Below are positions 1 to 64,000 of a stretch of 64,000 nucleotides of DNA, piece by piece. A model generated the notes under the pieces. It had not been told where the DNA came from. It made no database searches and worked only from the letters and a program-made list of their open reading frames with translations. The position numbers and the translations under genes are program-made. The DNA comes from Eledone cirrhosa (lineage: Eukaryota). The stretch is from NCBI GenBank assembly GCA_964016885.1, contig CAXHJY010000322.1, positions 133,029-197,028 on the forward strand. Reading direction: 5' to 3'. Numbering within the stretch: position 1 is the stretch's first letter; each line of letters starts with the position of its first letter.

Positions 1-2154
1 TCTCGGACAGGGAGGCGAAGTCCTGCGAGGAGCCGATTTCAGCCGCTGAGATAGAGGACGTGATGAGCCAATGCGGCAAACGCAAATCCCCGGGTCTCGA
101 TGGTCTTCCATACGAACTATATCTAGCTATGCCGGACTTGTTCCCCGAACTCCTCGAGGCGGTCTACTGCAACTAGCAACAGAACGGGAGAATTCCCTGT
201 GCTGTGACCAAGGGCGTAGTCACGCTAGTGAGGAAGGACGAGAACAAGGGGGACGAAATAAGTAACTTCAGGCCCATAACTCTGCTAAATATAGAGTTAC
301 AGATTTTGGCCAAGGTGCTAACAAAGAGGTTGGCGCTTGTCGTGGGCAACCTGGTGGGACATGCGCAGACATGTGCTATCCCGTCCAGGTCCATCCATGA
401 CAACCTCCACCTCGTGCGATACATCATTGAGAGGGTTGGGAACGAACCCGTCTTTGGTGGGGCTCTGATCAACTTGGATCAATCTAAGGCGTTCGATAGG
501 GTCGACCATGGTTACCTGGATGCGGTGCTAGCGGCGGCAGGTTTCGGACCTGTTTTCAGGGGCTGGATCACTGCTATGCACAGCAGCTGCATCTGCTCTA
601 GAGTCAAGGTGAACGGCTACCTCTCGGAGCCGTTCGAAATCGCACGGTCAATCCGACAAGGGTGCCCTCTCTCCTCCCTTCTGTATGTATTGACTCTCAA
701 GCCACTACTGCGGAAGTTGGAGTTGTTGCAGGGCATCCCTTTGGAACCGGGATTGCGGAAAGCGGTGTCGGCCTACGCCGATGACGTGACAGTAATGGTG
801 TCGACGGCCTCCGAAATCGGGGACCCGACACCTTACTGGAGGAGTACGAAAGGTTCACAGGGGCTATGCTGAACCGGGACAAGTCGATCGGTTTGCAACT
901 CGGCACGTGGAGGGGAAAACCGATGCCCTCCGATGGCGTCGTCGGACGCTGGACGGAGAACCCGGTGAAGTTGCTCGGGGTCTGGTTCGGACCAGACCTC
1001 CAGGTGGAGAAGAACTGGGCTGAGGTTACGAACAGGGTGTTTGTACTGACCCAGAAGTGGGCCAGTTGCAAACTATCCCTGAAAGGTCGGGCGGAGGTGG
1101 CGAACACCTATATAGCCTCCGTCATTTACTACCGCCTGACCGTCGTGCCTTGCCCAAGGGAAACCCTCGCCAAGATGGAGCGCGCACTCTTCCAATTCCT
1201 TTGGAAGAAGCAGGCTCCTTTGGTGAGGAGATCCATCTGCTGTCAACACCCTTCGAAAGGAGGGCTGGGGATGCCGTGGCTAATGATGCGTAAACACGCA
1301 TTAAGGCTACGGCACCTCCACGTATTCCTCACCGGTCAACCGGTGTGGGTCTCGTTTGTGAGACGAATCTTTCCCAGACTCGTCTCACTCACCGAGTTGC
1401 AATCCTGGGTCAAGTAAAGACCGAGAAAACTGGGCTCCTGGCACACTGAGTGTGCCCAGGCGCTCACCGCCCTCTGGCAGGCGGACCCGGTTATCAGTGG
1501 AGACTCCACCGCAACATTATATAGAGGGCTGGTACGCAGCAGGGGCGACGACGCCCTCAGAAAGCCCTAGACATGGAGGAAGACGAACTGGCCAGCCTGT
1601 TCGGTAGGACATTCAGCCCGGGACCTATGGACAGCTTCCAGAAGTCCCTGGCCTGGCAGTGCTACCGAGGGGCTCTACCCGTTCGAGAAAAGCTCTACAG
1701 ACACGGGCGCCCGGGTAGGGACCCCGCCAAAAAGATCTGTCTCAGATGCGTGTGCGACGAGGAAACCGTTGCACACACATTGGTACACTGCTCGGGCGTA
1801 GCCGATCTGTGGGGCTATGTCGAACAACTGCTGTCAAGGGTGGGACCGATCCGGTTGACCACCGAGTCTATTGTAATGATCAAGCCGCTTCCCCCCTTTA
1901 AAAATGAAGGAGAGGCGGTGTTTCTGTGCGTAATAGCCATGGTGAAAGAGGTTGTATGGTGGACGCGTCTGAAAGGACTGAGGTCAGGCACCTTTCTCTC
2001 TGGCCAACAACTGGTCCGTTTCTTCCGATATCATTTCGGAAGAAGGATCAGGATGGAGAGAGAGGTGCTCCACCCCGGTCGTTTTTATGAAAGGTGTGTG
2101 AAAGTGGCGAGAATGGCCCGTGTGAATGGGCCTTCTCTTTACTTCAGCCTGTAG
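1..2154 (+). pseudogene. LINE ORF2 remnant (RT + C-terminal Zn domain) with stops and frameshifts
   Basis: ORF pieces 204-872, 866-1417 and 1573-2154 are collinear with the more intact ORF2 at 5828-7699. Confidence 0.9.
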
Positions 2155-2385
2155 GTGGAAAAGAGGAAGGAACGAGGGAGCACCCTCTCTCTGTGCTCCC
2201 GAGGAGAAGGGGTTGCACACTTTTTTCGGGGGTGTGTGGGATCCCCCAAACGCCCCCTCCCTATTGAGGACTTTATTGTTAATTTTATATTTGTTATTTG
2301 TTTTCTTTGCTCGCCTTTTTGTGTAAACTTCCACAATTGTACTTGTCACACTTTTTGATGCCCTGGTGGCAAATAAAAATAAACA

Positions 2386-2386
<1 letters not shown>
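1..2386 (+). mobile_element. Tx1/L1-clade non-LTR retrotransposon copy 1 (5' part outside window), degenerate
   Basis: Broken ORF2 with RT motifs (NFRPITLLN, LDQSKAFDRV, QGCPLS, YADD) and a C-terminal CxxC..H..C region. The 3' UTR ends GTGGCAAATAAA and is followed by (TATC)n. Highly similar to 21370-23787. Confidence 0.93.

Positions 2387-2442
<56 letters not shown>
2386..2442 (+). repeat. (TATC)n microsatellite between Tx1 copies
   Basis: Perfect tetranucleotide tract directly after the element 3' end. Confidence 0.98.
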
Positions 2443-2820
2443 CGAAAATTTTATTTAAAAAATTTGTTTTAAAATATCAGATTTTACAAAGTAAAAAACT
2501 TGAGCAACACTAGAACATGGAGAACGTTAATAGAGAAAAGAGAGAGAAAGAGGCAGATATTAACGTTATATCTGCTCCTGCTGCTATGGACGTCGCCATA
2601 GATACAACTGTCACAAAAGAAAAAATATATCAACATTTGAAAATTTTACAATTTCTACCGCCACAGCGGAGAGAATAACACACAGGAAAACACAGCAAAA
2701 AAACCCATTGACATACATACACATGAAAAAGACATCAACAACTCTACAGATACATCTACACATAATGTTTCCAACAACGATAACATCATCATCAACAACA
2801 ACACCACACAAAAAAAGAAA

Positions 2821-4359
2821 ATGTCTTTCGCTGACACAGTCAACAAGAAACAAGATTTTATAAATCTTGATATCTCCAACGCAAGAGATATGCTCCAGCA
2901 AGGGAGAAAATTTGTAACTTTCGAAGAAAGAGGTGGATTTAGAATTAACTCTCCCCTTGAAATAAAGGAAGACACAAACCGCCGATCAGTCACTTTTAGG
3001 ACTGTGTCAAATTCGTCAAGAAAACCGACATTTGTTAATCAAGCAGATATAGAAGATTCTTTCAAGGAAATTCTAGCAAATGTCGATTTTCTCCAGCGAG
3101 GAAAACAGTACGGAAGTGTTTCCGTACTGTTTAAAAGCGAGGCACTCGCCCCAAAAAACTCTGTGACACCAATAGTGTCAAAAGCATACACCTTTTTCCC
3201 TACATACATGGGGAAAAGGACACAAAAAATAAAAATAAAAAACATACCTCCAAGCATTAACATCTGGTGGATCTTGGCTGGCTTCGTAGAGCCAGAAACA
3301 GACATAATACTTTCGATACGAAAATCTATTCGACAAAGGTGGGCAGGCACAGATTTAGAGATTCTGTTGCAAATGAAACCGGAGAGAATCTCCAAAATAC
3401 CCGAAAGAGTCGTTATTGATAATAACAACAAAATAAACATTTCAGTAGAAGGACGAAAATTTCATTGCTTTCGCTGTGGTAGCACAGCTCACCTAAAAGC
3501 CTCTTGTCCACAAACACACAACAACAACATCATAAAAAAAACGCTATTACCAACACCAACACAACCACCACCACAAGTACAACGACAGACGAAACGAGCA
3601 ACCACACCAAAACAAACAGACACTCAACCAACAACAACAGAAAAAACAGAGACAACACCCCTGAAGAACACATCCCCACTCCATCCCACTCCATCAAACA
3701 CTACCACAAACACACATACCGAAACACCACCACCACCACCCAACATACACTTACCCCACACACCTGACGATGATTATTCATCGACGGATGAAGCTGCTTC
3801 TCCTTCTTTAAGTGAAGAAGAGAGAGAGCCGCGGAAATCTAAAAAACAAAAAAAGAGACACCACAAAACCCCCAAAACTCCAATCACCAACACCAACACA
3901 CAACCACAGACACAAACAACAACACAAACAACACCACAGTCAAACATCCCCCTATCAGCAAAACCAGCACCAACACCACCCCAAACACAAGCACCCACCA
4001 TAAAAAGAAAACTCCCGGATAAACAACAAACTAAACCAACACAACAAAAACACAAACAACAATACGCATACATCAACACAAACAACAAGAGTTTGATAGA
4101 GGTCATCTCCCAAAACCCCAAGGTGGAGACGGAGGGCAAAACTTTCGTCAAGGCAGAATCGTCTCCACACCTTAAACTTATAAGGGTTTCTATGGAAACC
4201 TATAAAGACCTAAAAATAAAATGTTCACAGGACGTGGGCAACCCCTGCCACAAACCCATCAACCGCGTCCTGTTGAAAGGTTTCCCCACCCCACCCAACA
4301 CCCCATCCAGCACCGAAATGGAGATTGAACAACCCGATCTCCAGGAAACGAAAAGGTAA
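2821..4359 (+). CDS. LINE ORF1 (gag-like nucleic-acid-binding protein); true start may lie upstream near 2517 with a frameshift
   Basis: 512-aa ORF with a CX2CX4HX4C knuckle (CFRCGSTAHLKASC) and a Pro/Thr-rich linker. Homologous to 18624-19850. Confidence 0.85.
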   Translation: MSFADTVNKKQDFINLDISNARDMLQQGRKFVTFEERGGFRINSPLEIKEDTNRRSVTFRTVSNSSRKPTFVNQADIEDSFKEILANVDFLQRGKQYGSVSVLFKSEALAPKNSVTPIVSKAYTFFPTYMGKRTQKIKIKNIPPSINIWWILAGFVEPETDIILSIRKSIRQRWAGTDLEILLQMKPERISKIPERVVIDNNNKINISVEGRKFHCFRCGSTAHLKASCPQTHNNNIIKKTLLPTPTQPPPQVQRQTKRATTPKQTDTQPTTTEKTETTPLKNTSPLHPTPSNTTTNTHTETPPPPPNIHLPHTPDDDYSSTDEAASPSLSEEEREPRKSKKQKKRHHKTPKTPITNTNTQPQTQTTTQTTPQSNIPLSAKPAPTPPQTQAPTIKRKLPDKQQTKPTQQKHKQQYAYINTNNKSLIEVISQNPKVETEGKTFVKAESSPHLKLIRVSMETYKDLKIKCSQDVGNPCHKPINRVLLKGFPTPPNTPSSTEMEIEQPDLQETKR

Positions 4360-4400
4360 GTGCACCTTTCGTCCTTTTGCTCCAACTTTTCTTCACCAAC

Positions 4401-7400
4401 TTGGCTGGTTTACGAGTTGGAACCGTGAATGTGCGTGGCCTAGGGATGCCCTGGAAACAGGGCCAACTTTTAAACGACCTTAGGTCACACAGTATGGATG
4501 TGATAGCCATCACCGAGTCCAGGATCCACAACAGGCAGCAACTAACCCCCATCTTCGACGACTTTGAGATCTACGAATCTCTCTGTCAGCCAGGAGGTGG
4601 AGCTGGAGTGGCTGTTATGTTTCGGAAGAACCTGGACGTCGGAGTACAGCAAGTACACTTGGACCCGGAGGGTAGACTGGTAGTCCTAGACGTGAACAGT
4701 ATCGGAGGTGGAGCCTTCAGACTGGTGGCCGTTTATGCTCCGACCGGGCAATCGCAATCACGGCCAGACTTCTTTAAGCATCTAGAGTCTTTTCTGGGAA
4801 AGTCTCGCTCCTTACTTTTAGTGGGGGACTGGAATGGTATCCTAGATGCACGATGGGACTATGTGGGAGCATGTCCCAGTAGAGCGGGGTGCAACAGCCT
4901 CAAAACTTTAATCGGCCAATTCCAACTGGCCGATAGGTATCGACTGGATTTCCCGACTGCACCACAGTGGACGTGGGTAAACCGCAGTGGGACATCTAGA
5001 TCGTATTTAGATAGGTTCTTCATTAGAGAAAGGGACAAGGAGATGTTAAGCTGTCCACGAATGCACATGGTTGCCTATTCAGATCACAAGTTAGTCGTCT
5101 GCTTAGTCAACCGTGATAGAATACATAGACAGGGTCCCGGATACTGGAAGCTGAACGTGTCGTTGCCGGCACGTAAAGCTTACAGTGAAACGATAAGTAG
5201 ACTAGTCAAGCAACAGTTAACGGGCGCCATCGTCAACAATAGATGGTGGTACTCTCTCAAGAAAGCAATTAGAATAGAATCGATAGGGTATAGCAGAGAG
5301 TTAGCCTTAGAGAAAACCAGAATAGAAAGAGAACTAGTAGCCAAGGCAGAGGGGGCACTTAGAAGTGGCAACGCGGCTAGAGTGTTAGCGTCGAGAACGG
5401 CACTGGACCAGTTCTTCGATGCGAAACACGAAGGCTGCGTGGTCAGAAGCAAAACACGTGCTCTAGGAAACGAAGGAGCGAAAGCTGTCAGCTGGGCCCG
5501 AGTGGCGGAGGCAAAAAGTGGCAACAAGTCCACGATTCGGTCTTTGAAAGACCAAAACGGACGCGTGCTACTTGACCCCAAGCAAATGTTCGCGGCCTTT
5601 CAGCGGCACTTTGCGCGACTGTTTGAGCAGAACGACGGTGAGCCGAACGGGGCAATGGACTTTAGTTCATACCTCAACGGCCTGCCACGTCTCTCGAACA
5701 CGGACGCCGAGTTCTGCGAAAGACCGATCACGGACATTGAGATACGGGACGCTCTGGGCCGCTGCGAGAAACGCAAGTCTCCCGGTCTAGATGGTCTACC
5801 CTACGAATTTTACATAGGTATGCAAACTTGTTCTCTGGCTTCCTCGAAGCCGTCTACTGCAATTGGCAGCAGAACGGGAGAATTCCCAGTTCTGCAGGCA
5901 ATGGCGTAGTAACGCTGATCAGGAAAGACGAGAACAAGGGGGACGAAATTAACAACTTCAGGCCCATAACTCTGCTCAACACAGAGTTAAAGATTTTGGC
6001 CAAGGTGCTAGCGACGAGGTTGGCGCGTGTCGTCGAGAACCTGGTAGGGAAAGCGCAAACGTGTGCAATCCCGACCAGGTCCATACACGACAACCTCCAC
6101 CTCATGCGATACATCATAGAGAGGGTGGGTAGTAAACCCGGCTTCGGTGGGGCTCTGATCAACTTGGATCAGTCTAAGGCATTCGATAGGGTCGACCATC
6201 GATACTTGGAAGCGGTTCTCAAGGCGGCCGGTTTCGGTCCCGTGTTCAGAGGATGGATCGAGGCGATGCACACCAGCATCTGCTCGAGGGTCAAGGTGAA
6301 CGGCTACCTATCGGAGCCGTTCGCAATCACGCGTTCCATTCGACAGGGATGCCCTCTCTCCTCCATTCTGTATGTATTGACTCTAGAGCCACTACTGCGG
6401 AAATTGGAGCTGTTGCAGGGCATACCCCTAGAACCGGGACTGCGCAAAGCGGCGTCGGCTTATGCCGACGACGTAACGGTAATGGTGTCGAGCACCTCGG
6501 AAATCGGGGTGATCGGCAACTTACTGAAAGAATACGAAACGCTGACGGGAGCAAAACTAAACCCAGACAAGTCTGTCGGTTTGCAACTCGGTACGTGGAG
6601 AGGCAAACCGATGACATCCGACAGCGTCGTTGGACGCTGGACGGACGGACTGGTGAAATTGCTCGGGGCCTGGTTCGGTCCAGACTTCCAGGTGGAGAAA
6701 AACTGGAACGAGGTCACGGCCAAGGTGTTTGCACTCACCCAGAAGTGGGCAGAGTGCAAACTGTCCTTGAAAGGTCGAGCGGAGGTGGCGAACACTTTCA
6801 TAGCGTCCGTCATCTACTACCGCTTGACTGTCGTGCCTTGTCCCCGTGAACACCTCGCCAAGATGGAACGCATGCTCTTCCAGCTTCTGTGGAAGAAGCA
6901 GGCTCCGCTGGTGAGGAGATCCGTCTGCTGTCAGCACCCTTCCAACAGAGGGCTGGGAATGCCGTGGCTGATGATGCGCAAACATGCGCTGAGGCTGCGG
7001 CATCTCCAGGTATTCCTCACCGACCCCCAACCGGTGTGGGCACCGTTTGTGAGACAGGCTTTCCCACAGCTCGTCTCGCTAACGGAGCTGCAGTCCTGGG
7101 TGAAGAAAAGACCGAAAACGATGGGCGCCTGGCACATTGAATGCGCTCAGGCGCTCACAGTCCTCTGGCAAGCGGGCGCAGCAATCAGTGGAGACTCCAC
7201 TTCGACATTCTATAGAGGGATTGTACGTTACAAGGGCGACAACGTGCTCGGAGAGACTCTGGGCGTCGAAGACGATGAGCTCACCAGTCTGTTTGGTAGG
7301 ACTTTCCGCCCGGGACCTATGGACAACTTCCAGAGGTCCCTGGCCTGGCAGTGCTACCGAGGAGCTCTACCGGTTCGTGACAAGATCTACAGGCACGGAC

Positions 7401-7839
7401 GCCCTGGCAGGGATCCTTCCAAGAGGACGTGTCCAAGATGTGCGCAGGACATTGAAACAGTTCTGCACGCAATTGTACACTGCCCGGGCGTAAGCGACCT
7501 GTGGAACTATGCAGAACAACTGCTGTCGCGTATGGGACAAATACAGTTGACTGCCGAGTCCATAGTAAGGATCAAACCGCCAGACTCTTTCAAAAACGAA
7601 AGAGAGGTGGTTTTCCTCTGTACGGTGGCTATGGTGAAAGAAGTTATATGGTGGACGAGGTTGAGAGGACAGATGCCTTTCTCTCCGGACAACAATTGAT
7701 TCCCTTCTTTAAGTATCACTTTAGAAGGAGAATCAGGGTGGAGAGAGAGGCACTGCACCCCAGTAAATTTACTGAAAGGTGGGTGAATGAAGCGAAAATG
7801 GCCCGAGTGATTGGGCCTTCTCTGTTTATAAGCCTGTAG
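4401..7839 (+). pseudogene. LINE ORF2: APE endonuclease, reverse transcriptase, C-terminal Zn motif; two frameshifts, start codon apparently ATG>TTG
   Basis: APE motifs (TVNVRGL, ITES, VYAP, GDWN, LDRF, YSDH), RT YADD and CPRC..HA..HC. CAACTTGGCT here corresponds to CAACATGGCT at 20120. Confidence 0.92.
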
Positions 7840-8073
7840 GTTGAGGAAGAGAGCAAAAGGAAGAAAGGAGCACTTGCACAACACGCTCCTCGAGTTGAGG
7901 GTTGTTCTATCGACGGGGTATTAAACAACCTATTTGTGGCGCCTTCCCCCTATTGGGGATTTCGATTGTTGAAATTGTTTGTTTTTATATTTTTTACACG
8001 ACTGTATGTAAAATCCCCGGCATGTCTTTGTATTGTCCCCTTTTCTTGTTGCGCCCTTGTGGCTAATAAAGAA

Positions 8074-8096
8074 ATCTATCTATCTATCTATCTATC
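8074..8096 (+). repeat. (TATC)n microsatellite
   Basis: Short perfect tract between Tx1 copies 2 and 3. Confidence 0.95.
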
Positions 8097-8463
8097 GATG
8101 GAGAGAGAGGTGCTGCACCCCAGCCGTTTTTATGAAAGATGGGTGAAAGTGGCGAGAATGGCCCGTGTGAATGGGCCTTCACTCTACATCAGACTATAGG
8201 TGAGGAAGATGAAAGACCAAGGGAGCACCCCTTTTCTGTGCTCCTGAGGAGAAGGGTTGCACACTTTTTTCGGGGGTGTGTGCGACCCCCCAAGGCGCCT
8301 CCTCTCTATTGAGGATTTTGTTAAAAATTTTATTTTTTGTTATATCTTATTTTATTTTTATATTTTGTTATTGCCTCCTCCTTATTGAGGACGCCTTTTT
8401 GTGTAAACTCCCCCCTTTGTACTTGTCCCACTTTTGATGCCCTAGTGGCAAATAAAAGAAACA
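8097..8463 (+). mobile_element. Tx1 copy 3, severely 5'-truncated (end of ORF2 + 3' UTR)
   Basis: Near-identical to 23420-23787; ends GTGGCAAATAAA. Confidence 0.93.

Positions 8464-8523
<60 letters not shown>
8464..8523 (+). repeat. (TATC)n microsatellite
   Basis: Perfect tract. Confidence 0.97.
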
Positions 8524-9873
8524 GAAGTGGGCTGAGTGCAAACTCTCCTTGAAAGCTCGAGCGGAGGTAACGAACACTTACATAGCGTCCGTCATCTACT
8601 ACCGCTTCAGAGTCGTGCCTTGCCCCCGGAAATACCTTACCAAAATGGAACGCCTACTCTTCAAGTTCCTTTGGAAGAAACAGGCTCCATTGGTGAGGAG
8701 ATCCATCTGCCCTCAATACCCTTCTAACGGAGGGCTGGACATGCTGTGGCTGATGATGCGCAAACATGCGCTGAGGCTATGCCATCTCTAGGTATTCCTG
8801 ACCGGTGAACCGGTGTGGCTGTCGTTTGTGAAACAAGCTCTTCCACAACTCGTCTCACTAACAGAGCTGCAGTCCTGGGTCAAGCGAAGACCGAAAATGG
8901 GTGCCTGGCACCTCGAGTGCCTACAGGCGCTCACAGCCCTCTACCAAGCGGAAACGGCAATCAGCAGAGACTCTACTTCGATAGTCTATAGGGGATTAGT
9001 GGAGGATAAGTGCGACGACGTTCTCGGGAAACTCTAGGCATCGAGGAGGACTAACTGACCAGTCTATTCGGGAGGACTTTCCGTCCATTGCCTATGGATA
9101 ACTTCCAGAGGTCTCTGGACTGGCAGTGCTACCGAGGAGCTCTACCAGTTCGATACAAAATCTACAGGCACGGACGTCCTGGCAGAGATCCTACCAAAAG
9201 GACATGTCCATGATGCGAGCAGGACATCAAAATCGTTCTGCACGCAATTGTTCAGTGCCCGGAGGTGACCGACCTGTGGAATTATGTCGAACAGCTGCTG
9301 TCACGTGTTTGGACGCATCCAGTTGTCAGCCGAGTCCATCGTGAGGATCAACCCGCTGCCTTCATTTAAGAACGAAGGAGAGGCGGTTTTACTCTGTCTG
9401 GTGGCTATGGCGAAAGAGGTAATATGGTGGACGAGGTTAAAAGGACTGAGGGCAAACACCTTTCTCTCCGGACAACAACTTGTCCCCTTCTTTAAGTATC
9501 ACTTCAGAAGGAAGGTGAGAGTGGAGAGAGAGGTGCTATATCCCAGTAAATTCACTGAAAGGTGGGTGAATGTGATGAAAATAGCCCGAGTGAATGGGCC
9601 TTCTCTGTATATAAACCTGTAGGTTGAGGAAGATAAACAGAGGGAAGACAGGAACACCTACAAAACGCGTAACTGGTGTTGAGGGTTGTTCTCTCCACGG
9701 GGTGTAAAACAACCCTGTAGTAACGTTCCCCCCTATTGGGGATTTCAATTGTTATTTTATTATATATAGTTTATTGTTATTTATTAATGTGAAAGTTATT
9801 TTTATGTAAAACCCCCGCCGTCACGTCTTGCAATGTTCCATTTTTGTACGCCCCTGTGGCAAATAAAGAAAGA
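8524..9873 (+). mobile_element. Tx1 copy 4, 5'-truncated
   Basis: ORF2 C-terminal fragments (8549-9622). The 3' UTR matches 27870-28120. Confidence 0.93.
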
Positions 9874-9945
9874 TATCTATCTATCTATCTGTCATATATC
9901 TATCTATCTATCTATCTATCTGTCATCTATCTATCTATCTATCTA
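9874..9945 (+). repeat. Imperfect (TATC)n microsatellite
   Basis: Tract with TGTCA interruptions. Confidence 0.9.
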
Positions 9946-10505
9946 GCCCCGGTAGGGACCCTTCGAAAAAGATCTGTCCGGGATGTGTGCGCGACGAGGA
10001 AACCGTCGCGCATGCATTTGTACACTGCCCGGGCGTTACCGACCTGTGGAGCTATGTAGAACGACTATTGTCGCGGGTGGGACCAATCCAGTTGACCACC
10101 GAGTCCATTGTCACGATCAAACCACCACTCTCCTTCAAAACCGAGGGAGAGGCGGTTTTCCTATGTGTTATGGCTATGGTGAAAGAGGTTATATGGTGTA
10201 CGGGTTAAAAGGGCTGAGGTCAGACACTTTTCTCTTCGGCGAACAACTGATTCGTTTTTTCAAATATCATTTTGGTAGAAGAATCAGGATGGAGAGAGAG
10301 ATGCTGTACCCCAGCAAATTTTATAAAAGGTGGGTGAATGTGGCCAAGATGGCCCGAGTGGTTGGGCCTTCTCTCTATATAAGCCTGTAGGTTGAGGAAA
10401 AAGAGGAAGAGAGGAAGGGTGTACTCACTCTTGGTGCTCCTGGAGATGAGGGTTGTACATTTGTTCGGGGTGTGTACAACCCCTGTGTAACGCCTCCCCA
10501 CTACT
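9946..10505 (+). mobile_element. Tx1 copy 5, 5'-truncated and lacking the terminal part of the 3' UTR
   Basis: ORF2 C-terminus (DEETVAHAFVHC...ARVVGPSLYISL) and the first 3' UTR hairpins. Confidence 0.88.
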
Positions 10506-10691
10506 GAAGAACTGTAGTCTGACATTTGAGCGGCCATGACAGTTACTGACCTCTTCTTTCTAAATGACCTCCGCAATAATTCTCCTTCCTGCTTTCATCT
10601 GAAAATAATGACAGAACAAAATAAATAAATAAATAAAACAAAGAACGGGACATCCTTTCGTTGGTTCATTGGTGCTGTTACCATTAGGTAC

Positions 10692-10751
10692 TACATACAT
10701 ACACACATACATACATACATACATACATACATACATACATACATACATACA

Positions 10752-10781
<30 letters not shown>
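10692..10781 (+). repeat. (TACA)n microsatellite
   Basis: Near-perfect tract directly upstream of an RLE LINE. Confidence 0.97.
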
Positions 10782-10782
<1 letters not shown>

Positions 10783-13230
10783 GACGGATGACGGATTCAA
10801 CAGACAAACTAAATGGCTACAAGAACTGGAACAGGACTACTGCCAACATGTCCAGACAAAACAATATGACATAGATGGGTCAATACTGGAAACAGCTCTA
10901 CAGAAAATGTCGAATAGGAAATCGCCAGGCCCAGACCTCATTACAGGATACTGGTTGAAGAAATTCACTTTCTATCGGCAAGATCTCATACGGCTGTTTA
11001 CAGAAACCATTAAAGGTACACAAGAACTGCCCAGATAGTTATCAACTGCCACTACTCTTCTCATTTCCCAAAATAGCCAAACCACCCTTGCTAAAAATTA
11101 CCGCCCAATAGCCTGCCAAAACATCATGTATAAATTATATACTGGGTGCCTTAACCTGTTCTTACAGGATCACTGTGCTACCAACAACATCATAACACCT
11201 GAGCAAGCTGGTGGAAAGAGGGAGGTGTGGGGTTGCATAGATCACCTACTAACTAACAAAATGATTCAGGAAAAAACAACAAAGAATCGCAGAAACATGA
11301 CTGTGGTGTGGCTGGACTATCAAAAAGCATTTGATAGTGTACCTCATGGGTGGATTATTAAGGCTTTACAGTTAGCTAAAGTCCCACAACCATTGGTAGC
11401 TGCTGTTGAACGCCTGACCAAGAACTGGTACACCAATTTGATCCTTAGAGGTGAGAAGGAGCAAGTTAAGACTGATAAGATACATTACCAGAAGGGCATC
11501 TTTCAGGGTGATAGCTTGTCAGTGCTACTCTTCGTTCTCTCACTGAATCCACTATCTTACCCACTCAGGAAACAAGGTGGACAAAGTAGTGGGCCCAGAA
11601 GTATCTCCCATCTTCTCTTTGTTGATGACCTGAAGTTGTATGGGCCAAATATCATGACATCAAGAAACAATTGGACCTCATTATACAATTTTCAACCGAC
11701 ATCAAAATGAAATTTGGTGAATCCAAGTGTGCATATTTGGCAGTAAAACGTGGAAGAGCTGTGCCCTCCTCTAGAAATCTAGAGATGAACGGCCTGACAA
11801 TACAACCTCTACAGTCAGGTGACAACTACAGATATCTTGGACAGGATGAGAATGTCAGATATGATGGACCCATATATAAGGAGAGAACCAGAACTGAATA
11901 CCTCAGAAGAGTAAAGAATATATGGTCATCAGAACTGTCAGCGTACAACAAATACATTGCCCACAATACTTATGCTGTGCCAATTCTAACGCCAACATTT
12001 GGCCTGCTGAACTGGTCATTGCAAGAACTAAGTGAGATGGATGTTAGAACTCGAAAACTTCTCAGTGTTACTGGGAACTTTAACATCAATGGTGATGTGG
12101 ATAGGCTATACTTCTCATCCAAGGAAGGTGGCCGGGGTCTAAAATCAATATTAACAACATATGAGACCCGGATAGTAACACTGAAGCAACACCTTCAACA
12201 GAGGAAAAAGGTTGGCAACCATCTTGCCCAGGTTTATGAGCATGAAAAAAAAAATATCATTAGAATAGCGACTGATCTGGAGGAGAGATATGGAATAAAG
12301 CCTGATATAAATCTCTCACCCAGAGAAATCGGAAGATCCTATTCAATGTTCAAACAAGATTAAAAAATTGACCAATTTACAGAAAAAGTTGTGCATGGAT
12401 ACTTGAGGCGTAAAACACAGACCATAGAGGGGATAAACACTCAAAAAGCATGGCATGGAGTTCCGACAAGTTTATGACATCACACCTTGAGGGATATCTT
12501 TATGCAATACAGGAACAAGAACTCCCTACCAAATATCTACTGCACAAAAGAGGAGGGCCAGCAGCTGACAATAAATGTAGGCTATGTAAAACAAAGATCG
12601 AGGATGTAAGCCACATTGTTGCCAGCTGCGAAAGAATGTCATCTCGCTACTACCTCCTCATGAGACACGATGGGATAGCTAGAACCATCTGGAACGCACT
12701 TCGGAAAACAAAATTAACAACAAACGAGGAAGAATATATTGAGACAGATGGCACTAAGGAATACTGGTGGAACCTGAAAATAAAAACTGCCACCAAATTA
12801 AAGCACAACCGGCCTAATATTGTTGTTTGGGACCACACATTGAAAACGTGTTCTGTTGTGGAGATCAGCTGCCCACTTGATGTAAATGTTGTCAGAAAAA
12901 TACAGGAGAAGGAGGACATCTACGGACCAGTGATGAGGAGTTTACAAATCCAGTATCCAAGATACCCCTTTAGCTTCATACCCATCATTATTGGAGCTAC
13001 GGGTTATATACCAACCCGCTTTGACCAAAGTATGACTGAACTTGGATTTGCGGACAAAAAGCGCAGCTCCCTAATTCATAGTCTACAAATGGCTGCGATA
13101 GCTGGTACCTTCAAAATTTGCAAAACATTCTTGCGATTCAAGGGATGACAATTTCTTTTCTTTTACAACCTTGCCACCAGGAAGGTGGCCGGTCAAAAAA
13201 AATATACTCGAAATTAAGAGAAAGAGATAA
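10781..13230 (+). mobile_element. R4/Dong-like non-LTR retrotransposon (RT + restriction-like endonuclease), 5'-truncated, degenerate
   Basis: RT motifs (NYRPIAC, WLDYQKAFDSVPH, GIFQGDSLS, LFVDDLKLY, YRYLG), CCHC (CRLC..SHIVASC), RHD and RP(D>N)IVVWD..VEISCP..K. Flanked by (CATA)n. Confidence 0.9.
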
Positions 13231-13303
13231 CATACATACATACATATAAACAAATATACATATACACATACATACATGCATAAATGAATACATATACACA
13301 TAT

Positions 13304-13913
13304 ATGGTGGCTGCCAACTCGTTTTCGAGTACGGCCACTACTTTATATCCATGTAGGAGAACCCCCACCGATGCGCTGAAGGAGTGTGACTTTTTAATCC
13401 AGCCAGCGACTTGAAAACTCTGGTACAAACACTACACTTGTGACAATTATTGTCACATAGTGCTGGACCCATAGTACCATGTGATGACAAGTGCAGAGAG
13501 ATCTCCAGATATAAAGCAATGCCTGTGCAGTGAAGCTTTTATAGTGAGCAAAGGCACTGCACAAAGCCAGTCCCACTCTCTTAACCAAGATGATATTTAC
13601 CAAAAAGAAGAACAAGTCAACATCATTGGATACCATCAGGGTTGCAGGTGTTATATCAGAGTTTTCCTTCTCCTAGAATTCTGCCTTGACAAAGGCTAAA
13701 GAGTCATCTCTCCCGGTGATTTTGGATGGCCATTGACTCTTAAGAGCTCCTTTGACCTTTGACAGGTTTTGTTTTTAGTCCTGCAGGATGTCCAAAGTCA
13801 CCCTCCTCACCAAGAAACCTTGGTGGGGTTGCCAGTTTAGTCGCCAACGACCCGACCATGAGACAGGTTGTACTGGATACATGTGACCGGTAGCACCAAC
13901 TGGTGACCTGACA
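13304..13913 (-). mobile_element. ~610-bp non-autonomous RTE-derived (bipartite) element, copy 1
   Basis: Recurs at 30145, 40213 and 53188 with the same ends. The minus strand has the RTE-type 5' UTR motif CTAGGAGAAGGAAAACTCTGAT and a 3' remnant encoding a C2H2 finger ([17 protein letters not shown]...AH) typical of RTE C-termini. Confidence 0.75.
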
Positions 13914-13978
13914 TATGAAGCGGCGGCCTACCGCATGCCGTCTTCTTCAACCAGCCCTGACGTCGCCGGCGACGACGT

Positions 13979-14115
13979 ATACATACATACATACATACAT
14001 ACATACATACATACATACATACATACATACATAAATAAATAATACACACATACATACATACATACATACATAAATAAATAAATAATACATACATACATAC
14101 ATACATACACACATG
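13979..14115 (+). repeat. Compound (TACA)n/(TAAA)n microsatellite
   Basis: Seen directly. Confidence 0.92.
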
Positions 14116-15049
14116 CATCTTTGAAGGATATGCTTTTGCAATCCAAGTACAGGAGATTATCACGAAATACCTGATTCACAAAAGAGATAGGGTTGCAGGC
14201 AAAACACCTAGGTGTGATAACAAGTGCAGACTTTGCAGAACTGACATCGAGGATATCACCCATGTAATCAGCAGCTGTCCAAAGATGTCATCGCGGTACT
14301 ATCTACCTATGAGGCATGATGTAGTGGCCAAAACACTGTACAATGCAGTTCGTAAAAAAGATAGCCCCGATCATAAACACATTAAAAGCTACAGCAATGT
14401 GGAAGACATCCATGTACATAATATGAAAGAATACTGGTGGAATGTTCCAGTAAAAACCCCAATAAAATGCAGGCATAACAGACCAGATATTATGATATGG
14501 GACAGGGAGAAGAAAGCATGCAGAGTAGTGGAAGTTAGCTGCCTAGCAGATGGCAATATAATATCAAAGATTAGTGAAAAGGAGAATATTTATGCAAAAC
14601 TGATGAGAAATCTGCAGATACTCCACCCTGATTACACCTTCAGATTTATGCCTGTGATTATTGGGACACTGGGGTATGTTAGTAACTGCCTCAATACAAA
14701 TCTTGAGAAGTTAGGCTTCACAGGAACAGAAAGAACACAATTAGTTAGGAAATTACAAGTACAATCCATTAATGGAACAGCAAAATTATGTAAAACATTC
14801 CAAACATTCTGCATCTAATAACTACATATACAATGTACAGATACAAGGCATATACACATGCACACGTACAACTCAAAGCATCCACATCCACACATACAAT
14901 AACATCCATACCTGCACACACATGCATGCAGACATACATATATAATCTACCTAGTTGATGTGTAAATGTCAATGAGAGTCTTGTAGCTATGTTAGAAACC
15001 GACTATCTCTCTATTGGTAAAAATTTGTGAAATTATAAAACTAGAAGAA
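14116..15049 (+). mobile_element. Second R4/Dong-like RLE LINE family, 5'-truncated (CCHC + RLE domain + 3' UTR)
   Basis: FEGYAFAIQ..NKCRLC..THVISSC..RHD..RPDIMIWD..VEVSC..EKENIY; stop at 14818. Both flanks are (CATA)n. Confidence 0.88.
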
Positions 15050-15060
15050 CATACATACAT

Positions 15061-15134
<74 letters not shown>

Positions 15135-15835
15135 ACGGGGGTGTAACGTTACACACATGAAGGGAAAAGCCAAGTACTATTTCAAAAGAATTCACCAAAG
15201 AAACGCTATAAACATTTAAATACAACTGTAGAATTCAAAACAATGTGAAAGGAAAATGTTTTCCAAGATGTGAACAACTTTAAATTTAATTATGACAAAA
15301 TTTTGTCGAAACTTTTAAAGATAATCGTTTTTTTTAATAAATACAAATATCATTGGATAGACAAAATCCTCATGGCTAAACGTATAAGTCTCCATGACAA
15401 CAATCATGTATGAAATGGAGAACAATCTTAACAAAGATTTATATGAAGCATACATATAATCTGACCCAAAACGTTTGATTTTATGCAAATAATTAAACAT
15501 TTGTGGAACTCTAAACACCCAGAATTAGTTTTGGTTCACAATATTTAAATGAATAAGCAAGACGTATCATTAGGAGTAAATTGATTCATTTAACGCAGCT
15601 ATCAGGTTCAAAATAGGCTGGCACTATAAAGCCAGCCATTGAAGATAATCGTTCCACTTCTACTGAGGGACTGACAGAATAATCAGTTAAATATAGCAGT
15701 TCTTTACCAACAACTGAAATCTATACCTCTACTGTACAAACAGAAGAAAGCTGAGGACGTCTTACAAGTGATCTGGGAAATATTTCAACAGGTTCACAAC
15801 TTTAATTACAGGTCATTCAACAACATTATGAGCAA

Positions 15836-16026
15836 ACGGTGGATTGGCAGTATCGGTAGAGGGTCGGACGCCATGCTTTGCAGCAAAGAGTTACGGCCCT
15901 TTATGATCTGAGTTCAAATCCCGCCGAGGTTAACTTTGCCTTTCATCCTTACGGGGTCGATAAAATAAAGTACCAGTAATACACTGGAATAATTGCTGGT
16001 CTTGTGCCAAAAGTAGAAATAATTAT
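15836..16026 (+). mobile_element. tRNA-derived SINE
   Basis: A-box-like TGGCAGTATCGG and B-box GAGTTCAAATCC. The body TTTGCCTTTCATCCT..GGGGTCGATAAAATAAAGTACCAG is shared with the minus-strand copies at 17740 and 28273. Confidence 0.8.
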
Positions 16027-16548
16027 AAGTAAAGAACACAGTAAATTATAATTGAAAACAGTAAATAAAATAGCAGATAATTACCTGAAGGTCACACAAT
16101 CCAGAGATATGAAAACAACCTATGGAACCGTTAACTTTTTGATATACGTCTCAGCTATCACATTGCTATCCTATCGTGAAGCCACGCAATCGCGATACAA
16201 GCAGAAAGCCTGAACCAGCGAAGAAGTATCTCGCAGATCGTTGTAGTTATACAGACATTTCAGTCTTAACTAATTATCTCCCCTGATCCATACTGTAAGT
16301 TAATACCATCTCATTTTCTTTCTCACTTCCTTCATCCTTTGATCCTTCATCTGTCTCTCTCCTGTCTCTCTCTTCCCCTCTCTCTCTCTTCCTCTCTCTC
16401 TCTCTCTCTCTATTTCGTTCATACCTGGAGATCACTACACCTGGTTTAAATTCCCAAGACACGATGTAGGTCATAACGGTGCTCGTCCGACTCAATGAGA
16501 AGTTCAGGATTAGAGAGAGAAAGGGAGAAAGAAAGAGAGATATAGTGA

Positions 16549-16584
<36 letters not shown>

Positions 16585-16820
16585 AGGAAAGAAGGAAAGA
16601 TAGAGATCCCAGAGTTAGCGGGAACATAAGATGGTCGTTACAAACGCTTTATTGACAAATTCAGGAAAACTTCCGTATCTCTGCCAACGTTCTCTTTCTC
16701 TATATTGTTTCTTCCGTTTTTTATATCTTTTCTACTTTCGTTCTTTCCATTCCACTTCCCCCCATCTCATCTCCCCCCCCCCCTCCTCATCCCTTTCTCC
16801 ATTTATATCTTCTAAAAAAT

Positions 16821-17735
16821 CAGGGATTTTCAAATTGTGGGTTCCGACCCATTATTGGGTCATCAAGTACATAAAATGTGTCACAATGTAAAGGGGGCAG
16901 GGGTCTACAAATATATGTGTTTTAGTACACCAAGACATACTGGGTCGTAATATATATTACACTAAGACATGCTGGGTCGTAATATATATTACACTAAGAC
17001 ATGCTGGGTCGTAATATATATTACACTAAGACATGCTGGGTCGTAATATATATTACACCAAGACATGCTGGGTCGTAATATATATTACACCAGTACATAC
17101 TGGGTGGTAATATATATTACACCAAGACATGTTGGGTCGTAATATATATTACACTAAGACATGCTGGGTCGTAATATATATTACACCAGTACATACTGGG
17201 TGGTAATATATATTACACTAAGACATGCTGGGTCGTAATATATATTACACCAGTACATACTGGGTGGTAATATATATTACACTAAGACATGCTGGGTCGT
17301 AATATATATTACACTAAGACATGCTGGGTGGTAATATATATTACACTAAGACATGCTGGGTCGTAATATATATTACACCAGTACATACTGGGTGGTAATA
17401 TATATTACACCAAGACATGTTGGGTCGTAATATATATTACACTAAGACATGCTGGGTCGTAATATATATTACACTAAGACATGCTGGGTCGTAATATATA
17501 TTACACCAAGATATACTGGGTCGTAATATATTACACTAAGACATACTGGGTTATTATATATTACACTAAGACATGTTGGGTCGTAATATATATTACACTA
17601 AGACATTCTGGGTCGTAATATATATTACACATAGACATGCTGGGTCGTAATATATATTACACTAAGAGGTTGAGTCGCACCACAAATTGCAGGTCTCGGT
17701 GTGGGTCACACTAAAGAAAGTAGTTTTGAACCCTA
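16821..17735. mobile_element. hAT (Charlie-like) MITE expanded by an internal minisatellite
   Basis: Left end CAGGGATTTTCAAATTGTGGGTTCCGACCC and right end GGGTCAC..AGTTTTGAACCCT. Degenerate TIRs with GGGTC subterminal motifs. Confidence 0.6.
16927..17667 (+). repeat. 32-bp minisatellite (~23 units) ACACTAAGACATGCTGGGTCGTAATATATATT
   Basis: Direct tandem units with recurring variants (ACACCAGTACATACTGGGTGG) and no unique spacers. Confidence 0.96.
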
Positions 17736-17820
17736 GACAGAAGTTGAGCAATTTGTGTGGGCGGAGAAAATCGATTAAATCAACCCTAGTATTTGACTGG
17801 TACTTTATTTTATCGGCACT
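17736..17820 (-). mobile_element. SINE 3' fragment
   Basis: Reverse complement of the GATAAAATAAAGTACCAGTCAAATACT core seen at ~15960. Confidence 0.6.
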
Positions 17821-17859
17821 TTGTATGTATGTAAGCAAGTATTTATATATGCAAGTATA

Positions 17860-17979
17860 TATCCATCTATCTATTTATCTACATATCTATCCATCCATCT
17901 ATCTATATATCTATTTATCTATCTATCTGTCTGTCCATCTATAAGATATCTATTTATTTATCTATATATATCTATCTCT
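17860..17979 (+). repeat. Degenerate (TATC)n tract
   Basis: Many interruptions; left flank of Tx1 copy 6. Confidence 0.85.
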
Positions 17980-18180
17980 GGGATGGACACGTGTTAAACT
18001 TGCTCGGTAAGTTTTGTTTAAATTTCCTTAGAAATTCGTCATTGCGAACTTTTAATTTTATACCAATTTGTAGAGGGACTGACAGGTCAAATTTTGATCT
18101 GGTCAGTCCTCCAAAATATCGTGCCCCTCAGGGCAAAAACATCCAAAATATTTTTACAAAACAGTACATTTTTTTTTAAA

Positions 18181-20096
18181 ATGGCCGAAGCACCTACTTT
18201 TTTGCCAAAACAAGAAGATGGGAAGGGAAAGCCATGCCTACTTGGCCAGCAGGTAGTAGCAGACATGGACAAAGAAAGGCCAACATCATCGCCTCAACAT
18301 CTAGAAATGGAACAAGCTTCAGCTGTTTGTAAGCAACTGAACACGCCTGACGTCACAAACGTCACATGTATCCACACACAGAAAGATATATATGTAGTAA
18401 ACACTTCCTTTCGTAAAGAAATGGAAATTCACACAACAAAAAATGAAAATAACAGCCCACAACAGACACCAAAAAATACATCCAACAATACCAATCAAAA
18501 GAAAAAAATGTCAACACAAACACCAAAGAAAATACAAACAACAGTGACAACAACAATAAGAAAGACAACAACAGCAAAATTTCTTTTGCTGATACCGTAA
18601 ACAAAACGGAAATATTTCAACTTTTGGATTTAACCAACGCGAAACAAAAGTTGGAAGATGCTAAACAATATGTGACTTTTGGACCCAATGGGTCATTTAG
18701 CATAAATTCACCACAAGAACTAAGGAGAGAAAATGCCCAGAACACGGTGGTTTTCAGGACAATCTCAAATGCAGCAAAAAAACCAGCTCAACTATCTCAG
18801 AATGAGATTGAGCTAGTATTAAGGAACCACATGGATAACATTTTATTTATTCAGAAAGCCAAACTTTTCGGCAGCATCTCGGTGCTAATGAAAAACAACA
18901 TAACAGCACAAAAATATTCCATCGCGCCCATTGTGTCCACCCATTTTACATTTTTCTCTACATACATGGGAAAAAGAACGCAAAAAATAAAAATTACATG
19001 TATAAGACCCAAAGTAGATATTTGGTGGATACTTTATGGCCTAATTGACCTTGAACAAGACATTTTGATCTCAGTAGGAAAATCCTCCAGAGATATATTT
19101 AGTGGGACTAGCGTCGAAATTCTGGTGCAGATGAGCCCAGAACGTATAATGAAAATCCCACAGAGAGTACCTCTGGATGGACAGACCTACATAAACATTT
19201 CGATTGAGGGTAGGCGGCCCGCATGTTACCACTGCACAAGCAGAGGTCACCTAAGGGCTGCCTGTCCTCAATTGACAAAAAAAAACCCACTTTTACCAAC
19301 ACCACAAATAACAACACAACCACCACCACCACCACCACCACGACAACAAGAAAAAACTACAGAAAACACTATCCCATCCAACCCCTCCCCACCCAAAACA
19401 AATACAAAAACACACACAGACACTACAGAACCCCAAAACATACCCCTACCCATCAACACGGATGAGGAACCCCTATCGACGGCACCCAGCGGCGATGAGG
19501 AGGAACCCTTCCAACCCGTGAAAAGAATAAAAAGAAAGAACCGCATGAACAAAAACGAAACAAACACACGAACACCAGCACAAACAGCACAAAAATCACA
19601 AACAAAAGTTCCCCCTCCCGAAAACAAAACACCCACAACAAAGGGAAAACACATGCAGGAACCACAGACAAAAACAAACACAACACAGGAAAAGTACACA
19701 TACACTTACATAAACGAAGAAAATAGAACACTGATGGAGACCATCAGAAACAACCCTTTGGTCAAAACCGAAGGGAAAACTTTGGATAGCTCCAACAAAA
19801 ACAAAAAAAATGAACCTAAAACTGATCAGGGTCCCTATAGGAACTTATAGATCCCTAAAAGAAATATTTGTAGAGGACGTGGGGAATTCCTGCGTGAAAC
19901 CAATCAACCGCGTCCTCTACAAAGGCCTCCCCACCACATGCACCCCCACCCAAGTCATCCCCATCCCACCAGACACCCCTTCCCCACCAAACACCTCCGT
20001 CCCCACCCCGTCAAAAACCCCCACCCCCACCCAACAACCCATCCCCCCACCCTCATGGAAATTGTGCAGCCCGATACCCGGGACGCAGAGATGTAA
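18181..20096 (+). pseudogene. LINE ORF1 with frameshifts
   Basis: MAEAP.. start and CYHCTSRGHLRAAC knuckle. The C-terminus MEIVQPDTRDAEM* matches copy 2 MEIEQPDLQETKR*. Confidence 0.85.
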
Positions 20097-20119
20097 GTGC
20101 CCTTCTCTTCACCACCAAC

Positions 20120-23100
20120 ATGGCTATGCTAAGAGTAGGCTGTCTAAATGCGCGTGGCCTGGGCTCAACTTGGAAGCAAGCAATGCTTCTAAATGACCTC
20201 AGGTCACAACGTATAGATGTGATGGTTATTTGCGAGGTCCGGATCAGCAACGTGCGACATCTGGTCCCCACCTTTCATGACTTTGAGATGCACGCATCTC
20301 TCTGTCAGCCCGGAGGTGGGGGTGAGGTTGTCGTTCTGCTGCAAAAACATCTGGGTCTCGCAACACAGACGATACATTTGGACCCGGAGGGTCGACTAGT
20401 GGTTCTGGACCTTGGCAGTGGTGAAGGCGGAGCGTTTAGGTTGGTAGCCGCCTACCAATGCGGCCGGACTTCTTCCATCGTCTGGAGACTTTTCTAGGGA
20501 CGGCCCACTCCTTGCTATTAGTGGGGGACTGGAATAGTATCCTAGATGCACGCTGGGACTACGTAGGGGCCTGTCCCGATAGAGAGGGGTGTAATAGCCT
20601 AAAAGGGTTAATCGGTCGATTTGACCTGGCCGATAGATATCGACTAGATTTTCCAACTGCGCCAACCTGGACTTGGGTAAATCGTAGCGGATGATTTAGG
20701 TCGTAGCTAGATAGGTTCTTAGTTAGAAATAAGGATAAGGACTTTTTAAGTTGTCCAAAAATGCGCCTGGTTGGCTATTCAGACCACAAGTTAGTGACCT
20801 GCATGGTCAACCTTGACAGAACGCATAGACAGGGACCCGGTTACTGGAAGCTCAACTTGTCCTTACCGGCAAGTAAGGCTTACAGGGACCGGATTAGCAC
20901 TTTAGTTAAGGAGCGGTTGACGGGCGCCATCGTCAACAGCAGGTGGTGGGGATCTCTCAAAAGAGAGATTAGAGTAGTCTCTATAGAATTTAGTAAGGAG
21001 TTAGCCTCAAATAGAAATAGGAAGGAAAGGGAGTTGGTAGATAGTGTAGAAGAGGCAATTAGAAGCGGCGATGTGGCCAGAGTGCTAGCGTCGAGAACGG
21101 CCCTGGGCCAGTTCTTCGACGCGAAACACGAAGGCTGCTCTGGGAAACGAGGGGACCAAAGCTGTTAGCTGGGCCCGCGTGACAGAAACCAAAAGAGGGA
21201 GTAGATCCACTATCCGGTCTTTGCGAGACCAGGGTGGACGGGTGATCCTTGAACCTAAGCAGATGTGCGAGGCTTTTCAAAAGCACTTTGCCAGATTGTT
21301 CGGAAGGGGCAGGGAGCCGGTTGGGGAAGTGGACTTCGGTCCATACCTCGACGGCCTGCCACGTCTCTCTGACAGGGAGACGAAGTCCTGCGAGGAGCCG
21401 ATTTCAGCCGCTGAGATAGAGGACGTGCTGAGCCAAATATGGCAAACGCAAATCCCCGGGTCTCGATGGTCTTCCATACGAACTATATCTAGCTATGCCG
21501 GACTTGTTCCCCGATCTCCTCGAGGCGGTCTACTGCAACTGGCAACAGAACGGGAGTATTCCCTGTGCTGTGACTAAGGGCGTAGTCACGCTAGTGAGGA
21601 AGGACGAGAACAAGGGGGACGATATAAATAATTTCAGGCCCATAACTCTGCTAAATACAGAGTTACAGATTTTGGCCAAGGTGCTAGCAAAGAGGTTGGC
21701 GCTTGTCGTGGGCAACCTGGTGGGAGTTGCGCAGACATGTGCCATCCCGTCCAGGTCCATCCACGACAACCTCCACCTCATGCGATACATCATAGAGAGG
21801 GTTGGGAACGAACCCGGCTTTGGTGGGGCCCTGATCAACTTGGATCAATCTAAGGCATTCGATATGGTCGACCATGGTTACCTGGATGCGGTGCTAGCGG
21901 CGGCAGGCTTCGGACCCGTTTTCAGGGGCTGGATCAATGCCATACACAGCAGCCGCATCTGCTCTAGGGTCAAGGTGAACGGCTACCTCTCGGAGCCGTT
22001 CGAAATCGCGCGGTCCATCCGACAAGGGTGTCCTCTCTCCTCTCTTCTGTATGTAATGACTCTAGAGCCACTGCTGCGGAAGTTGGAGTTGTTGCAGGGC
22101 ATCCCGTTGGATCTGGGATTGCGGAAAGCGGTGTCGGCCTACGCCGATGACGTGACAGTAATGGTGTCGACGGCCTCGGAAATCGGGGCGATCGGCACCT
22201 TACTGGAGGAGTACGAAATGTTTACAGGGGCTAAGCTGAACCGGGACAAGTCGATCGTTCTGCAACTCGGCACGTGGAGGGGCAGATCGATGCCCCCCGA
22301 TGGCGTCGTCGGGCGCTGGATGGAGGGCCCGGTGAAGTTGCTCGGGGTCTGGTTCGGACCAGACCTCCAGGTGGAGAAGAACTGGGGTGAGGTAACGAAC
22401 AGGGTGTTTGCACTGACCCAGAAGTGGGCCGAGTGCAAACTGTCCCTGAAAGGTCGGGCGGAGGTGGCGAACACTTATATAGCGTCCGTCATTTACTACC
22501 GCCTGACCCTTGTGCCTTGCCAAAAGGAAACGCTCGCCAAAATGGAGCGCGCACTCTTCCAATTCCTTTGGAAGAAGCAATCTCCTATGGTGAGGAGATC
22601 CATCTGCTGTCAACACCCTTCGAAAGGAGGGCTGGGGATGCCGTGGCTAATGATACGTAAACACGCATTAAGGCTACGGCACCTCCAGGTATTCCTCACC
22701 GGTCAACCGGTGTGGGCCCCGTTTGTGAGGCGAGCCTTTCCCAGACTCGTCTCACTCACCGAGCTGCAATCCTGGGTCAAGCAAAGACCGAGAAAACTGG
22801 GCGCCTGGCACACCGAGTGTGCCCAAGCGCTCACGGCTCTCTGGCAGGCGGACCCGGCTGTCAGTGGAGAATCTACCTCGTCATTCTATAGACGGCTGGT
22901 GGTTAGCAAGTGCGACAACGCCCTCGGAGAAGCCCTAGGCATGGAGGAAGACGAACTGGACAACCTGTTCGGTAGGACATTCAGCCCGGGACCCATGGAT
23001 AACTTCCAGAGGTCCCTGGCCTGGCAGTGATACCGAGGGGCTCTGCCCGTTCGAGAAAGGCTCTACAGACACGGGCGCCCGGGTAGGGACCCCGCCAAAA

Positions 23101-23522
23101 AGATCTGTCCCAGATGCGTGTGCGACGAGGAAACCGTTGCACACGCATTGGTACACTGCTCGGGCATTGCCGATCTGTGGGGCTATGTTGAACTACTGCT
23201 GTCAAGGATGGGACCGGTCCGGTTGACCACCGAGTCTATTGTAACGATCAAGCCGCCTCCCCTCTTCAAAAACGAAGGAGAGGCGGTGTTTCTGTGCGTA
23301 ATAGCCATGGCGAAAGAGGTTGTATGGTGGACGCGTCTGAAAGGACTGAGGTCAGGCACCTTTCTCTCTGGCCAACAACTGGTCCGTTTCTTCCGATATC
23401 ATTTCGGAAGAAGGATCAGGATGGAGAGAGAGGTGCTGCACCCCAGTCGTTTTTATGAAAGATGGGTGAAAGTGGCGAGAATGGCCCGTGTGAATGGGCC
23501 TTCACTCTACATCAGACGATAG
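20120..23522 (+). pseudogene. LINE ORF2 (APE-RT) with frameshifts and stops
   Basis: CLNARGL, GDWN, YSDH and YADD in consecutive ORF pieces. Confidence 0.92.
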
Positions 23523-23787
23523 GTGAGGAAGATGAAAAATCAAGGGAGCACCCTCTCTCTGTGCTCCTGAGGAGAAGGGTTGCACACATTTTTTCGGGGG
23601 TGTGTGCGACCTCCCAAGGCGCCTCCTCCCTATTGAGGAATTTGTTATAAAATTTATCTTGTTATATTTTATTTTATTTTTATACATTGTTATTGCCTCC
23701 TCCTTATTGAGGACGCCTTTTTGTGTAAACTCCCCCCTTTGTACTTGTCCTACTTTTTGATGCTCTGGTGGCAAATAAAAAGAAAAT

Positions 23788-23799
23788 TATCTATCTATC

Positions 23800-23881
<82 letters not shown>
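23788..23881 (+). repeat. (TATC)n microsatellite
   Basis: Near-perfect ~94-bp tract. Confidence 0.98.
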
Positions 23882-23883
23882 CT

Positions 23884-26800
23884 GGGATGGACACACGTGG
23901 GAAACTTGTTGGGTAAGCTCTGCTTAAATTTCTATAAAAATTCTTGACTGTGAACCTTCATTTTGATACCAATTTTTAGAGGGACTGCCAGGTCAGATTT
24001 TGATCTGGTCAGTCTCTCAAAATATTCTACGCCTTTAGGCGAAATAGTTCATGGAAAAAAAAATTGGGAAAAAGTAACGTTTTAAAAAAATAAAATGGCT
24101 GAAGCAACAGCTTCTTCACCAACATTCGAAGGAGGAAAGGGGAATGTGCTTACAGCGTCCCCCTTCCACTGTCATAGTAGCAGATGTCTCAGACAAAGGT
24201 CAGACAGAGGAAGGATTTTCTTCACCCACTGACCGACAACTTGGCGTTGCCATGGCAACAAACCAAAACCAAAAGTGTAAAACAATGAACAAAAACAACA
24301 CAACCGGCACCACCAGCAACAACAACAACAATGCTATGAACAAAAACAACACCAACAACAACGAAGACAACAACAATAACAAGAACAACAAAAACAACAA
24401 CTCCAGCACAAGTGAAAACAACCAAACACACAAAACAAAACGTTTGCAGAAAGCCTTGCCAATGAGATTTTATAGAAATAGATCTGTCAAACCAAGCGCA
24501 GCACCTAAAGGACGCTGCGCAACATATAACTTTCAAAGGTAACGGCTTTCGAATAAGTACCCCACCAGAAATTAGGGTCGCAGCTAACCCACATGTTCGA
24601 TGACTTTTAGATCTACGCATCTCTCTGTCAAACAGGAGGTGGAGGTGGAGTTGCTGTTCTGTTTCGAAAAAACTTGGATCTCAAAGCACAGACGACTCAC
24701 TTGGACCCGAAGGGCAGCTTGGTGGTCCTGGACGTGAATGGTAGTGAAGGTGGAGCTTTCAGACTGGTGGCCGTATATGCCCCGACTGGGACATCCTGAC
24801 CAGAGTTCTTCAAGCGTCTGGAGCCATTCCTGGGAAAGTCTCGTTCCTTAGTGTTAGCGGGGGACTGGAATGGCATGTTAGATGCACGTTGGGACTATGT
24901 AAGAGCTTGTGATAATAGAGGGGGGTATAATAGCCTCAAAAATCTCATCAGCCAATTCCAACTGGCTGATAGATATCGACTAGACTTCCCAAGTGTACAA
25001 CTGTGGACGTGGAGCAACCGCACTGGGTCTTCTAGATCGTATTTAGATAGATTTTTAATTAAACAGAATGGTAAGGAAACATTAAGCTGTCCAATAATGC
25101 ACATGGTTGCCTATTCAGACCACAAATTAGTCAGCTGCGTAGTCAACCTTGATAAAACACATAGACAGGGACCCGGATACTGTAAGCTAAACATGTCGCT
25201 TCCGGCGCGTAAGGCCTACAGTAAACGGATTAGCACCTTAGTTAAGTGCCAGTTGACGGGGACGATCGTCAACAACAGGTGCTGGAGCTCTCTCAAGAGA
25301 GCAATTAGAATAGAATCGATAGCATTTAGCAAGGAAGTAGCTTTAGCAAAAAGACAGAAAAGGAACTGCTAGCTAAAGTAGAAGAGGCACTTACGAATGG
25401 CAGAAGAGCTGACCTGCTAGCGGCGAGAACGGCACTAGACCAGTTCTTCAACGTGAAACACGAATGTTGTATTGTCAGAAGTAGAACACGTGCTCTAAGA
25501 AACGAGGGAGCCAAAGCTGTTAACTTGGCTCGAGTGGCAGAGGCGAAAAGTGGCAACAAATCCACAATTCGGTCTTTGCAAGACAAAGATGGACGCATTC
25601 TACTTAAATCAAAGCAGATGTGCACGGCCTTCCAGCAGCATTTTGCACAACTGTTCGGGCAAAGCGGTACATCGAGCGAGGTGATGGACTTCAGCTCCTA
25701 CCTGGACGGTGTACCACGACTCTCGAGCACGGATGCAGAGAGCTGCGGAAGGCCGATCATAGCGGGCGAATTAGAAGATGCCCTAGGCCGCTGCGGGAAA
25801 CGCAAATCACCCAGTTTAGATGGTCTACCCTATGAGTTTTACATAGGCATGCCAAACTTGTTCTCTGGCATCCTTGAAGCGGTCTACTGCAACTGGCAGC
25901 AGAACGGGAGGATTCCCAGTTCTATAGGCAGAGGCGTAGTAACGCTGATCAGGACAGATGAGAACAAGGGGGGTGAGATAAGCAATTTCAGGCCCATAAC
26001 TCCGCTCAACACAGAGTTAAAGATTTTGGCCAAGGTGTTAGCAGTGAGGTTGGCGCTTGTCGTCGAGAACCTGGTAGGGGAAGCGCAGACGTGTGTAATC
26101 CCGACCAGGTCCATACCCGACAACCTCCACCTAATGCGATACATCATAGAGAGGGTATGGTGTAAACCTGGCTTCGGTGAGGCTCTGATCAATTTAGATC
26201 AGTTTAAGGCATTTGACAGGGTCGACCATCACTACTTGGAAGCGGTTCTCAAGGCGGCCGGCTTCGGTCCCATCTTCAGAGGCTGGATCACTGCCATGCA
26301 TACCAGCATCTGCTCGGCAGTGAAGGTGAATAGCTACTTATCGGAGCCATTCCAAATCATGCGTTCCATCCGTCAGGGATGCCCTCTCTCCTCAATTCTG
26401 TATGTACTGACTCTCGAGCCGTTACTGCGGAAGTTGGACCTGTTGCAGGACATCCCGATCGAACCAGGACTGCGGAAAGCAGCGTCGGCCTATGCCGATG
26501 ACATAACCGTAATGGTGTCGAAAACCTCGGAAATCAGAGTAATCGGCAACCTATTACAGGAATACGAAACTTTGACAGGTGCAAGTCTAAACCCAAACAA
26601 GTCTGTCGGTTTACAACTCGGCACATAGAGAGGCAAACCCATGCCTTCCGACAGTGTCATTGGACGCTGGACGGAAGGACCGGTGAAATGCTCGGGTTCT
26701 GGTTTGGTCCAGACCTCTAGGTGGACAAGAACTGGAATGAGGTCACGACGAAGGTGTTTGCACTCACCCAGAAGTGGGCTGAGTGCAAACTCTCCTTGAA

Positions 26801-28120
26801 AGTCGAGCTGAGGTAGCAAACACTTATATAGTGTCCTTCATCTACTACCGCTTGGCAGTCGTGCCTTGTCCCCGCAAATACTTCACTAAAATGGAACGCC
26901 TACTCTTCAGGTTCCTCTGGAAGAAACAGGCTCCATTAGTGAGGAGATCCATATGCTGTCAACACCCTTCTAACGGAGGGTTGGGCATGCTGTGGCTGAT
27001 GATGCACAAACACGCGCTGGGGCTACGCCATCTCTAGGTATTCTTGACCGGTGAACCGGTGTGGATGTCGTTTGTGAGACAAGCTCTTCCACAACACGTC
27101 TCACTAACAGAGCTGCAGTCCTGGGTCAAGCGAAGGCCGAAAATGGTTGCCTGGCACCTCGAGTGCCCTCAGGCGCTCACAGTGGAAATGGCAAGTGGAA
27201 TTGGCAATCAGCGCATACTCCACTTCGACATTCTATAGGAGATTATTGGAGGATAAGTGCGACGACGTTCTCGGGGAAACTCTAGGCATCGAGGAGGACG
27301 AACTGACCAGTCTATTCGGGAGGACTTTCCATCCAGGGCCTATGGATAACTTCCAGAGGTCTCTGGCCTGGCAGTGCTACCGAGGAGCTCTACCAGTTCG
27401 AGACAAAATCTACAGGCACGGACACCTTGGCAGAGATCCTGCCAAAAGGACCTGTCCAAGATGCGAGCAGGACATTGATATCGTTCTGCACGCAATTGTT
27501 CAGTGCCCGGGGGTGACCGACCTGTGGAATTATGTCGAACAGCTACTGTCACGTGTGGGACGCATCCAGTTGTCAGCCGAGTCCATCGTGAAGATCACCC
27601 CGCCGCCTTTATTTAAGAATGAAGGAGAGGCGGTTTTCCTCTGTCTGGTGGCTATGGCGAAAGAGGTAATATGGTGGACGAGGTTAAAAGGACTGAGGGC
27701 AAACACCTTTCTCTCCGGACAACAACTTATCGCCTTCTTTAAGTATCACTTCAGAAGGAAGGTGAGAGTGGAGAGAGAGGTGCTATATCCCAGTAAATTC
27801 ACTGAAAGGTGGGTAAATGTGACGAAAATGGCCCGAGTGAATGGGCCTTCTCTGTATACAAACCTGTAGGCTGAGGAAGACAAACAGAGGGAAGACGGGA
27901 AAACCAACAAAACGTGTTCCTGGTGTTGAGGGTTGTTCTATCCACGGGGTGTAAAATAACCCTGCAGTAACGTTTCCCTCTATTGGGGATTTCAATTTGT
28001 TATTTTCTTATATATATAGTTTATTGTTATATTAAAGTTATATGATTTTTATGTAACACCCCCGCCGTCACGTCTTGTAATGTCCCATTTTCGTACGCCC
28101 CTGTGGCAAATAAAGAAAGA
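23884..28120 (+). mobile_element. Tx1 copy 7, both ends present, large internal deletion of ORF1 and the ORF2 start
   Basis: 5' GGGATGGACAC and ORF1 start ATG at 24095 with an (AAC)n run, then a jump to APE coding at ~24595. ORF2 remnants extend to 27869, followed by the 3' UTR. Confidence 0.9.
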
Positions 28121-28272
28121 TATCTATCTGTCCATCTATTTCTCTCACTATTTATCTACATATCCATCTATCTATCCATCTCTCTATATATTTATCCATT
28201 CTTGCTATTTATTTATCTACATTTCTATCTAATTATCTAACTGCTTATCTATCTGGTCTATCTGTTTCTAAT

Positions 28273-28476
28273 TTAGACACAAGGCCAGCAATCTGTGGGG
28301 AATGGACAGTCGCTTAAATCGTCCCCAGTACTTGACAGTAGTTTATTTTATCGACCTAGAAAAGGAAAAATGTAAAGTTTATCTTGGTGGAAGTTGAACT
28401 CAGAAGATAAAGAGTCATAAGTGAAGACTGCCAAGTATTTTGTCCGGCGTTCTAACGTCCCTGCCAACACACCCCC
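28273..28476 (-). mobile_element. tRNA-derived SINE, diverged
   Basis: Reverse complement resembles 15836-16026 (TGGCAG..GTTAGAACGCCGGACAAAAT..CTGAGTTCAA..GTCGATAAAATAA). Confidence 0.7.
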
Positions 28477-29414
28477 AGAACACTCCACCACTCACATCTA
28501 TATATCCTTTAAATAACGAAATAACGTTTACATTTCAACTCCAATATCATCCGTTATATTCTCTCCATCTCTATATTTTTGTTTTCTCTATCTCGATATA
28601 TATTTTCTCTACCTCCCTCTATATATATTTCTCCTTAATTTGCAATAGTGTTGCTGTTTCTTCCGGATCCGGAAGTAGAAACCCCACCACCACCTACCAC
28701 CGAACAAACGAAATATCCTTAATAGTCTCATTACATTTCCAATCGCTACTTGATTATGAAATTTTCTACTCAAATTGTAGCCAATATCGATCCTATCTGC
28801 TATGTATAGCCAAACATATACCTAAGCAATGGCATTGCTATTCAACGAACTATATAGCCTGCGGCCATTTTTGCGAACAGAACAGTGTTTCAATATATAT
28901 AGCAAAGCAAATAGTAATAAATAAATGAATAAATAAATGAATAAATGGCTACTGTCCGGTCTATACAATATGAACATTTTGCCTATACCTTCTGGAGTTA
29001 ATTACATTCCTTCTTGCTTACGAATTTCACTTATGAAGCAATAAATGGCGCATTTCATTGCTCCATTTTTATTTTTTATTTTATTGGGATTTTTCTTGTT
29101 TTGTTGTTTTGTTTGTTGTTATATTTTTTTTTCATATTCATTTTCGTTATTTAACAAATAACTATATAGCTTATAGTAGATGTCGTCTGCTTCTTTGAAT
29201 AGGAACTTTTAAGAGTGAAGCAACATGGCAGCTATAAATTTACCATTTCCATCATGTTAATACAGTAATAACATATACACTAATGTGTTATTTCTACTTG
29301 AAGCTATTTAGCTGGCTTGTAATTACGTAAGTATATATATATATTCTGACTGTCATTTATATTAATACATTTCACAGCACAATCACCATATATTATATAT
29401 ATATATATATATAG

Positions 29415-29699
29415 ACCTGTGCGAAATTCCTTCCTTGCTCACATTTCAACCAGGTTTGATGGTCTTTATTATCTCGTTCACGATTTCACCAAATTTATAT
29501 TCATAGAAATCTGGGACTTGTCTCTTTCTTCATCACTTTCTGTTGCTTAAACCATTTTGTTTGTTTACCCTAGCGTCCCCTTTATTTACGTGTCCCAACG
29601 ACTTTTTTTAGCCGTTGCTCGCACCAACCTGAGGTATATGGTCTTTAAAGCGATGAAATGCCTATGACGGTTGGAAGGCCACTGATGAAGGACAAACTT

Positions 29700-29703
<4 letters not shown>
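29415..29703 (+). mobile_element. Penelope-pLTR/retrozyme-like fragment between (TA)n tracts
   Basis: TA-flanked island whose 3' part is homologous to the motif in the 497-bp repeat at 41325-42216. Contains CTGATGA. Confidence 0.5.
29591..29694 (+). ncRNA. Candidate pseudoknotted hammerhead-like ribozyme with K-turn, variant A
   Basis: ATA|TGGTCTT, GAAA and CTGATGA plus helices covarying with 41564-41666 (see findings). Confidence 0.55.
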
Positions 29704-30097
<394 letters not shown>

Positions 30098-30144
30098 CAC
30101 ATATATATACATACATATATATGCATACGTGCATACATATATAC

Positions 30145-30742
30145 ATGATGGCTGCCAACTCGTTTTCGAGTACGGCCACTACTTTATCTCCATGTAGGAG
30201 AACCCCTACCGATGCGCTGAACGAGTGTGACTTTTTAGTCCAGCCAGCGACTTGAAAACTCTGGTACAAACACTACACTTGTGACAATTATTGACACATA
30301 GTGCTGGGCCCATGGTACCATGTGACAACAAGTGCAGAGAGATCTCCAGATATAAAGCAATGCTGTGCCGTGAAGCTTTTATAGTGAGCAAAGGCACTGC
30401 ACAAAGCCAGTCCCACTCTCTTAACCAAGATGATATTTACCAAAAAGAAGAACAAGTCAACATCATTGGATACCATCAGGGTTGCAGGTGTTATATCAGA
30501 GTTTTCCTTCTCCTAGAATTCTGCCTTGACAAAGGCTAAGGGGTCATCTCTTCTGGTGATTTTGGATGGCCATTGACTCTTAAGAGCTCCTTTGCCCTTT
30601 TACAGGTTTTGTTTTTAGTCCTGCAGAATGTCCAAAGTCACCCTCCTCACCAAGAAACCTTGGTGGGGTTGCTAACAACACGACCATGGGACAGGTTGTA
30701 CTGGGATACATGTGAACAGTAGCACCAACTGGTGACCTGACA
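30145..30742 (-). mobile_element. RTE-derived bipartite element, copy 2
   Basis: Homologous to 13304-13913. ACATATATACAT occurs at both ends (possible TSD). Confidence 0.75.
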
Positions 30743-30762
30743 TATATACATACATACATACA

Positions 30763-31009
30763 TTGGAAGATCCAATTCAATGTTCAAACAAGATAAAAAA
30801 AATGGACCAATTTACAGAGAAATTTGTGCATGGATACTTGAGACGAAAAGCACAGACCACAGAAGGGATAAACCATTCAAAAAGCCTAGCATGGAGTTCC
30901 GACAAGTTTATGACATCCCATCTTGAAGGATATCTCTATGCAATATAGGAACAAGAAATCCCTACCAAATATCTGCTACACAAAAGAGTAGGGCCATCAG
31001 TCGACAATA
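30763..31009 (+). mobile_element. Internal fragment of the R4/Dong-like element
   Basis: Homologous to ~12330-12572 (AWSSDKFMTSHLEGYLYAI) and preceded by (CATA)n. Confidence 0.88.
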
Positions 31010-31297
31010 TATACACCATATATATATATACACCATATATATATACACCATATATATATACATCATATATATATACAACATACATATATACACCATATAT
31101 ATATATTCAGCCTATATATATTCACCCTATATATACACCATATATATATACACCATATATATATACATCATACATATATACACCCTATATATAAACACCC
31201 TACATATATACACCCTACACATATATACCATACATATATACACCTTACATATATACACCCTACATATATACACCCTACATATATATACACTATATAT
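31010..31297 (+). repeat. (TA)nCACCA/CACCC satellite, start of the large array
   Basis: Same motif as 35913-64000. Confidence 0.9.
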
Positions 31298-31420
31298 TTG
31301 GTTGTCCATCGTAAAGGATGATGACATCTTTATTGTTGTTCCCGTCTGCCATGGGCACGAAGGTGGCTGTGGAGGTCCTGCGACAGTGGGGGCAGGGGAA
31401 GAGACCGGAGTCAGGTCCGG
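31298..31420 (-). mobile_element. 3' terminus of an RTE-clade LINE
   Basis: The minus strand reads ..LFPCPHCRRT/LHSHLRAHGRREQQ*, followed by a short 3' UTR GTCATCATCCTTTACGATGGACAACCA. Confidence 0.7.
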
Positions 31421-34400
31421 CGACAGTGGGGGCAGGGGAAGAGACCGGAGTCAGGTCCGGGGACAGTGGGGGCAGGGGAAGAGACCGGAGTCAGGTCCGG
31501 CGACAGTGGAGGCAGGGGAAGAGACCGGAGTCAGGTCCGGGGACAGTGGGGGCAGGGGAAGAGACCGGAGTCAGGTCCGGGGACAGTGGGGGCAGGGGAA
31601 GAGACCGGAGTCAGGTCCGGGGACAGTGGGGGCAGGGGAAGAGACCGGAGTCAGGTCCGGGGACAGTGGGGGCAGGGGAAGAGACCGGAGTCAGGTCCGG
31701 CGACAGTGGAGGCAGGGGAAGAGACCGGAGTCAGGTCCGGGGACAGTGGGGGCAGGGGAAGAGACCGGAGTCAGGTCCGGGGACAGTGAGGGCAGGGGAA
31801 GAGACCGGAGTCAGGTCCGGGGTCAGTGGGGGCAGGGGAAGAGACCGGAGTCAGGTCCGGCGACAGTGGAGGCAGGGGAAGAGACCGGAGTCAGGTCCGG
31901 GGACAGTGGGGGCAGGGGAAGAGACCGGAGTCAGGTCCGGGGACAGTGAGGGCAGGGGAAGAGACCGGAGTCAGGTCCGGGGACAGTGGGGGCAGGGGAA
32001 GAGACCGGAGTCAGGTCCGGCGACAGTGGAGGCAGGGGAAGAGACCGGAGTCAGGTCCGGGGACAGTGGGGGCAGGGGAAGAGACCGGAGTCAGGTCCGG
32101 CGACAGTGGAGGCAGGGGAAGAGACCGGAGTCAGGTCCGGGGACAGTGGGGGCAGGGGAAGAGACCGGAGTCAGGTCCGGGGACAGTGAGGGCAGGGGAA
32201 GAGACCGGAGTCAGGTCCGGGGACAGTGGGGGCAGGGGAAGAGACCGGATTAAGGTCCGGGGACAGTGGGGGCAGGGGAAGAGACCGGAGTCAGATCCGG
32301 GGACAGTGGGGGCAGGGGAAGAGAGCGGAGTCAGGTCCGGGGACAGTGGGGGCAGGGGAAGAGACCGGATTAAGGTCCGGGGACAGTGGGGGCAGGGGAA
32401 GAGACCGGAGTCAGATCCGGGGACAGTGGGGGCAGGGGAAGAGAGCGGAGTCAGGTCCGGGGACAGTGGGGGCGGGGGAAGAGAGCGGAGTCAGGTCCGG
32501 GGTCAGTGGGGGTAGGGGAAGAGACCAGAGTCAGGTCCGGGGACAGTGGGGGCAGAGGAAGTGACCGGAGTCAGGTCCGGGGACAGTGAGGGCAGGGGAA
32601 GAGACCGGAGTCGGGTCGGGGGACAGTGGGGGAAGAGGAAGAGACCGGAGTCAGGTCCGGGGACAGTGGGGGCAGAGGAAGAGACCGGAGTCAGATCCGG
32701 TCCGGAGACAGTGGGGGCAGAGGAAGAGACCGGAGTCAGGTCCGGGGACAGTGAGGGCAGGGGAAGAGACCGGAGTCAGGTCCGGGGACAGTGGGGGCAG
32801 GGGAAGAGACCGGAGTCAGGTCCGGGGACAGTGGGGGCAGAGGAAGAGACCGGAGTCAGGTCCGGGGACAGTGAGGGCAGGGGAGGAGACCGGAGTCAGG
32901 TCCGGGGACAGTGGGGGCAGAGGAAGTGACCGGAGTCAGGTCCGGGGACAGTGGGGGCAGGGGAAGAGACCGGAGTCAGGTCCGGGGACAGTGGGGGCAG
33001 AGGAAGAGACCGGAGTCAGGTCCGGGGACAGTGAGGGCAGGGGAAGAGACCGGAGTCAGGTCCGGGGACAGTGGGGGCAGAGGAAGAGACCGGAGTCAGG
33101 TCCGGGGACAGTGGGGGCAGAGGAAGAGACCGGAGTCAGGTCCGGGGACAGTGGGGGCAGGGGAATAGACCGGAGTCAGGTCCGGGGACAGTGAGGGCAG
33201 GGGAAGAGACCGGAGTCGGGTCGGGGGACAGTGAGGGCAGGGGAAGAGACCGGAGTCAGGTCCGGGGACAGTGAGGGCAGGGGAAGAGACCGGAGTCAGG
33301 TCCGGGGACAGTGGGGGCAGAGGAAGAGGCCGGAGTCAGGTCCGGGGACAGTGGGGGCAGGGGAAGAGACCGGAGTCAGGTCCGGGGACAGTGGGGGCAG
33401 AGGAAGAGACCGGAGTCAGGTCCGGGGACAGTGGGGGCAGAGGAAGAGACCGGAGTCAGGTCCGGGGACAGTGGGGGCAGGGGAAGAGACCGGAGTCAGG
33501 TCCGGGGACAGTGAGGGCAGGGGAAGAGACCGGAGTCGGGTCGGGGGACAGTGAGGGCAGGGGAAGAGACCGGAGTCAGGTCCGGGGACAGTGAGGGCAG
33601 GGGAAGAGACCGGAGTCAGGTCCGGGGACAGTGGGGGCAGAGGAAGAGACCGGAGTCAGGTCCGGGGACAGTGGGGGCAGGGGAAGAGACCGGAGTCGGG
33701 TCGGGGGACAGTGAGGGCAGGGGAAGAGACCGGAGTCAGGTCCGGGGACAGTGAGGGCAGGGGAAGAGACCGGAGTCGGGTCGGGGGACAGTGAGGGCAG
33801 GGGAAGAGACCGGAGTCAGGTCCGGGGACAGTGGGGGCAGGGGAATAGACCGGAGTCAGGTCCGGGGACAGTGAGGGCAGGGGAAGAGACCGGAGTCGGG
33901 TCGGGGGACAGTGAGGGCAGGGGAAGAGACCGGAGTCAGGTCCGGGGACAGTGAGGGCAGGGGAAGAGACCGGAGTCAGGTCCGGGGACAGTGGGGGCAG
34001 AGGAAGAGACCGGAGTCAGGTCCGGGGACAGTGGGGGCAGGGGAAGAGACCGGAGTCAGGTCCGGGGACAGTGGGGGCAGAGGAAGAGACCGGAGTCAGG
34101 TCCGGGGACAGTGGGGGCAGAGGAAGAGACCGGAGTCAGGTCCGGGGACAGTGGGGGCAGGGGAATAGACCGGAGTCAGGTCCGGGGACAGTGAGGGCAG
34201 GGGAAGAGACCGGAGTCGGGTCGGGGGACAGTGAGGGCAGGGGAAGAGACCGGAGTCAGGTCCGGGGACAGTGAGGGCAGGGGAAGAGACCGGAGTCAGG
34301 TCCGGGGACGGTGGGGGCAGAGGAAGAGACCGGAGTCAGGTCCGGGGATAGTGGGGGCAGGGGAAGAGACCGGAGTCAGGTCCGGGGACAGTGGGGGCAG

Positions 34401-35912
34401 AGGAAGAGACCGGAGTCAGGTCCGGGGACAGTGAGGGCAGGGGAAGAGACCGGAGTCAGGTCCGGGGACAGTGGGGGCAGAGGAAGAGACCGGAGTCAGG
34501 TCCGGGGACAGTGGGGGCAGAGGAAGAGACCGGAGTCAGGTCCGGGGACAGTGGGGGCAGGGGAATAGACCGGAGTCAGGTCCGGGGACAGTGAGGGCAG
34601 GGGAAGAGACCGGAGTCGGGTCGGGGGACAGTGAGGGCAGGGGAAGAGACCGGAGTCAGGTCCGGGGACAGTGAGGGCAGGGGAAGAGACCGGAGTCAGG
34701 TCCGGGGACAGTGAGGGCAGGGGAAGAGACCGGAGTCAGGTCCGGGGACAGTGGGGGCAGAGGAAGAGACCGGAGTCAGGTCCGGGGACAGTGGGGGCAG
34801 AGGAAGAGACCGGAGTCAGGTCCGGGGACAGTGGGGGCAGAGGAAGAGACCGGAGTCAGGTCCGGGGACAGTGGGGGCAGGGGAATAGACCGGAGTCAGG
34901 TCCGGGGACAGTGAGGGCAGGGGAAGAGACCGGAGTCGGGTCGGGGGACAGTGAGGGCAGGGGAAGAGACCGGAGTCAGGTCCGGGGAGAGTGGGGGCAG
35001 GGGAAGAGACCGGAGTCAGGTCCGGGGACAGTGGGGGCAGGGGAAGAGACCGGAGTCAGGTCCGGGGACAGTGGGGGCAGGGGAATAGACCGGAGTCAGG
35101 TCCGGGGACAGTGAGGGCAGGGGAAGAGACCGGAGTCGGGTCGGGGGACAGTGAGGGCAGGGGAAGAGACCGGAGTCAGGTCCGGGGAGAGTGGGGGCAG
35201 GGGAAGAGACCGGAGTCAGGTCCGGGGACAGTGGAGGCAGGGGAAGAGACCGGAGTCAGGTCCGGGGACAGTGGGGGCAGGGGAAGAGACCGGAGTCGGG
35301 TCGGGGGACAGTGAGGGCAGGGGAAGAGACCGGAGTCAGGTCCGGGGACAGTGGGGGCAGGGGAAGAGACCGGAGTCGGGTCGGGGGACAGTGAGGGCAG
35401 GGGAAGAGACCGGAGTCAGGTCCGGGGACAGTGGGGGCAGGGGAAGAGACCGGAGTCGGGTCGGGGGACAGTGAGGGCAGGGGAAGAGACCGGAGTCAGG
35501 TCCGGGGACAGTGAGGGCAGGGGAAGAGACCGGAGTCAGGTCCGGGGACAGTGGGGGCAGGGGAAGAGACCGGAGTCAGGTCCGGGGACAGTGGGGGCAG
35601 GGGAAGAGACCGGAGTCGGGTCGGGGGACAGTGAGGGCAGGGGAAGAGACCGGAGTCAGGTCCGGGGACAGTGGGGGCAGGGGAAGAGACCGGAGTCAGG
35701 TCCGGGGACAGTGGGGGCAGGGGAAGAGACCGGAGTCAGGTCCGGGGACAGTGGGGGCAGGGGAAGAGACCGGAGTCAGGTCCGGGGACAGTGAGGGCAG
35801 GGGAAGAGACCGGAGTCAGGTCCGGGGACAGTGGGGGCAGGGGAAGAGACCGGAGTCAGGTCCGGGGACAGTGGGGGAAGGGGAAGAGAGCGGAGTCAGG
35901 TCCGGAGACAGT
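31381..35912 (+). repeat. 40-bp G-rich minisatellite (~113 units) GGACAGTGGGGGCAGGGGAAGAGACCGGAGTCAGGTCCGG
   Basis: Direct tandem array with variant blocks and one 5-bp phase shift at ~32700. Confidence 0.99.
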
Positions 35913-36291
35913 ATACACCCTATATATATATACACACACTATATATATATATATTCACCCTATATATATATATATATATACACCCTCTCTCTCTATATAT
36001 ATATACACCGTATATATATATATATATACACACGCTATATATATATATATACATACCCTATATATATATATATACACACCCTATATATATATATATATAC
36101 ACCCTATATATATATATACACACCCTATATGTATATATATATATACCCTCTATATATATACACCCTATATATATATACACCCTATAAATATATATATAGA
36201 CACTATATATATATATATATATATATACACCCTATATATATATATATAGATACACGCTATATATATATACCCTATATATATATATATACAC

Positions 36292-36340
<49 letters not shown>

Positions 36341-36629
36341 CCTATATATATACACACCCTATATATAAATATATACACACCCTATAGATATATATACACA
36401 CACTATATATATATATATATACACCCTATATATATGTAACCCTATAAATATATATATACACCCTATATATATATATACACACCCTATATATATATATATA
36501 CACACTATATATATATATATATACACCCTATATATATATATATACACCCTATATATATATATACACCCTATATATATATATATATACACACCCTACATAT
36601 ATATATATACACCCTATATATATATATGC

Positions 36630-36668
<39 letters not shown>

Positions 36669-36861
36669 CCTATATATATATATATACCCCCTATATACAT
36701 ATATATACAGCCTATATATATATACACCCTATATATATATATACACCCTATATATATATATACACACACCCTATATATATATATATATACACACCCTATA
36801 TATATATATATATACACACCCTATATATATATAAACACCCTATATATATATATATATAAAA

Positions 36862-36900
<39 letters not shown>

Positions 36901-37073
36901 CCTATATATATATATATAAACCCTATATATATATATACACACCGTATATAGATATATATATACACCCTACATATATATACACACACCCTATATTGATACA
37001 CCCTATATATAAATATATATACACACCCTATATATATATATATATATATACACACCCTATATATATATACACC

Positions 37074-37105
<32 letters not shown>

Positions 37106-37550
37106 CCTATATTTATATATACACACCCTATATATATATATATATATATACACCCTACATATATATATGTATACAGACCCTATATATATATATATACACC
37201 CTATATATATATATATATATACACCCTATATATATATATATATATACACCCTATATATATATACACACACACCCTATATATATATATACCCTATATATAT
37301 ATACACACACCCTATATATATATGCACCCTATATATATATACCCACCCTATATATATATATATACACCCGATATATATATACACACACACTATATACATA
37401 TATACACCCTATACATATATATATATACACCCTATATATATATATATATATATACACCCTATATATATATATATACACCCTATATATATATATATATATA
37501 CACTATATATATACATATATATATCCACACCCTATATATATATATCCACA

Positions 37551-37592
<42 letters not shown>

Positions 37593-38438
37593 CCTATATA
37601 TATATATATACACACCCTATATATATATATACACCCTATAAATATTATATATACCCTATATATATATATATGTATACACCCTATATATATACACCCTATA
37701 TATATAAACCCTATATATATATCCACTTTATATATATATATATACACACTATATATATATACACACCCTATATATATATATATATATACACCTATATATA
37801 TATATACACCTATATATATATATATATATATATACACCCTATATATATATATATACAAACCTTATATATATATACACCCTATATATATATATACACCCTA
37901 TATATATATATATACATCCTCTATATATATATATACACACCCTATATATATATATTTGCACCCTATATATATATATACACCCTATATATATATATATACA
38001 CCCTATATATATATATACACCCTATATATATATATACACCCTATATATATATACACACCCAATACATATATATATACTCCCTATATATATATATACACAC
38101 CCTATATATATATATACACCCTATATATATATATACACCCTATATATATACACACACCCTATATATATATATATACACACCCTATATATATATATATACA
38201 TACCCTATATATATATACACACCCTATATATATATATATACACCCTATATATAAAATATATATACACCCTATATATATATATATATACACACCCTATATA
38301 TATATATAAAATACACCCTATAGACATATATATACACCCTATATATATATATATACACCCTTTATATATATATATGCACCCTATATATATATATACACCC
38401 TATATATATATATACACCCTATAAATATATATATGTAC

Positions 38439-38475
<37 letters not shown>

Positions 38476-39540
38476 TATATATATATATATATACACCCTA
38501 TAAATATATATATATACACCCTATATATATATATACCCTATATATATATATATACACACCCTATATATATATATACACACTATAAATATTATATATACCC
38601 TATATATATATATATATGTATACACCCTATATATATACACCCTATATATATAAACCCTATATATATATACACCCTATAAATATATATATATACACCCTAT
38701 ATATATATATACACACCCTATATATATATATATACACACTATATATATATACACACCCTATATATATATATATATATATACACACCTATATATATATATA
38801 CACCTATATATATATATATATACACCCTATATATATATATATATACCCCCTAAATATATATATATATATATATACCCTATATATATATATATATACACAC
38901 TTATATATATATATATACACCCTATATATATATACACACCCTATATATATATATATATACATCCTCTCTATATATATATGCACACCCTATATATATATAT
39001 TTGCACCCTATATATATATATATACACCCTATATATATATATACACCCTTTATATATATATACACCCTATATATATATATATACACACCCTATATATATA
39101 TATATATATATACTCTACACACCCTATATATATATATATATATATACACCCTATATATATATATATATATATACACATCCTATATATATATAAAATACAC
39201 CCTATAGACATATATATATATCCTATATATATATATACACCCTATATATATATACACCCTATATATATATATATACACCCTTTATATATATATATGCACC
39301 CTATATATATATATACACCCTATAAATATATATATATACACCCTATATATATATATATATATATACACACTATATATATATACACCCTATAAATATATAT
39401 ATATACACCCTATATATATATATATACACACCCTATATATATACACCCTATATACATATATACACCCTATAAATATATATATATACACCCTATAAATATA
39501 TATATATACACCCTATATATATATATATATATATATACAC

Positions 39541-39585
<45 letters not shown>

Positions 39586-40212
39586 CCTATATATATACAA
39601 CCTATATATATATATATATATATACACACCCTATATATATACACTCTCTCTCTCTATATATATATATATACACACTATATATATATATATACACCCTATA
39701 TATATATATATACACCCTATATATATATACACACCCTATATATATATATATATACACCTTATATATATATATATATACAACCTATATATTTTTATATATA
39801 CACCCTATATATATATATACACCCTATATATATATAAATATACACACACTATATATATATATACACCCTATATATATACACCCTATATATATACACACCC
39901 TATATATATATATACACCTATATATATATACACACACTATATATATATATATATATACACCCCATATATATATATATACACACCCTATATGTTTATATAT
40001 ACACACCCTATAAATATATATATATACACCCTATATATATATACACACCCTATATATAAATATATACACACCCTATATATATATATATACACACTATATA
40101 TATATATATACACCGTATATATATGTACACCCTATAAATATATATATACATCCTATATATATACATATATATACACCCTATATATATATATATACACCCT
40201 ATATATATATAT

Positions 40213-40822
40213 ATGGTGGCTGCCAACTCGTTTTCGAGTACGGCCACTACTTTATATCCATGTAGGAGAACCCCTACCGATGCGCTGAACGAGTGTGACT
40301 TTTTAGTCCAGCCAGCAACTTGAAAGCTCTGGTACAAACACTACACTTGTGACAATTATTGACACATAGTGCTGGGCCCATGGTACCATGTGACGACAAG
40401 TGCAGAGAGATCTCCAGATATAAAGCAATGCCTGTGCTGTGAAGCTTTTATAGTGAGCAAAAGCACTGCACAAAGCCAGTCCCACTCTCTTAACCAAGAT
40501 GATATTTACCAAAAAGAAGACCAAGTCAACATCATTGGAAACCATCAGGGTTGCAGGTGTTATATCAGAGTTTTCCTTCTCCTAGAATTCTGCCTTGACA
40601 AAGGCTAAGGGGTCATCTCTCCCGGTGATTTTGGATGGCCATTGACTCTTAAGAGCTCCTTTGCCCTTTGACAGGTTTTGTTTTTAGTCCTGCAGGTTGT
40701 CCAAAGTCACCCTCCACACCAAGAAACCTTGGTGGGGTTGCCAGTTTAGTCGCCAACGACCCGACCATGGGACAGGTTGTACTGGGATACATGTTACCAA
40801 TAGCACCAACTGGTGACCTGAC
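40213..40822 (-). mobile_element. RTE-derived bipartite element, copy 3
   Basis: Homologous to copy 1; inserted in (TA)n. Confidence 0.75.
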
Positions 40823-40995
40823 ATAATATATATATATATATATATATATATACACCCTATATATATATATATATACACACCCTATATATATATACATACA
40901 CCCTATATATATATATATATAACACTATATATATATACACCCTATATATATATACACACCCTATATATATATATACACCCTATATACATATATAC

Positions 40996-41033
<38 letters not shown>

Positions 41034-41563
41034 ACCTATATATATATATACACCCTATATATATACATACACACCATATATATATATACACACCCTATAT
41101 ATATATATATATACACACCCTATATATATATATATATATATACACCCTATATATATATATACACACCCTATATATATATATATATATACATCCTATATAT
41201 ATATATACACCCTATATATATATATATACACTCCATATATATATATACACCCTATATATATATACACTATATATACATATATACACACTATAAATATATA
41301 TATATACACCCTATATATATATATTCACACTTTCACTCACTCACTGTTTTTCTCCCTCTTCTCTTCATTTCATCCTGCACTCACGGACGCTATTTTTTCT
41401 CTCTCTGCTCAATGGCCTTCGTTCGTGCTGGACTATTCTTTCCCTAGCGCTCATATATTCACCTAGCTTACGCTAACAGAATATTTTTTGAAGCTTGTTT
41501 CTCTCCCACGGTATGCTATCTTTTCTGTTGTTCTCCTGTCTCAGTAGCTTTACGCGTTTTAAT

Positions 41564-41666
41564 TGTCCTAATAACTTATTTTGGTTATTATTGCACCGAA
41601 GTGAGATATATGATTTTTAATGCAATGAAATATCTATGATCTTCGGCAAATCACTGATGAGGGACG
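41564..41666 (+). ncRNA. Candidate pseudoknotted hammerhead-like ribozyme with K-turn, variant B (intact core)
   Basis: ATA|TGATTT at 41608-41616, GAAA at 41627 and CTGATGA at 41654. Six pairings are conserved with variant A. Confidence 0.55.
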
Positions 41667-42060
41667 TATTTTATTACATGTTACCATGTGCTACCTGCAG
41701 TATTTTTCTCTATATTTTAATACATATATTTACCACTGCGATTCTGTGTTTTTTTCTCTCTCTCTTACTGTTCCCCCATTCTCTCTGTTTCTCCCCCTCT
41801 GTCTTGTCCGTTAACTCTTCCTCACACTTTCACTCACTCACTGTTTTTCTCCCTCTTCTCTTCATTTCATCCTGCACTGACGGACGCTATTTTTTCTCTC
41901 TCTGCTCAATGGCCTTCGTTCGTGCTGGACTGTTCTTTCCCTAGCGCTCATATATTCACCTAGCTTACGCTAACAGAATAATTTTTGAAGCTTGTTTCTC
42001 TCCCACGATATGCTATCTTTTCTGTTGTTCTCCTGTCTCACTCGCTTTACGCGTTTTAAT

Positions 42061-42163
42061 TGTCCTAATAACTTATTTTGGTTATTATTGCACCGAAGTG
42101 AGATATATGATTTTTAATGCAATGAAATATCTATGATCTTCGGCAAATCACTGATCAGGGACG
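42061..42163 (+). ncRNA. Second copy of variant B with core mutation CTGATGA>CTGATCA
   Basis: Identical helices with a single core change. Confidence 0.45.
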
Positions 42164-42214
42164 TATTTTATTACATGTTACCATGTGCTACCTGCAGTAT
42201 TTTTCTCTATATTT

Positions 42215-42251
<37 letters not shown>

Positions 42252-42334
42252 CCTATATATATATATATATACCCTATAAATATATATATATACACCCTAT
42301 ATATATATATATACGCCCTATTATATATATATAC

Positions 42335-42371
<37 letters not shown>

Positions 42372-42928
42372 CCTATATATATATACACCCTATATATATA
42401 TACAGACCCTATATATATATATACACCCTATATATATATACACACCCCATATATATATACACCCTATATATATAGATACACCCTATATATATATATATAT
42501 ACACCCTATATATATATATCCACATCCTATATATATAAATATACATATAGATATATACACCCTATATATATATACACACCCTATATATATATATATATAC
42601 ACCCTATATTTATATATATATACACCTATATATATATATATATACACCTATATATATATATATACACACCCTATATATATATACACACCCTATATATATA
42701 TACACCCTATAAATATTATATATACCCTATATATATATATATATATATGTATACACCCTATATATATATATATACACCCTATATATATATATATACACCT
42801 ATATATAGATATATATACACACTTATATATATATATATATATATATATACACCCTATATATATATATACACCCTAAATATATATATATACCCTATATATA
42901 TATATATACACACCCTATATATATATAC

Positions 42929-42968
<40 letters not shown>

Positions 42969-43145
42969 CTCTATATATATATATACACGCCCTATATATA
43001 TATATATATACACCCTATATATATATATTAACACACCCTATATATATATATACTCCCTATATATATATATATATATATATACACACCGTATATATATGTT
43101 TACACCCTATATATATATATACACACCCTATATATATATATACAC

Positions 43146-43247
<102 letters not shown>

Positions 43248-44178
43248 CTATATATATATATACACACACCCTATATATATATATACATCCTATAGACATA
43301 TATATAAACCCTATATGTATATATATATACACCCTATATATATATACACACCCTATATATATATATATATATATATACGCTATATATATATATATATATA
43401 TATATACACCCTATATATATATGCACCCTATATATATATATATACACCCTATATATATATATATACACCCTATATATATATATACACACCCTATATATAT
43501 ATATATATATATACACCCTATATATATATATACACCTATATATATATACACACCCTATATATATATACACACCCTATATATATATATATACACCCTATAC
43601 ATATTATATACACCCCACATATATATATATATATATATACACGCTATATATATATATATATATACACCCTATATATATATACACACCCTATATATTTATT
43701 CACACCATATATATATATATATATACACCCTATATATATATATATACACACCCTATATATATATACATACACCCTATAATATATATATATATATACACAC
43801 CCTATATATATATATATACAGACGCTATATATATATACACACCCTATATATATACACACCCTATATATATACACCCTATATATATATATATATACACCCT
43901 ATATATATATATATACACCCAATATATATATATATATATACACCCTATATATATATATATACACCCTATATATATATATATACACCCTATATATATATAT
44001 ACACACCCTATATGTATATATATACACACCATATATATATATATATACACACCCTATATATATATATACACACCCTATATATATATATACACCCTATATA
44101 TATATATACACCCAATATATATATACACACCCTATATATATATATATACACACACTATATATATATATATATATACAA

Positions 44179-44217
<39 letters not shown>

Positions 44218-45011
44218 CCTATATATATATATATATACACCCTATATATATATATATACACCCTATATATATATACACACACACTATATATATATATATA
44301 TATACACCCTATATATATATATTCACCCTATATATATATATATATATATACACGCCATATATATATATACATACCCTATATTTATATATATACACACCCT
44401 ATATATATATATATATATATACACCCTATATATATATATATATATATAGATACACCCTATATATATATACACACACCCTATATATATATACACCCTATAA
44501 ATATTATATATACCCTATATATATATATATATATATGTATACACCCTATATATATATATACACCCTATATATATATATATATACACCTATATATATATAT
44601 ATATATACACCTATATATATATATATACACCCTATATATATATATACAGCCTAAATATATATATATACCCTATATATATATATACACACCCTATATATAT
44701 ATATACACCCTATATATATATATACATCCTCTATATATATTTATACACACCCTATATATATATATATATACACCCTATATATATATATATATACACCCTA
44801 TATATATATATTATCAAACCCTATATATATATATACCCCTATATATATATATACACACCGTATATATATATATACACCCTATATATATATACACACCCTA
44901 TATATATATATATATACACATATATATACACCCTATATATATACACCCTATATACATATATACATACACACCCTATATATATATATATACACAACCTATA
45001 TATATACATAC

Positions 45012-45046
<35 letters not shown>

Positions 45047-46051
45047 CCTACATATATATATCTACACATCCTATATATATATATATACACCCTATAGACA
45101 TATATATACACCCTATATATATATATATACACCCTATATATATATATACGCACCCTATATATATATATATATATATACACCCTATATATATATATACACC
45201 CTATATATATATATACACACTCTCTCTCTATATATATACACCCTATATATATATATATACACCCTATATATATATAACCACCCTATATATATATATATAT
45301 ACACCCTATATATATATATATGTATACACCCTATATATATATGCAACCTATATATATATATACACCCAATATATATATATATATACACGCTATATATATA
45401 ATTATACACACCCTATATATATATACACTGTATATATATATATATACACCCCATATATATATATACACCCTATATATATATATACACCCTATATATATAT
45501 ATACACACCCTATATATATATATACACCTATATATATATACACACCCTATATATATATACACACCCTATATATATATATATACACCCTATAAATATTATA
45601 TACACCCCATATATATATATATACACGCTATATATATATATATATACACCCTATATATATATACACACCCTATATATATATTCACACCCTATATATATAT
45701 ACACACCCTATATATATATATATATATACAGACGCTATATATATATACACACCCTATATATATATACACACCCTATAAATATATATATGCACCTATATAT
45801 ATATATATATACACACTATATATATATATACACACCCTATATATATATATACACCCTATATATATATATATACACACCCTACATATATATATTACACACC
45901 CCTACATATATATATATACACCCCCTATATATATACACACCCTATATATAAATATATACAGAACCTATAGATATATATATACACACCACTATATATATAA
46001 ACATACACCTATATATATACACCCTATATATATATAAATATATATATATAC

Positions 46052-46161
<110 letters not shown>

Positions 46162-46175
46162 ACACTATATATATT

Positions 46176-46208
<33 letters not shown>

Positions 46209-46209
46209 A

Positions 46210-46291
<82 letters not shown>

Positions 46292-46318
46292 ACACCATAT
46301 ATATATATATATATACAT

Positions 46319-46349
<31 letters not shown>

Positions 46350-46354
<5 letters not shown>

Positions 46355-46382
46355 AGTATGTATGTATACAGACGTACAGTAG

Positions 46383-46441
<59 letters not shown>

Positions 46442-46690
46442 TTACAGGCACACATATATATATGCACGTATAAGTTTACCGAACATTTATTATAATGTTC
46501 GCTTTGTTCGTTTGTAAACAAACGAACAGCCTGATTTACGCCGTACAGTGTTTAGGCAACCACGTCACCTCTTTGTTCAACGCTGACACGGGAACGATGT
46601 ACTAGGTTCAAGCTTGTTAGCTATCGTCAGCACCGTATACCTTTCTGCCGTACTAAGAGTGAGAAATGAAATTTTGTTTCATTCTATAAC

Positions 46691-46695
<5 letters not shown>
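46350..46695. other. Non-satellite island of unknown origin (duplicated at ~59375-59730)
   Basis: Complex sequence with adjacent hairpins inside the satellite. Confidence 0.6.
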
Positions 46696-46730
<35 letters not shown>

Positions 46731-46953
46731 CCTATATATATATATATATACCCCCGATATATATATATATATAGACCCTATATATATATATATACACACC
46801 CTATATATATATATACACCCTATATATATATACACCCTATATATATATATACACCCTATATATATATACACCCTATATATATATATAAACCCTATATATA
46901 TATATATATACACACCCTATATATATATAAACACCCTATATATATATATATAA

Positions 46954-46984
<31 letters not shown>

Positions 46985-47200
46985 CCTATATATATATATA
47001 TAAACCCTATATATATATATACACCGTATATAGATATATATATACACCCTATATATATATATACACCCTATATTAATACACCCTATATATAAATATATAT
47101 ACACACCCTATATATATATATATATATACACACCCTATATATATATATATATACACCCTATAAATATATATACACACCCTATATATATATATATATACAC

Positions 47201-47237
<37 letters not shown>

Positions 47238-47429
47238 CATATATATATATATATATATATATACACCGTATATATATATTTATATACACCCTATATATAT
47301 ATACATACACACCTTATATTTATATATACACACCCTATATATATATATATATACACCCTACATATATATATATGTATACTGACCATATATATATATATAT
47401 ATACACCCTATATATATATATATATACAC

Positions 47430-47461
<32 letters not shown>

Positions 47462-48071
47462 CTATATATATATACACCCTATATATATATATACACCCTA
47501 AATATATATATATACCCTATATATATATATACACACCCTATATATATATATACACCCTATATATATATATACATCCTCTATATATATTTATACACACCCT
47601 ATATATATATATATATATATATACACCCTATATATATATATATATACACCCTATATATATATATTATCAAACCCTATATAAAATATATACCCCTATATAT
47701 ATATATATACACACCGTATATATATATATATACACCCTATATATATATACACACTCTATATATATATATATACACACCCTATATATATATATATATATAT
47801 ATATACACCCTATATAATATATATATACACACCCTATATATATATACACACAACCTATATATATATATATACACCCTATATATATATATATACACCCTAC
47901 ATATATATATATATACACACCCTATATATATATATATATACACTCTATAGACATATATATACACCCTATATATATATATATACACCCTATATATATATAT
48001 ACGCACCCTATATATATATATACACTCTATATATATATATATATATACCCCCTATAATTATATATATACAC

Positions 48072-48111
<40 letters not shown>

Positions 48112-48165
48112 CTATATATATATAAACCCTATATATATATACACCCTAAAAATATACATATATAC

Positions 48166-48210
<45 letters not shown>

Positions 48211-48621
48211 CCTATATATATATATACACCCTATATATATATACACCCTATATATATATATATACACACCCTATATATATATATATACACCCTATATATA
48301 TATATATACACCCTATATATTTATACCCACCCTATATATATATATATATACACCCTATATATATATATATGTATACACCCTATATATATATGCAACCTTT
48401 ATATATATATACACCCTATATATATATATATATATACACGCTATATATATAATTATACACACCCTATATATATATATATATATATACACTATATATATAT
48501 ATATATACACCCCATATATATATATACACCCTATATATATATATACACACCATATATATATATATATATATATACACCCTATAAATATTATATACACCCC
48601 ATATATATATATATATACACG

Positions 48622-48684
<63 letters not shown>

Positions 48685-49786
48685 CTATATATATATACAC
48701 ACCCTATATATATATTCACAGCCTATATATATATATACACCCTATATATATACATATACACACTATATATATATACACACCCTATATATATATATATACA
48801 CCCTATATATATATATACAGACGCGATATATATATACACACCCTATATATATATATACACACCCTATATATATATATACACACCCTATATATATATATAT
48901 ATACACCCTATATATATATATATATATATACACCCTATATATATATATATATACACACCTCATATGTATATATATACATACCCTCTATATATATATATAC
49001 ACCCTATATATATATACATCCTATAAATATATATATACACCCTATATATATATTTATATATATACACCCTATATATATATATATATACACCCTATATATA
49101 TATATACACCCTAGATATATATAGATACACCCTATATATATATACACACCCTATATATATATACACACCCTATAAATATTATATATACCCTATATATATA
49201 TATATGTATACACCCTATATATATATATATACACCCTATATATATAAATATATATATACACCTATATATATATATATATATACACCTATATATATATATA
49301 TATATACACCCTATATATATATATATACACCCTAAATATATATATATACCCTATATATATATATATATACACACCCTATATATATATACACCCTATATAT
49401 ATATATATATACATCCTCTATATATATCTATACACACTCTCTCTCTCTCTCTATATATATATACACCCTATATATATATACTCGCTATATATATATATAT
49501 ACACACCGTATATATATATATACATCCTATATATATATACACACCCTATATATATATATACAGACCCTATATATATACACCCTATATATATACACCCTGT
49601 ATACATATATATATACACAACCTATATATATATATATACACACCATATATATATATATATACACCCTATATATATATATATATACACCCTATATATATAT
49701 ACACACCCTATATATATATATACGCACCCTATATATATATATACACCCTATATATATATATTCCCCTTATAAATATATATATATAG

Positions 49787-49824
<38 letters not shown>

Positions 49825-49981
49825 TATATACCCTATATATATATAATCCCTATATATATATACACCCTATAAATATATATATATACACCCTATATATATA
49901 TATACACCCTATATATATATACACACCCTATATATATATACACCCTATATATATATATACACACTCTATATATATATATAC

Positions 49982-50024
<43 letters not shown>

Positions 50025-50140
50025 CCTATATATATATACACACCCTATATATATATATATACACCCTATATATATATATATACACCCTATATATATATGC
50101 ATCCTATATATATATATACACCCTATATATATATATACAC

Positions 50141-50175
<35 letters not shown>

Positions 50176-52636
50176 CCTATATATATATATACAGACGCTA
50201 TATATATATACACAACCTATATATATATATACACACCCTATATATATATATATATATATATACACACCCTATATATATATATATACACCCTATATATATA
50301 TACACATCCTATATATATATATACACACCCTATATATATATATACACCCTATATATATATATATATACGCACCCTATATATATATATATACACCCTATAT
50401 ATATATATACACACCCTATATGTATATATACACCCTATATATATATATATACGCACCCTATATATATATATATACACCCTATTTATATATATACACCCTA
50501 AATATATATATATATATATAGCCTATATATATATATATATACACACCTTATATATATATATACACACTATATATATATATACACACTATATATATATATA
50601 TATACATCCAATATATATATAAATACACACCCTATATATATATATATTTGCACCCTATATATATATATAAACACACCCTATATATATATATAACCCCTAT
50701 ATATATATACACACCCTATATATATATATACACCCTATATATATATATACACCCTATATATATATATACACACCCTATATATATATATATATATATATAC
50801 CCACCCTATATATATATACACCTTATATACATATATATATACATACCCTATATATATATACACACCCTATATATATATACACCCTATATATATATATATA
50901 CACACTATATATATATATATACACCGTATATATATGTACACCCTATAAATATATATATACATCCTATATATATACATATATATACACCCTATATATATAT
51001 ATATATACATCCTCTATATATATATATACACACCCTATATATATATATTTGCACCCTATATATATATATACACCCTATATATATATATATATACACCCTA
51101 TATATATATATACACCCTATATATATATATACACCCTATATATATATACACACCCAATACATATATATATACTCCCTATATATATATATACACACCCTAT
51201 ATATATATATACACCCTATATATATATATACACCCTATATATATACACACACCCTATATATATATATATACACACCCTATATATATATATATACATACCC
51301 TATATATATATACACACCCTATATATATATATATACACCCTATATATAAAATATATATACACCCTATATATATATATATATACACACCCTATATATATAT
51401 ATAAAATACACCCTATAGACATATATATACACCCTATATATATATATATACACCCTTTATATATATATATGCACCCTATATATATATATACACCCTATAT
51501 ATATATATACACCCTATAAATATATATATGTACACCCTATATATATATATACCCTATATATATATATATACACACCCTATATATATATATACACACTATA
51601 AATATTATATATACCCTATATATATATATATATGTATACACCCTATATATATACACCCTATATATATAAACCCTATATATATATACACCCTATAAATATA
51701 TATATATACACCCTATATATATATATACACACCCTATATATATATATATACACACTATATATATATACACACCCTATATATATATATATATATATACACA
51801 CCTATATATATATATACACCTATATATATATATATATACACCCTATATATATATATATATACCCCCTAAATATATATATATATATATATACCCTATATAT
51901 ATATATATATACACACTTATATATATATATATACACCCTATATATATATACACACCCTATATATATATATATATACATCCTCTCTATATATATATGCACA
52001 CCCTATATATATATATTTGCACCCTATATATATATATATACACCCTATATATATATATACACCCTTTATATATATATACACCCTATATATATATATATAC
52101 ACACCCTATATATATATATATATATATACTCTACACACCCTATATATATATATATATATATACACCCTATATATATATATATATATATACACATCCTATA
52201 TATATATAAAATACACCCTATAGACATATATATATACCCTATATATATATATACACCCTATATATATATACACCCTATATATATATATATACACCCTTTA
52301 TATATATATATGCACCCTATATATATATATACACCCTATAAATATATATATATACACCCTATATATATATATATATATATACACACTATATATATATACA
52401 CCCTATAAATATATATATATACACCCTATATATATATATATACACACCCTATATATATACACCCTATATACATATATACACCCTATAAATATATATATAT
52501 ACACCCTATAAATATATATATATACACCCTATATATATATATATATATATACACACCCTATATATATATATACACCCTATATATATACAACCTATATATA
52601 TATATATATATATACACACCCTATATATATACACTC

Positions 52637-52667
<31 letters not shown>

Positions 52668-53187
52668 TATATATATATATATACACCCTATATATATATA
52701 TATACACCCTATATATATATACACACCCTATATATATATATATATACACCTTATATATATATATATATACAACCTATATATTTTTATATATACACCCTAT
52801 ATATATATATACACCCTATATATATATAAATATACACACACTATATATATATATACACCCTATATATATACACCCTATATATATATATACACACCCTATA
52901 TATATATATACACCTATATATATATACACACACTATATATATATATATATACACACCCTATATGTTTATATATACACACCCTATAAATATATATATATAC
53001 ACCCTATATATATATACACACCCTATATATAAATATATACACACCCTATATATATATATATACACACTATATATATATATATACACCGTATATATATGTA
53101 CACCCTATAAATATATATATACATCCTATATATATACATATATATACACCCTATATATATATATATATACACCCTATATATATATAT

Positions 53188-53797
53188 ATGGTGGCTGCCA
53201 ACTCGTTTTCGAGTACGGCCACTACTTTATATCCATGTAGGAGAACCCCTACCGATGCGCTGAACGAGTGTGACTTTTTAGTCCAGCCAGCAACTTGAAA
53301 GCTCTGGTACAAACACTACACTTGTGACAATTATTGACACATAGTGCTGGGCCCATGGTACCATGTGACGACAAGTGCAGAGAGATCTCCAGATATAAAG
53401 CAATGCCTGTGCTGTGAAGCTTTTATAGTGAGCAAAAGCACTGCACAAAGCCAGTCCCACTCTCTTAACCAAGATGATATTTACCAAAAAGAAGACCAAG
53501 TCAACATCATTGGAAACCATCAGGGTTGCAGGTGTTATATCAGAGTTTTCCTTCTCCTAGAATTCTGCCTTGACAAAGGCTAAGGGGTCATCTCTCCCGG
53601 TGATTTTGGATGGCCATTGTCTCTTAAGAGCTCCTTTGCCCTTTGACAGGTTTTGTTTTTAGTCCTGCAGGTTGTCCAAAGTCACCCTCCCCACCAAGAA
53701 ACCTTGGTGGGGTTGCCAGTTTAGTCGCCAACGACCCGACCATGGGACAGGTTGTACTGGGATACATGTTACCAATAGCACCAACTGGTGACCTGAC
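53188..53797 (-). mobile_element. RTE-derived bipartite element, copy 4 (duplicate of copy 3)
   Basis: Nearly identical to 40213-40822. Confidence 0.75.
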
Positions 53798-53972
53798 ATA
53801 ATATATATATATATATATATATATATACACCCTATATATATATATATATACACACCCTATATATATATACATACACCCTATATATATATATATATAACAC
53901 ACTATATATATATACACCCTATATATATATACACACCCTATATATATATATACACCCTATATACATATATAC

Positions 53973-54010
<38 letters not shown>

Positions 54011-54303
54011 ACCTATATATATATATACACCCTATATATATACATACACACCATATATATATATACACACCCTATATATATATATATATACACACCCTAT
54101 ATATATATATATATATATACACCCTATATATATATATACACACCCTATATATATATATATATATACATCCTATATATATATATACACCCTATATATATAT
54201 ATATATACACTCCATATATATATATACACCCTATATATATATACACTATATATACATATATACACACTATAAATATATATATATACACCCTATATATATA
54301 TAT

Positions 54304-55193
54304 TCACACTTTCACTCACTCACTGTTTTTCTCCCTCTTCTCTTCATTTCATCCTGCACTCACGGACGCTATTTTTTCTCTCTCTGCTCAATGGCCTTCG
54401 TTCGTGCTGGACTATTCTTTCCCTAGCGCTCATATATTCACCTAGCTTACGCTAACAGAATATTTTTTGAAGCTTGTTTCTCTCCCACGGTATGCTATCT
54501 TTTCTGTTGTTCTCCTGTCTCAGTAGCTTTACGCGTTTTAATTGTCCTAATAACTTATTTTGGTTATTATTGCACCGAAGTGAGATATATGATTTTTAAT
54601 GCAATGAAATATCTATGATCTTCGGCAAATCACTGATGAGGGACGTATTTTATTACATGTTACCATGTGCTACCTGCAGTATTATTCTCTATATTTTAAT
54701 ACATATATTTACCACTGCGATTCTGTGTTTTTTTCTCTCTCTCTTACTGTTCCCCCATTCTCTCTGTTTCTCCCCCTCTGTCTTGTCCGTTAACTCTTCC
54801 TCACACTTTCACTCACTCACTGTTTTTCTCCCTCTTCTCTTCATTTCATCCTGCACTCACGGACGCTATTTTTTCTCTCTCTGCTCAATGGCCTTCGTTC
54901 GTGCTGGACTGTTCTTTCCCTAGCGCTCATATATTCACCTAGCTTACGCTAACAGAATAATTTTTGAAGCTTGTTTCTCTCCCACGATATGCTATCTTTT
55001 CTGTTGTTCTCCTGTCTCACTCGCTTTACGCGTTTTAATTGTCCTAATAACTTATTTTGGTTATTATTGCACCGAAGTGAGATATATGATTTTTAATGCA
55101 ATGAAATATCTATGATCTTCGGCAAATCACTGATCAGGGACGTATTTTATTACATGTTACCATGTGCTACCTGCAGTATTTTTCTCTATATTT

Positions 55194-55197
<4 letters not shown>
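54304..55197 (+). mobile_element. Duplicate of the 497-bp partial tandem repeat (motifs at 54543-54645 and 55040-55142)
   Basis: Nearly identical to 41325-42216. Confidence 0.6.
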
Positions 55198-55272
<75 letters not shown>

Positions 55273-55385
55273 CCTATATATATATATATATATACCCTAT
55301 AAATATATATATATACACCCTATATATATATATATATACGCCCTATTATATATATATACACCCTATATATATATATATATATATA

Positions 55386-55576
55386 GGAACCAGTAAGACC
55401 CCGACAGCTGAGCTCAAGCCGTTTCGACGGCTAATTCTGGACAGAATTAGCCGTCGAAACGGCTTGAGCTCAGCTGTCGGGGTCTTACTGGTTCCTATTA
55501 CCCACTCTACTACCTCAAGTATTGAGTACTTTGGTGCGTTATGGTCCACCTGGTTCCTTACCACATTTCCTTCGTT
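55386..55576 (+). mobile_element. Penelope-like fold-back fragment with the 3' half of a type I hammerhead
   Basis: Perfect 57-bp inverted arms. The right arm reads GAC..GTC-GAAA-CGGCT(TGAGCTC)AGCTG-TC-GGGGTC. Inserted in (TA)n and absent from the other duplicate. Confidence 0.65.
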
Positions 55577-56321
55577 ATATATATATATATATATATACAC
55601 CCTATATATATATACACCCTATATATATATACAGACCCTATATATATATATACACCCTATATATATATACACACCCCATATATATATACACCCTATATAT
55701 ATAGATACACCCTATATATATATATATATACACCCTATATATATATATCCACATCCTATATATATAAATATACATATAGATATATACACCCTATATATAT
55801 ATACACACCCTATATATATATATATATACACCCTATATTTATATATATATACACCTATATATATATATATATACACCTATATATATATATATACACACCC
55901 TATATATATATACACACCCTATATATATATACACCCTATAAATATTATATATACCCTATATATATATATATATATATGTATACACCCTATATATATATAT
56001 ATACACCCTATATATATATATATACACCTATATATAGATATATATACACACTTATATATATATATATATTATACACCCTATATATATATATACACCCTAA
56101 ATATATATATATACCCTATATATATATATATACACACCCTATATATATATACACCCTATATATATATATATATATATATATACATCCTCTATATATATAT
56201 ATACACGCCCTATATATATATATATATATACACCCTATATATATATATTAACACACCCTATATATATATATACTCCCTATATATATATATATATATATAC
56301 ACACCGTATATATATGTTTAC

Positions 56322-56385
<64 letters not shown>

Positions 56386-57413
56386 CTATATATATTATAT
56401 ATACACACACCCTATATATATATATACATCCTATAGACATATATATAAACCCTATATGTATATATATATACACCCTATATATATATACACACCCTATATA
56501 TATATATATATATATACGCATATATATATATATATATATATATACACCCTATATATATATGCACCCTATATATATATATATACACCCTAGTATATATAAA
56601 TATACACCCTATATATATTAATTATACACACACTATATATATATATATATATACATTATATATATATATATATACACCCTATATATATATATATACACCC
56701 TATATATATATATACACACCCTATATATATATATATATATATACACCCTATATATATATATACACCTATATATATATACACACCCTATATATATATACAC
56801 ACCCTATATATATATATATACACCCCTATACATATTATATACACCCCACATATATATATATATATATACACGCTATATATATATATATATATACACCCTA
56901 TATATATATACACACCCTATATATTTATTGCACACATATATATATATATATACACCCTATATATATATATATACACACCCTATATATATATACATACACC
57001 CTATATATATATATATATATACACACCCTATATATATATATATACAGACGCTATATATATATACACACCCTATATATATACACACCCTATATATATACAC
57101 CCTATATATATATATATTACACCCTATATATATATATATACACCCAATATATATATATATATACACACCCTATATATATATATATACACCCTATATATAT
57201 ATATATACACCCCTATATATATATATACACACCCTATATGTATATATATACAAACCATATATATATATATATACACACCCTATATATATATATACACACC
57301 CCTATATATATATATATATATATACACCCTATATATATATATACACCCAATATATATATACACACCCTATATATATATATATACACACACTATATATATA
57401 TATATATATACAA

Positions 57414-57450
<37 letters not shown>

Positions 57451-58241
57451 CCTATATATATATATATATACACCCTATATATATATATACACCCTATATA
57501 TATATACACACACACTATATATATATATATATATACACCCTATATATATATATTCACCCTATATATATATATATATATACACGCCATATATATATATACA
57601 TACCCTATATTTATATATATACACACCCTATATATATATATATATATATATACACCCTATATATATATATATATATATAGATACACCCTATATATATATA
57701 CACACACCCTATATATATATACACCCTATAAATATTATATATACCTATATATATATATATATATATGTATACACCCTATATATATATATACACCCTATAT
57801 ATATATATATATACACCTATATATATATATATATATACACCTATATATATAATATATACACCCTATATATATATACACCCTAAATATATATATATTACCA
57901 CTATATATATATATACACACCCTATATATATATATACACCCTATATATATATATACATCCTCTATATATATTTATACACACCCTATATATATATATATAT
58001 ACACCCTATATATATATATATATACACCCTATATATATATATTATCAAACCCTATATATATATATACCCCTATATATATATATACACACCGTATATATAT
58101 ATATACACCCTATATATATATACACACCCTATATATAATATATATATACACATATATATACACCTATATATATACACCCTATATACATATATATTTACAC
58201 ACCCTATATATATATATACACAACCTATATATTATACATAC

Positions 58242-58276
<35 letters not shown>

Positions 58277-59116
58277 CCTACATATATATATCTACACATC
58301 CTATATATATATATATACACCCTATAGACATATATATACACCCCTATATATATATATATACACCCTATATATATATATACGCACCCTATATATATATATA
58401 TATATACACCCTATATATATAATATACACCCTATATATATATATACACACTCTCTCTCTATATATATACACCCATATTTATATATATATACACCCTATAT
58501 ATATATAACCACCCTATTATATATATATATATACACCCTATATATATATATATGTATACACCCTATATATATATGCAACCTATATATATATATACACCCA
58601 ATATATATATATATATACACGCTATATATATAATTATACACACCCTATATATATATACACTGTATATATTATATATACACCCTATATATATATACACACC
58701 CTATATATATATTCACACCCTATATATATATACACACCCTATATATATATTATATATATACAGACGCTATATATATATACACACCCTATATATATATACA
58801 CACCCTATAAATATATATATGCACCTATATATATATATATATACACCCTATATATATATATACACACCCTATATATATATATACACCCTATATATATATA
58901 TATACACACCCTACATATATATATATATACACCCTATATATATACACACCCTATATATAAATATATACAGAACCTATAGATATATATATACACACACTAT
59001 ATATATAAACATACACCCTATATATATGTACACCCTATAAATATATATATACACCCTATATATATATAAATATATATATATACACCCTATAAATATATAT
59101 ATATATATATATATAC

Positions 59117-59181
<65 letters not shown>

Positions 59182-59231
59182 ACACTATAATATATTTATA
59201 TATATATATATATTATTTATATATATATATA

Positions 59232-59283
<52 letters not shown>

Positions 59284-59342
59284 TATATATATATATTATA
59301 TATATATATACACCATATATATATATATATATATATATACAT

Positions 59343-59378
<36 letters not shown>

Positions 59379-59406
59379 AGTATGTATGTATACAGACGTA
59401 CAGTAG

Positions 59407-59477
<71 letters not shown>

Positions 59478-59725
59478 TTACAGGCACACATATATATATG
59501 CACGTATAAGTTTACCGAACATTTATTATAATGTTCGCTTTGTTCGTTTGTAAACAAACGAACAGCCTGATTTACGCCGTACAGTGTTTAGGCAACCACG
59601 TCACCTCTTTGTTCAACGCTGACACGGGAACGATGTACTAGGTTCAAGCTTGTTAGCTATCGTCAGCACCGTATACCTTCTGCCGTACTAAGAGTGAGAA
59701 ATGAAATTTTGTTTCATTCTATAAC

Positions 59726-59765
<40 letters not shown>

Positions 59766-60264
59766 CCTATATATATATATATATACCCCCGATATATATA
59801 TATTATAGACCCTATATATATATATATACACACCCTATATATATATATACACCCTATATATATATACACCCTATATATATATATACACCCTATATATATA
59901 TACACCCTATATATATATATAAACCCTATATATATATATATATACACACCCTATATATATATAAACACCCTATATATATATATATAATCTATATATAGTA
60001 TATATATATATATATACCCTATATATATATATATAAACCCTATATATATATATACACCGTATATAGATATATATATACACCCTATATATATATATACACC
60101 CTATATTAATACACCCTAATATAAATATATATACACACCCTATATATATATATATATATACACACCCTATATATATATATATATACACCCTATAAATATA
60201 TATACACACCCTATATATATATATATATACACACCTTATATATATATATATATATATATATACA

Positions 60265-60298
<34 letters not shown>

Positions 60299-61125
60299 CG
60301 TATATATATATTTATATACACCCTATATATATATACATACACACCTTATATTTATATATACACACCCTATATATATATATATATACACCCTACATATATA
60401 TATATGTATACTGACCATATATATATATATATATACACCCTATATATATATATATATATATACACCTATATATATATATATATATATATATACACCTATA
60501 TATATATACACCCTATATATATATATACACCCTAAATATATATATATACCCTATATATATATATACACACCCTATATATATATATACACCCTATATATAT
60601 ATATACATCCTCTATATATATTTATACACACCCTATATATATATATATATATATATACACCCTATATATATATATATATACACCCTATATATATATATTA
60701 TCAAACCCTATATAAAATATATACCCCTATATATATATATATACACACCGTATATATATATATATACACCCTATATATATATACACACTCTATATATATA
60801 TATATACACACCCTACTATATATATATATATATATATACACCCTATATATATACACCCTATATAATATATATATACACACCCTATATATATATATATACA
60901 CACAACCTATATATATATATATATACACCCTATATATATATATACACCCTACATATATATATATATACACACCCTATATATATATATATACACTCTATAG
61001 ACATATATATACACCCTATATATATATATATACACCCTATATATATATATATAACGCACCCTATATATATATATACACTCTATATATATATATATATATA
61101 CCCCCCTATAATTATATATATACAC

Positions 61126-61163
<38 letters not shown>

Positions 61164-61218
61164 CTATATATATATAAACCCCTATATATATATACACCCT
61201 AAAAATATACATATATAC

Positions 61219-61263
<45 letters not shown>

Positions 61264-61722
61264 CCTATATATATATATACACCCTATATATATATACACC
61301 CTTATATATATATATATACACACCCTATTTATATATATATACACCCTATATATATATATACACACTCTATATATATATATATATACACCCTATATATATA
61401 TATATACACCCTATATATTTATACCCACCCTATATATATATATATATACACCCTATATATATATATATGTATACACCCTATATATATATGCAACCTTTAT
61501 ATATATATACACCCTATATATATATATATATACACGCTATATATATAATTATACACACCCTATATATATATATATATATATACACTATATATATATATAT
61601 ATACACCCCATATATATATATACACCCCTATATATAATATATACACACCATATATATATATATATATATATATACACCCTATAAATATTATATACACCCC
61701 ATATATATATATATATACAACG

Positions 61723-61765
<43 letters not shown>

Positions 61766-62672
61766 ATAATATATATATATATATACCCTATATATATATA
61801 CACACCCTATATATATATTCACAGCCTATATATATATATACACCCTATATATATACATATACACACTATATATATATACACACCCTATATATATATATAT
61901 ACACCCTATATATAATATATATATACAGACGCGATATATATATACACACCCTATATATATATATACACACCCTATATATATATATACACACCCCTATATA
62001 TATATATATATACACCCTATATATATATATATATATACACCCTATATATATATATATATACACACCTCATATGTATATATATACATACCCTCTATATATA
62101 TATATACACCCTATATATATATACATCCTATAAATATATATATACACCCTATATATATATTTATATATATACACCCTATATATATATATATATACACCCT
62201 ATATATATATATACACCCTAGATATATATAGATACACCCTATATATATATACACACCCTATATATATATACACACCCTATAAATATTATATATACCCTAT
62301 ATATATATATATGTATACACCCTATATATATATATATACACCCTATATATATAAATATATATATACACCTATATATATATATATACTATACACCTATATA
62401 TATATATATATATATACACCCTATATATATATATACACCCTAAATATATATATATACCCTATATTATATATATATATACACACCCTATATATATATACAC
62501 CCTATATATATATATATATACATCCTCTATATATATCTATACACACTCTCTCTCTCTCTCTATATATATATACACCCTATATATATATACTCGCTATATA
62601 TATATATATACACACCGTATTATATATATAACATCCTATATATATATACACACCCTATATATATATATACAG

Positions 62673-62711
<39 letters not shown>

Positions 62712-62923
62712 CCTATATATATACACCCTGTATACATATATATATACACAACCTATATATATATATATACACACCATATATATATATATATACACCCTAT
62801 ATATATATATATATACACCCTATATATATATACACACCCTATATAATATATATACGCACCCTATATATATATATACACCCTATAATATATATATTCCCCT
62901 TATAAATATATATATATAGACCT

Positions 62924-62954
<31 letters not shown>

Positions 62955-63120
62955 CATATATATATACCCTATATATATATAATCCCTATATATATATTAC
63001 ACCCTATAAATATATATATATACACCCTATATATATATATACACCCTATATATATATACACACCCCTATAATATATATACACCCTATATATATATATACA
63101 CACTCTATATATATATATAC

Positions 63121-63169
<49 letters not shown>

Positions 63170-63287
63170 CCTATATATATATACACACCCTATATATATA
63201 TATATACACCCTATATTTATATATATACACCCTATATATATATGCATCCTATATATATATATATACACCCTATATATATATATACAC

Positions 63288-63324
<37 letters not shown>

Positions 63325-64000
63325 CCTATATATATATATACAGACGCTATATATATATACACACCCTATATATATATATACACACCCTATATATATATAT
63401 ATATATACACACCCTATATATATATATATACACCCTATATATATATACACATCCTATATATATATATACACACCCTATATATATATATACACCCTATATA
63501 TATATATATATACGCACCCTATATATATATATACTCACCCTATATATATATATACACACCCTATATGTATATATACACCCTATATATATATATATACGCA
63601 CCCTATATATATATATACACCCTATTTATATATATACACCTAAATATATATATATATATATACCCTAATATATATATATATATACACACCTTACTTATAT
63701 ATATATATACAACTACTATATATATATACACACCTATATATATATATATATACATCCAATATATATATAAATACACACCCTATATATATATATATACACA
63801 CAAACTATATATATATAAAATACACCCTATAGACATATATATACACCCTATATATATATATATACACCCTATATATATATATACACACCCTATATATATA
63901 TATATACACCCTATAAATATATATATATACACCCTATATATATATACACCCTATATATATATATATATACACCCTATAAATATATATATATACACCCTGT

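What the first reader, a model, noticed from the sequence alone, without database searches (positions are those of the whole stretch)
29624..29674. Conserved kink-turn-like motif built into the ribozyme candidate
SEEN: between P3 and P2 both variants have a 3-nt bulge TAT followed by GA, opposite a GA, and then a U-C (A) or U-U (B) pair. A reads CCAACC-T-GA-GGTAT..ATGCC-TAT-GA-C-GGTTGG and B reads CCGAAG-T-GA-GATAT..ATATC-TAT-GA-T-CTTCGG. KNOWLEDGE: this matches the box C/D-type K-turn consensus bound by L7Ae/Snu13-family proteins. INFERENCE: the sharp bend would return the chain from stem III to stem I, and cleavage could be modulated by a host protein.
Basis: partly seen in the sequence, partly recalled or inferred. 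Interest (0 to 1): 0.7.

Follow-up and report, generated by a model that had tools for sequence, protein, structure and literature searches.

The report
Kink-turn bracing a scrambled hammerhead ribozyme
More than ten thousand copies of a small jumping repeat in this animal genome keep the sequence signature of a kink-turn, a sharp RNA elbow, inside a predicted self-cutting RNA whose parts are in scrambled order; the elbow likely folds the chain back without needing a protein, but bending, protein binding and cutting are all untested.

Summary
The motif is real and conserved. At 29624-29674 a 5-bp helix, 3-nt bulge, tandem GA/GA and 6-bp helix match the standard k-turn. They sit at the end of stem III of a hammerhead core in the non-circular S-G-C order. 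A pattern blind to the k-turn finds 10,446 full copies in the genome (control 0). In the first 100, both GA pairs are intact in 96, while the bulge and the next pair vary by subfamily and the flanking helices covary. Two older families and, by eye, two published octopus Naiad tails keep the same k-turn and spacing. The return from stem III to stem I is supported by connectivity. 'Box C/D-type' is not: this copy has C:U at 3b:3n, only 15 of 100 have the box C/D combination, Watson-Crick pairs there are avoided (1 of 100), and a lineage of 1,849 copies has G at L3. By published rules most copies should fold at least partly in Mg2+ alone, so the role is likely architectural; Snu13/15.5K binding stays open. 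Nothing was tested at the bench, and no RNA run was listed. This scan has noted the same ribozyme family, k-turn included, many times on other DNA.

The parts
29624..29629 (+). k-turn NC helix, non-bulged strand (pairs with 29669-29674)
   Evidence: 6 pairs, 97.5% of cells paired, 3 pairs with two-sided changes in 33 sequences
29630..29632 (+). 3n (U), G2n, A1n of the k-turn
   Evidence: G 100 of 100, A 98 of 100; 3n takes all four bases
29633..29637 (+). hammerhead stem III 3' strand = C helix of the k-turn; -1n G at 29633
   Evidence: 98.2% of cells paired, 2 pairs with two-sided changes; -1b:-1n C:G in 99 of 100
29638..29639 (+). predicted cleavage site, after A29638 (AUA triplet)
   Evidence: Inferred by analogy with hammerhead numbering and type SGC (PMC10085705); position 17 is A in 86 and C in 14 of 100, but the search pattern excluded G there
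29639..29645 (+). stem I strand (pairs with 29675-29681, pseudoknot)
   Evidence: 93.1% of cells paired, 4 of 7 pairs with two-sided changes
29650..29662 (+). G block: helix c 3' strand (29650-29653), U11.1 (29654), GAA (29655-29657), stem III 5' strand (29658-29662)
29663..29668 (+). k-turn bulge L1-L3 (UAU), G1b, A2b, 3b (C)
   Evidence: G1b 98 and A2b 100 of 100; L3 U in 81, G in 17; 3b takes all four bases
29669..29674 (+). k-turn NC helix, bulged strand; continues with no linker into stem I
29675..29693 (+). C block: stem I 5' strand (29675-29681), CUGAUGA core (29682-29688), A10.1 (29689), helix a 3' strand (29690-29693)
   Evidence: 10.1:11.1 is A-U in 21 and G-U in 12 of 33 aligned sequences
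29592..29623 (+). 5' leader completing the split stem II: helix a 5' strand (29592-29595), hairpin b (29596-29617), helix c 5' strand (29619-29622), linker A
   Evidence: Hairpin b 4 of 8 pairs and helix c 1 of 4 pairs with two-sided changes; helix a invariant and fixed by the pattern
29412..29710 (+). 5'-truncated copy of the 627-nt non-coding repeat (subfamily A), between (TA)n runs
   Evidence: 97% to the monomer cut from L012, positions -227 to +72 around the predicted cut
41325..42230 (+). subfamily B repeat, two ribozymes 497 nt apart (41565-41665 intact core; 42062-42162 with CUGAUCA)
54304..55209 (+). duplicate of the B repeat (54544-54644 intact core; 55041-55141 with CUGAUCA)

Best explanation
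The motif has the full sequence signature of a standard k-turn at the end of stem III of a hammerhead core in S-G-C order, and it likely acts as a built-in elbow that would fold largely in Mg2+ alone and turn the chain back to stem I. Shown: bulge plus tandem GA/GA conserved across subfamilies, covarying helices, fixed lengths (5-bp stem III, k-turn, 6-bp NC helix, 7-bp stem I), and a strand running from the NC helix directly into stem I. Inferred: in S-G-C order the strand leaving stem III must reach stem I instead of closing a loop; the k-turn and NC helix form a return arm that, with a split stem II (one pair opening on a four-way junction), would hold stems I and II together in place of the usual loop-loop contact. 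The ribozyme would cut tandem transcripts of a non-autonomous retrozyme-like repeat into 0.5-0.8 kb monomers, which a Penelope-like element would copy into (TA)n. An L7Ae-family protein could bind and stabilise the elbow, but is likely not required.
For: Both GA intact in 96 of 100 copies from a k-turn-blind search; invariant in all 18 recurrent haplotypes while L1, 3b and 3n each take four states. Helices: 96.4% of cells paired, 14 of 35 pairs with two-sided changes; slid controls 28-51%. Older families found blind to the k-turn keep it as the majority state: H (27 matches) G2n 22, A1n 24, G1b 24, A2b 25; J (18 matches, 2-4 of them truncated or unrelated upstream) 12, 13, 13, 16. The distance from GAA to CUGANGA is 27 nt in the main family, H and most of J and, by eye, in Naiad_Obim and Naiad_Ovul tails. 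Folding rules (PMC8191799, PMC4382518, PMC5689011): -1b:-1n C:G in 99 of 100; 3b=C or 3n=G in 44; U:U with 4b:4n C:G in 25; Watson-Crick at 3b:3n in 1 against 20 expected if independent. A lineage with G at L3 and C at 3b has 1,849 copies, with long arrays. Axis arithmetic: a 50-degree kink puts the NC end 19 A from the core end of stem III, and 7 bp of stem I span 19.6 A. By eye, other Naiad tails in the same order carry plain bulges at this place, like the k-turn/pk-turn exchange in RNase P (PMC5061560).
Against: No folding, binding or cleavage data. U at L3 with U:U at 3b:3n is the majority state in families H and J, in both octopus Naiad tails and in 42 of 100 main-family copies, which is more like protein-bound k-turns than like SAM-I. 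15 of 100 copies (1,969 genome-wide) have U:U with G:C, which folded very poorly in ions in PMC5689011. Copy A itself has 4b:4n G:C, which impairs ion folding. Copies are related, so the counts are not independent events. The geometry is axis-only: if stem I runs parallel to stem II a gap of up to about 17 A must be made up by helix radius or fraying. One Naiad tail read by eye has a nearly straight 15-bp extension with a 1-nt bulge (place 37), so a sharp bend may not be universal. In the old families, GA bases have decayed about as much as their neighbours, so they speak only through the ancestral state.
Confidence: 0.66

Rival explanations
1. Protein-dependent k-turn: host 15.5K/Snu13 is needed to fold the elbow, so the host protein switches cleavage or ligation on. 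After cutting, the box C-like strand lies about 25 nt from the monomer's 5' end and the box D-like strand 6 nt from its 3' end, as in a snoRNA, so the protein would also clamp and protect the ends.
For: L3 U and 3b:3n U:U are the majority state in H (26/27, 26/27 and 24/27) and J, and are present in both octopus Naiad tails; 1,969 copies carry the box C/D-like U:U plus G:C set. All k-turns tested fold on L7Ae binding (PMC5689011). Eckert et al. suggest a helper protein for the slow type-SGC ribozymes.
Against: -1b:-1n G:C in 0 of 100; Watson-Crick 3b:3n, the U4 way of forcing protein dependence, in 1 of 100; 3b:3n is U:G, C:U, C:C, A:G, A:A or G:A in 57 of 100; a G-L3 lineage has amplified to 1,849 copies; other Naiad tails lack the GA pairs (by eye).
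Confidence: 0.22
2. The tandem G.A pairs form but the RNA does not adopt a canonical k-turn: they are a sheared-pair platform for another tertiary contact, or serve dimer formation between neighbouring repeats.
For: SRP Alu has such pairs without k-turn conformation (PMC5579392). The geometry check is crude. The repeats are tandem, and some PLE hammerheads act as dimers (title in the reference list).
Against: Every k-turn feature is present together: 3-nt bulge, C:G at -1, U or G at L3, avoidance of Watson-Crick at 3b:3n, fixed lengths.
Confidence: 0.08
3. The GA/GA conservation is only shared ancestry of a young repeat, with no structural role.
For: 46 of 102 alignment columns are invariant, so an invariant dinucleotide alone is not remarkable within the main family.
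Against: The bases on both sides of the GA pairs vary freely while these do not; families H and J have different helix sequences and the same GA/GA and spacing.
Confidence: 0.04

Closest known systems
Standard k-turns that fold in metal ions (Kt-7, SAM-I riboswitch; PMC4382518, PMC8191799, PMC5061560)
   Same: 3-nt bulge, tandem G.A/A.G, -1b:-1n C:G, non-Watson-Crick 3b:3n; sits in a helix that must turn back to make a distant contact.
   Different: Here it extends stem III of a small self-cleaving ribozyme; A:G at 3b:3n is only 8 of 100 and U:U is commonest.
Box C/D k-turn of snoRNAs (PMC5689011, PMC5579392)
   Same: UGA cores on both strands; U:U at 3b:3n in 42 of 100; one subfamily has U:U with G:C.
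   Different: Copy A has C:U and copy B has 4b:4n C:G; no -1b:-1n G:C; 3b:3n, 4b:4n and L3 vary by subfamily; the box C-like strand does not continue to the full RUGAUGA (consensus recalled).
Type-SGC hammerhead ribozymes (HRIMA-1 and variants; Eckert et al. 2023, PMC10085705)
   Same: Block order S-G-C, full core, short linker from stem I to the G block; stems I and III covary.
   Different: [quoted passage not shown] Here stem II is one pair opening on a junction, and a k-turn arm links stem III to stem I.
Animal non-LTR retrozymes (PMC7229834; bioRxiv 10.64898/2026.07.22.740005)
   Same: Non-coding tandem repeats with one hammerhead per unit, thousands of copies, proposed to be non-autonomous Penelope-like derivatives.
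   Different: Known ones carry type I hammerheads in units of about 150-450 bp; these carry SGC hammerheads with a k-turn in units of 493-806 nt. Circular RNA not shown here.
Naiad Penelope-like elements (Craig et al. 2021, PMC8557442)
   Same: (TA)n targets, tandem and inverted insertions; by eye the Naiad_Obim and Naiad_Ovul tails hold the same SGC fold, k-turn and 27-nt spacing.
   Different: Reported to lack canonical hammerheads (Naiad_Ovul is marked HHR_half_core). No Naiad coding sequence was found beside the copies I fetched.
Engineered HHV-Kt and Twister-Kt ribozymes (PMC9521606, abstract only)
   Same: A k-turn joined to a small ribozyme.
   Different: Added by design as a purification handle, not natural and not part of the fold.

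Membership tests
Standard k-turn | 3-nt bulge followed by tandem G.A and A.G | tested here: met
   both GA intact in 96 of 100; majority state in H and J
Standard k-turn | Flanking C and NC helices | tested here: met
   98.2% and 97.5% of cells paired, 2 and 3 pairs with two-sided changes
Standard k-turn | -1b:-1n usually C:G | tested here: met
   99 of 100 in the main family; mostly U:A in H, U:A or C:G in J
Standard k-turn | Kinked 50-degree conformation with cross-strand hydrogen bonds | not testable with these tools
   Needs FRET or a structure; axis arithmetic only
Standard k-turn | Binding of an L7Ae-family protein | not testable with these tools
   No RNA-protein assay or model available
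Box C/D k-turn | 3b:3n U:U with 4b:4n G:C, strongly conserved | tested here: not met
   Copy A C:U with G:C; copy B U:U with C:G; combination in 15 of 100, 1,969 copies genome-wide
Box C/D k-turn | Sequence predicted not to fold without protein | tested here: not met
   -1b:-1n G:C 0 of 100; 3b=C or 3n=G 44 of 100; Watson-Crick 1 of 100, against the rules
Box C/D k-turn | Guide sequence and C'/D' boxes of a snoRNA | not tested
   Not searched for; Rfam gave no match in the window at gathering scores
Type-SGC hammerhead | Blocks in order S, G, C with intact core | tested here: met
   10,446 matches against 0 control
Type-SGC hammerhead | Stems I and III supported by covariation | tested here: met
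   4 of 7 and 2 of 5 pairs with two-sided changes
Type-SGC hammerhead | Continuous stem II between the G and C blocks | tested here: not met
   Only 10.1:11.1 pair; the rest of each strand pairs with the 5' leader
Type-SGC hammerhead | Self-cleavage at the predicted site | not testable with these tools
   Indirect genomic footprint inconclusive: 7 of 149 distinct 5' ends within -8 to +10 of the cut, about 5 expected
Non-LTR retrozyme | Non-coding tandem repeats with one hammerhead per unit | tested here: met
   Periods 493-806 nt, arrays of 9 and more units
Non-LTR retrozyme | Type I hammerhead, unit about 150-450 bp | tested here: not met
   SGC order, longer units
Non-LTR retrozyme | Expressed as linear and circular RNA | not testable with these tools
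   No RNA holder listed

The most novel reading that the evidence does not exclude
A natural small ribozyme that uses a k-turn as a snoRNP mimic: the ancestral Naiad-derived hammerhead recruits host 15.5K/Snu13 to fold its return arm, which gates self-cleavage and clamps the box C-like and box D-like ends of the cut monomer for circularisation, while younger subfamilies have escaped this dependence by changing 3b:3n and L3. The subfamilies would then be a natural series from protein-dependent to protein-free ribozymes.
Probability: 0.2. Interest if true: 0.88.

Novelty: new variant of a known kind. Interest (0 to 1): 0.64.

Why it matters
I found no report of a natural hammerhead with a built-in k-turn (searches; this library lacks most subscription papers). 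Eckert et al. left open how the far end of stem III can connect to the stem I/II region in S-G-C hammerheads; a k-turn with a fixed-length return helix is a concrete, testable answer. The subfamilies sample seven 3b:3n states and two L3 states in one scaffold, so cleavage rate becomes a direct readout for k-turn folding rules and L7Ae dependence. It also offers an L7Ae handle for solving the structure and a natural chassis for protein-controlled ribozyme switches, and it bears on the ribozyme that Naiad elements were reported to lack.

Tried and rejected
Rfam at gathering scores: no match in the window. Sequencing runs: no RNA holder listed; three contig runs of one sample hold about half of the words; this says nothing on expression. 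5' ends of insertions at the predicted cut site: 7 of 149 against about 5 expected, in loci chosen for whole ribozymes; inconclusive. An autonomous partner carrying the same ribozyme in this genome: 29 of 30 loci of one Penelope-like family end in a core that reads as a minimal type I hammerhead instead; an exact pattern modelled on the octopus Naiad tail gave 0 matches; six short Naiad-like protein motifs gave no hit in the fetched genomic loci. The L1/Tx1-like frames at 1-28000 of the window have no link to the motif. Filing it as box C/D: rejected (membership test). The paper on 15.5K recognition determinants (PMC1370824) is not held, so the importance of U at L3 for 15.5K binding is recalled, not read. 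Naiad tails were read by eye only, for 30 of 62 places of one core motif, 15 of 25 of another and 19 entry ends; no alignment or fold of them was run. No 3D model was built.

Full report
1. Observation. In k-turn nomenclature: C helix = hammerhead stem III (29633-29637 with 29658-29662, -1b:-1n C:G), bulge UAU (29663-29665), G1b:A1n and A2b:G2n, 3b:3n C:U, then a 6-bp NC helix (29624-29629 with 29669-29674, 4b:4n G:C). Variant B occurs four times in the window; two copies have a changed core. Both 51-mers fold into the two helices (z -3.77 and -2.31). Rfam has no match in the window.

2. Context. The k-turn belongs to a 102-nt hammerhead whose blocks come in the order cleavage site, GAAA, CUGAUGA: type SGC of Eckert et al. 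2023 (PMC10085705; I read the abstract, Methods, Results sections 13-15, Discussion part 1, supplement part 1 and term searches). They found it only in metatranscriptomes. Here stem II is one pair (A-U in 21, G-U in 12 of 33 sequences) opening on a four-way junction made with a 5' leader. On 33 sequences chosen to span the subfamilies, the 35-pair structure is 96.4% paired with 14 pairs changed on both sides; slid controls give 28-51%; the count of further pair types does not exceed the shuffles, and related sequences can beat shuffles without structure. The genome is 3.0 Gb, probably a cephalopod (inference from the octopus Naiad match). The ribozyme sits in non-coding repeats with periods of 493-806 nt, single or tandem, between (TA)n runs and often with inverted partial copies. 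This is the layout of animal non-LTR retrozymes (PMC7229834, passages), proposed to be non-autonomous Penelope-like elements (bioRxiv 10.64898/2026.07.22.740005, abstract and passages; its supplements were not seen).

3. Is the k-turn conserved? A pattern that fixed none of the bulge, GA, 3b:3n or NC-helix bases gave 10,446 full-length matches against 0 for the control. I fetched and parsed the first 100 listed, all on contig C1. G2n 100, A1n 98, G1b 98, A2b 100; both GA intact in 96. -1b:-1n is C:G in 99 (the C lay outside the pattern, as did the G). L3 is U in 81 and G in 17. 3b:3n is U:U 42, U:G 21, C:U 9, C:C 9, A:G 8, A:A 7, G:A 3, U:A 1. Among the 18 haplotypes seen at least twice (73 copies) the four purines never change while L1, 3b and 3n each take all four bases. 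A looser pattern that required the GA bases and excluded the main family gave 383 matches against 48 and revealed older families; I dropped the palindromic family and chance rows by eye. Re-searched blind to the k-turn, family H (27 matches, control 0) and family J (18, control 0) keep GA/GA, L3 U and U:U as majority states on different helix sequences, although decay leaves both GA intact in only 18 of 27 and 6 of 18. The lengths are fixed: 5-bp stem III, k-turn, 6-bp NC helix, 7-bp stem I, 27 nt from GAA to the core. Following a lead from earlier scan notes I read Naiad tails in the supplement of PMC8557442 by eye (passages; supplement searches). Nine tails read as S-G-C: Naiad_Obim and Naiad_Ovul carry the same k-turn (bulge AAU or AGU, GA/GA, U:U, 27 nt); one can be drawn with a reversed k-turn-like element; six have plain bulges or loops of 1-7 nt without GA/GA.

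4. What kind of k-turn? I applied the published rules (PMC8191799 part 1 of 5; PMC4382518 part 1 of 4; PMC5689011 abstract, Results part 1 and Discussion; PMC5061560 and PMC5579392 passages). Watson-Crick pairs at 3b:3n block folding in ions; 3b=C or 3n=G favour it; U:U is intermediate and very impaired with 4b:4n G:C; -1b:-1n G:C is largely a box C/D trait. Of the 100 copies: 44 have 3b=C or 3n=G, 25 U:U with C:G, 15 U:U with G:C, 10 A:A or G:A, 1 U:U with a mismatch, 1 Watson-Crick, 4 with a broken GA. One Watson-Crick pair is seen where 20 are expected from the base frequencies (0 of 18 against 4.9 for haplotypes); lineages are few, so this is suggestive only. The copy in the finding is a 3b=C type, not box C/D. 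Genome-wide, 1,849 copies have G at L3 with C at 3b and 1,969 have the box C/D-like set: both designs have amplified, which argues against one obligatory protein contact. That U at L3 matters for 15.5K binding is recalled; the paper is not held.

5. Mechanism. Shown by the sequence: the strand leaving stem III passes through the bulge and NC helix and enters stem I with no linker, and the partner strand of the NC helix is one base away from the helix that completes stem II. So the NC helix ties stem III to the far ends of stems I and II. Inferred: this needs a turn, and the k-turn supplies it. With 2.8 A per pair and a 50-degree angle, the NC end lies 19 A to the side of the core end of stem III, the length of a 7-bp stem I (19.6 A); if stem I runs parallel to stem II a gap remains. 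Eckert et al. flagged this same connection as unexplained in their SGC ribozymes. Inferred further: cleavage of tandem transcripts yields monomers whose ends stay paired through four helices, favouring circularisation, and a Penelope-like RT copies them into (TA)n; one chimeric insertion points that way. I give the architectural reading 0.66 and a protein-dependent reading 0.22; the latter rests on U:U and L3 U being the older state and on the snoRNA-like position of the two strands at the monomer's ends.

6. Novelty. Searches for hammerhead + kink-turn + Penelope (0 papers), hammerhead ribozyme + k-turn + L7Ae (14 listed, none natural by title and abstract start), type SGC + hammerhead (1), self-cleaving ribozyme + kink-turn + retrotransposon (1, listing only), Naiad + ribozyme (3) and a five-term search from 2021 (6 listed) showed no natural k-turn hammerhead; an engineered one exists (PMC9521606, abstract). 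PMC13725137 (passages) mentions neither SGC nor k-turns. Both the k-turn and the SGC order are known kinds; their combination with a split stem II in an animal retroelement is a new variant. This scan has already noted the family many times (918 notes fit my words in this genome; 9 with the k-turn, in at least 3 genomes); those notes are not independent support. What this report adds is the position-by-position test of the k-turn and its classification as mostly not box C/D.

7. Verdict. Observation confirmed; interpretation partly supported; new variant of a known kind; interest 0.64. Kinking, protein binding, cleavage and expression are all untested.

Noticed in passing
L195 (G000:C3:76779000-76786600): One insertion between (TA)n runs joins an inverted B repeat, a sense B repeat starting at the predicted cut site, and the 3' half of a Penelope-like element with no (TA)n between them: looks like a template switch, suggesting this Penelope-like RT can copy the repeat RNA. 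Single case.
   Followed up: partly
L001-L144, L195-L202, window: 3' ends of the repeat copies are stereotyped: 64 of 198 segments end at +66 to +73 and 116 at +100 to +130 after the predicted cut, followed mostly by (TA)n; 5' ends are scattered. Overlapping loci were not merged.
   Followed up: partly
window 42062-42162 and 55041-55141: The second ribozyme of each B dimer has CUGAUCA in the core, likely inactive; the two B dimers lie 12,979 nt apart as a local duplication.
   Followed up: no
L203-L232: An abundant Penelope-like family (open frames to about 745 aa; RT then a C-terminal GIY-YIG-like region by eye) ends in (TA)n; 29 of 30 loci carry a core that reads as a minimal type I hammerhead about 1.3 kb past the match.
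   Followed up: partly
G000:C1:22558602-22558662 and similar rows: A further subfamily has A instead of U just before the GAAA block and a different NC helix; it is missed by the main pattern, so 10,446 is a lower bound.
   Followed up: no
L157, L178-L182: Single old copies of further S-G-C families with the same k-turn spacing and yet other helix sequences (found with a pattern that required the GA bases).
   Followed up: partly
PMC8557442 supplement, near part 12 (place 6 of the second motif): By eye, one Naiad tail can be drawn with GA/GA and a 5-nt bulge on the opposite strand, a k-turn-like element of reversed polarity.
   Followed up: no
window 29753-29975: Fragment matching the start of a Penelope-like sequence that also follows the repeat in L003, here folded back as an inverted repeat around 29886-29920.
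   Followed up: no
window 31373-35912 and 35912-64000: 113 copies of a G-rich 40-nt unit, then about 28 kb of a TA-rich satellite with a unit near 21 nt.
   Followed up: no
window 1-28000: Several diverged copies of an L1/Tx1-like element (endonuclease, RT, zf-RVT).
   Followed up: no
L145-L171 (rows): A palindromic repeat family with a variable central spacer matched the loose pattern; unrelated to the ribozyme, left out of all counts.
   Followed up: no

Follow-up and report, generated by a model that had tools for sequence, protein, structure and literature searches.

The Locus and Its Repeats

The window, i.e., the whole stretch of 64,000 nucleotides of Eledone cirrhosa DNA analyzed here, carries between positions 177 and 27869 a dense set of broken open reading frames (ORFs) which we take to be non-LTR retrotransposon families, several copies having endonuclease and reverse transcriptase (RT) motifs. 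A second type, at 11039-14818, combines an RT with a C-terminal restriction-like domain. Further downstream, 113 copies of a G-rich 40-bp satellite (95% matches) occupy positions 31373-35912, and a TA-rich satellite with a TATACACCC-type unit, whose plus strand is nearly devoid of G, covers 35912-63998 and includes a segment of about 13 kb that is duplicated together with its insertions. Other repeats are found in (TA)n runs at 29735-29990, 40212-40790, 53190-53790, and 55385-55540, two of them as inverted repeats; pieces related to them adjoin ORF fragments of Penelope-like elements (PLEs) in two of the genomic loci that were fetched (L033 and L055).

Two families of a further repeat, A and B, are also present, each with a ribozyme-like motif:

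29414-29705, plus strand: solo family A unit, 5'-truncated (whole unit about 626 bp), between (TA)n runs
29591-29694, plus strand: family A ribozyme-like motif; predicted cut after 29638
41325-42215, plus strand: family B insertion, whole, about 1.8 tandem 497-bp units in the TA-rich satellite
41564-41666, plus strand: family B ribozyme-like motif, whole (sequence, covariation)
42061-42163, plus strand: second B copy, with G8 changed to C at 42156; a natural predicted-inactive control
54304-55209, plus strand: duplicate of the B insertion, with motif copies at 54543-54645 and 55040-55142

The B motif at 41564 is thus accompanied in the window by three further copies (starting at 42061, 54543, and 55040), of which those at 42061 and 55040 read CTGATCA. 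The pair at 54543 and 55040 does not count as an independent insertion because it lies in the segment duplicated about 13 kb away, where 1,000 bases are 99% alike. An alignment of motifs A and B over 103 columns shows 70.9% identity (E = 1.8e-8).

A Hammerhead Core in Permuted Order

An earlier note on this DNA had described motifs A and B as a permuted, doubly pseudoknotted hammerhead, and a check of the sequence located its helices and linkers in both motifs. In motif B, the parts are as follows:

41564-41569, plus strand: P0 5' strand, pairs with 41662-41666; U41569 may pair with G41661 in an alternative junction register
41569-41590, plus strand: hairpin arm of the four-way junction (covariation, energy folding)
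41591-41595, plus strand: P1 5' strand, the inferred stem II partner from the 5' side; pairs with 41621-41625
41596-41601, plus strand: P2 5' strand (helix bridging stems I and II), pairs with 41641-41646; double changes in 5/6 pairs
41602-41604, plus strand: predicted kink-turn, non-bulged strand (3n, 2n, 1n), as defined in PMC5061560
41605-41610, plus strand: stem III 5' strand and NUH triplet; predicted cut after 41610
41611-41616, plus strand: stem I 5' strand, pairs with 41648-41653; double changes in 4/6 pairs
41626-41634, plus strand: position 11.1, GAAA core strand, and stem III 3' strand
41635-41640, plus strand: predicted kink-turn, bulged strand (L1-L3, 1b, 2b, 3b)
41654-41660, plus strand: CUGAUGA core strand

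The three parts of a hammerhead core, CUGAnGA, GAAA, and NUH, can all be read in the motif. As proposed earlier, they would make up a knotted hammerhead core, conserved and covarying, with the predicted cut after A41610 in B and A29638 in A. Types I, II, and III were rightly set aside, since the blocks come in the order S-G-C (cut site, GAAA, CUGAUGA), as opposed to the circular order C-G-S without core pseudoknots. On the other hand, the order is not a new one, as had been thought; it is that of type SGC (Eckert et al., 2023; PMC10085705), which was shown to cut at its predicted site, at rates of 0.007-0.19 per min, and to need stems I-III and the bridging helix.

Type SGC, which includes HRIMA-1 and an SGC variant, shares with the present motif the S-G-C order, the full core, at least two pseudoknots, a short linker from stem I to the 11.x strand, and a helix bridging stems I and II (here P2). 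In most HRIMA-1 rows a single purine stands between the stem II strand and the bridging helix, as it does here between P1 and P2. However, stem II of type SGC runs unbroken after CUGAUGA, starting from G10.1-C11.1, whereas here the 5' side supplies the stem II strand as well as the bridging one. Moreover, the present motif adds P0 and a hairpin, which give a four-way junction, and a kink-turn-like loop between the bridge and stem III. In the accessible parts of their paper, Eckert et al. took CUGAnGA and its adjoining paired strands as uninterruptible, searched with a pattern comprising CGAAA, CUGAUGA(U)G, and two or more additional pairs in stem II, and listed 85 SGC rows, all with an unbroken, G-C-closed stem II. 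Since no G-C followed by two or more pairs comes directly after CUGAnGA in our motif, its block C is broken and its wiring lies outside what those parts of the paper describe, even though its order is known. The motif would work like a type-SGC hammerhead, yet departs from that type in one defining feature.

Type CSG of the same paper (two active sequences) has the same cyclic order, and its stem II strand, bridging strand, and cut-site block are consecutive, as here. It differs in that CUGAUGA stands at the 5' end and leads straight into stem II, with neither junction nor P0 in the one alignment row inspected. In the literature searched, which takes in few subscription journals and hence gives no proof of absence, terms for type SGC occurred only in PMC10085705, and no paper on split-core wiring or on permuted hammerheads in animal repeats was found; the wiring is likewise undescribed in the accessible passages of PMC3088659, PMC10162972, and PMC13725137. 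The published SGC sequences come from metatranscriptomes (PMC10085705, Suppl. Note 1), whereas the motif described here is a high-copy genomic repeat. If cutting holds true, non-circular permutations of the hammerhead would be abundant in animal genomes instead of being rarities of environmental RNA.

Copies and Families

Genome-wide collection of copies with a pattern covering the 3' half of A/B clade motifs gave 10,999 matches (5,366 + 5,633) in the 3.0-Gb genome, against 0 + 0 for the control. Searches with the motifs themselves yielded 946 candidates for B, of which the 40 scored were all 100% identical, and 1,710 for A, with 42 matches at 97-100%. Looser patterns led to divergent families (519 matches against 4 in the control); patterns for families D and C matched 47 and 188 times in the genome, and a joint pattern for C, G, and H 531 times against 7 in the control, with C counts overlapping between patterns. 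The genome counts are lower bounds, because the patterns demand exact matches. Families G, H, and F (L166-L176 and L165) are further divergent and keep the block order of A and B; G and H have a longer stem III. A structure-first descriptor, in which only the core words were fixed and all six helices were required, was run on both strands of 656,927 bases, i.e., the window and loci L001-L160, which overlap and were picked for carrying the motif. It gave 143 hits (44 distinct) there and none in the same DNA read backwards.

Outside the assembly, contigs of one sequencing run (X1) hold many motif variants; runs X4-X6, labeled with other organism codes, have one or two contigs each, mostly near-identical and of low depth, which is not evidence of range. 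Viral contigs gave three pattern matches, none with the helices, and metagenome contigs gave none.

Comparison with Rfam at E <= 10 gave no hammerhead match for motif A or B, and there is no hammerhead among the 150 of 232 window rows listed. This result carries little weight, since three loci with hammerheads that look canonical by eye were also unmatched at the gathering score. The best local Rfam matches of the motif are C/D snoRNAs (E 1.8-6.6, far under threshold), and the words UGA, AUGAU, and CUGA resemble boxes D', C', and D. A retroposon derived from a box C/D snoRNA would account for these words. Nevertheless, we regard this origin as very unlikely: no box C lies upstream, families C, G, and H have lost the boxes and kept the hammerhead core, and GAAA, NUH, the covarying stems I and III, and the pattern of changes at positions 7 and 8 described below would all be left unexplained.

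Covariation, Folding, and Selection

Fifteen real copies of families B, E, A, and D, hand-picked for diversity, were aligned and the pairs of the earlier note scored on them. Paired cells amount to 94.9%, against 83.7 ± 0.9 in shuffles and 30.5-48.0% in slid registers, and the covariation claimed from two sequences is borne out, with double changes in 19 of 34 pairs (P0 2/5, hairpin 3/7, P1 2/4, P2 5/6, stem III 2/5, and stem I 4/6). None of 500 shuffles reached the paired-cell and double-change values, figures that are not probabilities because the rows are related and the structure was derived from two of them. Further pair types (26, against 29.4 in shuffles) do not exceed the shuffles, 491 of 500 being as high. 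Some of the details given earlier had to be amended: four pairs of P0 are solid and the outer, fifth one is unpaired in 9 of 15 rows; P1 pairs as described, with five pairs instead of four being possible in B, E, and D; and the linkers called invariant vary once further families are included.

Families C, G, and H were left out of these counts, because MAFFT placed C off by two columns, and were parsed by anchors instead; the automatic parse chose wrong P0 partners in some rows and had no output for C2, D2, H, F, and one G copy. In these three families, stems I and III and P1 are rebuilt with different letters; C1.1-G2.1 and GUC in family C are examples. Stem I has C-G as its first pair in 20/22 C copies vs. 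U-A in 120/120 copies of A, B, and E, and pair 16.2-15.2 is G-C in 21/22 C copies vs. A-U in the same 120/120, in a comparison limited to the 150 of 206 contexts that passed a stem filter (9/10 pairs), which favors paired cells. Thus, by the 15-copy alignment and by the anchor parse, the stems I and III that flank the core covary. Energy folding alone recovers P0, the hairpin, P2, and stem III, that is, the nested part, in A, B, and C, with modest z-scores (-1.6 for A, -1.8 for B).

With the rest of the pattern fixed, position 7, the letter left free in CUGAnGA (PMC10085705), is changed in 2,165 copies and G8 in 105, as compared to 10,999 copies unchanged at both. Among the 100 matches listed, all position 7 variants are C and occur across subfamilies; the copies with a changed G8 are mostly scattered. 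Amplifying lineages have kept G8 and could alter N7, which is expected if spread needs cutting, although the N7 excess may stem from a few expansion events.

The observed sequences, copy numbers, and covariation make it almost certain that the RNA structure is real, conserved, and selected. Repeats that spread as satellites could produce chance pairings, and this one does form long arrays, such as that at G000:C1:81.65-81.70 Mb. Even so, a chance reading is hardly credible, being contradicted by the compensatory changes across divergent families, by the pattern and descriptor controls, by the N7/G8 pattern, and by the finding, by eye, of the same fold in unrelated published sequences (see below). 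As far as sequence comparison can tell, the motif is also very probably an active self-cleaver. The array just mentioned, a B-type one at G000:C1:81650851-81695753, has a spacing of about 514 bp and mixes variants of N7 with variants of the loop position G1b.

Stem II and a Probable Four-Way Junction

P1 is taken as stem II because it pairs with the strand directly before GAAA. The strand that follows P1, after a single purine, is joined by P2 to the one that precedes stem I. P0, the hairpin, and P1 are consecutive, with no or few unpaired bases between them, and so form a four-way junction with the core. The bases following CUGAUGA pair within P0 and not with the 11.x strand, and the canonical G-C is absent from stem II in families A, B, D, and E.

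The earlier note had a four-way junction closed by a single R-U pair as stem II. The junction stands, and the single pair does not hold as a general stem II. When registers were scored on 131 copies, the cis register, in which the base after A9 pairs with 11.1, was found in 44/44 A, 55/55 B, 10/10 E, and 2/4 D copies, and in 0/13 C, 0/3 G, and 0/2 H copies. In the alternative register, P0 gains the base after A9, and 11.1 pairs with the base preceding P1; the two pairs occur in 54/55 B copies each, in 7 and 9 of 13 C copies, in 3/3 G copies each, and in 1 and 2 of 2 H copies, and A does not fit. Closure at 10.1-11.1 would come from a cis R-U pair in A, E, and B, or from a G-C or A-U pair with the 5' strand in B, C, G, and H, and is poor in D, where neither register pairs well and A stands opposite A in 5/8 copies. 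P0 tends to draw in the base after A9 in families C, G, and H, where a G from the 5' side pairs with C11.1. From these counts, the general design appears to be a break at A9 with a 10.1 partner from the 5' side, the R-U pair being a shift within one lineage. Sequence comparison thus places the break in the catalytic strand at A9 or directly behind it, with stem II probably rebuilt through the four-way junction. If cutting is true, the most studied of the small ribozymes would tolerate a break in a strand assumed to be indivisible.

A Predicted Kink-Turn

The earlier note overlooked two features, a kink-turn-like reading of one linker and the retrozyme-like character of the carrier repeat. A standard kink-turn has a 3-nt bulge followed by G.A and A.G pairs (PMC5061560). 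In families A, B, and E, the loop between stem III and P2 has a 3-nt bulge, G1b.A1n and A2b.G2n, and is flanked by two helices. The end of the non-bulged strand (2n-1n) is GA in 47/49 A and 69/71 B/E copies, and no search pattern fixed that strand. Since A1n is kept with L1 being U, A, or C, it is not simply part of an A-U pair. Family D has a U at 2n, as in Kt-23. In C, Watson-Crick pairs replace the G.A pairs and the bulge is kept; G and H have other loops, without the kink-turn. G1b is changed in 154 copies, a part of them in arrays at several loci, and a G1b-to-A variant is among these.

At 3b.3n, copies of family A have C.U or U.G, and those of B and E have U.U. A C at 3b or a G at 3n favors folding by ions only, and other pairs may need a protein or tertiary contacts (PMC4382518). 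The likeness to known kink-turns (PMC5061560; PMC4382518), including the Kt-23-like 2n of D, is a prediction from these letters. With a sharp bend at this place, P2 could fold back from where stem III ends and reach the tips of stems I and II, a geometry of the bridging helix that the discussion of Eckert et al. raises as a puzzle (PMC10085705). No natural hammerhead with a kink-turn was found in the literature searched, in which subscription journals are few. If the motif does cut, it would be a hammerhead that carries by nature a bend able to bind protein, of use in structural studies and in RNA switches.

The Fold as One Unit or Two

The double pseudoknot is likely formed within one unit. 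P2 and stem III would make one long hairpin, probably bent by the kink-turn, whose loop contains H17, the stem I strand, the linker, the 11.x strand, and GAA. This loop would pair with the 3' flank to give stem I and with the 5' flank to give P1, serving as stem II. The chain would leave the core and enter P0 directly behind A9 or, in families A and E, behind a single R-U pair; P0, the hairpin, and P1 would then close the four-way junction and hold stem II on the core. Finally, P2 would tie the far ends of stems I and II, replacing the usual loop-loop contact.

Alternatively, activity of the core might require an exchange of strands between two tandem units. The cut-site and CUGAUGA blocks of one unit would then pair with the GAAA block of the unit before it, and the resulting circular order would be type II-like and free of pseudoknots. 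Identical tandem neighbors do permit the same pairs in trans, and some animal hammerheads cleave as dimers (PMC7229834). We consider this arrangement improbable. The covarying P2 and stem III fold locally. The usual cue for dimers is a palindromic stem III loop, and the motif has none. In addition, SGC monomer constructs cleave (PMC10085705), and the published Naiad entries discussed below have, as judged by eye in the part available, one motif at their 3' end. The dimer dependence suggested earlier is accordingly not a requirement of the data, and folding within one unit is the reading retained here.

A Retrozyme-Like Carrier

The motif occurs once per unit in tandem, non-coding, dispersed copies. 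Tandem spacing is 494-497 bp in B, about 531 bp in E, 621-637 bp in A, and 583 bp in the one pair measured in D. Units are pyrimidine-rich with low self-pairing (unit z -2.0), and an ORF scan found no meaningful ORF in the unit. Copies are truncated at the 5' side at scattered points (27 B ends, from -481 to -2), often follow an inverted, 5'-truncated partial copy, and are flanked by (TA)n or (CT)n runs. The 26 mapped 3' ends of B lie 68-123 nt beyond the predicted cut; they cannot show that no copy ends at the cut, because the filter and the choice of loci, in a mapping done for family B only, admit only copies that span it.

The observed tandem and inverted layout is that of PLE insertions (PMC8557442, section 6) and of non-LTR retrozymes (PMC7229834; bioRxiv 10.64898/2026.07.22.740005). 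Metazoan non-LTR retrozymes likewise consist of non-coding tandem units with one hammerhead each, low GC, and many dispersed copies, and PLEs were proposed to mobilize them. As described in the accessible parts of these sources, however, they are defined and searched by type I hammerheads, a test that the S-G-C order does not pass. Units here (500-630 bp, pyrimidine-rich) are also weakly self-paired, whereas classical retrozyme circles are highly self-paired. Copies longer than one unit with intact sites imply a circular or an uncut multimeric template.

In the model that we favor, the predicted cut after A41610 would release unit-length RNAs that circularize, and the circles would be reverse-transcribed into (TA)n sites by a PLE acting in trans. 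Taken as a whole, with its fold, cleavage, circles, and mobilizer all inferred, this retrozyme model seems likely. The structure might instead be kept as a binding or priming signal for a PLE RT or a host protein (e.g., 15.5K on the kink-turn), with cutting absent or too slow to matter. Such a role would fit the thousands of copies that span the predicted cut intact, the B ends 68-123 nt beyond it, and the stem II without canonical G-C in A, B, D, and E. Yet a re-ligated circle or an uncut precursor would leave intact sites as well, and a signal does not explain why G8 is fixed while N7 varies, or why, amid covarying neighbors, U16.1-A15.1 and a non-G at position 17 persist. We therefore give it little weight as compared to a cleaving retrozyme.

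Possible Relationship to Naiads

In the accessible parts of Craig et al. (2021; PMC8557442), no canonical hammerhead is reported in Naiads, and eight are marked HHR_half_core. Of the 62 CTGATGA places in the available supplement of that paper, 52 were inspected by eye, 30 of which are in consensus sequences (places 27-56). Seven of these 30 (28-31, 37, 40, and 41), in about four independent groups, show the full knotted layout by eye, and place 42 possibly does. Of the remaining consensus places, two have the canonical order and the others are in ORFs or other elements. In the seven Naiad entries, the fold is at or near the 3' end, 11.1 is in a G-C pair, and the base after A9 is in P0, which is weak in places 40 and 41. 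Naiad_Ovul, one of those marked HHR_half_core, resembles family B in its kink-turn words and hairpin loop and, like most B copies, ends about 120 nt past the predicted cut. If the fold does cut, this would overturn the stated absence of hammerheads in Naiads and reveal retrozyme families missed by current searches.

Naiads share with the present repeat (TA)n targeting, partial tandems, and inverted copies (PMC8557442), and differ in that they encode an endonuclease (EN) and an RT, whereas the repeat encodes nothing. ORF scans of the fetched loci found no autonomous partner and no GIY-YIG EN plus RT ORF joined to the repeat; PLE fragments near it are separate insertions or terminate in different tails. 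In the genome, a pattern for a Naiad-like ribozyme gave two decayed hits without ORF, and one for the Naiad DKA codons gave none; both are narrow and do not show absence. A more far-reaching proposal combines a wiring outside the six block permutations of Eckert et al., a kink-turn through which a host protein of the L7Ae family (15.5K/Snu13) turns cleavage on, the missing Naiad ribozyme across animal phyla, and a large class of retrozymes invisible to type I searches. We advance it tentatively, at somewhat short of an even chance.

At L001:82-1330 (minus strand), the 3' part of a PLE ORF and a family B unit are joined directly, with no TA spacer in between. The fusion possibly arose by template switch and would then hint at the mobilizer. 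The PLE fragment itself (L001/L091) was considered as the autonomous partner and rejected, as it ends in a canonical-looking hammerhead of its own.

The genome seems to hold ordinary retrozymes and PLE hammerheads as well, since type I-like motifs in canonical order are seen by eye in L095 (a 466-bp repeat), in L083 at about 1040-1090, and on the minus strand of L091 downstream of the ORF, all below Rfam gathering scores. The PLE type of L001 is also found near A or C copies in L051 and L110.
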